Origin: Convolutriloba macropyga | Taxonomy: Eukaryota | DNA: 64,000 nucleotides | Reading direction: 5' to 3' | Assembly (NCBI RefSeq): GCF_964194025.1 | Contig: NC_134474.1 | Span: 20,026,001 to 20,090,000, forward strand | Shown: piece by piece, positions 1 through 64,000 of the stretch | Layout: the number at the start of each line of letters is the position of its first letter | How positions within the stretch are numbered: position 1 is the stretch's first letter | Notes under the pieces: model-generated | Databases searched by the model: none | What the model saw: the letters and a program-made list of their open reading frames with translations, nothing else | What the model was told of the DNA's origin: nothing | Made by a program: the position numbers and the translations under genes

Positions 1-960
1 CAACTACATAGATAGGATAAAAGTTGATTGCTCAAAACTTCAAGACCTCTCTGGGATAAGCTTTTGTCATAGTATCTGCTCATAATAATTGTTTGATGAA
101 AACATTTTCTAGGTCTTTTATGTTTCTATTAGCCAAAATTTGGTGGCCAGTTTCCAATGAGCATATTGATTGATTGTCTTTGATTGGTTGTTGAGAAAAA
201 AATATAAAAAACTACTCTGTAGTCGAGCAAGACGCAAACATGTGGTCTCTTCTTCTGAAGTTTAGAAAAACTGTAGTTGATTCGATTTTCGAACTATGAC
301 AACACGCTTTTACTGCCCAACTTAAATCTTTGTGTAAGGTAAAGCTTACAATTATCAAGGGTGCTCAATAAGATAGCTATGTATTAAAATGGCTAAAGGC
401 ATGATAATTGGCTATTTCACTTTTTTTTGTGAGCAGTCTCTCAAGTTGTATAAACATTGAACACGTTAGGTCTTTTTCGATAGCTGACTTTTGTTTTTTA
501 AATACTAATTAAGCTTATCATCTGTTGTTAGTGCCAAATAGAGCACTTCATCAAAATTGTAGTGACTGCGGCCGATAAATTTCAATGAATACAACAATTT
601 TGATTTTACCTGCATTCAGTTTGAGTGCTAGTGACCTAAATTACCCCAGTACAATATCTATTGAGTAGTCAAGTAATTTGTCACGGCTAAGGGTTACAAT
701 GGGATATTAAAAGAAAAGTGTCATCGGCGTGTTGAACGATTCCACACGTTTTTAGATCTAATCCATTTACATAAAAATTGAATAAAGGGGGCGTTAGAAC
801 TGTACACTAAGGCGAAAAAAAATAATTTAATCCAATCCGACGTTTCTTGGCTCACCGTCACTATTTGCAATTTACCGCTAAAAAAACTTGGCAATATTTC
901 TTCGGATGATTTTTTGAGTGGATTGCTTTAGAAAAATCAAGCTCATCTGGTAAACGTATT
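1..960 (-). mobile_element. Highly decayed non-LTR retrotransposon (L2/CR1-like LINE) reverse transcriptase 3' fragment
   Basis: The minus strand of about 762-812 reads P*CTVLTPPLFNFYVNG (degenerate PQGxVLGPLLFxIYIND). The minus strand of about 716-735 reads QHADDT (YADD box). There are many stops and frameshifts, and boundaries are approximate. Confidence 0.7.
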
Positions 961-1121
961 CTCATTCAATTTCTTTCTTAACACATTTAATCAAGAATAT
1001 CAATTTTATTTTACAGTAGGAGGCGCAATACTTGCATTTTGAAACAAAAAAACTTCGTAGTGTTAAGAAAAGCCAGAATTCGGGAGAAAAAGAATACAAA
1101 TGCGTTTTTATGAGAAAAAAC

Positions 1122-3363
1122 GTAGGATACGAGCCAAACTTTTTGAGCAAAGGTTAGGAGATGAAGAAATGAGCAGAATACTGACAAAAATACCCCGAAT
1201 CCTTGGTCTTGCACGCATGTTGTTCGGTGCACTCCATAATCGCAATAACCTTTAGAGCTTTCAATTGAATTTTCCAGCACTCTTCGATCATTCCCGCTCA
1301 TCATTCCCGAGTTCTAATACCATTGGTCAGCAATATGCTCAACGGATTTGTTTCTGGTATATTCATTAAAAAAAGACTTCCATCAAATGTACCACAACGT
1401 TTTAAAGCAGTTAAAACTTAGATATGACTCTTGGATATTAATTTTAATATAAAGGACACAATATATTGAAACACACTTTATGAATCTCAAAAAAACAACA
1501 TGAAACTTCTTTAAATATCATTTTGCTGCTGATATTGCAACTTTTTGTGGAGTAAATGATTTTGTGATCAAATGAAGCATCTCTCTCATGGCACAGAGAA
1601 ATTTATTCTATATCTTTTTTTAAATCGAAGTTGTTTTCTTCAATCTGTTTTGTAAAATAAAATTTGAATCTAAATAAAAATCGATTTGAAAGTGTTGTCC
1701 ATTGCGTATGCTCAGATTTTTACACTGAGTGATTTTCCACAATGCTGTGAAGAAAACATGTGTAGTAATTTTTACGACCCAAGAAACTTAGAACACTTAG
1801 CTTTCGTCGTTCTTCATGTTTAGTTTATTGAGTGGTCTCTTGTGCTTTTTTCTTTTAAAATGGCTGTCGTTTTCTCTTTTAATCAAATTGTAATTAACCA
1901 AAAAATTTTTTTTGAGGCAAAGAAAGGCAATCTCAGCAAAATTTTTTCTCCAAAAACTTTTATCTCCAAAATTTTCGAAAAGAAAAATCTTGTAGCCTTT
2001 AACTATGTATCAATCTACCTAAACTATTCAAAAATTAAAATCTAAATTAATCTAAATCTAAAAATTAACCTAAAAGCAATGCAAGTATTGATTTTTTTTG
2101 TTATTTTGCTCCAAAGAAAGCATTTTTATGAAGAGGCTGAAAAAATTTTGGTTGCAACAACAATCTAAATCCTTTCTCATTAGTAATTCATGCGAAATTT
2201 TACTGAAATTTATTAAATGAACAGTGAATTAAAATCACAGAAATACTTTTCCGATAAAAAAGTTTCAGATGAGTTTTCATCTAATTCACACCGTACATAA
2301 ATCTCTCTTTTTTTCAATTTTCTTATGTGATTTCAATATAAAGTTCGGTTTTACTGTAGCCTAAGAAAGTGTCTACATATTTAAAAATACATTTAGACGA
2401 TTAGTTTTTGTACATTCAATCTGCAATTACGGATTTTGTAATTCTGTTTTCTCTAAAAAAATTCTGTTGCGCAATATTCTTTTTTTTCGTTCTTTTCTTC
2501 ACTCACTGGATCACTCTCTATCATCCTTGTTTCTCGAGATCTCGTATATTTCCTACTCTCTTGTAATGTGATGCCTTCTTATTGGATATCATACCATCAA
2601 GAAAAATTCTCCTCATATTGAATCTAGTATCAAAAACCTACGTGTTTATGAAAAAAATGTAACGTTTTAAGGATCACGTGGAAAAAAAACAATAGTTACT
2701 GCACAATTACTCAGAAATTTTTATGGAATCATTAGACATAAGAATATCATTTCCCTTCAGTTTCCACTTAAGTGACGCCAAAACACAGATCAATTGTTCT
2801 AAGAATATCTTCGAGGCAAATTGGATAGTCGTTCAAAAGTCAGCTCATTTACACCACAAATTGCATTTTTTGTCAAGAACTATGAATTTTATGCTTTCGT
2901 TGTTAACACAGTACATTAATTTGCGATTAATGCAGTTGATTATTTCTTGTTTTATCTGTTATTGTTTTTCGATTTTATCTGTTATCAGTTTTCCATTTCA
3001 ATAATTTGTTGTCCTAATCAAGGAAGTTGAACTGCAGTAATATATTCCTAAATTATGGTAGGAGCCGGAAAAGCTTTGGCTTTTTGCAAAGTTTTTGTTG
3101 TATACAAAGAATTAAAAACTAGGAAAAAAATAAGCAGATTATTAACAAACACTTTCTTATGAAAGTCATGATCTTTTCGCTCAATGGGAAAATCTAGAAA
3201 AATAGCGGATGTTCACTAAGATCAATGAAACTGAGAAATTTCTGGACCAAGGTTATCATAGTTTTAGTAAAACCAGGGAGATAAAAAGACCTAAACGCGT
3301 TCAAATTTATTCGACTTACCCGGTATCAATCCCTGTCAACGGATGCGATTCTTCTGTCGCCAT
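1122..3363 (-). CDS. 5' part of a spliced host gene, possibly an MFS/SLC16 (monocarboxylate transporter)-like membrane protein; exons 3363-3320, 2623-2557, 1313-about 1130; probably continues left of the window
   Basis: Exon 1 has a Kozak ACCATGG start and a perfect GG|GTAAGT donor (phase 2). Exon 2 (actag|A...AGA|gtagga) and exon 3 (attag|AAC) join in frame: MATEESHPLTGIDTGFNMRRIFLDGMISNKKASHYKR-NSGMMSGNDRRVLENSIESSKGYCDYGVHRTTCVQDQGFGVFLSVFCSFLHLLTFAQK. DQGFG followed by a hydrophobic helix resembles the SLC16 TM1 PDGGWG motif (inference only). The exon 3 donor is uncertain. Confidence 0.45.
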
Positions 3364-4349
3364 GGTAAACTTAGACTGTACTAGATTTCAAAAATTTTGA
3401 GTGAAAATCGCAAATAAATATACCGCTAAAAATTGGCACTAAATTGGCACATCAAAAGTATTTACACAACATTTTATAAATTTATTACAAGGTGGTAGTA
3501 CGTGTTTGACTGTGTTTATTCGATATTTACGTTTTGATAGATGATAATGTATACAATATATGTGCCAGCTAGCTTAGCAACAAAACAGTGAACAAACCAT
3601 ATATGCACAATTTGAAAGCAAAGCGATGATTCGCAGCTGTACAATATAAATCTGTGAAGCGTTTTAAAAAGAGCACAAAATTGGTTTGAAAAGGTTGTAC
3701 GGTAGCCGGTATGCGTTTTATGTGTGGCTATTCTATGCTGTGTACTTCTTACTGATATTAATTATGAATTTGTTTTGTGAAGATGAAGCATGAGCACTGG
3801 TGTTTGATGGTACAAGTGCACCCATTTTGAGGGCCGGAGAGCGACGCTGATCGAAGGCGCCTCATTAACGTTTTTTGACACTAATTTGTTTTTCAATTTT
3901 GCTCATTTCTGAGGACAGGAGGACCAAATTGTTTGTGCTCAAAGCTATAGGATATAGTGGATTTTCAAAAATGACAGTTGTGAAAGTCACCTGCAGTGTC
4001 ATAATCTCCCACCAAATCACATTCAATTCGGCTTCAAACAAGTAAACTCAAGATACAAGACCCAAGCCGAGAGACCAATTTTTTCACTCAATAAAAAATA
4101 TTTTTAGAAGGCGCTTACTCAGCAAAAAAAATAGGTTGTCAAGGCACCGTTTTAAAAATTTTTATAAATATTTATAAAAGTGTGAAACCCTTCGTATAAA
4201 AAATAGTTCGGAAGCTAGGAAATTTTTGATCAAAGTAACGGGCAATTAAATTCTCCATTTTATTAAAACCTCAAAACCGATGGCAACGAATACGGACCAA
4301 AACTCTATTCTCATTCCAACAGTCCTTCAAAATTACACTCCTAGAGTAA

Positions 4350-5578
4350 AAAAAGGAGGCTGGCTAATGTGAGATTGCATATAATGTTGCGACCCCACAC
4401 ATCGACAAACTTTCCTCAAATGTCTACCAGTTGAAACAGAGATAGGCTGCCTCCAAAATAATGAGTTCAAATTTTATTTGATCTTTTATAGATTTTCCAA
4501 AAAAAGGACAGTCATCTATACAAAAAGAATTTCACACCAGTGAAATCATTTTTTGTTGTTTCATTGGTATGAGTACTCAATGTGAATGATATGTAATAAC
4601 ATATATCGTATTTTCTTAAGCAGTAAAAACAATGTTGCCCAGTGAACATTTTCGTTAACCAAAAAGAACCAAAAGTGATATCCAAATATCAACATGAATC
4701 TGTTTTTCAAAATTATCTCTAACTCATGTCTTTTAGGATTTGAAAAACGGCAAATCTCTTAAGACTATATTGAGAAATGCAAAATGAAATCAAATTCAAA
4801 TAGAGGTTCGGCACGCCATATAATCACAAGGCCAGTCACACTTGAAACAAGCCACGTTTGCCCGAGGAACGCATCAAAAGACTAGTCTATCGGATCATAT
4901 AAACAAAGGAATGCGTAACCAAAATACAGAAAATTTTCATGAAGCAAACTCTGATTTTAATTAAAAAATTTTGGTGCTGATCAAATACAATATTACAGTA
5001 GGGTCCAAATTTAAAATATACTTAATTATAAGATCTCTAATTGCCAACCAACCACTTCCGACAACAACAAATATCTTCAAAATCAGTATAAAAACATAAC
5101 ATATAGTAATCTGCGACAGAAAACAAAGAGAAAACGAAGAAAAAATTATATGGCCGCAAAAAAATAAAAAGAAAAAAACAGTTCGAAAACTAAATAATCC
5201 ACATTGTAATCAAAATTTGTTTGATTCCAAAACCGCAATAAAATTAAAGTAATAGCGTTGACACTGCTTCAGGTTTTTATAAACCGTAAATAATTTTAAT
5301 TGCCAGATAATTGGGCAAAAACTAACAAACTTTGATAGAAAGAGAACAAAAATGTCAAAAAATTCAGAGCAGATTTTTTCACAGAAATTGTAATTCTCGA
5401 TAACTACTCGAAAATTTAAAAGTGGTGATTTTTTAGATTTCTTTGTCTATGTGGGAAGGGAATTCTAGTGATTTTACTCACAAATTTCTACAATAAATAT
5501 ATCGACCGGCCAATTTTGATTGAAAAAAAAACGCTTGAGCATATATTGTTCCTCCCTCCATAAGGGGGTTGGAAACTA
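4350..5578 (-). mobile_element. Helentron-associated non-autonomous element (HINE/DINE-1-like), copy 1
   Basis: The reverse complement of about 5380-5578 aligns with 6735-6950. Bases 4350-4445 (aaaggaggctggctaatgtgagattgcatataatgttgcgacc) align with the reverse complement of the 3' hairpin end at 9785-9877. Confidence 0.65.
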
Positions 5579-6734
5579 AAACTTGTGTTCCTTTATTGGT
5601 GTTGCAATAAAAGCAAAGTTTAGAACATATCGAAATTTTGCGATTGGTTGACTGAAATTATTGTTAGATAAAGCACAATATTTATACTAAGCCTGTTGCA
5701 GTAGTTCAACGCAATCGAAAGTCTTAAAGTTAAAGAGAATTAAAAACTGTTTTACTTCAAAACTTAGGAGAAATTTTCTCAGCTTTTCTTTCAAAATTGA
5801 ATATTTTGAGAAGATATGCTCATTGCTCAGAAGTATTTGATCAGTGTTTGCAAAGGTAGATGGAAATTTTTCTGTAATTATGATTAAAACCTCCAATTTT
5901 TTCTGCTCCATAATTATTGTTGGTAATCAATTGTGCGAAAATTTTGTTGCGTCAACATCTCTATTCAAATGGTCTTTTTGTCATTTCTTTAAAGGAATTT
6001 TGTCTTCCAGAACATAGAAAAATTACAAAACCACAATCCGTGCTTTTTTAATTACAAACTTTGCCTCAATTTATTTTGAGTGAGATCTAATTAAATCCTG
6101 TAATTAAGAAATGCATTATGAAGCAACATTTCTTCGTTCTGTTACATAATTGTTCCATTGGAAGTTCAACAGATATTGTATGTTATCAGTATTCTAAAAA
6201 AACAATCAACTATATTTTAGCTTAGGTCAATTACAACGCAACTTTTGCTAGCACAATTTACGCTCTTGATTCAATTAGCTCAACTTGCACTTTCAACACC
6301 TCAACTCTCTATTGCTGGACACCATGATTTATACCGAGTAATTTTTCCAGCATATCAAACGGACTCAATCATACGCGTTAAAAACCAGCACTACAGGTAC
6401 GCGCCAGGCAAGTTGTCCGCACTAAGACTAAGAACGTATTAGTATTGACACTTTCCACTATCAACTTATTTCAGTTTGGGCCCTCAAGACTTCAAACAAA
6501 TGTTTTTTTCATTTAGGCGTTCAAATATCAACCATTTTCTTACTTGCTTATTGATTGCAACTATCAGTTGCACTAGGGAGACTTGCTTGAAGCAGAATTT
6601 CTCATGGGAATGAACAGTAGCCTCCAATAAGAACCCTTACAAACCATACATTGTAGCACATTCTTCTGAGGTATAAAGCGAAAGTTGAGAACCCTTAAGA
6701 ACACTGATTGATGATTTTCATGATGGTAACTACT

Positions 6735-9700
6735 ATTTTTTCCAACCCCCACTTTAGTGGGGAGGAGGAACTATATACTCAACTGGTTTTTTTTTGTTCA
6801 GTCAATTTTGGCCGATCGATATATTCATCGTAGAGCTTTGTGAGTGGTATCATTGAAAAGCCCGTCTAGCGTAGAATACGGAATTAAAAAGTTTTTTTGA
6901 TTTTCGTTTTTTACAGGGAGTTATCGAGGTTTAAAGTTTTGTGAACGTTCGATTGTTTTTGTTCACATTTTCAGTAATTTTTGCTAAAATTTAGCACAAT
7001 TTCGCTAATATAGTTCAAAATAAGTTAAAACTTTTAACGGCAGAGTGTTGCTGTTACCGTTAGACATAGAAGACAGTTGCTGAATTGTTTGATTGAGGTT
7101 TTTTCTGGCTAAAATTTGGATAAAATTTTCAAAATTCAAACTTTTTTCATCAAAAATGGCACAAAATATGCTTATTTGTTGGCCTTTCTTAAAATTTGCC
7201 AGATTTAGTGACCTAGAAACCTTAAAACAGACTACTTAATCTCACAAACAGTGCTAGTTGCAATTAGGCGCGGTATGAAAGTCTTCTGGAATTAAAACTT
7301 TGCCGTTTTTTTTGCAGATTTAACATTTTTTAATATTTGAAGAATTCCACGCAACAATTGTACAAATTCACAAACACTTGGAACACTTGGTCGGTTTGCT
7401 GGGCGCGCGATAAAATCAGGGAGAGGTTCGACAATATCTTGGATTCTTAGAATCAGAGACTTTTTGGTTTTTATTTTGATGCTGCCTTTTTTCTAAATAA
7501 TTTGCCTTTGTTTATTAATGTTAGTTACTGACAATTTTTTTGTTCACGGCTCCGTTAATGACAGCTCCAATTTACGTAAATTTGATGCCAAATGTAGATA
7601 CAGTTTGTTTTCAGAGAACCAAGGTGTTTTTATGGCTTTGAGGAAGAGTTTTAGTAAAATTTAACTGAGTTCTTGTCTTTTGCCTTCAATTGTTATTCTT
7701 TTGGCAGTCTGATTTTTAAGTTTGACCACAAAATAATTTATATTTATTCCTGAAGAGGTGCAATTGAACCTTTTCTGTTCACGCGGTTGTTACCTAATGT
7801 CTCTTATGTTATTGAATGCATTTGTTTTAGGAAAATTTCTGTGATTTTATGAACTTGTCAATTTTTTATGTTCATTTAGTCAACAATTAGTTTATTCTCA
7901 GTAAGTACAGGTCAATCTTTCCTCCATATAGAATACAAATTTTGTGGCCGATTGTTTTAAGAGAAAGTTTTCTTGCTTTTGGAAATACGAGTTTTTATAC
8001 AAAATTTTCTGATTTTTGTGCATAATTTCCCATTTTTGTCGTTGTTTTTGTTTTGTTTTTTTTTTGTAAATTGCAACATTATTTTGGAATATAAGTGAAA
8101 AAAATTTTACAACATTTGAAATTGAACAAATTTTTTGTTTTCTTAACGTATGGTTTGAAGGGCTGCGACACCGTTCTCTTGCAGAAATTGGTAGAGTTTT
8201 TTTTATTTTTGCACTTTTATTTGTTGTTAATTTTTGTTGTCAAATGCCAATTATTGTGTAATTAAAGGTCTCAGTGGCCAACTATAGAAAAACAAATGAA
8301 CCTAATAACTGATATCGGTAAATAGCTAATGGTGGTTTTGACCTTCGAATTAAATTTCTAAAAAAGTAATTGTGTTCTTCAGCTTATCCCTTTTTGTTGT
8401 GGTTTGCGTTTTTTTCGTATTATACAATTTTAAATCATTTTCGAAAATTAGCCTCTTTGTTTAGAGCTCTTTTTAAAGTTTTGTTGAATCAATCAATATT
8501 TTTTCTGTTGTTGAAACGTTTTATGTGATGTCTTCAGGGCTTAGACAATTTGTTTCAGAAGAATTTTTTGAAGTTTAGATACTTCTCAGTTTTTGTGGTT
8601 CTTTTTGTAGTCCTTTTGTGATATTCGTTTTACAAAAAGACGTTATGACGGTCAAAATAGACGCAAATGATGATGTTATATTCTCGCGGTTAATATCTTG
8701 TAAATTTAATGGCTTCAAAACTGTGGTTTCGTAAAGCTGTTTGTGAAACTTATTAAATCAGCTTGTATTTAATATTATTTTAGAGTCTTATGATTTAGTC
8801 TCATTAATTACAGTCAGAATTAACTTTCCAAGTAGTTGAAAGACAAACTGTCTACTCTTTTAGTCGAAAGCATTTGTTGGCAATGAATTTTGAAAATAAT
8901 TGTTTTTAATAAAAAAAATATAGACTTTTGAGATCTGTCAATTTTATATGTGTTAAATTGTAGCTAAGCATCTCTATATATAATTCATATCATTTATCTA
9001 TTGAAATACAATTTGCTCTTCACAACGGTTTTATTTTCCTCAAATGGTCTTTCATCTTGGAACAACCAGTTTTCATAAAACCAATTTTCGTGATTTTTGC
9101 ATATTTGCCCCTTTTTTGTAGGTTTTTGTTCTGTTTTCACAGTACCACAATAATGGGCGTCATTTGATTTACAAATTTTGTTACCTTCAAAAATGCAAAC
9201 GAAGATGTTTTTTGTTTATAGTGATCAGCTTAATATTTAATTGATTGGGGGGACATCGTTTTCGTGCATAATTTTTCGTCTAAATTTTTAGTTTTGCCTG
9301 CACTTGTCGTTTTTTTGTCGTCGTATGACAAATCCTGGATAATGAAAGGCCTCAGTCGCTCTCTATTGAGGTATAAAAGATTCTCTCGATGATTTCATTT
9401 GATGCGTAATATTTCTAATCCGTTCGAATTTAATTCCTTTTAAAAAAAAGCAACGTTTTAAAGTACTTTGCCCATTTTGAACATTTCTAGTCGACATGTT
9501 GTCAAGTTGCACCAACAAAAAGTCCCTTATCTTGTTCCAAAAAAGTGCCGGTTAATCTTCTGATTATAAATTTTATCCTTTGCCGTTTTGATTTGTTCAT
9601 TTGTGGTTTTCAAAAAATGGACAGGGAGTTTTGTTCGTAATTAATATTTTTAACTATTTGATTTTTTGTCGTCTTTGCTGGTAGTCATATTATGGTAGCC

Positions 9701-9877
9701 ACAGGTCTCCTAGGCCCTCTAGAGTAGATTGTTTAATTCTTTAGTTGTTTGTTGAACGATATGTTGATATGTTAACTTTTTCTATCTCTTCATCATTTGG
9801 TAGACAATTAAGTGAAAATTGTAGATGAGCGCGGTCGGAACTTAATGTGCGAACGCACATTACCGAGCCTCCTTGTT
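6735..9877 (+). mobile_element. Helentron-associated non-autonomous element (HINE/DINE-1-like), copy 2, about 3.1 kb
   Basis: The 5' end is a T-run, a short hairpin (CCCCACT-tt-AGTGGGG) and GGAGGAACTATAT. The 3' end is GGAACT, a perfect hairpin TAATGTGCG-AA-CGCACATTA (9843-9862) and CCTTGTT. The body is T-rich, non-coding and has degenerate internal repeats. This architecture matches DINE-1/HINE elements. Confidence 0.7.
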
Positions 9878-9905
9878 AGATATCTTAAAAAAATGCCTTG
9901 GTATA

Positions 9906-12786
9906 AAGAAGTGTTAGTTTTCTTTGGAGCCTTCTGATAATAATAAGTTGTTGAAATTAGATAAATATTAATTAGAAAAAATGTTAGCAAGCAATTCAGC
10001 GTCAAGTTTTCCTGTAGAAAAAATTTAAGCAACACCTAAGATAGGCTTGCTGCAATGAAAATGGCAGCCCATAGCTTACACTGACAGCTCACCCTTAACC
10101 ATGATCATTCATATTCCGTTGGTTCGGAATTAAATACTTCTGTCCCCGAAACGGTTTTTTAATTATTAGAAAAAATGTTTAAGAATACAAAGACAAAACA
10201 GCAAATTTGATTCTAATCACAAAATTTGTATATATGAAACGTTAATCAAAAGTGCTTAGAATCAGTATGCGGTTCAAACCGTTGATTGTAGATAGCTATT
10301 ATTAGAGTGAGATTGTTTGATGTCCCAGCACGTATTGAATAATTATGATTTCACCGGAAATCTGAACAAATCCATAGAAAAGTGTAATTGCATTTTATTT
10401 ATGGTATTTCTTGTGACTGATTTTTAGGCAATTTGCAGAAGCAAACCATATTGGGTAACCCTTGCTGCTTTCACTGTAATCCCTTGTGTTAAGATTAGTT
10501 TTGTATCTTGACTTTCTCGCACTGATAATGGGTATATATACAGCTGAATTTTTGAGCCTTTTTTCATCCCTAAAATCAAATCATCATCTTGATCTAATAA
10601 TTAGGTCTTTCCTGTAAATCTTTAAATATTAATGAAAAAAAAATATTTTTCTTATTCTCTCATTTTGAGAATTTTTTTTTTCTTAGTTAACTTATTTTAC
10701 TTACAACAGGTTATGGCCCAGCAATTCTCTCACTCATGAAACTAATTTCTAAATTACACTAATTTATTGATTACAGTCATTTTTTTTTGCTGAGTACCTT
10801 TTCATTTCAAAACTTTTTGCCTGCTCAATGTACAACGGATCAACAAACAATGAAGCTTCTGACCTACACATAAATGGCACAAGGTTTTCCCATCTGGAGC
10901 TCGATCTTTGTGACGATGATGCAGAAGAAGGGACTCTACAAATCACTACTTAGGACAAAAGAGCAGCCCAATCAGCCTGCACCAAAACCCAAAGGGGCAA
11001 GCAAATATGAGAAGAAGAACCGCCAGGTTCTAAAACATGCATATGAGAAGGAAATTGCAGATATTAAAGGAAACGAAACAATGTCTGGTGCCATCTGACG
11101 CCGGACATGCTGATGCTGATGAGTCACGTGCATGTAGCATGTGCATGCTGATGAGACTTGGTTGTGTTGTAGATGATGGCATCGAAGATAGACCAAAGTC
11201 TTGGAAGCTTTTTCAAGGGAGATTTCAGAGTGTGGATAGGCTGACAGTAGTGAATTTGGTGGCACAGCTTGCTCGACTGCAGCTCGAGGATTCTGAGTAC
11301 AGCTTCTTCATCAGAGGACAGGAGTTGCTCACAAGGCTGTAACAAGAAGTGTTAGTTTTCTTAGGAGCCTTCTGATAATAATATATTGTTGAAATTAGAT
11401 AAATATTAATTAGAAAAAATGTTAGCAAGCAATTCAGCGTCAAGTTTTCCTGTAGAAAGAATTTGAGCAACACCTAAGATAGGCTTGCTGCAATGAAAAT
11501 GGCAGCCCATAGCTTACAATGACAGATCACCCATTAACCATGATCATTCATCTTCCGTTGGTTCGGAATTAAATACTTCTGTCCCCGAAACGGTTATTTA
11601 TTTATTAGAAAAAATGTTTAAGAATACAAAGACAAAACAGCAAATTTGATTCTAATCACAAAATTTGTATATATGGAACGTTAATCAAAAGTGCTTAGAA
11701 TCAGTATGCGGTTCAAACCGTTGATTGTAGATAACTATTCTTAGAGTGAGATTGTTTGATGTCCCAGCACGTATTTAATAATTATGATTTCACGGGAAAT
11801 CTGAACAAATCCATAGAAAAGTGTAAATGCATTTTATTTATGGTATTTCTTGTGACTGATTTCTAGGCAATTTGCAGAAGCAAACCATATTGGGTAACCC
11901 TTGCTGTTTTCACTGTAATCCCTTATGTTAAGATTAGTTTTGTATCTTGACTTTCTCGCACTGATATTCGGTATATATACAGCTGAATTTTTGAGCCTTT
12001 TTTCATGCCTAAAATCAAATCATCATCTTGATCTAATAATTAGGTCTTTCCTGTAAATCTTTAAATATTAATGAAAAAAAAATATTTTTGTTATTCTCTC
12101 ATTTTGAGAAATTTTTTTTCTTAGTTAACTTATTTTACTTACAACAGGTTATGGCCCAGCAATTCTCTCACTCATGAAACTAATTTCTAAATTACACTAA
12201 TTTATTGTTTACAGTTATAATTTTTTTTGCTGAGTACCTTTTCATTTCAAAACTTTTTGCCTGCTCAATGTACAACGGATCAACAAACAATGAAACTTCT
12301 GACCTACACAGAAATGGCACAAGGTTTTCCCATCTGGAGCTCGATCTTTGTGACGATGATGCAGAAGAAGGGACTCTACAAATCACTACTTAGGACGAAA
12401 GAGCAGCCCAATCAGCCTGCACCAAAACACAAAGGGGCAAGCAAATATGAGAAGAAGAACCGCCAGGTTCTAAAACATGCATATGAGAAGGAAATTGCAG
12501 ATATTAAAGGAAACGAAACAATGTCTGGTGCCATCTGACGCCGGACATGCTGATGCTGATGAGTCACGTGCATGCAGCATGTGCATGCTGATGAGACATG
12601 GTTGTGTTGTAGATGATGGCATCGAAGATAGACCAAAGTCTTGGAAGCTTTTTCAAGGGAGATTTCAGAGTGTGGATAGGCTGACAGTAGTGAATTTGGT
12701 GGCACAGCTTGCTCGACTGCAGCTCGAGGATTCTGAGTACAGCTTCTTCATCAGAGGACAGGAGTTGCTCACAAGGCTGTAACAAG
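9906..12786 (+). repeat. Direct tandem duplication, period about 1438 bp (flank + Copia 5' LTR + PBS + gag start)
   Basis: Copies 9906-11346 and 11344-12786 are near-identical (aagaagtgttag... to ...caaggctgtaacaag), with a 3-bp AAG microhomology at the junction. Duplicated ORFs appear in the track (for example 11037 vs 12477). Confidence 0.95.
10709..10721 (+). promoter_or_regulatory. Copia primer-binding site (internal tRNA-iMet 'half-tRNA' type); second copy at 12147-12159
   Basis: GGTTATGGCCCAG lies immediately after the LTR-terminal CAACA and is one G short of the GGTTATGGGCCCAG PBS known from Drosophila copia-type elements. Confidence 0.8.
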
Positions 12787-15397
12787 CAGGTGAAGCAGTC
12801 TCAGAGACCTTCTTAAACACCTGGGTCCTCAATGGTCTAACAACGAGGTGTGAAAGTTTTATTATACAGGAGAGCTTCAACCCGGCAAAGAACTTCACAG
12901 AGCTGAGGAAAAGGCTGCCAAACCTCCATGTGAGCACAGCATAGGAATACATGGGAAAAAGTGGTTCAGTGGCACTGGCAGTGAAGCCTGACTTCAAGAA
13001 GGGAGCCAAGAGAAGAAACTGCTTTGTGTGTGGGATATCTGGACACTTTGCCTAGGACTTCATGAGGAAGGAGACAACACAATGCAGCAAATGACAGGGC
13101 CTAAACAGGGCATGCAAATGACAAAGAGATAGAGGCAAATATGGGTCAGTGGCGATGGAACCAACATTGACTGCACCAGACGAAGTATACTGGGCAGCTG
13201 TTACCCTTTGGAAGATAGCAGGCATGCTAGAATCCAATGCGTATACAGATCACGTAGTGACAAATATCGAAAAATTCCTGGACTTTGTTTCCATTCAATC
13301 ATGGGTACAAAAAATGACGTAGAGGCTTCCAGAGTGGTGGTCAGACGCTGTGTTAGGATCAGCAAACCCTCAAACAAGGGGGAATTCCAATGCGATTTCA
13401 AGAATGTTTTGTGTGTGCCTGACTATACCTCATACCCCTATCAGTCTCAAGATGCACGGGGTGGGGATATAACTTCAATTTCAACAAAAGAAATAGCTGC
13501 ATGAAACTCCAGAATAGAACTCGATTAGGTAAAATTACACAAGAAAATAAATAGTTTTACTTACCCTGCAGCGTTCTAGAGTTCAAGATGAGTTCCAACA
13601 GCTTGAAACTTGACAATGCAAAGAAGTGTCACAGAGGATTGGGTCATTTGAATCAAGCAGATTTGGTCAGAAGTACAACAGAAACAGTGGTGGAACTCGA
13701 TTATTTATGCAATGTGTGCGCATTGGCCTAGATCACATAGGTTCCAGTACCAAGAGTGGCAGAGGAGCAAGCAGAAGCGCAGCTGGAGAGGGTGTCCCTA
13801 GACATAATGTTAGCTTTCAGAGTAGAGTCACTGTCAAGGTTCCGGTTCTACATTGTGTTTGCAAACCAGTACGGAAAGTTTGTGATTTTGGATTTGCTTA
13901 ACGCAAAAAGTTGAGCACTGAGGAAATTTCTTCTCCAGTTGGGGACGCCCAGGACGCTGAGGCAAGAAAATGCCCAGGAGTTTCTCTCAGAGCAGATCAA
14001 GATGTACTGCTTAGATGTAGGCACTCTACAGGATAAGACCATACCGAAGACGCCACAACAGAATGGGTTAGCTTAGAGGTGCGGCAGGACACTGCTGGAG
14101 ATGGCAAGGTGCTTGCTCTTGGACTCAAAACATCCCAAGTTGAAGTGGGCAGCAGGAATTCTTCACGCAACAAAGATCAAGAACTCGGTTGTGAGACCAG
14201 GAAAAGAAAAGTGGCCAGCAGTGCCGATAGGATGTATGAAACCTAAGCTTTCAATTTTTAAATAATCTATTTTTGGCTGCACAGTCGTCATGAGGAAGAA
14301 GGACAGAGACGTCAGCAAACTTGAACCAAAGCATTGGAAAGAAATTTTGTGTGTTGGACTGAAGGAGACAACGGATACCTGGCGTACGTACACAACTCAT
14401 TCAAAAGGGTGGTTGTTCGAGATGTGATCAACAAGGAGTCCAAATCCTTGACAACACAGAGACACCCAACCTACTAGATGAGAAGTCACAGCAACTGGGG
14501 ATCTGGCACCCAGATGATGGTCGTCCAGACGATAGCAAAAAAGGGAATTAACGCACAATTACTGCAATAAAGGAGAAGTGACATGACGCAGAGAGCGTGA
14601 ACACTGAGACGAGATGCCTCGGATGTGTAAGATGCAGCAATAGATGAAAAATGTACCGCAATAAGACAAGAGGGAGTCTCAGAGACTCAGAGTCACCGGA
14701 AAACAGTGACACAGTGGACCTCTAACAGTCAGAGTTAATCGGCTTCTTTGAAGAGGCACTGGAGCAAGCAGATTGGGCAGAGCAAAGAATGTTCCACAAT
14801 TTTTTGAAGAAGTTAGAACACATCTTGTTGTGACTGGGGGTGACTATGTGGAATTCAAAACAGTCTACGAAGCCACACCGTGATAATTGGTACAAGTGAC
14901 ACCGGGTAACGAAGGAAGAGGTCAAAGCACTCAAAGACAACGAAACTTGGAACCTATGAGACCGATAGGTAACCTAAGATACCGATACGGAGACGAAGCC
15001 AAGCACGGTAACAATTGGTACCAGAGGCACCGGGCAATGAAGGACCAGGTCCAGGCACTCCAAGACAACGCGATTCAGAAGTATGAGAAAGATACAAAAC
15101 CTAAGAGACTCAGAACCTATGAACTTATGATTTNNNNNNNNNNNNNNNNNNNNNNNNNNNNNNNNNNNNNNNNNNNNNNNNNNNNNNNNNNNNNNNNNNN
15201 NNNNNNNNNNNNNNNNNNNNNNNNNNNNNNNNNNNNNNNNNNNNNNNNNNNNNNNNNNNNNNNNNNNNNNNNNNNNNNNNNNNNNNNNNNNNNNNNNNNN
15301 NNNNNNNNNNNNNNNNNNNNNNNNNNNNNNNNNNNNNNNNNNNNNNNNNNNNNNNNNNNNNNNNNNNNNNNNNNNNNNNNNNNNNNNNNNNNNNNNN

Positions 15398-15416
15398 TAC
15401 ATTTATAAATATACAA

Positions 15417-15453
<37 letters not shown>

Positions 15454-15458
15454 TATAT
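15398..15458. repeat. (AT)n microsatellite beside an assembly gap
   Basis: An atatatat run directly follows the N-gap at 15134-15397. Confidence 0.9.
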
Positions 15459-15960
15459 GAACAGACAAGGACGTCATTTTGGTGAAATAGGTCTACAACA
15501 TGAAATTGGGACCCCTTAGTCAAGACAACAAATTAAAAGCAAGCTTTTCAAACTAGCGGATAGAGTTAACTTCTTTGAAATTTTTGAGCCTACCTGTAAG
15601 CCAGAGACATTGAGGGTTCTTTCAGAAAACCGGGCCATTTTGATGAACGAGCTTGATTTTTTGACGGTTTTTCTGCACTCTCCAATAGAGGAAGAACTGT
15701 ATCTAAAACAGCCAAAGTAGTTTGTTAAACAAGAATTAGATGGAGGGACGTTATTACGTCGACTAAGTAAATTGATTTATGGTTTGAAACAAGCTGCTTA
15801 AAACTGATATAAATAACTGGCAAATTTCTTACTGACACATCCGTTCAACAGAAGCAGGAATGATAATTGCTCTTCGCGAGAGCCGAGACAGATGGCCATA
15901 ACTTGATCTTGGTCTGGGTTGATGACATCACAGTAGCATCAAGAAGAATTACAGTGAACT

Positions 15961-18900
15961 CCGATGTCTAGAAAGCACTGGCGGCAACTTTTCACATAGA
16001 AGACGGAGGGAGAATACTTTGGTTTCTTGGTCTAAGAACCAAAAAAGGATAGGGCAAAGTCACAGTCGACCAAGAACGCTACACAGAGACAAAACTTGAG
16101 CGGTTTCAAATGGATCAATGGGAACCCTCAAGAACTCCAGCTGATTTGAATTTGAAAATACAGACAGCAGAGAACGGAGACGATGAAGTTGATCAAAAAA
16201 TCTACAGAAGCTTGGTTGGATCACTTCTGTATCTTGCCAAACAGACAAGGCGAGACATCATGATCACAGTCAACATTCTGTCCTGGCACTTGAAAGCACC
16301 TATCAATCAACACTGGCTATGTGGAAAACGACTCTTGTGACATCTTCAAACTTCAAAAACTTATTCACACAAAAAAGCTAGCTGTGATTTAGTGGAGGAA
16401 AGTGATGCGGACTGGTCTAGTGATGTGAACAACAGAAGATCAACGACAGGCTAAAACTTCAAGCTCAATGGACGTGGCGCAGCACTCAAATGGGGTTCCA
16501 GGAAGCAGGCTGCAGTGGTTCTTTCTTCATTAGAAGCAGAATATGGCAGCAGCAAGTAAAGAGACACTGTATCTGAAATAACTTTTCGAGGATTTTGGCA
16601 TCCCCTAGTAATATATAATAGCAATTGGAGAGGACAACCAGAGTTGTATCAAATTGTGTCCAAACCGAGTCATGCTCAATAGGAGAAAACATATTGAGAC
16701 AGAATTTAACTTCATTAGGGACAAGGCAGAGGATGGGACTATTTCAATTCTTTACGTTCCTAGAATCAAAATGGCAGTCGACATCTTTAAGAAATCCTAC
16801 CCATATCGAAAGTGGAAACTTTCAGAACAGTTTCGATGGGAACAGACTCTAGGCAAAGAATTCAAGTTTGAAGGAGGGTGTTGCAAATTCGATCAAACTA
16901 TCGTCTTGAACCTAATTAGATTTATTAGAAAGAAGAAAGTTTAACTTACTAGATTACAAAGACATTGTCGAATCTGATTCTAATCCTAAAATTTATATAA
17001 GTGAATGGTCAATTAGTGGTGCTTAGAAACGGTTTAAACTGGTAAATCTAGAAAACTACTACTAGAGTGAGATTAATTGATGTCAAATATTCGCAGCACG
17101 TATTGATTGATTATGATACCACCGGAAACAAGATCGAATTCTTTGAAAAGTGTAAATGCATACTATTTATGGTATCACTTGGGACTGATTTCGTGCCTGG
17201 AAACTTGAAGAAGCAAACCAAATTAGGTAACGCTGGCGACCCCCACTGTAAACCACGGTGCTGAGATTAGTTTGTATCTTGACTTTCTCGCATTAATAAT
17301 GGGTATATTTTCAGCTGATTTTTGAGTCTTTTTTCATACCCAATATCATATCACCATCTTGATCTAATAATCACATCTCTCCTGTAAATCTCTAGATTCT
17401 ATTGAAAAGTATCATTTTTTTTATTCTCTCATTTAGAGAAATTAATGTTTCTATTTTGTTAAAATCCATAACGAAACAGAGTCAAAAATTTCTCTTACCT
17501 GCAAAAAAATATTACGGTGTTGAAAGCAGTGAAGTATTTTTATACGCAATTTTTTATCTGCAAAATATCGGATTTCTAGCGAGGCGGTTTGAAGTTTCAA
17601 AACTGACGGAGAAAATGAAGGGCCTTATAACATCAACAAAAAACGTATTCCTAGCTTCAGAAACAAGCAAAAAAGCAAGACATTCAGCTTAATAATGACG
17701 TTATTTTAAGTCTCGCGCCAAAAAGCATTAGCGAAGTCCAACAAATATTTCTGTACGCTCAGTGCTTTATAGTCAGATTATCTGCAGTTTTTTGGATAAA
17801 ATTAACATCAATAATAGCAATGCGTATACGTTTTGTGTTTAAGTAACTGGTTTGAGCGGGTCACATCAATCATAATTCACGGCTGGTAAATTGTTGACTC
17901 AGTTTAATGAGATTAAAAATTTTTTCATATCTTATCTTTTGCGAAAATAAAATTAACTTATTTGCAAATAAGTTGCAGGAAAAGTACTTCCAACTATATG
18001 TTACTTTATGTCACGTCCGTGCAATTCAACAAACTGTAATATTACTTTCATGTGCTGTAAATGTTGTTGTTGTCAACAGAAAAGTCTTTTCTCGGAAATA
18101 ATATCGACTCCGGATTTTTCATTTGTCAGGGTTTGAGACACTGCTTCTGAGTAATCCGATGTCTAGAAAGCACTGGCGGCAACTTTTCACATAGAAGACG
18201 GAGGGAGAATACTTTAGTTTCTTGGTCTAAGAACCAAAAAAGGATAGGGCAAAGTCACAGTCGACCAAGAACGCTACACAGAGACAAAACTTGAGCGGTT
18301 TCAAATGGATCAATGGGAACCCTCAAGAACTCCAGCTGATTTGAATTTGAAAATACAGACAGCAGAGAACGGAGACGATGAAGTTGATCAAAAAATCTAC
18401 AGAAGCTTGGTTGGATCACTTCTGTATCTTGCCAAACAGACAAGGCGAGACATCATGATCACAGTCAACATTCTGTCCTGGCACTTGAAAGCACCTATCA
18501 ATCAACACTGGCTATGTGGAAAACGACTCTTGTGACATCTTCAAACTTCAAAAACTTATTCACACAAAAAAGCTAGCTGTGATTTAGTGGAGGAAAGTGA
18601 TGCGGACTGGTCTAGTGATGTGAACAACAGAAGATCAACGACAGGCTAAAACTTCAAGCTCAATGGACGTGGCGCAGCACTCAAATGGGGTGCCAGGAAG
18701 CAGGCTGCAGTGGTTCTTTCTTCATTAGAAGCAGAATATGGCAGCAGCAAGTAAAGAGACACTGTATCTGAAATAACTTTTCGAGGATTTTGGCATCCCC
18801 TAGTAATATATAATAGCAATTGGAGAGGACAACCAGAGTTGTATCAAATTGTGTCCAAACCGAGTCATGCTCAATAGGAGAAAACATATTGAGACAGAAT

Positions 18901-20348
18901 TTAACTTCATTAGGGACAAGGCAGAGGATGGGACTATTTCAATTCTTTACGTTCCTAGAATCAAAATGGCAGTCGACATCTTTAAGAAATCCTACCCATA
19001 TCGAAAGTGGAAACTTTCAGAACAATTTCGATGGGAGGAGACTCTACGCAAAGAATTCAAGTTTGAAGGAGGGTGTTGCAAATTCGATCAAACTATCGTC
19101 TTGAACATAATTAGATTTATTAGAAAGAAGAAAGTTTAACTTACTAGATTACAAAGACATGATCGAATTTGATTCTAGTCCTAAAATTTATATAAATGAA
19201 TGGTCAATTAGTGGTGCTTAGAAACGGTTTAAACTGGTAAATCTAGAAAACTACTACTAGAGTGAGATTAATTGATGTCAATTATTCGCAGCACGTATTG
19301 ATTGATTATGATACCACCGGAAACAAGAACGAATTCTTTGAAAAGTGTAAATGCATACTATTTATGGTATCACTTGGGACTGATTTCGTGCCTGGAAACT
19401 TGAAGAAGCAAACCAAATTAGGTAACCCTGGCGACCCCCACTGTAAACCACGGTGCTGAGATTAGTTTGTATCTTGACTTTCTCGCACTAATAATGGGTA
19501 TATATTCAGCTGATTTTTGAGTCTTTTTTCATACCCAATATCATATCACCATCTTGATCTAATAATCACATCTCTCCTGTAAATCTCTAAATTCTATTGA
19601 AAAGTATCATTTTTTTATTCTCTCATTTTGAGAAATTAATGTTTCTATTTTGTTAAAATCCATAACGAAACAGAGTCAAAAATTTCTCTTACCTGCAAAA
19701 AAGTATTACGGTGTTGAAAGCAGTGAAGTATTTTTATACGCAATTTTTTATCTGCCAAATATCGGATTTCTAGCGAGGCGGTTTGAAGTTTCAAAACTGA
19801 CGGAGAAAATGAAGGGCCTTATAACGTCAACAAAAAACGTATTCCTAGCTTCAGAAACAAGCAAAAAAGCGAGACATTCAGCTTAATAATGACGTTATTT
19901 TAAGTCTCGCGCCAAAAAGCATTAGCGAAGTCCAACAAATATTTCTGTACGCTCAGTGCTTTATAGTCAGATTATCTGCAGTTTTTGGATAAAATTAACA
20001 TCAATAATAGCAATGCGTATACGTTTTGTGTTTAAGTAACTGGTTTGAGCGGGTCACATCAATCATAATTCACGGCTGGTAATTTGTTGACTCAGTTTAA
20101 TGAGATTAAAAATTTCGTCATATCTTATCTTTTGCGAAAATAAAATTAACTTATTTGCAAATAAGTTGCAGGAAAAGTACTTCCAACTATATGTTACTTT
20201 ATGTCACGTCCGTGCAATTCAGCAAACTGTAATATTACTTTCATGTGCTGTAATTGTTGTTGTTGTCAACAGAAAAGTCTTTTCTCGGAAATAATATCGA
20301 CTCCGGATTTTTCATTTGTCAGGGTTTGAGACACTGCTTCTGAGTAAT
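15961..20348 (+). repeat. Direct tandem duplication, period about 2195 bp (Copia RT end/RNase H + 3' LTR + about 680 bp flank)
   Basis: Copies 15961-18155 and 18156-20348 both start ccgatgtctagaaagcactgg and end gcttctgagtaat. Identical ORFs appear in the track (16110/18305, 16060/18255), with only scattered SNPs elsewhere. Confidence 0.95.
16879..17473 (+). repeat. Copia 3' LTR (about 595 bp); duplicate starts at about 19074
   Basis: It begins TGTTG after the polypurine tract and is collinear with, but clearly diverged from, the 5' LTR at 10117-10708. Shared blocks include tagagtgagatt, gcacgtattga and tgtatcttgactttctcgca. Confidence 0.85.
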
Positions 20349-21107
20349 TTGTGTTTAGATAATTGTAGACAAAATAATCCCGGGATCAAAACCATCAATT
20401 TTGATTAATTGAAAAGAAAAAGTGAAAAATTTACAAACGTGCTCTTCCTTTTTAGTATGATCAGCCTCACACTCAGATTTTGGCGAACTCAAAATCCATC
20501 AAGATCAGAATCTGAACAGCTCTTTTTCAATTATAACTAGAACTTATTAACTTGTTTAAAGCCAGAATTGGTCAGATCTGAGCTGGCTTTCGGAGCTTTT
20601 CATTGAGTCATTTTGCCAGTAGTTTCAAGCATAACACAACCCCGTGGGCGTTTAATCTAGCCTGATCATCGTTATACGTGATTGTTGATTAAATTTAATC
20701 TGTTCAAATTATCCTAATGCAAAACAATCACGCTGTTCAAAATGAGCATAACTAGATTAATAGAGCGGAATTCTGGACCATTGTGTAATTATGAGCGCAC
20801 TTCATGCGCTGAACGTTTAATTTTGAGGTCATTTAAATTGTTTCATAATGAGTGATTTTGAAAAATCTTCTCTATCTCGTTAGCTACCTATAAATGGTAG
20901 CATTATTCGCATTAACAAATTACTATGTGATCAAATTACACAAATGTTCTGCGGATTCGAACTTCTGAAATTGGAAAAGGAAAACAGTTTCAAAATTTAA
21001 TTTAGGAAAGAGTTTCAAAGTTGGGTTGAAAAAAGGGAAGCATGTTAAATTAAATTGTGGAAATTCATCATTCGTAAATAGCATTGAAATTTAAACTTTG
21101 ATGTTTC

Positions 21108-21251
21108 TCATTTGGCGGCTGGTTTGCCTTTCTTAGAGCTAGCGGGCTCCCTTTTGACCCCGAATGTAGCAAACACTCCAATTCTGAACGACTCACTGGC
21201 CAGGAAGTAGAGAAAGAAGTTCATTGCATTGTTCAGAGCCACTGGCAATTC
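21108..21251 (-). CDS. GPCR exon 6 (TM7, helix 8, C-tail, stop)
   Basis: atcgtttag|ELPVALNNAMNFFLYFLASESFRIGVFATFGVKREPASSKKGKPAAK-TGA. Confidence 0.92.
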   Translation of the reverse strand, partial: ELPVALNNAMNFFLYFLASESFRIGVFATFGVKREPASSKKGKPAAK

Positions 21252-24200
21252 CTAAACGATAAATAGGAATATGCACCAGTATAGGTCGAATGGATGATTT
21301 GACTTGCTCTTCTAGTACGTTACGGCGCTCTAGTAGCATTACTCGGGATAAACATTCTTGGAAATCATACAGTGAACATTAATGGTTTCAAATACAAAAT
21401 CTCTTAGTATTATCTTGCAATGAGTAAGAATAATATATGACCTTCTCATGGTTAGTAAGACAAAAATGAGAATCAAAAATCCAAATTCTCTTCTTTATAA
21501 AGTTTTTCTTTATACTTGGTGCTTCAATTGCAGTACAAATGGAAAGCTAAACAGCTCTTACAAGAATTAGTTTTCCTCAAGGCCAAGAGTTTACAAGAAC
21601 TGCTATATTGTGATGTAAAGTGCAAAAATTTTTCTTTAAGTTTAGCTTTTTGCTATTGGCCATTTAATACTGGTACACAATCATGTTCTATATAAATCAG
21701 AAAAACTAATCTGTGCAGACGCAATTATGTGGTTGGGATTGAGCTTATTTAAAACAAAAAAGGAGTTTCTCTGAATTTATTATTTTTCAGAAAACTTCCC
21801 CGCTTGCCTGAGACAAAAATAGATTCTGAGGTGTCTCACTACATTATTTAGAAAATAGTGAAAATCTGTACACGTAAATTTTCTATATATGACTGCTAAG
21901 AAGCGAAATTTTCATTTTTGTTATTTTAAGCCCAAAAAAGTGTTTTGACAGTTTTTATGTTCCTGCTATATTTTCTACGATGCTTTTGTGTTTAAGAACC
22001 ATTTATGATCTTAGAAATTTTCTCTAAAATTCCATAAACCTTATATCTCTTGTGCCATAAACCCTATAAGCATCATAATTATTAAGATTGTTAAAGGTGT
22101 CCAACTCGGATAGCAATATAGCAAATGCATTTTGGGGTGTGCCAAAAAATGCACCCAATATACTGGTGGGGGCAACGGGAAAAGTGCTTTTCATGAATTA
22201 AATTCATAATTAAAAATTTGTTTTGAAACAGGCACATGGTCCAGACAAAAAATAGGAAAGATTCAGATTATGCGAAACAGTTGGCAAAATATTATTTTTA
22301 CTATTGTTTTACTGAACAGATCATTTTCTGTTTTTGAAATGTCGAAACAAATAATTTTTCGAGTGGTATCAAAATAAAATCATTTTCACAATAGAAATTA
22401 GATCACATTGAATCCTTTTAATGTTGAATTTTATTCAAAAAAAATGAGTTGGTGATAAGAAAATCAATATTACTTCGCTGCAACACCAGTGATTCTTGAA
22501 TTCCCATCGTGTAAGGTTCGACAAATTTGTGGCCAAGTTGCACTACCAGCGCTTAGAAGATTATGCACTGCCTGGCTACGTCTTTGTAAGACACGTAATG
22601 GTCAAGTGAACGATGGAACATTTTTGCAAGCTCTTACACAAAAACAGTTCAAACTTATCAGATATTACATAACAAAATATCAAACTTGTCAAACGTTGTA
22701 CGATAAGATTTTAGGAACCGTTGGGAGAGTAGTTTTGTTTCATCGAGTCGACACACTGTTTGTCAACTGTTCACAGATGTTTGGGAATATCGAATACTAA
22801 CCTTTGATATCTTTAGCAAGAACTCTGTCGAGAAGTCAGTAACGTATCGTCCAGTAGTCAAAATGAGAGAGATAGATCCGAGCAGCATGTTGACAGTGAA
22901 GAAAGCAGCCAACAATACCAGAGACAGAGTGATTTCGCGCTCTTTCTTTCTGCTAGAAGTATTGGCCGCAGCTACATATCATACGGAACTGTTTCCCAAT
23001 CAACCAGGAAACTTTTGCCCGCCTACTTTTTTCAAATACTTGTCAAAATGCCAATTTTTGCAAAGTCAGGAATTTTTGAGGTTTTTGTTTGCCGCTTGAT
23101 ACTCAAATTTTACGATGTGAATGACACAATGGTAGTCATCGATACCGCCAAAAATGAAGAGATCAAAAACTTATTCTACCAACCAATCAACATACCAAGC
23201 TTGCAATAACTCTTGCTATAAAATCTAGCTTTCCACAGAATTTTGCAGCTCTAAATTTGATCTGTAGTTAGTGTACAAACAAAAAAATCATTCAAATTTG
23301 TTTTTTGTTTTTCCAAAAAGAGATCCCTTTTGACAGAGAATAGACCTTTGGTTAACTTCAGTTCATTTTTAGTAAAATATAATTTTATGAGCAGATTCCA
23401 TAAAAATCGGAAAAATCAGTCTGTTTGAGATTTTAAGGCATTTTATGTCAAGCTGCGAGGCTAAGAATTTAGAGCACCCACTGTATAAATGGAAAAACAA
23501 TGGGCGACAAAAAGTGCCTAGTGCAAGGAAGTTTTGAAAAGTTTTGCTCAAAAGTTATAAAGGTTTGTAGAAATGGACTTAAAAAGTAAACCAATCGTTT
23601 CAAAACTAATTTTGAAGAACTAGCTTGCTAAAAAAGTTTCGCTAAAAAATTATGCATTTACTGTACTAAACTGGATTTGATTTTTCTAAAAGTGTTCATG
23701 CTCAAAAACTAAGGTCTGTTCAATATAACCAAAATTCAAGAAAACTCAATTCTCTGAGTAACCTCAAAACTGAATTTCGAAAAATGGAAAGTTAAATTTG
23801 CAACTCAGGTGTTTATCTCTTTCTGAAACAAAAACCTAACAATTCTGAAGTTTGCATTAGTAAAATTTATGTTGGTTCTACCCAATACATGTCACTAACA
23901 TGAAAATGTAATTGAAAGTTATATATCTAGTTTCATTCTATTGGGAATACTTTTTCTGTAAACTGATTGTTATATTGTAGGCTATTGAAACTTACAAAAA
24001 CTTGAAATGTTCTCCGTTTAATGAATAATAACTACGAACAACAAAAGAGAAAATGATTTTCCATAATTCTTAAGGTTTTAGCAGTTTGCTTCAGAAAACT
24101 GTAAACTAATTTTTCGCTATAGTTTAGATAATTTTTAACTGAAGTTTTTAAAATCAGTAGTGCATTTTCCTATTTTTATTGGGTTTTGTTAACTTTTCTT

Positions 24201-27200
24201 AGTTATTTTTGCACATGATACAATATCCAAAATGATAATTATTTTCAACAACACAAAAATATTGTTTTTGAACATTGATTTGAAAATTTGAANNNNNNNN
24301 NNNNNNNNNNNNNNNNNNNNNNNNNNNNNNNNNNNNNNNNNNNNNNNNNNNNNNNNNNNNNNNNNNNNNNNNNNNNNNNNNNNNNNNNNNNNNNNNNNNN
24401 NNNNNNNNNNNNNNNNNNNNNNNNNNNNNNNNNNNNNNNNNNNNNNNNNNNNNNNNNNNNNNNNNNNNNNNNNNNNNNNNNNNNNNNNNNNNNNNNNNNN
24501 NNNNNNNNNNNNNTATATATACATTTAGAACTGTTTCCTAAATTTTTTGTCAGATATATTTTTTTTTTGCTTTCAAGAAATAAACAAAAATCTTCTACGC
24601 ATGACTAAATGCGCAATCCCTATAAGTTGCTTACAGTCACCAAAGATAGCTTGAAATTGCAAACGAGATGTTAAATCAGCCATCTGGACTTTCAACGTAT
24701 TGTTTTCTTCAACAGCAATTGTTTTTAACTCTTTTTACTCAAATTGTTTTTATTTTTATTCAAGGATCCAATCCATAGCTTATTTGAATGCGTATTTTGC
24801 AACAAAATTTTTGATTGACTAGACTCGGTAAAGTACTTTTATTCCGCGCAGCATTACGTGTAAAGATATGAAAAACGCAAACAGCTCATCAAAAGATCGT
24901 GGTGATGTAGTGGTGAATTTAGTCCTGAGGTAACTTTTGGAACTCTTCTAATGGAGAGTTCAAAATCAACAACCAAACACTCGAACCGGCACCTGGGCAC
25001 TTCTTTCGGTCAGGGGAGGGGCAGTTTGGATAATTATATACTATTCTATTACCGACGGCTATCTTGCAAGATCTTGTTAGAATCTTGTAAGATAAGCGTC
25101 ATCTGCAAGAATCTTGGAAAGATCATGCAAGATAAAGCGTCGGAGTTCGACTAGGATAGTTCAAAGAAAGGTGGAGAAAACAGTTCCTGCAGATGTCTTA
25201 GATGTCTGCTTCAGTTTGAATACAATGGCCACACTCGATCCCCCGACCAGAGCAATTGGAATGAGGAACATGAATCCGAGGATGTTCGATTGCACATAGA
25301 TCTCAGCAAGGAGAGTCGAAGAGTCGAAGTCACACAGGCCTTCAAGGCCGATCTTCTGACTTTAGAAACGCTAGTTTTATGTTAATCTGTTTTTTAGTTT
25401 TCTCGCTAGCAATTGAGGCTGCTTGAGAAAAAAACTCACTCATGAACTTCTGTTTTAATGAACCTCTAGTTAAAATGCCAGAGTTCTCTATAATCAGAGC
25501 AAGCAGTTAACTTTCGCAAGCTTTCGGCATTTTCAAACAATTCGTGCAAATTTTCGTGACCGCAGATGTCACTTCAAAACTTTGGCGCCTCAATTTACAT
25601 TTGGAATCGTTACGTGGTTTTCGACAAACCGTACTTCTTGCCAGAAGACTTTTCAAACTGAATCTCGAAACTTATACTTAATGAACATTATACCGTTGTT
25701 ATCAACATGAAGAAATGATCAAACTCCGAGGCGAAGTCGAATTGATGACATTAAATGGCCAAGCGCCGAAAACCAAAATTTGAATAAAGTTTATGTTTGT
25801 TAAAACAAAACTATTATGAGCATGTAATTGGCCTAAAACTTTATTTCCCGAATTTTTTAAATAAATATTTGAGACGAAATTCTAATACCTAATTGTTCTT
25901 GTTATCAGTGGTATTTCCAATTTCAATCATTCATATTTGAAATTAATCACCATTTGGGCTTCCTTTTATTTCGGTAATTATTTCTGTATACGTGGGAAAG
26001 GGGAAATTTTGAAGCAAGTTTAAATGAAACTTGGTTAGTGTATCTAGTTTCCGCACACGCTTACAAATCTGAGCTAAAAACGTGAATCGTAAAAACACAT
26101 AACAAAATCGACACATAATCAAACCTCAATTTTCCCATCCCCGATCATTATTGTTGGCTACATGAAAAAATACCCATTGCCAAAATACCAAACGTGCCAT
26201 TTTGCCCAAAATATTCCTTTTAATCTTTCCATTCATTAACCCGATTACAATTTAGCACTCGATATTACAAGCATTTTTTGTCATATTTAAGCAAATACTT
26301 GATTGTTATGTCCGGTTGTGATAGCTTCATATTAAATCCCTCAAGCAACTGAGGCATGGTCATGGCCCACGAGGCATGCCCGAATGCAATGGCTAAATTA
26401 AATGCTAAATAATCGTTCTGTTAAATTAATCTCTTACTCTTTAGAATAAAATATTAGATATATTTTGGGTACTTTGACTTATTGAGTGTTTCGACTTTTG
26501 GCCTGGAAAACTGAAAAATGTGTCGAAATTTGTAGCAAGTAACAGAATGTTGTTTTTCGAGTAACATCAAGCGAATTGTTCAATATTGATGTTTGTTTTG
26601 CTTTTATTTCGACTTGTCTTTTTTTTCCGTGGTTGGCTCTGCATTCTATAAAGTGTACTGGTCTTCGTATTATTTTTGATTTTCAAATGTTTTTTTTCTC
26701 CCTTTATTATTTTCTTTACTTTGGATGAAAAAAATAATGCGACGTTTCCGCAATACAAAATGGTATTTTGCATAATCGAAGAAATAGACCATAATTTAAA
26801 GACGTGTTCAACCTTAGGTTGCTATAAAATTAGTATCAAAATTAGGTAATTACTTTCAATCAAAACAAGGAAAAATGATGTAATCTTTTTTATGATTGTT
26901 CTTGATGTAATGATGACGTTATCATTGTTTGGTTTGTCTTTAAACAACACACATGGTGCATGCCTTAACTTGCTTCAACTCAAACGGCAGAAATTCACAA
27001 TGGGGGCCTCAAATAATGTTTAAGAGCTTTGTTAATTGAATACCGAGTAAGATCAATTTCTCTCACAAATATGGAAACATGCATGAGAAACTCGTTCGAA
27101 AAGTAAAATTGGACAGATAAAAAACCATGGGCTAAAAAATTGCAGATATGATCAAGTGGAACCAAATAATTGCTGTAAACTTTGTCTTTTAGAGCTATTA

Positions 27201-30200
27201 GAAATCAACCACCAATGCTACGAATTTTTAAAAAATTTTTGTAGCATATTTTGAAGAGGTAGTTTTCTGGGAATAAAAGACTATTTATGTTAGCAAACCA
27301 TTAAAAATGTTGTGTCCTATTCCCTCTTTTTCTGAAATTACATAAAAACAAGGATGGAAACATTGCACCCACCCCTAAATTTATAAGCAAAAAATCAAGA
27401 AAGAAACCGTTACTTTTGAGACCATACTATTTCGGCAGTGCATGTATTCTACAAAGTTTAGATCTTAAGGTAATTTTATATTTTTTTCTGACGACCAATA
27501 TGATAGAACAGCGGCCTCTTGGAGGAGAAAGTCCAAATCGGAATATCATTGGAATGCAGAAAATGCAAGTGGCCACAACAACTGCTATGCAGGCACCCAA
27601 AGCGTACTTGGGCTTCGATTTCTGGTAGTATTTGACTGGAACCCACACGGCCAGTAAACGATCGAAAGATAGTCCAGCCAGGCAAAAGTTCGCTAAAAAT
27701 TCATTATAACCTCTCATCAACTGCACAATACCTAATATAATTATTATCTTTAAAAACTATATACAATTAGTGTCTCTGGTGCTCGTGACCTTCTCTTAAA
27801 TCTTCAATTTCACCTAGTAATCAATTAACCAAAAATATAGTTGGAATCTTGCAAGAAGCTGTTATGTTTTATTGCAAAGGATCCTTTTTCGAAAGATTTC
27901 ATTAAATATTTGTACTAATTAGTCAACATTTATTTTTGCTGGATACACTACCCACAATGATTCCTATTACTATTCACATTACCAAATTTTCTCAATAAAA
28001 CTTCAATAGCAGCAAAAAATATTTTGAGGGGAATGAGCGTATTCTGTGCGCTCTTATTTTCTGATCAATCTTTTTTTCCTATTTTTGAATTTTTAAAAAA
28101 ATATATTGAAAATGTATGTACATTCATGATTTCAACCCAAAACTTAAACACAGACATTGGAAAATTTTGTCCCAACTCTTTAAATATTTTTTAAAATGTA
28201 TAACTCTGGAAGCATAAAATATTTTCAGGCTGAAACCCTCAGTTAGCTATTTGAACAACACTATGTCTCAGCTACATAAGCAAGCTGCACGGGCAAACTC
28301 TCGTTAACAAAAAGGACTGCGGTTCTTTTTGGAAAGGTTGAAGTAACTTATTTTTGGGCAATTTATGTGCCATTTTCTGGTAACATTTTTTTCAAAATCG
28401 CGGTTTTTTTAAGTCTCCAAATTTTTAGGCAGCAATTTTTCTGATGTCTGTATAATGTAAAATCACTTCGAAAGAGCTCTCTGCATCAAAATACACTCTT
28501 TGTTTTTTGTAGAAAAAAGTAGACAGTATAATGGAAACGTTTACAAAGTTACAAACGTTCACCTAACATTTTTTCTAAAGTATGTTAAGTTTGACAGCTT
28601 TTGACAAGGGGTGAAATTTTCTAGTTAATCAGATTTACAAATAGAGGAGTTGAGACAAATAGGTAAAACAAATTTGCAAAACTACGCTTTGAGAGAAAAA
28701 AGTTTTTTTTCGCTCTCAGAGAAAAAAAGTTTTTCTGTTTACCGAAGTTTTTTGTGCGACATTTTTTTTTTCGTTTTGTTCAAATATTTACTCAATTCTT
28801 ATCTAAACTGTTCAGATTTTAGAAAATTGTTTGGTACCTCAAAAACGTAAATAATTCATATAAATCATAACAATTTTATGGCGTCTCATTTTCTCTTCTT
28901 CAATTACTTCGATGAAAAATGTTTGTTTGAGTGATGAAATCAAACCATAGTTCGATTCTTCAGACAAATGGGGCAAATTGGTTTTGAAAAAAAAACACAT
29001 TGAACACAACAAAAGTTCAATTTGTATTATTGCGACGGTTAAATAGAACATGATGCTAAAATTTTTGAAAAAATTACTCTTTATTAGCCCTTATAATACA
29101 CATTTTCTCTCAACGGCCTTCCAAGTACCCTGGGCAATTAGAATACAAAGATTTTTTCCCAGGAGAATTTTTGCCGTGCTTTGTCATCAATATCATAAAA
29201 TTGCCATAAAAAACGTTTTCAACTCACTTTCCTGCTTAGTTAAACAAATTGAAGGAAAACATCAAAAGACAATTTCTTTTGAGATAAACTTCAACACTCT
29301 AAGGCAATGGCAACCGAAGATGCGTTTTAAATAGAAAAGAAAAACAAACTAATAAATATTTTTTTCAAAAGTAAATGTATGAAAGGCAACAATTCTTGTT
29401 CTTTTATTTCAAAGTTTGTCATATTTAGACTGCTAATAAAATTTTTCTCATTATCATTTTTTCTCAGAAAAGTTTTGTTAGAACTGGCTTCATTTATTTT
29501 AAGCCTTGTTTCTCGAAAAATGAAAAACCTGAAAAAGATTCTCAAAGATGACTTACGTTATTCAAGTTTTTCTCAGTCTTAGGTTGTTTATTTAACTCTC
29601 ATCAAAAAATAATCATCGGCCATAATTAGCTGAAAAATTTGGAGCTGGAATAATGTTTTTATCCGCCAAATATATGAGGAGTGTTGGATTAAAATTAAAA
29701 CTTCTTCTTTGTTTTACATCATGATGATGTGTCACAATTTGATTGTTCAAAAACAGAATTTCTTCTTTTCCTATCATTGATTACTTAGATATCTAGTATT
29801 TGTACTCCTTCAATGCATTTTTTTTACTTTCAGGATCTGGAACAAACAAAAATTGCACCGGCAGACTGCAAATAGTTGTGTTCTATTACAAAAAATTTGA
29901 GGGCTTCCCAAACTTTACGTAATAGAGCGCAATAATCGTAATGTTTCCGTGCTTTTTTGTGCGTTTCTGGGTTTTCTGGTTATTTTAAACCATAATGATA
30001 TGTCACAATTTGATTGTTCAAAAACAGAATTTGTTTTTTTCCTATTATTGATTACTTAGATATCTAGTATTTGTACTCCTTCAATGCATTGTTTTTTACT
30101 TTCAGGATCTGGAACAAACAAAAAATGCACTGGCAGACTGCAAATAGTTGTGATCTATTATAAAAAATTTGGCAGACTTCCGAAAATTTTCTTTCATAGA

Positions 30201-33200
30201 GCACAACAATCGTAATGTTTCCGTGTTTTTTTGTGCGTTTCTGGGTTTTCTGGACCTCTAACTCTATTTGCTCGTCAGCCCATCTTTCCCTGCGTCTTTC
30301 GAATTTCCCGAAGAATTAGGGGAAGTTTGCCTTTTGTCCATATTTTATCTCTGAATTTAATGCAGATCCCATTAGGACGTCTTGACGTTTTACCCGCAAC
30401 TAGTTTCTTTTTCCCACAACTCCCACAGAGAAATTTGAAATTCCCGCATTTCACACTGAGAAAAAATTAGATCATTTTAATACTTATTAGCGCTTAGAAA
30501 TCTCAAGAACATGTGAGAAAAAATGGAAGAAAAGAAAAAAGTGAAAACTTACAAAGTTTTTCAGGAAAATATGCACCTGGTTTTTTCCTGATTATTCCGC
30601 TCATTGATTACGGTTTTATTCGAAAATCCAGGACCAGGGAAGATAACTTCCGTTGTGGAAAAATCGTTGATTTTTAAATCAATTAATCGAAACGGAGCCC
30701 CAAAAAGGCTTTGATGTGCATGTAAAATTAGTTCCTTTATTTATTCAAAATTTCGGTTTTGAACGGCAAAGACAAAAAATTGAACACTTTTTGGTATTAA
30801 TTCAATCCATTCGAACAGAAAACTTACATATGATCATTGTACAACCAGAGTAGTAGGCAAGAGTCTTGCACACTGGTAGGTTGAGTCCTCTCAAGTTCAA
30901 TCCAAATAGAGGCATACACGTGTTCAAAAGCACCCGAATGCACGCAAGATTGTCAGCTACTGCCAGGCACTGAAAAAAATGAAATTCAAAATTTGGAAAT
31001 TATCCACAAAATTTCAATTTCTCATTTAGAGTTGAAAAAGTTTTTGACTTCGGAAACTGTTGTATATCATTTTTAAATGCAGCCAAGAAACTGTGCGTAA
31101 AGGAAAATTTAAAAAACGACTTCCATTTTTACTGTGTTTTATATTTACCGCACTCTTGTTACCGCAGGATTTTCGCCACAAATTTCTTACATAATATTGT
31201 GGCAAAAGGGTTGAATTCTTAAATTTTGAAAGCTTCACAAATGCTTGCCTTCGTGAACAATTTTGGGGGTTTCTGTTTTCCAATAAATTTAACTGAATCG
31301 TATATGTATCATATTTGTGTTTTAAAATCCAAAACTACCAGAAGTTATTATAGTGTTTTTTAAGATAAATTTTTTTACGATAGTTTTTAAAGTGACTAAA
31401 AAATGGCGTATAAGATTGAATATTGGCCTTGGCAATCAAAGCGTTGTAAATCTGAAGTAACTTGGTTTCTGTGATCTGTCTCTTATCACAGCGCAAAGAT
31501 ATCCCAGCTTACCGAAGCATCATAAACCTTTTTATGTTTCGTCCTTTCTTTTCAAATTCAAAATATCTGTTGCTATTGTTTTAGGGATAAATTTGTACTT
31601 TTCCAAAATCTAGTGTTGAGCGTTTTGCGTATCCTATCTACAAAACTATGTCAAGCTCTGAGATCAATATTGATGACTGTTTTCATGATGAAAAAGTGGA
31701 AAAATATTTCAAAAAAATTTTTAGTTTGCTTCTTAGATTCTGAATTAAAAGAAAACGACAGCAATTTAATTATTTAATTTAGTAGCTAACAAAGACAGCT
31801 TGGCATTGTTCTTATCATTGAACTATTAAAGTTGAAACGTTTGAACTTAATTTCTGGACACTTGGGTATTACTAGATCATCACAACTTTTTAATTTTACA
31901 CATTTTGGGTATAAATATTTCCAACTTAAAGCGATTTTAAAAGTTTTTAAAACATAACTGTGGACATCGCTTAATTGTTTAGAATTTCTTTATATCAGTT
32001 TAACAAGTTAATATAGCACTTTAGTACTTTGCCAGAAAAATTGTCAAGTAGCTATAATAAAGTTAAATAGGTTAATAATAAAGTTAAAGGTTACTAAGTA
32101 AAGTATGGCACCTGCGCCTGCGGGGTGTAAAAGTTCTATGCCCACTAAGCTGCGGGGGGGGGGGGGGGGGAGGGAGGGAGGGGGGGAGGGTGTTGGGATG
32201 AGTAGATTCCAAACCAGTTTGCCTTTGCACGTTCTGCCTCATTTACACTGCTCCATTTTCCATTTAATTTGAAAATATTGTCCTCAAAATATTGACGGAA
32301 AATGTGTATTTTTTCAATGTTTATCACTAGATTTTAAAAAGTATTGTTCAATAACGATATAAGAACAAATTTTAGGCCATGGTTTGATGTCCCGTGTGTT
32401 CTCTCAATTTTAAAAACTACATGAAGACGTGTGTAGCTCTTGTGGAATGAAGAATGAACTTCTCCATGTTTCTTCTTGAAACCCGGGTCGAGGTTTGGTC
32501 AAAAAATAATGTAAGATTAGCGGTGAATAGCGGTGATAAAAAACTTTTTCAAACGCAAAGCACCCGCATCTCTTATCGTTGAATGCGGTGAATTTTTGCC
32601 GTTTTTAGTGGTGAAATTTTTTTTTACCGCATTCACCCGATTTCTTACAAAAAAGAAACTATCTTACACGGTTTCGACCAGCTCACCTTCTGCATGTCAA
32701 CAACTTTTTATTCCACTGCGCCATCTGTCACTTAGTTCAATGATATTTCCTGTGAATATAAGATAAGCGTTAAAATTAGCGCGGTGAATATTTGAAAGAC
32801 TTGCGATTTTAGCGGTGAAAAAATTTTTTTCACCGCATCCTGCTGGTACCGATTAAATTTTTTTTCACTGCATTCAACTGGTAGCGGTGAAAAATTTTCT
32901 TTCACCGCTTAAGCGGTGAAAAAAAACTTTTGACCGCTTAAAAGTTTTTTCCACCGCATTCATCGCATTGAACGAAAATCTTACTTTTTTACTCATATTC
33001 CTCGCAAATCTTACATCTCTTAGCGATTTCCAGCGGTGACACCTCGACCCGGGAAACATTAAGTTAATATCTCTGCTTATGAAGTCATTTAGAACTTCAG
33101 GCGTTAAACAAAAACGCTAAGCGGTTCGAGATGTTTATCTAGAATTTCGAAGTGAATTCTGCAGAGTCTCAGCTTGCACGTATTAAACTGAAAGAAGTTC

Positions 33201-34004
33201 CTGGAAGTCAATTTCTGGATATTTATAAGGAATCTTTGGTATTTTAACTTCGGGCACTGCAGACTTTCGGCATTTTAAATTGCGGGCGGGACTGTTTTTA
33301 GCCTGTGTTGGATCTTCCTTTTTAATGCACAGGGCTCGGAGTGTTGCATTCTAATATTGAACAAAAACGCGCTCATCTAGCTAGATTGGCATAATTGAGG
33401 CGGATATTATTTGTGCTTCATTGCCCTAAAAACACGCACAACGTTTTGTGACAGCTCAAATCACAAAGTTGTTCTTTCTTTATATTTTATATTAGACCAT
33501 TTCAGACGACAATAAAAGCATAAATGTTTCAATTTAAGCGAGTTAAAATAAGTCGGCTCTATCTTATGCTTAAGAGCAAAAAAAATCGTCCCTTGTCTTC
33601 GTAGCGTGTGCGAATTACAAACTGTGAAACGCAGGAGACAATCCAGGAGGATTTGTTTCAATTCCTACAAAAATTTTTTTTTCACTAAAGAAGAGGCAGA
33701 AGAAGAAATAATCTGAAGTTGTCAAAAATTCCACTACCTTCATAAACACGGTCCCACTAGATTCTCCATTTTCCACAATTTTTGATGATGCCAAGAATGT
33801 CAGAAGGTTCCCGAACAATCCCATGGAACACACCACGAAGATGATCCATCGGATAACCTTTACTAGATCCTGGAACCTCAGTTGACCTGGACCTCTAGGA
33901 CCTGATGGACCACCGGGTTCTCCTCCGATCGTTTCGTTGAGACCCTTTGAAGACGTAAAAGTTAGATTGAAAAAATAAACGAAACAATTGATAGAAGGTG
34001 GCAT
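21108..34004 (-). CDS. Class A (rhodopsin-like) GPCR, probably a neuropeptide/peptide receptor; exons 34004-33738, 30969-30828, 27692-27493, 25355-25187, 22971-22802, 21251-21108 (about 363 aa)
   Basis: The exons join in frame and give all seven TMs in order: TM1 GLFGNLLT; TM2 CLAVADNL; ECL1/TM3 Cys (VCKT) and SFDRLLAVWVP; TM4 and ECL2 Cys (RGRC); TM5 GFMFLIPIAL; ICL3/TM6 KKEREITLSLVLLAAFF; TM7 LNNAMNFFLY; helix 8 SESFR; then a TGA stop. Introns 1, 2, 3 and 5 are GT-AG, and the intron 4 donor is non-canonical as modelled. The true start and the exon 3/4 junction are uncertain. Confidence 0.9.
22802..22971 (-). CDS. GPCR exon 5 (ICL3, TM6, ECL3)
   Basis: atgtag|CT-AANTSSRKKEREITLSLVLLAAFFTVNMLLGSISLILTTGRYVTDFSTEFLLKISK|gttagt. 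Confidence 0.88.
25050..25155. mobile_element. Short MITE remnant with repeated CTTGCAAG-like motifs, in GPCR intron 4
   Basis: Repeated atcttgcaag/aatcttg motifs lie between CCGACG and its complement CGTCGG. The right end TTCGACTAGG resembles the CCCGGGTCGA-type termini elsewhere in the window, and the left terminus is missing. Confidence 0.45.
25187..25355 (-). CDS. GPCR exon 4 (end of ECL2, TM5); not in the ORF track
   Basis: KIGLEGLCDFDSSTLLAEIYVQSNILGFMFLIPIALVGGSSVAIVFKLKQTSKTSA gives a TM5 with the conserved Pro, in the correct position. Both boundaries are uncertain by a few codons. Confidence 0.85.
27493..27692 (-). CDS. GPCR exon 3 (TM3 DRL motif, ICL2, TM4, ECL2)
   Basis: atttttag|CG completes Ser in phase 1, followed by NFCLAGLSFDRLLAVWVPVKYYQKSKPKYALGACIAVVVATCIFCIPMIFRFGLSPPRGRCSIILV. 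The donor is gtcaga, or gtcgtc 3 nt earlier. Confidence 0.9.
29722..30252 (+). repeat. Tandem duplication, two copies of about 270 bp, in GPCR intron 2
   Basis: The block tgtcacaatttgattgttcaaaaacagaattt...gtgcgtttctgggttttctgg occurs at about 29730 and again at about 30001. Confidence 0.92.
30828..30969 (-). CDS. GPCR exon 2 (TM2-ECL1-start of TM3); not in the ORF track
   Basis: ttttttcag|CLAVADNLACIRVLLNTCMPLFGLNLRGLNLPVCKTLAYYSGCTMII-T|gtaagt; phases 0 and 1 fit the neighbouring exons. Confidence 0.92.
32154..32190 (+). repeat. G-rich tract with G-quadruplex potential
   Basis: A long G homopolymer is followed by agggagggagggggg. Confidence 0.7.
32482..33053. mobile_element. Non-autonomous DNA transposon (CACTA/EnSpm-like MITE), 572 bp, in GPCR intron 1
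   Basis: Perfect 13-bp TIR CCCGGGTCGAGGT...ACCTCGACCCGGG, with AAA on both flanks (2-3-bp TSD). The interior is filled with GCGGTGAA/TTCACCGC motifs in both orientations. Confidence 0.85.
33738..34004 (-). CDS. GPCR exon 1 (N-terminus, TM1, ICL1)
   Basis: ORF 33615-34004 read up to ...SGTVFMK|gtagtg; N-glycosylation sequons NLT and NET; GN motif in TM1. Confidence 0.88.
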
Positions 34005-34429
34005 GCTAAAATTGAGAAAATGTCAGTTTAGAAACGCTGCTCTATCAGAGCTCTAAGCGCTGCAATTTTCGGGCTTGAAAGGTCTCAAATAAATTATCTC
34101 AAAATAATTTAAGCCTCATTGGAGACCTGAATAGTGCTGATGCAAATTTTATTATACATGTTTAATTAACAGTTTTCTTACCCGGACCTGAGTCGCGGTA
34201 CATTTCAAGATTAAAAACCTAATTCAGTTCTAAAACATTGCATCTCCAGAAAATTTTATACTTCTTTAAGTGCAGTGTTCCTTCATTATGATTATATTGA
34301 TGTCATAGAATTATATTGAGGTCATTATAATTTAAAAAGCATTGCATTGATCATTGTGGTCTTAACGTGAACAGTGGAGAGCTTGTGTAGTTAAGAAACC
34401 TAGTTCAAAGCAAAAACGCTACACTTGGA

Positions 34430-35960
34430 AAAAATTTTGTTTAGATTTATTACCGAAGAAGAATAATGATACAATAAAATGACTTGGTAAAAATAAATCT
34501 CTTGGTCCACCTCTTATTCCCGCATGGGCTCTTAAAGATGCGAGTCCTATTGTTAATCATCGTCTAAGCTACATTGTGAAAAACTGCAAAAAAGAATCTT
34601 TTTTTCCCAAATGCCTAAAAAAAGCTCAAATAAAACCGCTTCTCAAAAAATAAGACCTTGAAGAACCGAATAATTATAGACTAATATCAGTTACCCCCTG
34701 TCTCCCTAAATTAAATGAAAACCTTATGAGAAATCAAATCAAGGATTATTGGAATTTTAATCGCATTTTCGGTACACATCAATATGGTTTCAAAAAGTCT
34801 ACAATAGATGCAATAATGTACGCAACACAGTTCATCAAAAAAGAAACAGATGAAAACAAATTTGTAACAGCAGCGTTGCTTGATCTATCCAAGGCTTTTG
34901 ACTCAATTAATCACGAAATACTAAGCATCAGGCTTGATGATCCGGGCTTCAAAATATATTTGCACTGAAATTAATTAGTAGTTTTCTATCGGATGGAAGT
35001 CAGTCAGTGCTATTAAATGATATTTTATCAGACTGTTTAAGTGTTGAAAGAGGTGTTCTTCAGGGCACTGTTTTAGGATTTCTTTTGTTCAATCTGTATA
35101 TCAATGATATGTATGAGCAAGTAGACAACAAAAAAACAGAGCTAATTGAATATGCAGATGACACAGTTATTTTCACCTATGTCCATTCTATTGAAAAAAG
35201 TCCAAACCAGCTCTCATTATGTGCTATGAAATAAACCAGTTACTTCAGAGAACATCAACTGGGTACGAACGCTTCAAAGGCTGAGTTTATAGCTTTTAGC
35301 CACATTGTAACAAAAAATCGGAGAGAACTTCTAAAAATTGACAGCACTATCGTTGAGGAAAAACAAGAAATCAAATATTTGGGTGTTCAGATAGACAATA
35401 GATCAACATTCCAGAGCGAAGTCAAAATTCTGTTGAAAAAAATGGCGCTTGGAGTAACAACCATATAGGCAATTCGCAAATTTTACCAAGATCATCATAA
35501 AAATAATCTTGAATGCTCTTGTTTTGAGTCACGTTCATAACTCTGCCGTAGTAATTCAATCGATTGCAAAAAATCTTTTAGTGTCAATAGAAAAACAAAT
35601 CAACTGGGCCTTAAAAACTTCTTTTTGTCTGTCGAAACTTGAGTCAACCATAAAACTCAGATTAAAGCATAACATTTTACCTATACAATTTTTCATTGAA
35701 ACCAAAAGATTATAAAACTTTTGGAAAAATCAATCGGGCCATCCCCTTGCTTTCTCTCCAAAAATGGGTCAATCGCTTCCTACTTGGTCAATAGTACTAT
35801 CAAGCCGAATAAAAAATCTTTTCTGGAACGTAAGTTCAAAAGTCATAATTTAAAAAACTGCTTTACTCGTACAGCAATCGAGGATTGGAATCGCTTACCA
35901 GAATCATTGAAAAACGAAGAGCAGCAAAAAGACTTTAAAAGTAAATTGATTGTAATGTAA
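34430..35960 (+). mobile_element. Decayed, 5'-truncated LINE (L2/CR1-like) reverse transcriptase
   Basis: Fragments NYRLISVTP, HQYGFK, LLDLSKAFDSINH, GVLQGTVLGFLLFNLYIND, YADDT, KYLGV.ID and WNRLPESLK, with several stops and frameshifts. Confidence 0.92.
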
Positions 35961-37482
35961 GACCAGACTTTTTTCACTTATCATCCAGTCAGTCTTGGCA
36001 TAGTTTCAAATTCAATAGCACTCTATTTGCTGGGATCAGGCCTTGAAACATTAGATCACCCTAGTAGATTTCTGTGTTTAATCTGTAAAAAAACTTTTTG
36101 AAAAAACTTTTACTGTTATAAACATAAATATTTTTTCATTGTAAAATTTACAGTAAAATACACATCTGAGTCGAATAATTTGCAAGTGGTTTCTTTTCCC
36201 GGCTGTTCTTTTGGCCTTCGACAAAAAACATTAAAGATTATAACAAATAATCAAGACACAATTTTCTCTATTTTTTGTTTTGCATAATTTATGATACTAT
36301 AATCTCTTCACTTCGAAGTTGCGCAACAGTTTGCACCAACTGAACAACACGCAACTTAAGTTTTCAGCGTGATATTTTTGCTTTGTAATTCATTTTCTTG
36401 ACAGTTTCAGAGGTTTAGTAAAGTACAAAAACCATTGTTTTAGCTGAAAATTTTATAATGGGTAAATTCCCGTAAAAGATTGAACGCTTTTCACAGGGAT
36501 GACGGACTTAAGTAGTTTAAAACTCTTTTGTTTTTAGCTGTTGCTCTTTGAATAGGCTCGCTACGTTTCATCATACAACGTTGAGTTTCAAAATTGGAAG
36601 TTAATGAGACAACATCAATGAGGCTGCGTCTAAATTGAAAACGGTGACAGAGCAAAAAAGCTGACTTTTTTCTTGAATACAAATATATTGGCTCGTTTAA
36701 AAGTTCAATTTTCACGTGCTAATGCAATAGAAGAAATTAGATAGCAATACATCGAAAAATGATAACTGTCTGCTTTATTTGGTCTCTTAACTAATTTTTG
36801 CATAAGATTTAAAATTGCTCTTCAACTCTAACGTATTCTTAAAGGTTTCTTTTTGTACAAATGGTTTCCCCGATTGACTGTCTCTTAACAAATTTTGTGG
36901 AAAAAAAGGCATTTATTTGATTTTGACTTTTCAAAAATTCCATTCACAACAGCAAAGAACTGCTAAATAAACCTTTTGGACTTCAACATACTGCCTCTTA
37001 AATCGAAACCTAAAATGAAATGAATTACAGTTCAGGTTAGCAAAAAAATTGTAGAATGATTGAGTATGAGTCTTTTTTTCTTATAACAAATTTTTCAGAT
37101 CATGTTATTCGTTAGTTGGCTAAATGCAATGACTATATGATTTGCAGCAAAACTTGCATCTTATAGCAGCTTTTTTGTGTGAAAAATTTAATCTCTGCTC
37201 AAAGAAAACAATTGCCTCGGTTCTAATCATGCTGCTCGCAATTTCGTTTTTCAATTACATTTTCAACTATTTAGATTAGAGTTTACGCTTTTCCAGTAAA
37301 AGCTGTATGATATTTTAACCTAAATGTGTTCTGGAATTAAACCCGAGCGTCTTACCTGAATAAACAGCCCATATTACTCAACTGCTTTGAAAAATTGTTA
37401 CTTTTTATGATAAGCTCAGTCAATTGTTTTCAAAGTGTTCTGGCAGGGACGTGAAATTGTTTCTTGCCCGGTAGAGGTTTTT

Positions 37483-40345
37483 AAGCAACAATCACCACTT
37501 TGTCCATCAAAGTAGATCAAAATTGACGCAGTTAACGAGAGGTGGTGGAGTAGGGATATGGGTACCAAATACGTTCAAACATAAAATACGGAATGATCTC
37601 AACTCTATTAACAGAAGTTTTTTTGAATCACTATGGCTTGAAATACAAGCACCGTTTAAGGAAAAACTTCTAGTTAACGTTTCTTATTGTTCCAATAAAA
37701 ACTTGGGCGAATTTTTTCTAGAAGAGTTGACATCAGAAATTTCAGGCGCATATTCAATAACTGATAATGTAATACTATTCGGAGACTATAACATCAATTT
37801 TTTCAATCAAAGAGAAAAAGAGTTATTGACAGAATTTGCTTCCAACAATGGGCTTGAGATAGTAAATAAAAATACTCCAACCTGGACAAATGGAAATCAG
37901 GAAACATTAATTGATCACTGTTTAACAACGAAACATCAAATTTTTGATACAACTGTTATCGAGCAATTATTTGGAAGTGATCATTTTACACAAGTTTTCT
38001 TTTCGTCACTGGACATTGATTATGAAAACAACAAAACGCAATTTTTTTACCGGGATACTAGCAAATTTACTAGAGCTAATCTTAACAAAAAAATTGCATC
38101 CGCGGATTGGAGTTTCATGTATCAACAAAACAATGCAAACTCAACTTTTGAAAAATTTTCAATTATGTTTGAAAATTTTCTGAATAGTATAGCTCCCATC
38201 AAAATAGGAGAGCCATCATCAAAATCAAAAAAAAAAGAAATGGTTATCCAGAAAAATTCTGAATCTAATCAACGAAAAGCACAGGCTTTTCAATATTTGG
38301 AAGATAACAGCAGACGTTGACACATATAACTCATACAAAAGAATAAGAAACCATACAAACAGACTACTTAGAAGAGCGAGCCACAATTATTCACAGAAAT
38401 TGTTCGAAAGTCTTCCCGATTCAAAACAACAGTGGAAATTCATTAAAACAAAAATAAAACACGAGGATAAAAACGGCGAAATTTCTAGAATTCGGTTCAA
38501 CCAAGATATCTTAAAAGACAAAAAAGAAATCGCTGACACAATTAATATTTGTTTTTCTAAATTAGGTTTATACGAAGGCGAGACAGAAAAGATTGAGCTA
38601 CCGGACTTTGCTTTTGACAAAACTGAGTTTTCCTTCAGACATATAACGAGAAAAGAACTGTTTACTGTAATTGATCAATTACCACAAAACAAAGCAGCGG
38701 GTCCTGGATTACTCACTACATGGTCCTTCAAGTGTAGCAAAATGTCTATTGGAACACATCTACAGTTTGCAATAAACGAATGTATTTCAAAAAACATTTT
38801 TCCTGACATACTTAAAAAAGCATATGTAACTCCAATTTACAAAAAAGGGGATCCACTGGAAGCAGGAAACTACAGGCCAATTTCAGTTACACCGACTCTT
38901 GCGAAGATTTTTGAAAGACTTTTGCTCCAACAAATGTTAGAACATGTTGAAAAGTATGAAATAATCAATAAAAATCAGTTTGGGTTTCTGAAAAGAAAAT
39001 CTTCGAATGACACAGTAATATCGTTGACAGAATCAGTGAATAGTTTGTTAGAAGAAAACGAAACCGTCGTTAGTATATTCTTGGATTTAGCCAAAGCTTT
39101 TAACTCAATATCTCACAAAATTTTTCTCAAAAAAATTACTAAATATGGATTTAGTACGGAATCAATTGCAATGCTAGAATCGTTTTTGTCTAACAGAAAA
39201 CAATGCGTAAAGAACGGCATAGAATATTCGAACTGGGTGACAATAAATCACGGAGTACCTCAGGGAACAGTTCTCGGACCTTTAATTTTTTTAATATATA
39301 TCAACGACTTCCCTGAAAAAATGAAAAAAAGAGAGGACGTTTTACAGTTTGCAGATGACACATGCATTATTTGTCATTCCAAATCCGATGAAAATCTCTT
39401 ATGCGAAATTAACAGTGTATTTGAAAGTACTGACAGTTATATGAGGCAAAATATGCTAACTTTAAACAGAGATAAAACAGAAATTGTGGTTTTTTCAAAA
39501 AATGGTGAATCAAAAATTGAACAATTTCATTATAATGGAATTTTCATAGAGCCAAAAACAAGTTGTCGTTATCTAGGTATAATGATTGATAACAATCTAA
39601 ATTTTGACATTCAGCTGAACAAAACATTAACAAAAATGGCAAATGCTATTAGGTCAATTTACTTAGTAAGACATTTTCTACCACTAAAAGCAAGAATCGT
39701 TCTTTTTAAATCACTTGTTTTGTCCCATCTCAATTTCAGTGCAATTTTTTTTCAATCGTTGTCGGTTATGTCACTTCAAAGAGTTAATAAACAAATAAAT
39801 TGAGGAATAAAGGTTTGCCACCTGCGCAAAAAGTTTGACAGTGCAAGAGATCTATTACTGAAAGACAAAATTTTACCAGCAGAGCTTTTCATTAAAAAAG
39901 TTTGTCTTCTTAAATTTTTTGATTTCCTCTCACAATATGAACAGAGTAGTCGAGAAACCAAAAACTCCTCTTTCAGGATTCTTGAAAAGTACGAATTGAA
40001 CAAAAACTGCAGAACTGTCCAGTTTTTTCCAAAGAATAAGTGCCAATCCAAATGGAGTGACAGGTCACTGATCAGAAATTTTTCTAGGAAATGGAATAAT
40101 TTGCCAATTGAAATCCGAAAAGAGAAAACTAAAAACAAATTTAAGGAAAAACTAAGCAGCGAAATGGTCAAACTGCATGAACGTGTTCCAATAGATAGAC
40201 AAGTAAGAGGCTTTAGGAAATTTTTCTACTGAAGTATAAAGACCAAACTATTCATATATTTACGAGGTGATTTTGAAAATGTAAATATTTAACCAAACGT
40301 TCCTGTTGTGGTTATAACTTTAAATTTACATTTTTGAAGATAAAA
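37483..40345 (+). mobile_element. Nearly intact, 5'-truncated LINE ORF2 (APE endonuclease + RT; L2/CR1-like)
   Basis: APE motifs RGGGVGIW, GDYN, PTW, IDH and SDH (37523-38000). RT motifs NYRPIS, QFGF, LDLAKAF, GVPQGTVLGP, FADDT and YLG (38400-39803). There is one frameshift in the A-run at 38227-38236 and one in-frame TGA at 39801-39803. The frame continues to the stop at 40232. Confidence 0.95.
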
Positions 40346-41976
40346 AAAATATGGAGGCTCGATAAAATGCTTTTGCATATAATGAAACGACGCCGCATAT
40401 CAACATTCTGGTTTTAATTATCTACCAATAGAGGCAGTGAGGGGAAGTTTCAAAATACTGCAACGCTTTGTAGAAGCGTATACCAGAAGAGGTTAATATT
40501 TGTGGGATTTTTTAAATTCTAATGGGCAAAAAATAAGACTTATGTTTTGTTTTTTTTAAAAAAAAAAGAAATCAGATCAATAAAATTGCTTGAGCATAAA
40601 AACAACATTGTTAATAATTAAGTTTTTAATGTTGCTAAGTAATAAATAATGGCAAAAAGACACAAGCACAAAATGAATCCCATTTTTATCCGAAATTCCA
40701 AATACTGAGGTCTTGCGAGTAACAATCCCGTATTAATATATCCAGCTTCATTGACTTCCATTTAAGTTAATTTAAATTTTATATTCGGAGTTTGCATTCA
40801 ATCAGTGAGTGCAGAAGTCATCTTACGGACAACGAACTTACCACACTGACTGACAAGATTCATTAATATTTATGAAAAAAAACATTTCACTGAAATCACT
40901 ACACTCATTTTCTATCTACTGAAGACATAAGTCCATATGTTTTCTCAAAAAGTTAACAAGATTTTTCAGTAATGAAACTGATCGATAATACTACAAAATA
41001 ACAACAACTAAAAACTAAAAGCCACACATTAAGTTACACAAAATTTACGAAAAAAGTCATGGCCCATAAGCCAATAAAAACACGAAATTTTCAAAGGCTT
41101 CCATTAACTCCAAGCTTTGGAATTATTTTATACAAGCACAGTGTCAACTCATCAAAAGATAGACAATTAATTTAAAACATTCTATTGGGTCTCAAATGTC
41201 TCATCACATCGACAACGCAACTTGTCATAAATAAAACTAAAATAAATGGGATGAATATGTGGAAAACATACAGTCCGAACAAAAAAAAATCAAAAATATT
41301 TTTTGAAAACACATCGTGTCAAAGTCACAGAATCCATTAGCTGACCCTCAATCGATTCAAACAAAGGCATCTATGAACCATTAGATTACTCTATGAGCAT
41401 CTGTAGTATTCGCCAGAAAAACTATTGACAGGAAATAGACAAGAGCAGTAGACAAAATGCAGTCAATGAAAAAATCACTGTTAAACCAAAATTGTTTTGC
41501 AAACTCAATTCCTTAGCTCACTTAAAAAGTAATTTCAGAAAAAAATCACTCTTCAAAAAAAACTTAGTACTTCGCTATTGTACCAAACCGCCGTGATTTA
41601 AATTTAAAATCATAATCAAATTTAAATCATAAAATCAAAAAAGTGAGAGTAGGTCTCAGGATTGAGAGTAGAGCTTTGCGCGCTGCCTTACACGCAAGGA
41701 GGAACATTTGTACATATAACAATTGGAAACATTTGTCCCAAATTAAAATTGACCCCTCGGGAGGTTAACGCGATCAGACGTGATGACATGGAAGTTCTCT
41801 TTTCGGGTTGTGTGGAACTCCCACTTGGCAAAAAGGGTTCAAAATTGTGGGCACGTTTACTATAAACCGGCCTGCGGCAACTGTAGCCCTGATGGTGTTT
41901 TATAGAAGTCAAATTGATTTATTATACTTCAGTTGTCTTATTATCACGAATTATGTTAAGAACGAATTAGTGGCCC

Positions 41977-42451
41977 CCCGGGACGAGGATTTCCCCAAAA
42001 ATAACGGGGAATAGAGTGTAAAGAGTGTATAAATAAAAAAATTGCACCCTTATTTCTGCGCTTAATTAAGGGTGCAATAGTGTAATTATATGAGTGTAAG
42101 TTTAAAAAATAAAGGTGAAAGGAGGTAATGAGGATTGACCCCCCATCTTCCCCCTTTCGAACGTGTTACTTCAATTGTCTGCATTAACCATTGCACCAAC
42201 TCACATTAGGATCAGATGTGTCAATTTGGTTATATTGGTAATTGTGTAAGAGTGTAATTTTTAAACAGTTCACCCTAAATTACACTCTTTGCAAAGAGTG
42301 TAAAAAGAGTTGAGAAAAGAGTGTAAATGCAGTGTAATTTTTTAAAAATTACACTCCTGCCCTCTTCTCCCCTATAAATTGGAGTGTAATACGCATTACA
42401 CCCTAATCCCCGCTAATTAGGGGTGGATTAGGGGTGAAACCTCGGCCCGCG
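41977..42451. mobile_element. CACTA/EnSpm-like MITE with GAGTGTAA subterminal repeats
   Basis: The termini CCCGGGACGAGGATTTC and GAAACCTCGGCCCGCG form an imperfect TIR related to that of 32482-33053. There are many GAGTGTAA/TTACACTC motifs in both orientations. Confidence 0.7.
42131..42204 (-). pseudogene. tRNA-like / SINE-head-like segment inside the MITE
   Basis: The minus strand GTGAGTTGGTGCAATGGTTAATGCAG...GGGGGTCAATCCT has an A-box (TGGTGCAATGG) and a degenerate B-box (GGGTCAATCC) at tRNA-like spacing. There is no clean cloverleaf. Confidence 0.45.
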
Positions 42452-43735
42452 CACAACGATGTGGGAACAAAAATGACAGCGGCCAATACCATCCAAACCC
42501 TATGGATAGCAGCCAACCAGTGAGACCATGAAGTGACTCAATTTTGCTTTCTAACTGCTAAAAAACTTTACTATTTCCAAATAGAAATATTTTGTTCATA
42601 AGATCTAAAATTGAAACAAAATGATGCCAAAAGAAACAAAAAATTTCTTGAAGAACTTTTAAATAAGTTCCAAATAGTTTTGCTGCTAGATAGTTGAGGT
42701 CAACTAGCCATAGTTTTACTCTATGAAGACTTTGAGAGCAGATTTTAGGAGAGTTGTCTTAAGAAGTATCAACAGATTTAGCTAGAATGACTGATTTAAT
42801 GACAGTTTTTATGGAAATAATTTTTTTAAAACAAAGTGCATAGAAATGAAATTATATCCCAAAAAAAGTTCTGCTACCCTTAGATAAATTCAAAAAATGA
42901 ATGGAAAAACACCCTTAAGCACATTTTATCTTGTACAAATTTTGCAGAAAAAATAAGCAAAATGTTGAAAATCACGCGATGCTCACAAAAAACAAAATAT
43001 CAATAACTTGTCGATAATGACAAAATTAAAAAAAATGAATTAAGGATCTCTTCTACGCCTGACGGGTTCTCTGATGATACCACTCGCAACTCCAATCATA
43101 ATTATAACGATCGGCCCAAACTGACAAAAAAGAAAACCCTGGTTAGCATATAGTTCCTCTCCCCTTTCTGCGAGAGGAACTAAAAAGAACACCCTGGTTA
43201 GCATATAGTTCCTCTCCCCTTTCTGCGAGAGGAACGAGAGGTAAAAATTTAACGAATTTTAGAAGCCAACTTTGAGTACAAAATGTGCAGCCTTAGCGTT
43301 CTTCAAAAAATGATCCGAAAAAATGTATTTTCCTCGGGACGTTAACCCTCTGGACTAGTTTATGACGAAATTATATACACCGAAAAAAAAGAATTGAAAG
43401 AAACGATGTAAAATTCTCACAATTGATAAGACCTCGAGAGTTGTGTTCAGATCCATCACCGATAAAAAATATTACACGGTTGGCTACCAATATTCACGGG
43501 TTAAAATTTCAAAATGTCAGCTCATTCTTCATTTTAGCAATGAACTTTTACTGTCAGAAAAAAATAATTGAATATCTCTAATGATATGGAAATTCTTTGA
43601 TATCATTAGTTTACTGCAATCGAGAGAGCTGTTACATAAACAGTTGAAAGCTTCGGCCGATCATACTATAAATAACTCACCAACGGCCTGAAAGGAGGTT
43701 TTTCGCCGCCCATGTTTCAATTATTTTTGACTTCA

Positions 43736-44040
43736 ATGTGAATTTCTTTCATGTGAGCGCCATGGTGTCGGAGAAGGGATTTCAAAAGATGTCAAGAGCC
43801 ACTTATTTGAAGCAATTACAACTTGAGAGATAATCAAAATGTTAATGAGCGAAGAAGAGAAGACAAAAAGCAGATGTCATTAAATTTCAATATTTAACTG
43901 CATCTGCTTTTTTGTCTTTTCTTCATCACTCATTAACTTTTTGATGTTGTTTCAAGTTATAATTTTTTCAGCCAATTGACTGTTGACATCATTCGGAATG
44001 ATATTGCTCGAAGCACTCTAATTATGATGAAATTATACAT
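43736..44040. repeat. Long imperfect palindrome (foldback element/MITE), centre about 43888
   Basis: ttaatgagcgaagaagagaagacaaaaagcagatg pairs with catctgcttttttgtcttttcttcatcactcattaa. Pairing continues outward through caacttga/tcaagtta and gatgtcaa/ttgacatc. Confidence 0.8.
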
Positions 44041-45649
44041 ATTTAGAATTGCTCATTTTGGAATCGAACTGCAATAGGTCAAATCCATTTTACTTTTGTG
44101 AGCTGTTGCTATAGCTTCAAAACAAATTTGAGATCAATGTATTGATATTTTCAGATACAACAATTGCTCTGATTTCATGAGACATATGAGATCAATTTAA
44201 AGAATGATTTCAGTCGGTTTGAGTATGTTTTCCACGAAGAGGAAAATTAAGTTTTTCTTACGATGGTACTAAATCAATTTATGACACTGAGTTTCATAGA
44301 TACCAAAATGCTGACAGCACAAATACTGCTGCCACCAAGACAAATCATTGTTTCTTCAGCGTGTAAAGGCCACCAAATATAATATGAACATGTCACTAAC
44401 GCGACATAACAAATCTACGCTGAATTCAAGTATGGCAATTTCTTAATGGAGGGTGAAGTTTGCTTGCTTTATCTTTTCTTTGAACAAATTGTAAAACGAT
44501 TCAAACTATTATTTAGACATTTTCGAGATTAATTGCGGAAACTTTTGCAATGGAGCTCGAAATTCTGTTGAAACTATGTTAAATTTCAGTTTTTTCTAGG
44601 ATACTTTCTGGATGTTACGGAAAGCTATTTTTTTTATCATGATAAGAAAACAATACCAAATGCCACATTGAAATTTTTTACATAGATGAAAATCATGATT
44701 TCCAAAAGTTGTTCAGAATGCTTAAAAACAATTACAAAAAATCAAACTAAGATAGCAACCCATACCGAGCTCCAATTCTAAATCAGTACTAGGCAAGTCT
44801 AAATGCAAGTCTTATTTCAATTTTCAGTAGTGGGCAAGTTCAACTAAAGTCTTTCAAATCTTGACCAAGAGTTCGGTAGCACTTGCACTATGATTTCCAA
44901 TTTAAACTTTCCGAAAAATGTCGAGAGATAATTTTGAGGTTCGAACAATTTCGTAACGTCAGTGGAGTTCGGAGTAAATTTTTGGCCACTTTCTCCTGGT
45001 ACTTGTAAAATACCCCAAATCATCCCGGGGTCACTAGAGGTCACATTAATGGCTTTTCGGCTGGTTCACCGCCACTTTCACCAGTTTTCAGCCAAATTAC
45101 AGATATAAAATGGCCGAAATCACCAAGTTTTTTGAGATTTGAGATTTGCCAAATGTCCAACTTTGCAAAGAGGGGAAAATTATTGTGAAAAACTTTGGAA
45201 CAGTTAAGGTGTCCATGCTCTCCCGAGGCACATCTAGCCAGATTTTCCAGAAAATTGACCATCAGTCCATTTGGGACCAGAACCCAGAAAAGCCCGAATC
45301 AAGCCGAAATAGGCAAGATGCGAAATTGGCTCTGCCCAACGGATTAATGTGTGCAATAGCCTCTAATATCTCCTTTAGTTACGATGCACGGTTGTCATCA
45401 TTCAGACGTGAAGTAACGAAAGAGCAATAGGTACACCAGGGAGAGCTTGATCGGCCCATGCTGTGCCCACTAGACATTTCGTTAACCACATGTCCGAGAA
45501 ATGTGTACTATAAATGCTTACTAAAAGAATATAATTACTTAAAAGCTTATTTAATAACGGTTAAAATTCACGACTGCTGAAAATTTTGAACGCTCCCATG
45601 AAAACTTACAGTCTTCCTGAAACTCCATAAATAATACATGAAGCTCTAT

Positions 45650-46092
45650 TGCAAATAAATGTTATCGAGATTAGTTTTGCTTGAACTTTCGTAATCGATA
45701 GAACAATGTCCAATTGTTGACTGGGAATCTGCATAAAAAAAAGTATTTTCTTACGATGAAAATAAATGTTAACAAAATTTGTTTTGCTAGCCATTTCGTA
45801 AATGATAGAAGAATGCTCAATTAATAATTGGGCAATTGCGTTATAAAAAAGTATTTGTTTCTTACGAAACAATAAATATTATCAAGATTTGTTTTTACTT
45901 GCAGTTCCCTAAACGATAGATCAATGTTTAATTGTTGTTTGGTCATTTGCATTACAAAATATTTCTTTCTTACGAAAAAAATTTGTCAAGATTTGTTTTG
46001 CTTTTACTTCTGTAAATGATAAAAAAGATAAAAAATTTTCAATTGCTGATTGGGCATTTGCATTATAAAAAGTATTTGTTTCTTACGAAAAA
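45650..46092 (+). repeat. Degenerate tandem repeat, four units of about 110 bp
   Basis: The anchor ttcttacg recurs near 45748, 45859, 45968 and 46080, with collinear motifs (agatttgttttgct, gtaaatgata, caattg, gcatt). Confidence 0.85.
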
Positions 46093-47069
46093 CATTCTCA
46101 CTGAATGTATGTCGCCCAAAAATTTTTTCAGCTTTGTAACCACCGAAATGATAAGACCTTTAAACGCACGATTTTTATCAAAAAAACACGTACCAATTTA
46201 ATAAGGTTATTCTCGGAGAGATATTGCTCTCATTTTGTAAACTAACATCTACTTTTCCATGACTTACGAATATGCACTTAGTGACATAATTGTATAATCT
46301 CTTTTGTCTCAAGCAATTCATAGAAGCATCAATGTCGTCGACGGTTTTGTTCGCAAATATGGTTATCTACATATTCGTTAGATCTACCGACAGACAGCAT
46401 CATGCTGTTGTATTTGAGATTATGGCGAAATATTTTATGTACAATAGAATTGAGAAAGGCCATAAAATTGATACATACGGAACCATCCGTAATGATTTCT
46501 CCTTTATTCTCAATATATTGAAAATTATTTATAATATAATTCCCAATTAGTTTATGAAGCAGTCGTTTAAAACCATAGCAATCTATTTTAAGAAATAGGA
46601 TTGTGTAATTCTTTAATCGATTGCGCGGAAGGCCTTTTGGAGATCTAAACAACAAAATTTAATCTGCTTTTTTTGGAGTCGATGCATTCAGCCAATGCGT
46701 GCACACAAGATTTTCCTATCTGAAAAACGAACTGTTTTCATGCAAAGATCTTCTTTTGGAAAAAACAGTATTTCAAATCAAACTGCACATTCAGTTGAAT
46801 AGGATATTTTTGGCATCTAATAGGAGCTAACAAACCAATTCAACTGTAGTGTCCTAGCTGTTCAGGATCTATGGATTTATAGTGGGTTAGAACTTAAGCA
46901 ATCTTGAGAGCCTGACTAGTTTAGCACAAAGAGTTTTTAACTTCAGCTATACATTTCACTTGAAATTACTGTCCAGAAGAACAGAAACTTTTTTGGGTTA
47001 CTGAGGTTTTGGATTAAATGGTTCCCTACTGTAGCGACGATCCAAATTAGGAGCAATGGTCCCAAAATC

Positions 47070-47700
47070 TATTAAATACGTTTTTTGAGTGTTCGTTTTG
47101 TTTGTTGTTTTTTTGTGAAAGTGTTTTGACTGTTTGAGTATTCCAAAAGTTTTTTTAGACTATCAGAAAAGCTGGCTTTGTAATCGTACTTTCTTTTTAA
47201 TTCCGTAATGTTTATAGGCCAGTTTTCTACATTCGATGCGATGTTTTGATGTTTTGAAAAAAAGAAAGTGTTCGTTGTTATACTTAGTTTTTCGTTGCAT
47301 TTATCAATGTGCCAGAGAATTATTGTGATCGGAAGGAATCGGTCTATAGACATGAGATTATGGCTCGAGGTAAGTTCCAAGTCTTGATAAATGCTCTCCC
47401 ATTCGCCTTAACTAATCAAACAATTTAAGACCACAAAGAGGAACTTATGAGTAGTTTCAACATTTTTCCAACCTATTATCATTTTTTTTGTTTGTACTAT
47501 TAATTGGTGCGCAACTGGTTTTGATGGAAACTAGTCAATGATTGCTGGTATCTGCTTAAACAGTTTATGTTTTCAGATAACCACTCACTTTAAATGATCA
47601 AGGGAAGTCGTTACATATTTTTGAGATTCTTATAATTTAAACGTTCTGATGTTTAAAGCCATCGGATTGCGGTAATTTTCTTTTTTAAAGACTTTTTTAT
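47070..47700 (-). mobile_element. Very decayed LINE APE-endonuclease fragment
   Basis: The minus strand shows ALNIRT (about 47640-47660, like APE LNIRS), SEWL (about 47577-47590) and a degenerate S.ID motif (about 47340-47356) in the expected order. Confidence 0.35.
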
Positions 47701-49259
47701 TGAAAAAACAAAAACGGTATCTTAATCGTTTTCACAAAGAGATTTTCTTACAATTGCTGCTTTTTCAATAACTGTTATGAAAAAAAAACTTTGTTAATCA
47801 AAAAATTACATTATTAATGCAATCTGTTGGATATAATTTTCTCTTCAATTTAATATTTGTAACCAAGACGAAAAAAACTTTCACAGCTTCCTCCTTCTTG
47901 CCTTATTTTTTTTGTGCTTTTATTTGAGGATAGTCACGGAGATTATAATAATCAATTGGATCATCCACCGTTAACCATGTTTTGGTAGGAGCAGTTACTA
48001 TTGGCCGTACAGAAAAGTTACGCAAAAAGTCTCTAAATGAACACATCTTAAAGATCTTTTGCTTAGGTTAAAAAATGTTTTTTTTTGAAATGTCTATTTT
48101 TTTATTCGCTTTTACTTTTTCGCTTATAAAGAAGATTCGTTTTGATCAGTTACTGGCAGTTTTTGCTCTATTTCGTTGTCAACACATGCAGATGGATAAG
48201 AATCAAGGAATATCCAATCCCTCGGCAATAAGCTGCTGAATGTTCTCTAGCTAACCCGCTGCGTCTTTTTTCGGGTTGGCATTTGAGTGAAATGGCTGTT
48301 TTTGCATTGCATTACTGTTAACTAAACTATTTTGGTTTCTTCAAACACAATACATTTTTTCGCTTGGAATTGGTTTTCATTTTTTTGGAACTGTAATTAA
48401 GGATATCGCTGATCTGTTTTTTTGTGATCAAATTGATGTTACAGTGAGTTATTCTTCATATTAGATTGAAATTTTTAGCATTTTTTTCAAAACTAATTGG
48501 AACTAATAATTCAAATTAAAATTAGAAAATCGAGGGAATTCAATTGGACGGGAACAGTGGAAAGATGAATAAGAAACTAATTTTGTGCGTCGAATGTTTT
48601 AGAAACGGTTACTGGCACTATACCTCAAGGAATGTTTTTGGAGTGCGGGGGGAGGCATTTAGTTATTTATAATAAAAGTTCAGTCTGCTTTTGAAAATAT
48701 GACAAAAAATGTTTTGATCGACAATTTTTGATTTTGACAGCTGCCGTCGTCTTATCTCTAGTTTTAAATCTCTTTTAGACTGTTATTGGCCCTGATTTCT
48801 CCCTATGGTCATAATAATTGCAACCGAAAGATTGTTGCAACTCTCTTTGTTATAAAACTGATGTGTCTGCTTTTATAAAACATGCCTCAAACGGTCCTGC
48901 AAAAAGTCCTCAAACTCAAAATAAATGAGTTTTTACAACTGCCATTTTAAGACTGTTGTTCACCTGGGAGCTTACCACAACACTTATAGCAATTTTCAAT
49001 TTGAGGAAAAATGCTTCAACATATTTTTTTCTACATGGATTGTCACATGGGTTGAGTGGAACCAGTGGCAAGACCGGCTCAGTGGATAAAGATTTGTTTG
49101 AAAATGCAGGAAGAAAATTTTTTACAAAGCGTGATTTTAAGAGGTTTGGATTTTTGTGTTGTTTTTTTACTTTTTTGTACTGTCAAACACCCTGAATGAC
49201 CTCCATGGCATCATTTTCAATGCAATGAATTTTTCGATTTGAAATAATTTAGAAGCATT

Positions 49260-50320
49260 TGTTAATGCTAGAGATTAACTTCTTACGTTTATTGTGTTTT
49301 ACCGCCTTTTGTAAGTTGATTTGTTTTCCAAAAGTTGTAACGAAAAGTCATGATGATGAAATGTTGTAAAACCGGAAATGATACTCTTACTTGAATTGTG
49401 TAATCTGAAACAAAACATGAGCAACCAAACTAATTGAAACTTAAAGCTAAGACTCAAGACAGATAACGACCTATCACCCTTCCCAATGCGGACCAGCGGA
49501 ATCATGTGTTAAACGAGCTCTTCTTTTGAACCTCGGCTCCGCAAAACTCACCCCAGATGTCTTTGCCACGATCGTCAGTGAAGCCGAGTGTCTTGTCAAC
49601 TCGCGTCCACTCACTCACGTGAGAAGCAACCACGAAGACGACAACCCACTTACACCAAACCACTTCTTGCTTGGAAGGCCCTTCTGCAATGTTCCTGGAG
49701 CCGTTTTCAACTAGACACTTACCTTGAAGTGTTCGGCGTGGACGCAGGTGAAGCAGAGACTTCAGCAGATTTGGAAGAGGCTGCTAACCGAGTATGTTCC
49801 TTCGCTGAACAAACGACAGAAGTGGACGTCTTGTGAAGCAGCTTTGGAAGTGGATGATGTTGTCTGGCTTCTTGAAGAGTTTACACCAAGAGGAATCTGG
49901 CCGCTGGGACGAGTCACACGGACTTTCACCGGCCCCGACAACATAGCTAGGTCATGCGAGGTTAAGACCGCTTTAGGCAGATTAAACAGACCAGCAGTAA
50001 AACTTATGCATGTCTACCCCAAACCCACAACCAGGTTAGGGTTAGGTTTTGTGGGCCCGGAGGATGTTAATGCTAGAGATTACCTTCTTACGTTTATTGT
50101 GTTTTACCGCCTTTTGTAAGTTGATTTGTTTTCCAAAAGTTGTAACGAAAAGTCATGATGATGAAATGTTGTAAAACCGGAAATGATACTCTTGCTTGAA
50201 TTGTGTAACCTGAAACAAAACATGAGCAACCAAACTAATTGAAACTTAAAGCTAAGACTCAAGACAGATAACGACCTATCACCCTTCCCAATGCGGACCA
50301 GCGGAATCATGGCGTTATCA
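49260..50320 (+). mobile_element. Internally deleted BEL/Pao LTR retrotransposon (1061 bp) with 5-bp TSD GCATT
   Basis: The 5' LTR is 49260-49506 (last 9 nt lost) and the 3' LTR is 50065-50320 (TGTTAA...TTATCA), with 3 mismatches seen. GCATT occurs at 49255-49259 and 50321-50325. The internal part reads [23 protein letters not shown] and WKRLLTEYVPSL..R.KW..W.LGRV..GPD...R..EVKT..RPAVKL, the BEL integrase C-terminus (DUF5641-type). A PPT-like GGGCCCGGAGGA precedes the 3' LTR. Confidence 0.93.
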
Positions 50321-52170
50321 GCATTTTTGATTAAAATGATGGTGCTCTGAAAATTTGAAGAGACGAAACATAATTTTGGGAGGTTTTTGTTTTCTTTTTG
50401 TCTAGTTCACAATCGATGGACCTGGAAACAGCATTGTGCGTAATGAAATAGCTCACTCATGTTCGCAACAATCATATAATAACAACTTTTGGACTTCCTT
50501 AGAATACATGGCAATATTTGATCTCAAGAAACGTTTTCTTTGGACTCTTATGAAGTGATCTTGTGAAATCCCAGTGGCCCCGACTGATCCCACTGGCAAG
50601 AGTGAGATTAACAAAACTGCGTTTTGTAGTGAAATATCTTCCAAAAGCAATTGGAGTTCGTCCAGAGAACAGTATTGCATACGAGTACTTAGGAGAGAAA
50701 TATTTTAAATTGAATTTTTTTCGGCTTTACTTTTTTGAAGTTGTGTTTGTGTTGAAGTATGCAGATGCACAAATACGCAACTAAGTATCATATGATTCAA
50801 AAAAATTACTCCAATAAACAATGTGTCGTAGCGCATTTATCTATAAACAGAATCATCTAAAAAATTTAAGCTTCAATTGTTTTTTTTGCAATTAAACAGT
50901 TTACTTGTGAAGCAAAAGTTTAGCTGCAGAAACCTAGCACTTTCTCCAAAGACACCGAGTAAAATAAGTTTTAGACACTCTCGCATTAGTTTTTGTTGCA
51001 GTCAAATACTCAGTTTTCCGATAAGCTTGTAAAAAACGTGAAGAAAAATCATGAGCAAAAAAGTTGTACAACTTAAATTGTTTCAAAAATATGTGTGGTG
51101 TTTTATATCCCGGCAGCAAAACAAACTGCTTAATTGCCAGAAAAATGGAAAGTTATCCGAGTGCAAATTGAAGCAAGAAATCTTTGGATGGTAGCTCATC
51201 CCAATTTTTGTTCTCACATTTTTTGTTTCTGAATAAAGCTTTGAAAAAGTTTAAAACGGATTTAAAATAATTTTCTAAGAGTTTTTTAAGTAAATGGGCG
51301 CAAAAACACAAAATATTTTTTTGTTTTTATATACCTCCAGCTCATGAGTACAGCACAGGCAGGTCGTTGTTCTAGTACGTTTCTTCTGAGACCGAAAATC
51401 TCCGAGAAATTAATTTTGGTTCAAAAATTTCAAATGAAGAAAATGATGGTGGCGCGGTTTCATACGCCAACTATGAAAAACACAGTTTTTAGAACTGAAA
51501 ACTTTCGCAAAAATTCCGACGTCTAGAATTTAGGGAACAGTCGGCCATAATTTTGAGGCCATAGTTTGTAGGCTTCCTCGAGGGCTTAGAAATCCAGGTT
51601 TTTGCATGTAATTTTCATGTCAAAAACCTAATACTTCATTACATTTAAGATTTTTAAAGTTCATTTTTAAATTTTGTTTCTGTTGGATGTGCATTCTTGG
51701 CAGCCAACTTGCTATGAACAGTGCTAATTTTTAGGCTATTTTCAGGACTAAAAGTTCCAAACATTGTCTGAAGTCCCCTGATTTTGCTAATAGCAAGAGA
51801 TGCAAAAAGTAAACGTATCTACAAAGTTCCTTTGAAATAAACTGGATCAATATTCCTTTATTTGCGTAGCCACAATTTCTGGTTGTATTCAGATAGCATT
51901 ATAACTTTCCAATTAATTCGTCAAAACTTTCAAATAAAATTTTTTTGAAAAAAAAATTGGCAAGGTTTTGTTTTTTTTCTTTTTCTGGGATTTAATGGAT
52001 TTTGCAACGTCAGAAAATGTCTTTTTTGAAAAACTTAGCCAACTTGGAGCTGATCAGTGTTGATCCTTTACTCAATTACTCCTGGCCTTTTACGAATTTG
52101 GACAAATTTCTTTTCCATTTGCCGTTTTGCGGCTACAAAAAGGAAAATGAGTGGTCGCGCTGGGTTCTGG

Positions 52171-52455
52171 CTAGTAGCAGTAAGAGTAGTAGTATTAACA
52201 GTATTAGTAGTAGTAGTNNNNNNNNNNNNNNNNNNNNNNNNNNNNNNNNNNNNNNNNNNNNNNNNNNNNNNNNNNNNNNNNNNNNNNNNNNNNNNNNNNN
52301 NNNNNNNNNNNNNNNNNNNNNNNNNNNNNNNNNNNNNNNNNNNNNNNNNNNNNNNNNNNNNNNNNNNNNNNNNNNNNNNNNNNNNNNNNNNNNNNNNNNN
52401 NNNNNNNNNNNNNNNNNNNNNNNNNNNNNNNNNNNNATTAGTAGTATTAGTAGTT
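52171..52455. repeat. (AGT)n microsatellite spanning an assembly gap
   Basis: agtagt repeats lie on both sides of the N-gap at 52218-52436. Confidence 0.85.
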
Positions 52456-52464
52456 TTTTTATAT

Positions 52465-52790
52465 GTTTACGTTCAAAACCGACAAAAACCGACGTTTCTT
52501 ACGTTTAAAACAGACAAAAATTGACGCGTCATACGTTTAAACGGACGAAAACCGACGTTTCTTACGCTTAAAACAGACAAAAATCGACGCTTCTTACGTT
52601 TAAACGGACAAAATCGACGCTTGTTACGTTTAAAACCGACGAAAACCTCTGATTCTTACGTTTGAATACCGACGAAAACCGATCAAAACGACGAAAAAAA
52701 TGGAAGGGCTTTGATCGGTTTTGGCGAAGTAAAATCGACGAAATACGACGATTTCCTATGTTTGATTCCGACGAAATTCTCAACGCGGGG
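52465..52790. repeat. Minisatellite of about 32-bp units, probably the subterminal array of a CACTA/EnSpm-like element
   Basis: The unit acgtttaaaacmgacraaaaycgacgyttctt is repeated about 7 times. The region ends CTCAACGCGGG, whose reverse complement CCCGCGTTGAG resembles the CCCGGGTCGAG termini. Confidence 0.75.
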
Positions 52791-53299
52791 GAGAAAATGC
52801 CTGAAAGGAACAAACAATTGTTTTCTTTAGCTTCCGCTACGGTCCAATAAAAAATATCAATTTTGTTTATTTATAAAGATTTTTAAAAGAAAATTGTATG
52901 TTTAAAGAAGCATCAATTTTAATTTCCTTTGAGTAATTTCATGGTTTAGATGTGTTTGATCTGGTTTTCGCTCTAGTAAGATATGTTTTGGATTCTGGCA
53001 ATGTACCGGGAGATTTAAAGCAATCTAATTGAATTTCAACTGTCTGTTTATATTGAATAGTTGTCAGGGTACTGAATGTAAGCTTCACTAATCAAATATT
53101 CTAAAAAATTGTCAATTAATTTTTAACTCAAATATTTTTAATAATGCATGGAATAGCAAAATTGTGGAATGTGAATAACCTCTCAACATGTATTACATTA
53201 GGTGAAAGATAAAAAAGATTAAAAAGGGAAATGGGCTGTCCGTAGTTCGTGTTTTTCCTGTCGAAATACAACAAAATCAACAAGAGTTCAAATTATTTG

Positions 53300-55560
53300 A
53301 GAGATGCGTATTATAAGTACAATTAAAGGCAATTCCAACAAAGTACTCGAAGTTGCAAACAGATCACCTGCAAATTTGGAATTCAGTTAAAATTGATTGA
53401 AATTATGATAGAAAATTGCCAATAAATGTTTTGGGATATGGCAGCATATCTGAGTCTGATGGAAAAAGTAGCGTGCAACTGGGACTGAAAAATAAAAAAA
53501 AACAGTTTTCGTAGCTGTTCTCCATTTCAACAAGAAAACTAATATTGACTGGACTTTGATATTCTGTTTTGATATTTGCCTGTCTAGCAAATTCAGTAGC
53601 TGACAAAATTTTAGAGAAGTCTGCAAAAACATGAGGAAGTTTGGGAGAAATCACGATCCTGAAAAATGGACGTCGAGTATTGTAATCGAACAAAAAATAG
53701 GCAATGAACAGAAGCTCGCAAACATTTTGGCGAAAAATTTCAAGAAGGGTACAGAACAAAACTGAAAAAAGCAAAAAAACTTCCTTCTATACATCTAAAT
53801 GTGTCCTAAATTTTGACAGTAGTCAAATGTGTAAACCATCAAAAGTGAAAGTGAGACGAACAACAAAACTATGGGCAAAATAAGTATGAGAAAAACATCG
53901 CCTTTACCAGTAGCAAAAACAAAGTAGGATTCAAAATTGCCAAAGTCATGAGCATCATCCTCGCTAAGATGCTTGATGATGGACCGCAGAGTGAATGCGC
54001 TATAATTTAAACTATGAAAAAACCGCATATATTTCTCAAAAGATCAAAAAGTCAATACGATGCTTCAATGAAAAAAGTTTGTATAGAAGGCTTCAACTTT
54101 GGATCAGGTGCAAGTTCGACGACCTATTCATTGAAGCTAGGGCACTTGATGAGCGTCAAGGAAATTGAATAGAAAACGAAAAGTGGGTAAATTTTTATCC
54201 TCTGAAAAACTAATGGAGTCTGGTAAGATATCGAATGCTTTAACATGTGTTTCAGATGATGCAAAGGGCAGCATTCTTTGAATACCCGACAAAGTGGCTA
54301 TCAAGAGAAAAAATTGCACTGTACTTGATCTTCTACAAGAATGGCAGCCAAGTTGTCAGAAAGCTGATCCTGAATACGTCGCAACCGATCTAAGAAAGTG
54401 GAATTTGCCGAACAGTGGTATGTCATATAAACTGCCTCTCATTGCTAGGACTACTCCAAACTCAGAACTTCTAATGAAAGCAGCCAAAGGTGGCCTGAGC
54501 AAGCTTATCGCAGAAGACAGTGCAAGCAAGTATGAGAGATCTTTCTGGATGTTTGAGCCTGTACAGAGTCATAACGTTGTAGATAATGAGTTCATCGGGA
54601 CACAATCCTTCAGAAAATCTGAAAAGATAAGCAGGAACAGGCTCGAGCCAAAAACGTTGGCGCTGAAAAGTCAAGAGGCTTTCTCTGTATTTGGCTATGG
54701 AAAAAGGAGCATCATGCTGGCTAAACACACCTTCATTCATATCATTTCAATTTAACAAAGGGAAAATTTAGAGATGGAATTGCCATTAGATAGGGATGGA
54801 ATCCCGTAAAATTGCTTACAATATGCTCATGTGAAGACATTTCCAATGTAACTCATGCTCCTCATTGCCCAATAGATGGCTATACGCACATCAGACACAA
54901 TGAAATTCGCCACTCATTTATCAACTTGCTCAATGAGGTTTGCTATGAAGTCGAAATAGAGCCCTGTTTTCAGACTCTTCAAAGTGAAACCTTGGCAAAA
55001 AAGTTGACACTACTGATGACAACGTCCACTAGATATCAAAGCTAATGGCTTTGAATCACGTTTCAGCACAACATTCATTAATGAGAAACTGTTTAATCCG
55101 TATGCAAAGAATTGACCAAGAAGCATACCGGATTTGTACATATGTCATCACTCCATCAAGAGGCTGACTTGCGAGCCAAAGAGAGTCCAAGTTGAGAAAG
55201 CCACCTTCTGACCTTTGATCTTCTCATGTAAAGTAGGAGCCGGTCTGTCAGCGTCAAAAGTCATACAAAATTGGCTTCCAGAATCAACAAGAGAAAAAAT
55301 AATGGGAAAGAAGTATATTCATATTTGGACGTGCTAATGGACATTAAGACAAAAACAGGTTTTTGCATAGCGTCTTTTTTTGCGTCAGTGACACAAGCTC
55401 CATGCGCCGGCGCCCTTCAGTACAAGCGTCGATAGCAAACACTGTGGAGAAACGGAGGCTGTTGTCCTATATTATTCGATCCATTTTTTCTAATTCTGAT
55501 TCAAAATCACTACACAATATATTTTAATTTGTATTTATCATATCTCTTTTGATTATAATT
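53300..55560 (+). mobile_element. Decayed CRE-like non-LTR retrotransposon (RT C-terminus, CCHC knuckle, restriction-like endonuclease)
   Basis: Fragments ARTTPN and KGGL; knuckle CSC......HAPHC..DGYTHIRHNEIRH; EVEIEP..Q.LQSE; LDIKANGF.SRF..TF....LFNP.AK (PD-D/ExK-like); VEKATF*PLIFS..GAG. This order is typical of CRE-clade elements. The left boundary is uncertain. Confidence 0.7.
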
Positions 55561-55989
55561 CTGATACTTGACATTTTCTATTTTTAAAAATTAGTATTCA
55601 ATTTTCAATTTTTGCTGATTTTGAATCAATATTGCAATAGTTTCAGAGTAATACTTAGGACAGCACCAGATTTTCGTTTACGATGGTATCAATTTACGGT
55701 TTTTCCGAAGGGTGCCGGCCCACGGAGTTTTTCAGACCAATTAACTCTTATTGAAAATAACTCAAATTTATGTTGGATTTTTGAACAGTCGATTTGAACA
55801 ATACGAAATGCTTTATGAAAAGGTAGTGCAGGTGAGGCCCTGGACCAGCCAAAATTCACCCAGTGTCAGCGAGGGCAATTCTAATTCAGCTTTTAAACTG
55901 AAAAAAAACCTCAACAGGTGATTTGGAATTAACTGAACAATTCTTTTAGAAAGCGGTTTTTTCCGTGTCCCGTTTTCATAATTTAACAG

Positions 55990-58900
55990 CCTCTTAGGAA
56001 ATTATCCAATTTTAATTGAATTCCTGATTTCGGATTGCTTTAAATTTTGCATTCTACCTGTGAGTGTCACATGTATGTGAAAAGAGACATTTTAAAACCC
56101 TTATGTTTCAAGGTGAAAATTTTAGTTTCAAAAATAATTTATTACCTGATTGATGGCTGACACAAGTTTGATAGGAAAAAAAAGAAAGAACGTCTTAAGT
56201 CTAAAACCAAAAAAAGATAGTCTTGAGATAAATACCAAAGAATGGAAACGTCTCGAGTTCGAGAGCAGAAAATAGAAATAGATAAAAACTTGTCTTCTGC
56301 TCAAGACCAAAAAAGGGGAAATCTTGAGTTCAAAACTGAAAAAATTGAGAAACTTCAGAAGCAAGAAAGGTTTGTTTTTCAATATAACTGGCAACAAATT
56401 TGTGAATTATGTTTACTATATGCCAAAATTGTGGAAAGTTAATCAAGAGATTTTCCCGGTAGTGTATCGAGTGGAATCTTGTCTTTCGCAGACTTGGAAG
56501 TTGTTTATGCTAGAATTTCGGGTGTCCGCCAATATTTGGTCCTGAGCTCTTCAGACTGAAGTGGAACTGCGAAGCCAGTGCGCGCAATTACGATCAGAAA
56601 TTCAGTTTAAAAATTAATATATTGTCCGATTTATGGCTGACACAAGTTTGATAAGTAATAAAAAAAGGAGTCAAAACAAAAAGCAAGGTAGTCTTGAGAT
56701 CAAGACCAGAGAATCGAAACTCCTCGAGTTCAAGAACAAAAAAGAACAAAAAAGTCTGTCTTGAGTTCATGAACAAAAAATATATTGATTTCAGGACTGC
56801 AAATATTGAGAAACTTGTACTATATTCCAGAAATGTAGAAAATTGTTTCCGAGATTTTCCCGGAGTGTACCCAGGGGAATCTTTTTTTCGCAGTCTTGGA
56901 GGCCGTCTACGCTAAAACTTCTGTTGGCCTCTAATAATCGGTCCCGAGCTGTTCAGACTGAAGTGGAACTGCGAAGCCAGTGTACGCAATTGGAGAAGTT
57001 GAAGAAAACAAGCCCTATACTTCAAAAAGACCTCGTCGACCTTCAACAAAAGCTGGATAACCTTTATGACAAGTCTAAAGAGGCAGAAAAGGAAACATTG
57101 GGCAAATTGAGCGTCCGATGTGAGGCGCTACGTGATATTTTAAAGACAGCAGCAGCAGGCCGAAATGCTGGACAGGAGCAGTCCGTCCTTTTATTGAATT
57201 AATAATTAGCCAAATTAAAAGTCAATGCTGCTAAAAAGTGACAAAAACACCGAACAATTGCAAAGGCGAATGAGCATTTGGAATCAGAGCTTCAGCAGCT
57301 GGAAAACTACAACCATTACTTGACCAACGAAAGCAGACGAAAAGATACTGTCATTGATCGACAAAAGAATTTTCCCAAAAAACTAGAAAGACAAAATAAA
57401 GCCACTGAGAAATTTTTGTTCGAGATTCAAAACAAAAACAAAAACAATCGGCCCGCTATGTTATATGAGATTTTGGACAAAGTAGAAAGTTATGCTTCAG
57501 AAAATCAGATCAAGAAACACTACCACAAAACTGAGCCTGTTAACACACCCTGATGCTGGTGGAGACGAAGAATTCATAAGGACCCTAAACCGGGCATGAC
57601 AAAAATTGTCAAATAATGCGGCGTGAGAATCGTACAATATGTTTTGGCTTGACGAAGCACAGAAAGTTATGATCGATGAAAATAGATTTTTAATTTTTTC
57701 ATATGAAACTACAAACTCTTCGTTTAGTAAGACGCTCCAATAACAGACTTGAAAGAAACTATTGTGTGATTTCGGATTGCTTAAAATTTTATCTTCTACC
57801 TCTGAGTGCCACACGTTTATAACAAGACATATATTAAAAACCTTTGGTTTCACGATCAGAAAATCAGTTTAAAATTCATATTGTCATCCCATTTATGGCT
57901 GACACAGGTCTGATAGGTAATGAAAAAGATGTCCAAAACAAAAAGCTATGTAGTCTCGAGATCAGGATCAAAGAACCAACACTTCTCAAGTTGAAGAACA
58001 AAACAAAAAAATGAAAAAAAATTGTATTGAGCTTAAGATCAAAAAAAATACTGAGATCAGGACTGCAAATCATGAAAAACTTAAGAAGCAAAAACAGTTT
58101 TTTTTTCAATATAGTAAGCAACGAGGTCCCACGGTTTTGTGAATACCTGTACTATATCCCAGAAATGTAGAAAATTATTTCCGAGATTTTCCCGGAGTGT
58201 ACCCAGTGGAATCTTGTTTTTCGCGGTCTCGGAAGTTGCCTACATTAGAACTTCTTTTGGCCTCTAATATTCGGTCCCGAGCTGTTCAGACTGAAATGGA
58301 ACTGCAAAGCCAGTGCACTTAATTAGAAAATTTGAAGAATACAAACTCTCTACTTCATAAAGACCTCGTTGAGCTGCCAAAAAAGAGATAACCTGTGTGA
58401 GATGGCCTAGGAGGCAACAAAGCAAGCATTAGGCAATTTGAGCGCCAAGTGTGAGGCTCTACGAGATAATTTAAAGGCAGCATTAGCAGGCAGAAATGCT
58501 GAACAGGAGCAGTCCGTCGGTTTATTGAATTAATAATTAGCCAAAATAATATCAATGCTGCTAAAAAGGGCAAAATCACCGAGAAAAAGCAAAAGGTGAA
58601 AGAGCAATTGGAGTAAGAGCTTCAACAACTGGAAATCTACAACCCATGCTTTGCCAACAAAAGCCGACGAAACGATACTGTCATTGATCGACAAAAGAAT
58701 TTTCCTAAGAACTAGAAGGACAAAACAAAGGCCGCTGAGAAATTTCTGTTCGAGATTTGAAACAAAAACAAAGGAATCGACCTGCTACGTTTAATGAGAT
58801 TTTCTAAATAGTAAAAAATTAAGCTTCAAAAAATTAGATCAAGAAACACTACCTTATACTGAGCCGGTTAACACACCTTGATACTGGCGGAGACGAAGAA

Positions 58901-61900
58901 TTCATCAGGACCCTAAACTGGGCAGTCACAAAAATTGACAAATGATGCGGCCCGAGAAGCGTACAACATATTTGGGCTTGACGAAGCAGGGAAAGGTATG
59001 GTCGATGAAAATGGATATTTAAACTTTTCATATGAAAGTACAAACTCATCGTTTAGTAAGACGCTCAAATAACAGAATTGAAAGAAACTATTGTGTGATT
59101 TTGGATTGCTTAAATTTTTACCTTCTACCTCTGAGTGCCACACGTTTATAATAAGACATATATTAAAAACCTTGGGTTTCAAGATCAGAAAATCAGTGTA
59201 AAATTTAAATTATCGCCCAATATATGGCTGACACAGGTCTGATAATTAATAAAAAAAATGAGTCCAAAACCAAAAGCAATGTAGTCTTTAGATCAAAACC
59301 AAAGAACCGAAACTTCTCGAGTTCAAGAACAAAACAAAAGAATCAAAAAATTTTGTTATGAGCTTAAGATCAAAAAAAATATTGGGATCAGGATTGCAAA
59401 TAATGAAAAATTTAAGAAGCAAAAATTGTTTATTTTTCAATATAATAGGCAACGAGGTCCCACAGTTTTGAGAATATGTGTACTATATTCCAGAAATGTA
59501 GAAAATTATTTCCGAGATTTTCCCGGAGTGTACCCATTGGAATCTTGTCTTTCGCGGTCTCGGAATTTGTCTACGCTAGAACTTCTCTTGGCCTCTAATA
59601 GTCGGTCTTGAGCTTTTCAGGCTGAAGTGGAACTGCAAAGCCAGTGAACGCAATTAGAGAAAATGAAGAAAACGAGCCCTTTACTTCAAAAAGACCTCGT
59701 CGACCTTCAACAAAAGCTGGATAACCTTTTTGATAAGGCTAAAGAGGCAACAAAAGAAGCATTGGGCAAATTGAGCGTCCGATGTGAGGCGCTACAAGAT
59801 ATTTTAAAGGCAGCAGCAGCAGGCAGAAATGCTGAAGAGGAGCAGTCCGTCGGTTTATTGAATTAATAATGAGCCAAAATAAAAGTCAATGCTGCAAAAA
59901 AGGAAGAAACCACCGCGAAAAATGCAAAAGGCGAATGAGCAATTGGAGTAAGAGCTTCAGCAACTGGAAATCTACAACCCTTTCTTTGCCAACAAAAGCC
60001 GACGTAACAATACTGTCATTGATCGACAAAAAATTCTCCTATAAACTAGAAGGACAAACAAACAAAGGCCACTGAGAAATTTCTGTTCGAGATTTGAAAC
60101 AATAACAAAAAGAATCGACCTGCTATGTTTAATGAGATTTTGTAAAATGTAAAAAATTAAGCTTCAGAAAATTAGATCAAGAAACACTACCATATACTGA
60201 GCCGGTTAACACACCGTGATGCTGGCGGAGACAAAGAATTCATCAGGACCCTAAACTGGGCATCACAAAAATTGACAAATGATGCGGCCCGAGAAGCGTA
60301 CAACAAATTTGGGCTTGACGAAGCAGGGAAAGGTATGATCGATGAAAATATATATTTAAACTTTTCATATGAAAGTACAAACTCTTCGTTTAGTAAGACG
60401 CTCAAATAACAGACTTGAAAGAAACTATTGTGTGATTTCGGATTGCTTAAAATTTTACCTTCTACCTCTGAGTGCCACACGTTTATAACAAGACATATAT
60501 TAAAAACCTTGGGTTTCACGATCAGAAAATCAGTTTAAGATTTAAATTAGTACCCGATTTATGGCTGACAAAGGTTTGATATGTAATAAAAAAGGAGTCC
60601 AAAACCAAAAACAATGAAGTCTTGAGATCAAAACCAAAGAATCGAAACTTCCCGATTGCAAGAACAAAACAAAAGGATGAAAAAATTTTGTCTTGAGCTT
60701 AAGATCAAAAAAAATATTGAGATCAGGACTGCAAAAAACGAAAAACTTAAGTAGCAAAAACAGTTTATTTTTTAATATAGTAAGCAACGAGGTCCCACGG
60801 TTTTGTGAATACGTGTACTATATTCCAGAAATGTAGAAAATTATTTCCGAGATTTTCCCGGAGTGTACCCAGGGGAATCTTTTTTTTTGCCGTCTTGGAG
60901 GCTGTCTACGCTAAAACTTGTGTTGGCCTCTAATAATCGGTCCCGAGCTGTTTAGACTGAAGTGGAACTGCGAAGCCAGTGTACGCAATTGGAGAAGTCG
61001 AAGAAAACAAGACCTTTACTTCAAAAAGACCTCGTCGACCTTCAACAAAAGCTGGATAACCTTTATGACAAGTCTAAAGAGGCAGAAAATGAAACATTGG
61101 GCAAATTGAGCGTCCGATGTGAGGCGCTACGTGATATTTTAAAGGCAGCAGCAGCAGGCAGAAATGCTGAAGAGGAGCAGTCCGTCGGTTTATTCAATTA
61201 ATATTGAGCCAAAATAAAAGTCAATGCTGCAAAAAAGGGGCGAAACCACCGCGAAAAATGCAAAAGGCGAATGATCAATTGGAGTAAGAGCTTCAGCAAC
61301 TGGAAATCTAGAACCATTGCTTTGCCAACAAAAGCCGACGAAACGATACTGTCACTGATCGACAAAAAAATTCTCCTATAAACTAGAAGGACAAACAAAC
61401 AAAGGCCACTGAGAAATTTCTGTTCGAGATTCAAAACAAAAACAAAAATAATCGGACTAGTATGTTACATCAGATTTTGTAAAAAGTAAAAAATTATGCT
61501 TCAGAAAAATAGATCAAGAAACACTACCACAAACTGAGCCTGTTAACACACCCTGATGCTGGTGGAGACGAAGAATTCATTAGGACCCTAAACCGGGCAT
61601 GACAAAAATTGTCAAATGATGCGGCGTGAGAATCGTACAACATGTTTTGGCTGGACAAAGCACAGAAAGTTATGATCGATGAAAATAGATTTTTAATTTT
61701 TTCATATGAAACTACAAACTCTTCGTTTAGTAAGACGCTCAAATAACAGAATTGAAAGAAACTATTGTGTGATTTCGGATTGCTTAAAATTTTACCTTCT
61801 ACCTCTGAGTGCCACACGTTTATAACAAGACATATATTAAAAACCTTGGGTTTCACGATCAGAAAATCAGTTTAGGATTGAATTATTACCCGATTTATGG

Positions 61901-64000
61901 CTGACACAGGCTATAGCTGTTCAGGCTGAAGTGGAACTGCAAAACCAGTGCACGCAATTAGAGAAGTCGAAGAAAACAAGCCCTTTACTTCAAAAAGACC
62001 TTGTCGACCTTCAACAAAAGCTGGATAACCTTTTTGACAATGCTAAAGAGGCAACAAAGGAAGCATTGGGCAAATTGAGCGTCCGATGTGAGGCGCTACG
62101 TGATATTTTAAAGGCAGCAGCAGCAAGCAGAAATGCTGAAGAGGAGCAGTCCGTCGGTTTATTGAATTAATAATGAGCCAAAATAAAAGTCAATGCTGCA
62201 AAAAAGGAAGAAACCACCGCGAAAAATGCAAAAGGCGAATAAGCAAATGGAGTAATCGACCTGCTATGTTTAATGATATTTTGTAAAAAGTAAAAAATTA
62301 AGCTTCAGAAAATTAGATCAAGAAACACTACCACATACTGAGCCGGTTAACACACCTTGATACTGGCGGAGACAAAGAATTCATCAGGACCCTAAACTGG
62401 GCATCACAAAATTTGGCAAATGATGCGGCGTGAGAAGCGTACAACATGTTTGGGCTTGACGAAGCAGAGAAAGTTATGATCGATGAAACTAGATTTTTAA
62501 TCTTTTCATATGAAAGTACAAACTCTTCGTTTAGTAAGACGCTCAAATAACAGAATTGAAATAAACTATTGGGTGATTTTGGATTGCTTAATATTTTACA
62601 TTCTATCTCTGAATGCCACACGTTTATAACAAGACATATATTAAAAACCTTGGGTTTCACGATCAGAAAATCAGTTTAGGATTAAATTATTACCCGATTT
62701 ATGGCTGACACAGGCTTGAGAAGTAATATAAAAAGGAGTCCAAAACCAAAAGCAGTGTAGTCTTGAGATCAAACTAAAGAATCGAAATTTTTCGAGTGCT
62801 AGAACAAAACAAAAAAATGAAAAAAATTTGTCTTGAGCTTAAGATAAAAAAAAATAATGAGATCAGGACTGCAAATAATGAAAAACTTAATAATCAACAA
62901 TTGTTTATTTTTCAATATAGTAAGCAACGAGGTCCCAAGGTTTTGTGAATATGTGTACTATATTCCAGAAATGTAGAAAATTATTTCCGAGATTTTCCCG
63001 GAGTGTACCCATTGGAATCTTGTCTTTCGCGGTCTCGGAAGTTGTCTACGCTAGAACTTCTGTTGGCCTCTAATAATCGGTCCCGAGCTGTTCAGGCTGA
63101 AGTTGAACTGCGAAGCCAGTGCACGCAATTAAAAAAGTCGAAGAAAAAAAAGCCCTTTACTTCAAAAACACATCGTCGACCTTCAACAAAAGCTGGATAA
63201 CCTTTTGACAAGGCTAAAGAGGCAACAAAGGAAGCATTGGGCAAGTTGAGCGTCCGATGTGAGGCGCTAGGTGATATTTTAAAGGCAGCAGCAGATAGAA
63301 ATGATAAAGAGGAGCAATCCGTTGGTTTATTGAATTAATAAGGAGCCAAAAAAAGTCAATGCTGCAAAAATGCAAAAGGCGATTGAGCAATTGGAGTAAG
63401 AGCTCCAGCAATGGGATATCTACAACCATTGCTTTGCCAACAAAAGCCGACGAAACGATACTGTCATTGATCGACATAAAAATTCTCCTATAAACTAGAA
63501 AGACAAATAGACAAAGCCACTGAGAAATTTCTGTTCGAGATTCAAAACAAAAACAAAAAGAATCGGCCTAGTATGTTACATCAGATTTTGTAAAAAGTAA
63601 AAAATAATGATTCAAAAAATTAGATCAAGAAACACTACCACAAACTGAGCCTGTTAACACACCCTGATGCCGGTGGAGACGAAGAATTCATTAGGACACT
63701 AAACCGGGCACGACAAAAATTGTCAAATGATGCGGCGTGAGAAGCGTACAACATGTTTGGGCTTGACGAAGCAGAGAAAGTTATGATCGATGAAACTAGA
63801 ATTTGAAACTTTTCATATGAAAGTACAAACTCTTCGTTTAGTAAGACGCTCAAATAACAGACTTGAGAGAATCTATTGAGTGATTTGGATTGCTTAAAAT
63901 TTTACTCTTTACCTGTGAGTGCCACACGCATATATCAAGAGATATGAAGAGATGAAAAGTGATATTTAATTTCTTCCTATGAAAGTAAAAATTTTTCGTT
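55990..64000 (+). repeat. Tandem array of about 1.33-kb units (7 unit starts; runs to or beyond the window edge)
   Basis: The anchor ATGGCTGACA occurs at 56153, 56633, 57895, 59224, 60561, 61897 and 62701 (spacings 480, 1262, 1329, 1337, 1336, 804). The shorter units carry internal deletions. Confidence 0.97.
56633..63810 (+). pseudogene. Six disrupted copies of a coiled-coil + C-terminal J-domain (DnaJ/Hsp40-type) coding sequence
   Basis: The consensus 3' part is MLYEILDKVENYASENQIKKHYHKLSLLTHPDAGGDEEFIRTLNRAxQKLSNDAAREAYNMFGLDEAEKVM, matching J-domain helices I-IV with HPD. It is preceded by heptad-rich LQKDLVDLQQKLDNL...LESELQQLE. H-x-D codons start at 57546 (HPD), 58874 (HLD), 60212 (HRD), 61549 (HPD), 62353 (HLD) and 63660 (HPD). 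Every copy has stops or frameshifts. Confidence 0.85.

Follow-up and report, generated by a model that had tools for sequence, protein, structure and literature searches.

How new animal introns originate, and how the spliceosome handles them, is an old open question. To our knowledge, introns of transposon origin are on record for very few groups of animals. In the nonconventional introns of euglenids, paired ends unite the splice sites; these introns have non-GT borders, and their mechanism is thought to be unlike standard splicing.

In the larvacean Fritillaria borealis, introners derive from non-autonomous DNA transposons, and splicing makes introns of gene-disrupting insertions; most often the termini read AG/AC or AG/AT, and canonical introns make up under 10% (bioRxiv 10.1101/2025.08.15.670264). 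The introners of the dinoflagellate Amoebophrya are non-canonical, with inverted repeats of 8-20 nt between their 5' and 3' ends; according to prediction, these repeats fold into a hairpin that brings the exon borders together (PMC7789003). These elements spread like MITEs, and the introns have direct repeats of 3-5 nt at their borders and terminal dinucleotides that are not conserved (PMC7789003). In the copepod Eurytemora affinis, exons that precede GA and GG donors must end in AG, and the introns have an A at +3 (AG|GAA...); the first-pass annotation of the DNA analyzed here had also named a copepod among the animals with GA-AG introns. The Eurytemora introns are lineage-specific, young and needed for the full reading frame, and no nearby consensus, pairing or transposon origin is reported for them (PMC5714493).

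Here we describe intron 4 of a rhodopsin-type GPCR gene. It is probably a GA-AG intron derived from an element with terminal inverted repeats (TIRs) whose ends have been kept for pairing; we infer both its splicing and its need for the helix from sequence.

Exon-intron layout and the borders of intron 4

The gene lies on the minus strand of the window, the whole 64-kb stretch of DNA analyzed (Table 1). Homologues were searched for with single exons as queries, one at a time. We found that the TM5 exon ends in ...TCTGCAG|GAACTGTTTTCTCC at 25187|25186 (GCAG|GAACTGTTT) and that the TM6 exon follows ...GGGAAACAGTTCCGTATGATATGTAG|CTGCGG at 22972|22971 (...GTAG|). Positions 25186-25185 are GA, not the GT or GC of a U2-type donor. 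The 3' end is U2-type, with AG at 22973-22972, and removal of the intron keeps the frame. In remoter paralogues, which lie on C2 and C1, TM5 and TM6 are joined directly at the same junction, in agreement with the seamless join across a GA donor that had been proposed for this gene. These borders support a real GA-AG intron, which would be removed in RNA. A U12-type identity was rejected, the donor being GAACTGTT against a consensus of RTATCCTT. The shifted registers GG..TA and AG..GT were also rejected: they differ between the window gene and a second C7 paralogue (L002, 500 kb off), whereas GA..AG is conserved.

Table 1. Features of the receptor gene, with positions in the window
Feature	Position	Strand	Remarks
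TM2 exon	30828..30969	-	
Intron 2	30827-27693	-	canonical GTAAGT...AG
TM3/TM4 exon	27516..27692	-	FDR motif
Intron 3	25340..27515	-	pairing ends
TM5 exon, rhodopsin-type GPCR	25187..25339	-	open frame, alignment to paralogue L002, low dN/dS; last base (G, 25187) is first base of 5' arm
Intron 4 (predicted), GA...AG, phase 1	22972..25186	-	2215 nt as assembled, including a gap of estimated length; junction agrees with C2 and C1 (intron-less) and C7 paralogues
5' arm GGAACTGTTT	25175..25187	-	perfect part 25187-25178, then U-G, C-G and U-G pairs out to 25175; spans splice donor
High-copy dispersed repeat in intron 4	25041..25135	.	very high copy, summed contig depth 10^4
Internal third copy of 3' arm, GGAAACAGTTCT	24527..24538	-	1 mismatch; 13 nt from assembly gap
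Assembly gap within intron 4	24293..24513	.	bridged by no contig
3' arm AAACAGTTCC	22985..22997	-	perfect part 22994-22985; equals family terminal repeat GGAAACAGTTCC
Spacer, 3' arm to exon	22972..22984	-	13 nt; ends in acceptor AG (22973-22972)
TM6 exon	22802..22971	-	followed by canonical GTTAGT donor
Intron 5	22801-21252	-	canonical; precedes TM7 exon
TM7 exon	21111..21251	-	to stop codon

Logan contigs from four DNA runs (two samples, one study), which may be the assembly's own source, covered 22700-24292 and 25047-25400 with zero differences from the assembly and had no GT at 25186-25185, the reading that would have undone the original proposal. Because the contigs of all four runs agree with the assembly and the C7 paralogue has the same GA, the GA is no base-call slip. 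Continuity of TM5 and TM6 across the assembly gap is supported indirectly by this paralogue, which has the same exon order and an ungapped intron of 945 nt. A repeat related to the high-copy repeat of intron 4 also occurs in the paralogue's intron 4.

The reverse complement of the perfect part of the 5' arm, GGAACTGTTT, is exactly AAACAGTTCC, which is set off from the exon by 13 nt. This reproduced the 10-bp repeat of the first-pass annotation, and the pair is unique in the window: the 10-mer arm occurs at two sites only in the 64 kb (shuffle mean, 0.2). With U-G pairs the helix is 13 bp long (25187-25175 with 22997-22985). For several introns, we calculated the energy of the duplex that the donor region would form with the final 50 nt. 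It was -21.3 and -23.6 kcal/mol for intron 4 of the two paralogues, -17.2 and -17.4 kcal/mol for their intron 3, and -8 to -9 kcal/mol, like shuffles, for the canonical introns 2 and 5. A blind scan of the 64 kb for AG|G sites whose perfect complement, 11 nt or longer, precedes an AG returned 11 pairs against 7.4 in shuffled sequence, which is no enrichment, and none of the 11 had coding flanks.

Intron 3 has a donor of AG|GCCGCTGTTCT in the window gene (GC) and AG|GTCGCTGTTCT in the paralogue (GT). Its pairing partner, AGAAGATCGGCC, lies at 25357-25346, 6 nt before the exon.

A repeat family at the intron ends

We found that the arm is the terminus of an abundant repeat family. The arm 12-mer GGAACTGTTTCC has 114 + 384 (about 498) exact copies genome-wide, compared with 12 + 30 (42) for the reversed control. 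Some of these copies belong to short elements in which the two inverted ends are present, and others lie exactly at the ends of coding exons in other genes. Two perfect-ended pairs 400-480 nt apart were found in the genome. In a survey of 30 sampled loci of 3 kb each, 5 had a partner with at most one mismatch within 1.5 kb downstream (our own chance estimate is about 0.07). The inverted ends of other copies are 15-20 nt long.

Family members also occur as introns elsewhere. The intron of an EamA transporter gene reads CGCAG|GAACTGTTTCC ... GAAAACAGTTCC, 9 nt and AG, for a total of 426 nt; the frames on either side are open and agree in phase. A SMARCAL1-like gene has a family copy as an intron that splits its HARP domain, and the ends of exons encoding DUF6606 and EamA coincide exactly with the motif. 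Thus, as expected of introners and MITEs, there are many copies, including in introns of unrelated genes (EamA, SMARCAL1-like), and there are terminal inverted repeats (10 bp perfect in the window, 12 bp in L002). These observations sustain the TIR or introner-like origin suggested at first. A possible target-site duplication, an 8-bp direct repeat with a 7/8 match, was seen at one locus only (L031); there was no direct repeat around the element in the window, in L002, in L034 or in the others. The likeness among family members is confined to about 16-20 terminal bases, and when two copies were put through BLAST, their interiors matched other, unrelated repeats. The intron 3 terminus GGYCGCTGTTCT has 118 copies against 53. 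With an enrichment of only about 2-fold, this exact sequence does not mark an abundant family.

The C2 paralogue has TM5 and TM6 in one exon (...TCA G|TT GGG..., where L002 has TCA G|CT GCG), and the C1 paralogue has TM3 to TM6 within a single exon of 201 aa. In both, introns 2 and 5 lie where they do in the window gene, and introns 3 and 4 are missing. That TM5 and TM6 are uninterrupted in these paralogues argues that intron 4 is a lineage-specific gain.

We propose that intron 4 arose when a small, non-autonomous DNA element inserted, with GGAACTGTTTCC ... GGAAACAGTTCC as its terminal inverted repeats. Having landed after an A, the element would have given its first G to the exon as the last base, so that the intron begins at the second base (AG|GAAC...), and the 3' cut would fall at an AG 11-15 nt past the right repeat. 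After the gene duplication, the interior would have decayed while both repeat arms remained unchanged. In the pre-mRNA, the arms would pair into a helix of 13-14 bp, which is the most likely reason for their conservation. The helix may bring the weak donor beside the branch-site and acceptor region and replace the poor U1 match of CAG|GAACUG, and the spliceosome would thereby use G+1 and the AG. It counts against the model that U1 and U6 should normally have difficulty in reaching a donor enclosed in a helix. The best explanation, which we hold to be probable overall, places the insertion before the duplication that yielded the two C7 GPCR genes (dS about 0.7).

Conservation of the arms and alternative explanations

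The C7 paralogue has a 12-bp perfect repeat and the same 13-nt spacing. Its donor is ...TCAG|GAACTGTTTCC, and its 3' side is GGAAACAGTTCC, 13 nt and exon CTGCGGCC. The fourth introns of the two genes are alignable solely at CAGGAACTGTTT (12/12) and GGAAACAGTTCC (12/12). Their arms are identical at 23/23 intronic positions, and the 5' arm positions 25187-25178 and the preceding exonic CA are identical as well. The spacer is almost wholly different except for its final AG, and the interior cannot be aligned. Synonymous differences between the genes are 0.59 in the TM5 exon and 0.71 in the TM6 exon. That the arms are identical while the spacer and interior are unalignable and 59-71% synonymous differences have accumulated argues that the intron ends are under selection. 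The arms are thus conserved on a nearly saturated neutral background, as would fit the RNA pairing of the ends envisaged by the first-pass annotation. The dN/dS between the genes is 0.11 over five exons and 0.08 downstream of intron 4; therefore, the reading frame has been maintained across intron 4.

It could be argued that the intron is transposon-derived but that the repeat is a mere relic, with a spliceosome that tolerates any base at +2 and a helix that is idle in splicing. The arms are, after all, simply the ends of a repeat family, and Eurytemora GA/GG donors are spliced at high frequency with no nearby consensus noted (PMC5714493). The two C7 paralogues also show no clean compensatory change in the arms, both of which are identical; the only changes lie at the helix edge, where one U-G pair is swapped for G-U and another is replaced by C-G. 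However, a relic should have decayed with the spacer and the interior, and the intact arms did not. In addition, intron 3 has pairing ends in both paralogues, with other arm sequences. We therefore regard an idle helix as unlikely, though it is the strongest competitor to a helix retained for pairing.

We also considered whether the hairpin flags the intron for non-spliceosomal removal, for example by a structure-guided endonuclease and a ligase, as debated for euglenids. In its favor, U1 and U6 would be hampered at a donor that lies within a strong helix. However, every family member that we saw has the spliceosomal borders AG|G ... YAG|, the helix stops anywhere from 6 to 15 nt short of the 3' cut, and there is no bulge-helix-bulge geometry. 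This makes removal outside the spliceosome quite improbable.

Even less credible is a wrong exon model, in which the donor is a GT, at ACT|GTTTTC or elsewhere, whose partner is an acceptor farther downstream or a micro-exon in the unread gap. A GT does lie 6 nt downstream of the proposed donor, but it is in phase 0 and, as had been remarked of this sole nearby GT, it is ill-suited: no phase-0 AG keeps AAANT(S/A)SRK. Because the codons of this stretch show seven synonymous changes and one replacement between the paralogues, the AAANTSSRK residues are coding. In the window, an in-frame TGA closely precedes the acceptor, and the intron-less exon of the C2 paralogue and the direct join agree to within 3 residues. 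The micro-exon that had been offered as an alternative is unnecessary, since the paralogue's intron is read through without a gap.

We give very little weight to a dead gene, an assembly or base-call error, or the recent splice-site mutation once suggested: although the TM6 exon had no match among 1.84 billion public protein representatives, and the four sequencing runs that contain the locus (each with 94-96% of the sampled words, apparently genomic DNA) include none of RNA on record, the paralogue and the contigs of four runs share the GA, and dN/dS is low over the five exons taken together, which include those downstream of intron 4.

Comparison with known systems

The locus would be a dated natural experiment, in which the insertion predates a gene duplication whose dS is about 0.7. 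Because everything but the two pairing arms has decayed, we argue that the arms are needed. The two pairing ends that intron 4 has kept point to an unusual marking of splice sites. Tentatively, and with rather less confidence than for this locus, we suggest that one class of young introns from transposons in this bilaterian may be defined by RNA structure and not by U1 match. Such introns would require a cis helix from the donor to 6-15 nt before the acceptor and would permit GA (GC, GG), and selection on the helix would outlast the decay of the transposon. Should RNA data bear out the junction, the two genes will suit a minigene test of how structure guides the choice of splice sites. Gene predictors of the standard kind expect GT or GC donors and will mis-model genes in this genome.

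Intron 4 is like the nonconventional introns of euglenids in the predicted pairing of its ends and its non-GT border; it differs in that the euglenid introns are without AG|G...AG. The Fritillaria introners differ from the present case, where G...AG follows an exonic AG, the same gene has canonical introns, and the lineage is another one. Like the Amoebophrya introners, intron 4 is non-canonical and has inverted-repeat ends. Unlike in that protist, AG|G...AG is kept here, and no direct repeat was found. The donor of intron 4 is partly resembled by Eurytemora donors such as CAG|ggaaccagttt (PMC5714493). The exonic AG and the A at +3 are present as CAG|GAA in the window, L002 and L034 and as TAG|GAA in L023, and intron 4, absent from the C2 and C1 paralogues, is likewise a recent, lineage-specific gain. 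Unlike in Eurytemora, the donor here is one inverted-repeat arm of a repeat family.

Ends of intron 4 and the assembled sequence

A rhodopsin-type GPCR gene on the minus strand of the window was modelled from TM2 to TM7 on the basis of open frames, a weak match to 7tm_1 and an exon-by-exon comparison with a paralogue. The TM5 exon ends ...TCTGCAG, followed by GAACTGTTT, and the TM6 exon opens CTGCGG, preceded by ...GATATGTAG. We observed that GGAACTGTTT (25187-25178) is exactly complementary to AAACAGTTCC (22994-22985), which stops 13 nt before the TM6 exon. The GA donor and 10-bp terminal inverted repeat noticed in the first-pass annotation are therefore present as described when the window is read on the minus strand. 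Three extra pairs (U-G, C-G, U-G) extend the helix to 13 bp. The arm 10-mer is absent elsewhere in the window (shuffles yield 0.2 copies), and with at most one mismatch the arm sequence occurs three times there, always within intron 4. The third copy, GGAAACAGTTCT (24538-24527, minus strand), lies 13 nt from an assembly gap; two elements, in tandem or nested, may lie in intron 4, and the left end that is missing may fall in the gap.

Features of the GPCR gene, with predicted duplex energies (kcal/mol) of the donor region against the last 50 nt of each intron; z is against shuffles
Feature	Position	Strand	Energy, window	Energy, L002	z
TM2 exon	30969-30828	minus			
TM3/4 exon	27692-27516	minus			
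Intron 3	27515-25340	minus	-17.2	-17.4	-2.5 to -3.5
TM5 exon	25339-25187	minus			
Intron 4	25186-22972	minus	-21.3	-23.6	-3.3 to -6.5
TM6 exon	22971-22802	minus			
TM7 exon	21251-21111	minus			
Introns 2 and 5 (canonical, older)			-8 to -9	-8 to -9	near 0

The gap (24293-24513) falls within intron 4, and none of the contigs of four DNA runs bridges it. These contigs showed zero differences to the window over 22700-24292 and 25047-25400, the runs being two samples of one study and possibly the source of the assembly itself. The four runs containing the locus hold 94-96% of sampled words, as genomic DNA would, and none is recorded as RNA. Because the contigs match without difference, the GA donor is not a base-call slip, and this explanation is refuted. 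For continuity of intron 4 over the gap there is indirect support only: in L002, a paralogue, the exons come in the same order and the intron has no gap. In both copies (window 25041-25135; L002 646-737), a dispersed repeat of very high copy number, about 90 nt long and made of ATCTTGCAAGAT-like units, sits about 90 nt inside intron 4. It has a summed contig depth of 10^4 and many genomic BLAST matches, and it interrupts short-read contigs there.

Conservation between the window and the paralogue L002

L002 maps to the same contig at a distance of 500 kb, with 79-83% protein identity in the TM5 and TM6 exons. Its TM5 exon ends ...ATCCTCAG|GAACTGTTTCC, and its TM6 exon start reads GGAAACAGTTCC + 13 nt + CTGCGGCC. 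Thus, its intron 4 has the same GA donor, a perfect 12-bp inverted repeat and equal spacing; counting a G-U and an A-U pair, the helix is 14 bp long. The L002 intron is only 945 nt long, and we found no alignment between the two introns beyond 12/12 donor bases (CAGGAACTGTTT) and 12/12 bases of the 3' arm. The 13-nt spacer from 3' arm to AG is almost wholly different.

The proportion of synonymous differences was 0.59 in TM5 and 0.71 in TM6, while dN/dS was 0.11 over five exons and 0.08 over the two downstream of intron 4. This coding constraint on both sides indicates that the frame was kept across intron 4 since the duplication, from which it follows that the intron is presumably removed in frame. 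Two complementary blocks, together 23 positions of the intron, stayed constant against a near-saturated neutral background, which would be very unlikely without selection. TM6 codons 1-9 carry seven synonymous changes and one replacement, a pattern that fixes the acceptor at ...AG|CT. Given this acceptor and the stops that interrupt the frame after TM5 and before TM6, the sole phase-1 donor with G at +1 is G|GA. The GT at ACT|GTTTTC, raised earlier as an alternative donor, is in phase 0 without a usable acceptor and is ruled out.

The ends of intron 3 are also conserved between the two copies. The window has a GC donor, AG|GCCGCTGTTCT, and L002 a GT donor, AG|GTCGCTGTTCT. The first 12 bases pair with AGAAGATCGGCC, 6 nt upstream of the TM5 exon (10/12 in the window; 11/12 in L002, one being U-G). 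Separately, the TM7 exon and 3' flank are 89% identical (pS 0.19; window 20903-21278, L002 2236-2606), and the TM3/4, TM5 and TM6 exons 71-79% (pS 0.43-0.71). The high identity of TM7 and its flank could be due to gene conversion or to conservation of the 3' UTR.

Origin of introns 3 and 4 and the repeat family

A more distant paralogue on contig C2 (2968000-2978765) has TM5 and TM6 within one exon, its ...TCT TCA G|TT GGG TCC AAC aligning to TCC TCA G|CT GCG GCC AAC of L002. In a still more distant paralogue on contig C1, a single 201-aa exon spans TM3 to TM6 (L052 8109-8711). The proposed intron 4 junction agrees with these uninterrupted relatives. Both genes also carry introns 2 and 5 where the C7 genes have them, and a canonical GTAAGT intron in the C2 gene sits eight codons from the intron 3 position. 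Since introns 3 and 4 are missing from both, whereas introns 2 and 5 are common, introns 3 and 4 are, on these alignments, gains in the ancestor of the pair on contig C7. Between TM3 and TM6, the C1 lineage has no intron, C2 a single canonical one (GTAAGT) at a different position and C7 two pairing introns. Three differing intron sets in three lineages point to fast intron turnover.

We found 114 copies of AGGAACTGTTTCC in the 1.18-Gb genome versus 12 for the reversed control, and 384 further copies (control, 30) of the arm preceded by C, G or T. The base in front matches background composition; therefore, the element begins at GG. Copies share a terminus of about 16-20 nt, GGAACTGTTTCC then T/C-rich sequence, and differ in their interiors. 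Two perfect-ended pairs lie 400-480 nt apart in the genome. At 5 of 30 sampled loci, the 1.5 kb downstream contained a partner with no more than one mismatch (our estimate for chance, about 0.07); allowing two mismatches gave ten downstream and five upstream, versus 0-1 in the reversed control.

Many copies are in non-coding DNA. Among 30 A-preceded copies, nine are preceded by open frames of 50 codons or more and four by frames of 99 codons or more, where we expected about 2 and about 0.04. Three of these frames before the motif contain Pfam domains. The HARP match, in a SMARCAL1-like gene, ends ten residues short of the motif; the remainder of the domain would fall beyond the intron. The DUF6606 match extends exactly to the motif; the EamA match is weak (E 1.7e-4, below the Pfam cut-off), and its exon finishes at the motif.

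Two intronic copies were complete within the fetched DNA. The EamA transporter locus (L034) reads CGCAG|GAACTGTTTCC ... GAAAACAGTTCC + 9 nt + AG (426 nt, phase 1) between two open frames (56 and 280 codons). The join falls inside the first membrane helix, and this helix runs uninterrupted in a distant paralogue. The SMARCAL1-like locus (L023) reads TTTAG|GAACTGTTTCC ... GGAAACATGCTCC + 13 nt + AG|ACCC (389 nt, phase 2), with SNF2 exons downstream on the same strand. As the family includes intronic copies in other genes, GPCR intron 4 would thus be one member of a transposon-derived GA-AG intron family. The GA-AG reading of the first-pass annotation concerns a real feature, and comparative evidence supports it.

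Elsewhere in the window, at 5565-6759 (plus strand), AAG|GGGGTTGGAA pairs perfectly over at least 11 nt with TTCCAACCCCC, 5 nt before an AG. The layout is like a GG-AG hairpin, there is no coding frame in the flanks, and this is probably a non-coding inverted-repeat element. At 37523-39803 (plus strand), two long open frames resemble, by eye only, a LINE-type endonuclease and reverse transcriptase with a FADD motif.

Proposed splicing of intron 4 and known systems

We propose that the element inserted after an A, so that its first G would be the last exon base and the intron would start at its second base. The 3' cut would use an AG 11-15 nt beyond the right repeat. The U1 donor consensus is CAG|GUAAGU, and CAG|GAACUG fits the U1 5' end at only 5/9 positions. 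The perfect complement of the donor is the intron's own 3' arm. A cis helix probably sets the donor beside the branch-site/acceptor region, compensating weak donor recognition, and would then have to open for catalysis. The retained AG|G...YAG| borders argue for the spliceosome. Alternatively, the inverted repeat may be no more than a relic, the spliceosome of this animal being indifferent to position +2. This would agree with the Eurytemora precedent but leaves unexplained why only two arms escaped decay.

No description of such introns in acoels came up in our full-text literature searches, and a broad survey placed introners in copepods and in just two taxonomic groups of animals (PMC9860276). 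GA/GG donors, with an obligate exonic AG and A at +3, account for about 12% of introns in the copepod Eurytemora affinis; these introns are young, and neither pairing nor a link to transposons was described (PMC5714493). In Amoebophrya, non-canonical introns carry end-to-end inverted repeats of 8-20 nt (PMC7789003). Judged by its sequence, intron 4 is classed among transposon-derived non-canonical introns, an already known kind.

Follow-up and report, generated by a model that had tools for sequence, protein, structure and literature searches.

LTR retrotransposons are thought to take chaperones from the host. Among viruses, T4-like phages have a J-domain protein, named Rki. According to the accessible parts of the sources, viral J domains with the HPD motif exploit host Hsp70 (PMC13254874; bioRxiv 10.1101/2022.02.15.480533; PMC3486835) and are carried by polyomavirus T antigens, T4-like phage and the polyproteins of 11 RNA-virus families. 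The metazoan env-carrying Ty3/gypsy 'errantiviruses' (Chary and Hayashi, PMC13524379) have the order LTR-gag-pol-env, young multi-copy insertions and an env related to a viral fusion family. The Ty3/Gypsy element Cer1 of C. elegans codes 3' of pol for the accessory protein CERV, which is made from spliced RNA and takes part in the element life cycle (PMC10309623), and LTR elements of bdelloid rotifers carry captured non-env genes as ORF3s ahead of the 3' LTR (GDSL esterase, DEDDy nuclease, coiled coil; PMC5408684). The monomers of maize CRM1TR/CRM4TR consist of a Ty3/Gypsy LTR and adjoining internal sequence, amplified locally (PMC3648361).

The tandem array studied here lies in a window of 64,000 nucleotides (the whole stretch analysed) and is derived from an element that shares the above features of errantiviruses but has a fourth ORF (ORF4) with a J domain. 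The terms DnaJ, J-domain, chaperone and accessory do not occur in the accessible main text of PMC13524379, nor do DnaJ, J-domain, ORF4 or three loop motifs in its 7 accessible supplementary files. Unlike ORF4, CERV replaces env and has other domains, and the bdelloid ORF3s have other domains and are not located after env; DnaJ is absent from the accessible text of both PMC10309623 and PMC5408684. Compared with the viral J proteins of the accessible sources, ORF4 has a reverse-transcribing carrier and a C-terminal J domain fused to a small barrel and a long coil. In contrast to CRM1TR/CRM4TR as described in the accessible text, the array has a dead coding region in the monomer and extends over only about 13 kb. 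No J domain in any retrotransposon was found in the accessible literature searched, a scope that leaves out Repbase and most subscription journals, so that absence from print is unproven; a term search of the accessible text of PMC9004415, PMC9940879, PMC12440569 and PMC2678813 gave nothing relevant. Judged by that literature, the J-domain fourth ORF would be new as retrotransposon cargo.

Results

Structure and decay of the array

The tandem array begins near position 56025 and its periods measure 1329, 1337 and 1337 bp, which confirms the 1.33-kb repeat noticed in the sequence-only reading. All units represent the 3' end of a Ty3/Gypsy LTR element with env, in the order spacer, ORF4, 3' UTR and the first ~118 bases of the LTR (Table 1). 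As was proposed earlier, the units are homologous to an intronless ORF with a coiled coil and a J domain; the non-coding gap separating the units was measured as 456-458 bp, instead of the previously estimated ~200 bp. The left junction (55791-56579) is spanned by contigs from three of four public runs of one study with 2-6 differences, and contigs from the fourth run span 55791-56349. The array ends ~5 kb past the window; its part beyond the window contains a purine tract with LTR positions 1-314, remnants 5-6 repeated at ~99% identity, and the displaced LTR 3' end. Parental gag, pol or env was not detected by blastn/tblastn in the window extended by 10 kb on the upstream and 20 kb on the downstream side. 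The term macrosatellite, meaning a long array of many homogenised monomers, does not suit a locus with only 8 J sites, units ~83-95% identical to one another and the nearest outside copy 76% identical.

Table 1. Features of the array within the window. Family A is one of the three J-bearing element families described below.
Feature	Position	Strand	Evidence and remarks
LTR start, first ~118 bases (left array end)	56059..56175	+	79.7% identity to LTR 1-118 in one dispersed copy of family A
Diverged left-end pieces: spacer, ORF4 5' fragment, second partial LTR/spacer piece	56176..56816	+	blastn, tblastn
ORF4 5' fragment, codons 2-80	56363-56590	+	blastn, tblastn
ORF4 remnant 1 (barrel, coil, J)	56800..57683	+	HPD kept at 57546-57554; 7 stops, frameshifts
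Remnant of the 3' UTR, LTR start lacking the polypurine tract, A-rich spacer repeats	57684..58085	+	sequence comparison; junction type found again in all units
ORF4 remnant 2	58086..59012	+	motif HLD; 10 stops
LTR-start piece	59132..59235	+	75% identity to family A LTR
ORF4 remnant 3	59417..60349	+	motif HRD; 12 stops
LTR-start piece	60469..60584	+	similarity to element LTR
ORF4 remnant 4	60753..61686	+	HPD kept; 11 stops
LTR-start piece fused to ORF4 remnant 5 (internal deletion)	61806..62487	+	motif HLD
LTR-start piece	62610..62719	+	similarity to element LTR
ORF4 remnant 6	62892..63794	+	HPD kept; 9 stops
3' UTR belonging to the last in-window unit	63795..64000	+	sequence comparison

The units had been taken for genes, which they are not. 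Each of the six near-complete units is interrupted by 7-12 stops and shifted in frame by 6-9 indels, and the start codon is missing in all of them. HPD is intact at 4 of the 8 J sites and replaced by HLD at three and HRD at one; the longest in-frame J piece reached 13.9 bits against Pfam DnaJ, below the cut-off of 27.8. Since the stops at codons 28, 149 and 210 are common to all six units, the founder was already dead before amplification, and the comparison of the units indicates that a dead copy was amplified to give the array. A non-standard genetic code as the source of the stops was rejected: intact copies are open under the standard code, and the stops of old copies differ in place. The array units form one clade (support 100), and divergence within the array is nearly flat across codon positions (0.112/0.094/0.121). 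The dN/dS values within the array, 0.44-0.87 with one pair at 1.29, were somewhat lower than in a neutral simulation (median 0.83, range 0.52-1.35).

Taken together, the array is almost certainly the 3' end of the env-bearing element, duplicated in tandem and decayed. It likely arose when a deletion fused the LTR start to the env-ORF4 spacer, after which unequal exchange would have multiplied the unit. It is very improbable that the array has a function, whether in supplying J proteins or in producing RNA that silences the element. ORF4/LTR tandem duplications were seen again at several other loci, and 17 of 142 J matches outside the window lie within 5 kb of another on the same strand, compared with 8 of 150 integrase matches (hand counts among the matches listed); however, these sets were not matched for age, and the loci examined often contain unrelated tandem duplications. 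The common stops and the lost start rule out a protein role, and the identity of 72-74% to the young element family would limit small-RNA matching. In itself, the array is ordinary.

The parent element

The genome-wide search for other copies suggested in the sequence-only reading gave at least 150 matches, and inspection of the flanks, also suggested there, revealed adjoining gag, pol, env and LTRs. The compact gene had been supposed to be carried by a virus or transposon. Mobile-element cargo it is, but Polinton, Helentron and CACTA were rejected as carriers, because the neighbours in the copies examined are those of an env-bearing Ty3/Gypsy LTR element. The dispersed elements are ~9.8 kb long with the order LTR-gag-pol-env-ORF4-LTR; the LTR-env-ORF4-LTR order was present in 11 of 12 single-element stretches (13 stretches examined in all). 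Target duplications of 4 bp were detected by script in 8 of 11 copies, and a ninth was read by eye. The LTR pairs (~430 bp) are 93-99.8% identical in 10 copies; a putative primer site beginning TGG follows the 5' LTR, and a purine tract precedes the 3' LTR. Behind a CCHC gag, pol has the order PR-RT-RH-IN (Pfam, families A and B), and its best PDB match was Ty3 Gag-Pol (E 7e-103). The parent is a Ty3/Gypsy LTR retrotransposon with env.

The env ORFs (666-688 aa) matched PF24664, which we take to be a class III (gB-like) family, with 39.9 and 54.3 bits, over the cut-off. A hydrophobic segment is located at the env N-terminus; for a C-terminal anchor, no window at hydropathy 1.6 was found in family A, and a profile of 10 envs retrieved 0 PDB sequences at E 1. 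With an ORF behind pol that codes for an env of the viral fusion-glycoprotein type, the element has the gag-pol-env features of an errantivirus-like element.

The ORF4 protein

Intact ORF4 in the dispersed elements codes for 280-285 aa, in which a predicted SH3/Tudor-like barrel is followed by a coiled coil and, at the C-terminus, by a J domain with HPD. The protein contains no hydrophobic segment and is therefore regarded as soluble. Against Pfam DnaJ, family A scored 60.4 bits, family B 50.2 and family C 42.8; the structure model contains four J helices, and the best PDB sequence matches were the J domains of Sis1 and DNAJA1. HPD was conserved in 14 of 14 aligned J domains from proteins 25-50% identical; among the young copies of family A, 27 of 28 have it. 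As the J domain follows the barrel and coil, without the N-terminal J domain, G/F region and beta-sandwich of classes A and B, ORF4 is by its predicted architecture a class C J-domain protein.

The barrel was modelled with four strands at a mean pLDDT of 79.5, and was not resolved in a single-sequence fold. Its matches were generic and without a clear winner: Tudor, PWWP, chromo and KOW folds were tied with ribosomal and other SH3-like folds at Z 5-6.5, the best Z being 6.5 and none reaching 8. Foldseek gave no match for the barrel at E 0.001. ESM Atlas gave low-scoring matches or none. A by-eye idea that the barrel is a copy of the integrase C-terminal SH3 was dropped (hhalign 10.3, shuffled maximum 17.3). 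In all five families looked at, a U-rich tract followed by AG is located a short way upstream of the first ATG. In family A this ATG falls within the predicted barrel, so that the true start is unsure.

The dN/dS of family A was 0.15-0.21 at dS 0.76-0.95 (six old copies against one young), with all four tested 95% intervals below 0.3. By region, the values were 0.10 for the J domain, 0.18 for the coil and 0.27 for the barrel. In family B, 0.16-0.32 was determined for the 12 of 21 pairs with dS >0.28; comparisons between young copies were noisy (0.45-2.9). ORF4 is kept by purifying selection and is very likely a functional protein of the element.

The barrel bears on a rival reading in which the same element and Hsp70 act on a host defence complex (PIWI-pathway or chromatin-silencing proteins), dismantled as SV40 T antigen does Rb-E2F. 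The Tudor, PWWP, chromo and KOW matches agree with it, and viral J domains work on host complexes according to the accessible text of PMC13254874. However, the tie with ribosomal and other SH3-like folds and a barrel dN/dS that gives no sign of rapid adaptive change make it rather unlikely; marginally less probable is the specific form in which the modelled Tudor-like barrel would dock on piRNA/chromatin-silencing machinery for Hsp70 to dismantle. If true, ORF4 would be to a retroelement what T antigen is to polyomaviruses, and an animal LTR element would have a defined anti-silencing protein.

Families and origin of the J domain

J-bearing ORF4 occurs in three element families (A, B, C), 25-30% identical. 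In a tree of 81 columns with 13 host J exons, whose bootstrap had not settled and from which two motif-less rows were left out, the ORF4 J domains formed one clade (100/98) apart from host DNAJs. No resolved donor emerged from this tree. The short HPDxGG loop was present in none of the 13 host J exons and in many unnamed cellular proteins; a search with one HPDxGG cellular protein gave no closer host gene. Integrase-based monophyly of the J-bearing families was supported by 88/83 only. ORF4 also has relatives, which probably belong to other genomes; collection scans returned nothing on their DNA context.

The sequence-only reading had also considered a lineage-specific host J-protein family amplified in tandem, in accordance with the tandem units and the HPD retained at half of the sites. 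The probability of this is negligible: the founder was dead by its common stops, and the units are broken, contain LTR sequence and group with retroelement ORF4, not with the 13 host J exons.

The fourth ORF lacks a J domain in families D, E, G and K. The D and E proteins have a heptad coil, and barrel homology to them was undetected. As many D and E copies are young, the J domain is not required by every element of the clade. These ORFs are in favour of ORF4 being a structural or export factor, with J as a retained helical module or minor helper and Hsp70 contact secondary, and CERV is a spliced accessory protein on which genomic RNA export depends (accessible text of PMC10309623). Nevertheless, such a role is improbable, more so than a defence target, as the J domain is the most constrained region and its HPD is invariant among the divergent proteins.

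Discussion

ORF4 probably acts through Hsp70. It would be translated from a spliced subgenomic RNA; the barrel may supply the target and the coil may oligomerise ORF4, while the J domain would trigger ATP hydrolysis by Hsp70, by which the target is remodelled. The step served could be RNA export, particle assembly or uncoating. An RNP or particle of the element itself is given about an even chance of being the target, and the whole reading, a decayed 3'-end array together with an ORF4 that brings Hsp70 to such RNA-protein complexes or particles, is slightly favoured.

Retention of an own J protein across families with 25-30% identity points to a chaperone-dependent step of the life cycle or to counter-defence. 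The hypothesis is testable with one small soluble protein, and the J-less sister families offer a natural comparison. The element copies dominate the DnaJ-domain matches of the genome and would be mis-annotated as an expansion of host Hsp40. The element also shows that env-bearing elements beyond insects can be 'complex' in having, behind env, an accessory gene that gag-pol-env screens would miss.

Structure of the array

The tandem array of the sequence-only reading was confirmed at the right end of the window, with an identity of about 83–95% between the units. The units, however, are broken and not complete genes. In the six near-complete units, 7–12 stops and 6–9 frameshifting indels each were counted; the stops at codons 28, 149 and 210 were common to all six, and the start codon was missing in all of them. 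HPD was kept at 4 of the 8 J-motif sites, the last two of which are a near-identical copy of the preceding two. The longest open J piece scored under the Pfam cut-off, and the gap between the coding remnants was determined to be 456–458 bp, not the supposed non-coding spacer of about 200 bp. In the public runs of one study, contigs bridged the left junction of the array; as these possibly come from the same material, they argue against an assembly error only.

Positions of the described features (window numbering unless a locus of this genome, Lnnn, or a contig is named)
Feature	Position	Remark
DUF5641 match	49715–50119	E 4e-22; domain which we take to mark BEL/Pao elements
Array start	near 56025
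J-motif sites (8)	57542 to 68271	next contig stretch included
Anchor motifs	57767, 59096, 60433, 61770	periods 1329–1337 bp
Next anchor motif	62574	after one deleted unit
Vps54-like host gene	L021:8507 to L022:1485	one long open frame, ~4 kb past array end
Minisatellite forming the env-ORF4 spacer	L037:3912–4200	~38-bp units, number differing among copies
Inverted motif GAGTG...CACTC	L037:5216, L123:7962, L056:5271	directly upstream of polypurine tract; conserved between families A and B
Mini-element (L034)	contig C3, 47.48 Mb	2.0 kb

Derivation of the array unit from an LTR element

A genome-wide search for intact copies and an inspection of their flanks, as the same reading had proposed, revealed open dispersed copies flanked by env and LTRs. 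With one J piece, at least 150 scored matches among 794 candidates were obtained on many contigs of the 1.18-Gb genome. The dispersed copies carry an open frame of 308 codons, 285 from the first ATG (Pfam DnaJ, E 2e-16). In 13 stretches of 20 kb, selected for long open frames, the order LTR, env, ORF4 (the fourth ORF, with the J domain), LTR was found in 11; one lacked the 3' LTR and one was a tandem of partial copies. The copies of this element, family A, were 9.7–10.0 kb long in 7 of the 10 measured and 7.1, 8.8 and 12.0 kb in the remaining three, with LTRs of about 430 bp that were 93–99.8% identical within a copy. Target duplications of 4 bp were detected by script in 8 of 11 copies and by eye in a ninth; one was mismatched and one absent. 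The Pfam matches, zinc-knuckle gag, protease, RT, RNase H and integrase, follow the Ty3/Gypsy order, Ty3 Gag-Pol was the best solved relative, and env matched the viral fusion family PF24664. The host is probably an animal, as a ribosomal protein scored highest with animal entries.

The array unit corresponds to the env-ORF4 spacer, ORF4, the 3' UTR and LTR bases 1–118 of family A with 72–74% identity, and no gag, pol or env was found in the searched surroundings of the array. The purine tract is missing from the internal units and present in the terminal unit ahead of a longer LTR piece; the resemblance of the inverted motif GAGTG...CACTC to the LTR start of family A may explain this loss.

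Conservation of ORF4

Judged from its codons, ORF4 is a maintained gene of the element. Compared with a young family A copy, six old dispersed ones gave a dN/dS of 0.15–0.21 at dS 0.76–0.95, with intervals under 0.3 in all four old-copy comparisons tested. By region, dN/dS was lowest in the J domain (0.10), followed by the coil (0.18), the barrel (0.27) and the 23 codons ahead of the ATG (0.29). Among the young copies, a sample biased to long frames, HPD was present in 27 of 28 and at least 280 codons were open in 19 of 28. In family B, 12 of 21 ORF4 pairs had a dS above 0.28, and their dN/dS was 0.16–0.32.

At one locus, L056, the dS of ORF4 against young family A was 0.82, about twice those of env (0.37) and pol (0.32), and inside ORF4 it was lower in the barrel (0.44) than in the coil and J domain (1.0), which suggests that the coil-J part was exchanged between subfamilies. 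L034 consists of LTR, primer site, ORF4 as the sole gene, and LTR, with a 4-bp target duplication; it could be a post-insertion deletion or a mobilised non-autonomous form.

Distribution of ORF4 among families

Families B and C were detected by an own-genome search with a distant relative. In family B, gag-pol-env is followed by a 280-aa ORF4 beginning about 20 bases past env. The identity among A, B and C was 25–30% for ORF4, and 31% between A and B for env. Other env-bearing families have J-less fourth ORFs (D, 330 aa; E, about 400; G, a 611-codon frame; K, 274–284), and at three sampled loci no frame of at least 170 aa followed env. Since the J-bearing families group together, beside D and E, in the RT (SH-aLRT 94) and integrase (88/83) trees, the J domain was likely gained once, its loss in D/E being the alternative. 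In a tree with 13 host J exons and 21 cellular proteins, the 14 ORF4 J domains formed one clade (100/98) and no donor was picked out.

A representative-sequence search gave relatives with the same barrel-coil-J layout in ENA or Logan records. Twelve of them were just 28–53% identical to any examined locus of this genome, and searches with three found no close own-genome copy. They probably come from other genomes, where they would be carried on retroelements.

The examined D and E loci (L111–L122) are env-bearing, with about 38 near-identical env matches for D; their J-less ORF4 runs from a disordered head through a short beta-rich stretch and a coil to a basic/serine tail, and gave nothing above the Pfam cut-off. 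At L156, L158, L162, L163 and L166–L168, many copies of a PF24664 fusion-protein ORF of about 900 aa precede a 274–284-codon ORF; no Ty3-like RT was found in two tested loci of this group. The J-domain genes L139 and L140 lie on small contigs (C3927 and C486) with GC of 0.61 and 0.52, respectively, compared to about 0.37 in chromosomes, possibly from another organism within the assembly.

Predicted ORF4 protein

The ORF4 model contains a helix of about 140 residues and the J helices, and the heptad patterns fit a coiled coil. In an alignment-based model, the first 55 residues form a four-stranded barrel (mean pLDDT 79.5). Its matches, among them Tudor, PWWP, KOW and further SH3-like folds, lie at Z 5–6.5 and point to the class of fold, not to a function. 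Lacking any hydrophobic segment, ORF4 would encounter Hsp70 in the cytosol or nucleus. The first ATG is preceded in families A–E by an AG that follows a U-rich tract, and the family A leader contains a donor-like GTGAGT; these features suggest that ORF4 may be made from a spliced message, by analogy with CERV, the spliced accessory protein described for the C. elegans Ty3/Gypsy element Cer1 (PMC10309623).

Discussion

The six array units formed one clade (SH-aLRT 100), which included neither young copies nor old dispersed ones, nor an independent array found on contig C10. Against the young copy, their dN/dS was 0.23–0.31 and third codon positions differed most (0.33–0.37 vs 0.17–0.24), an excess inherited from a working ancestor. 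Among the units themselves, the codon positions differed nearly equally (0.112, 0.094 and 0.121), and the pairwise dN/dS, 0.44–0.87 with one of 1.29, was slightly below a neutral simulation (median 0.83, 0.52–1.35). We infer that an older subfamily left a dead copy, which gained an LTR-to-spacer junction and was then multiplied locally, comparable to the LTR-derived tandem repeats described in maize (PMC3648361). Further tandem duplications of the ORF4/LTR region were found in families A and B. Clustered hits made up 17 of 142 for J and 8 of 150 for the integrase control, a modest excess from a hand count with ages not matched.

Polyomaviruses, a phage and 11 RNA-virus families have been reported to encode J domains (PMC13254874, 10.1101/2022.02.15.480533, PMC3486835), and Ty3/Gypsy elements to carry accessory ORFs (PMC5408684, PMC10309623). 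In the literature searched, an incomplete coverage that included the errantivirus survey PMC13524379 and its supplements, no LTR element with a J domain was found. As described in PMC13254874, Hsp70 stimulation needs HPD, and viral J domains direct Hsp70. ORF4 would be an adaptor that directs Hsp70 to the RNA or the particle of the element itself; the main rival explanation, equally compatible with these results, is that it acts on host silencing. The array itself is ordinary debris, and ORF4, the gene preserved in it, is directly testable.
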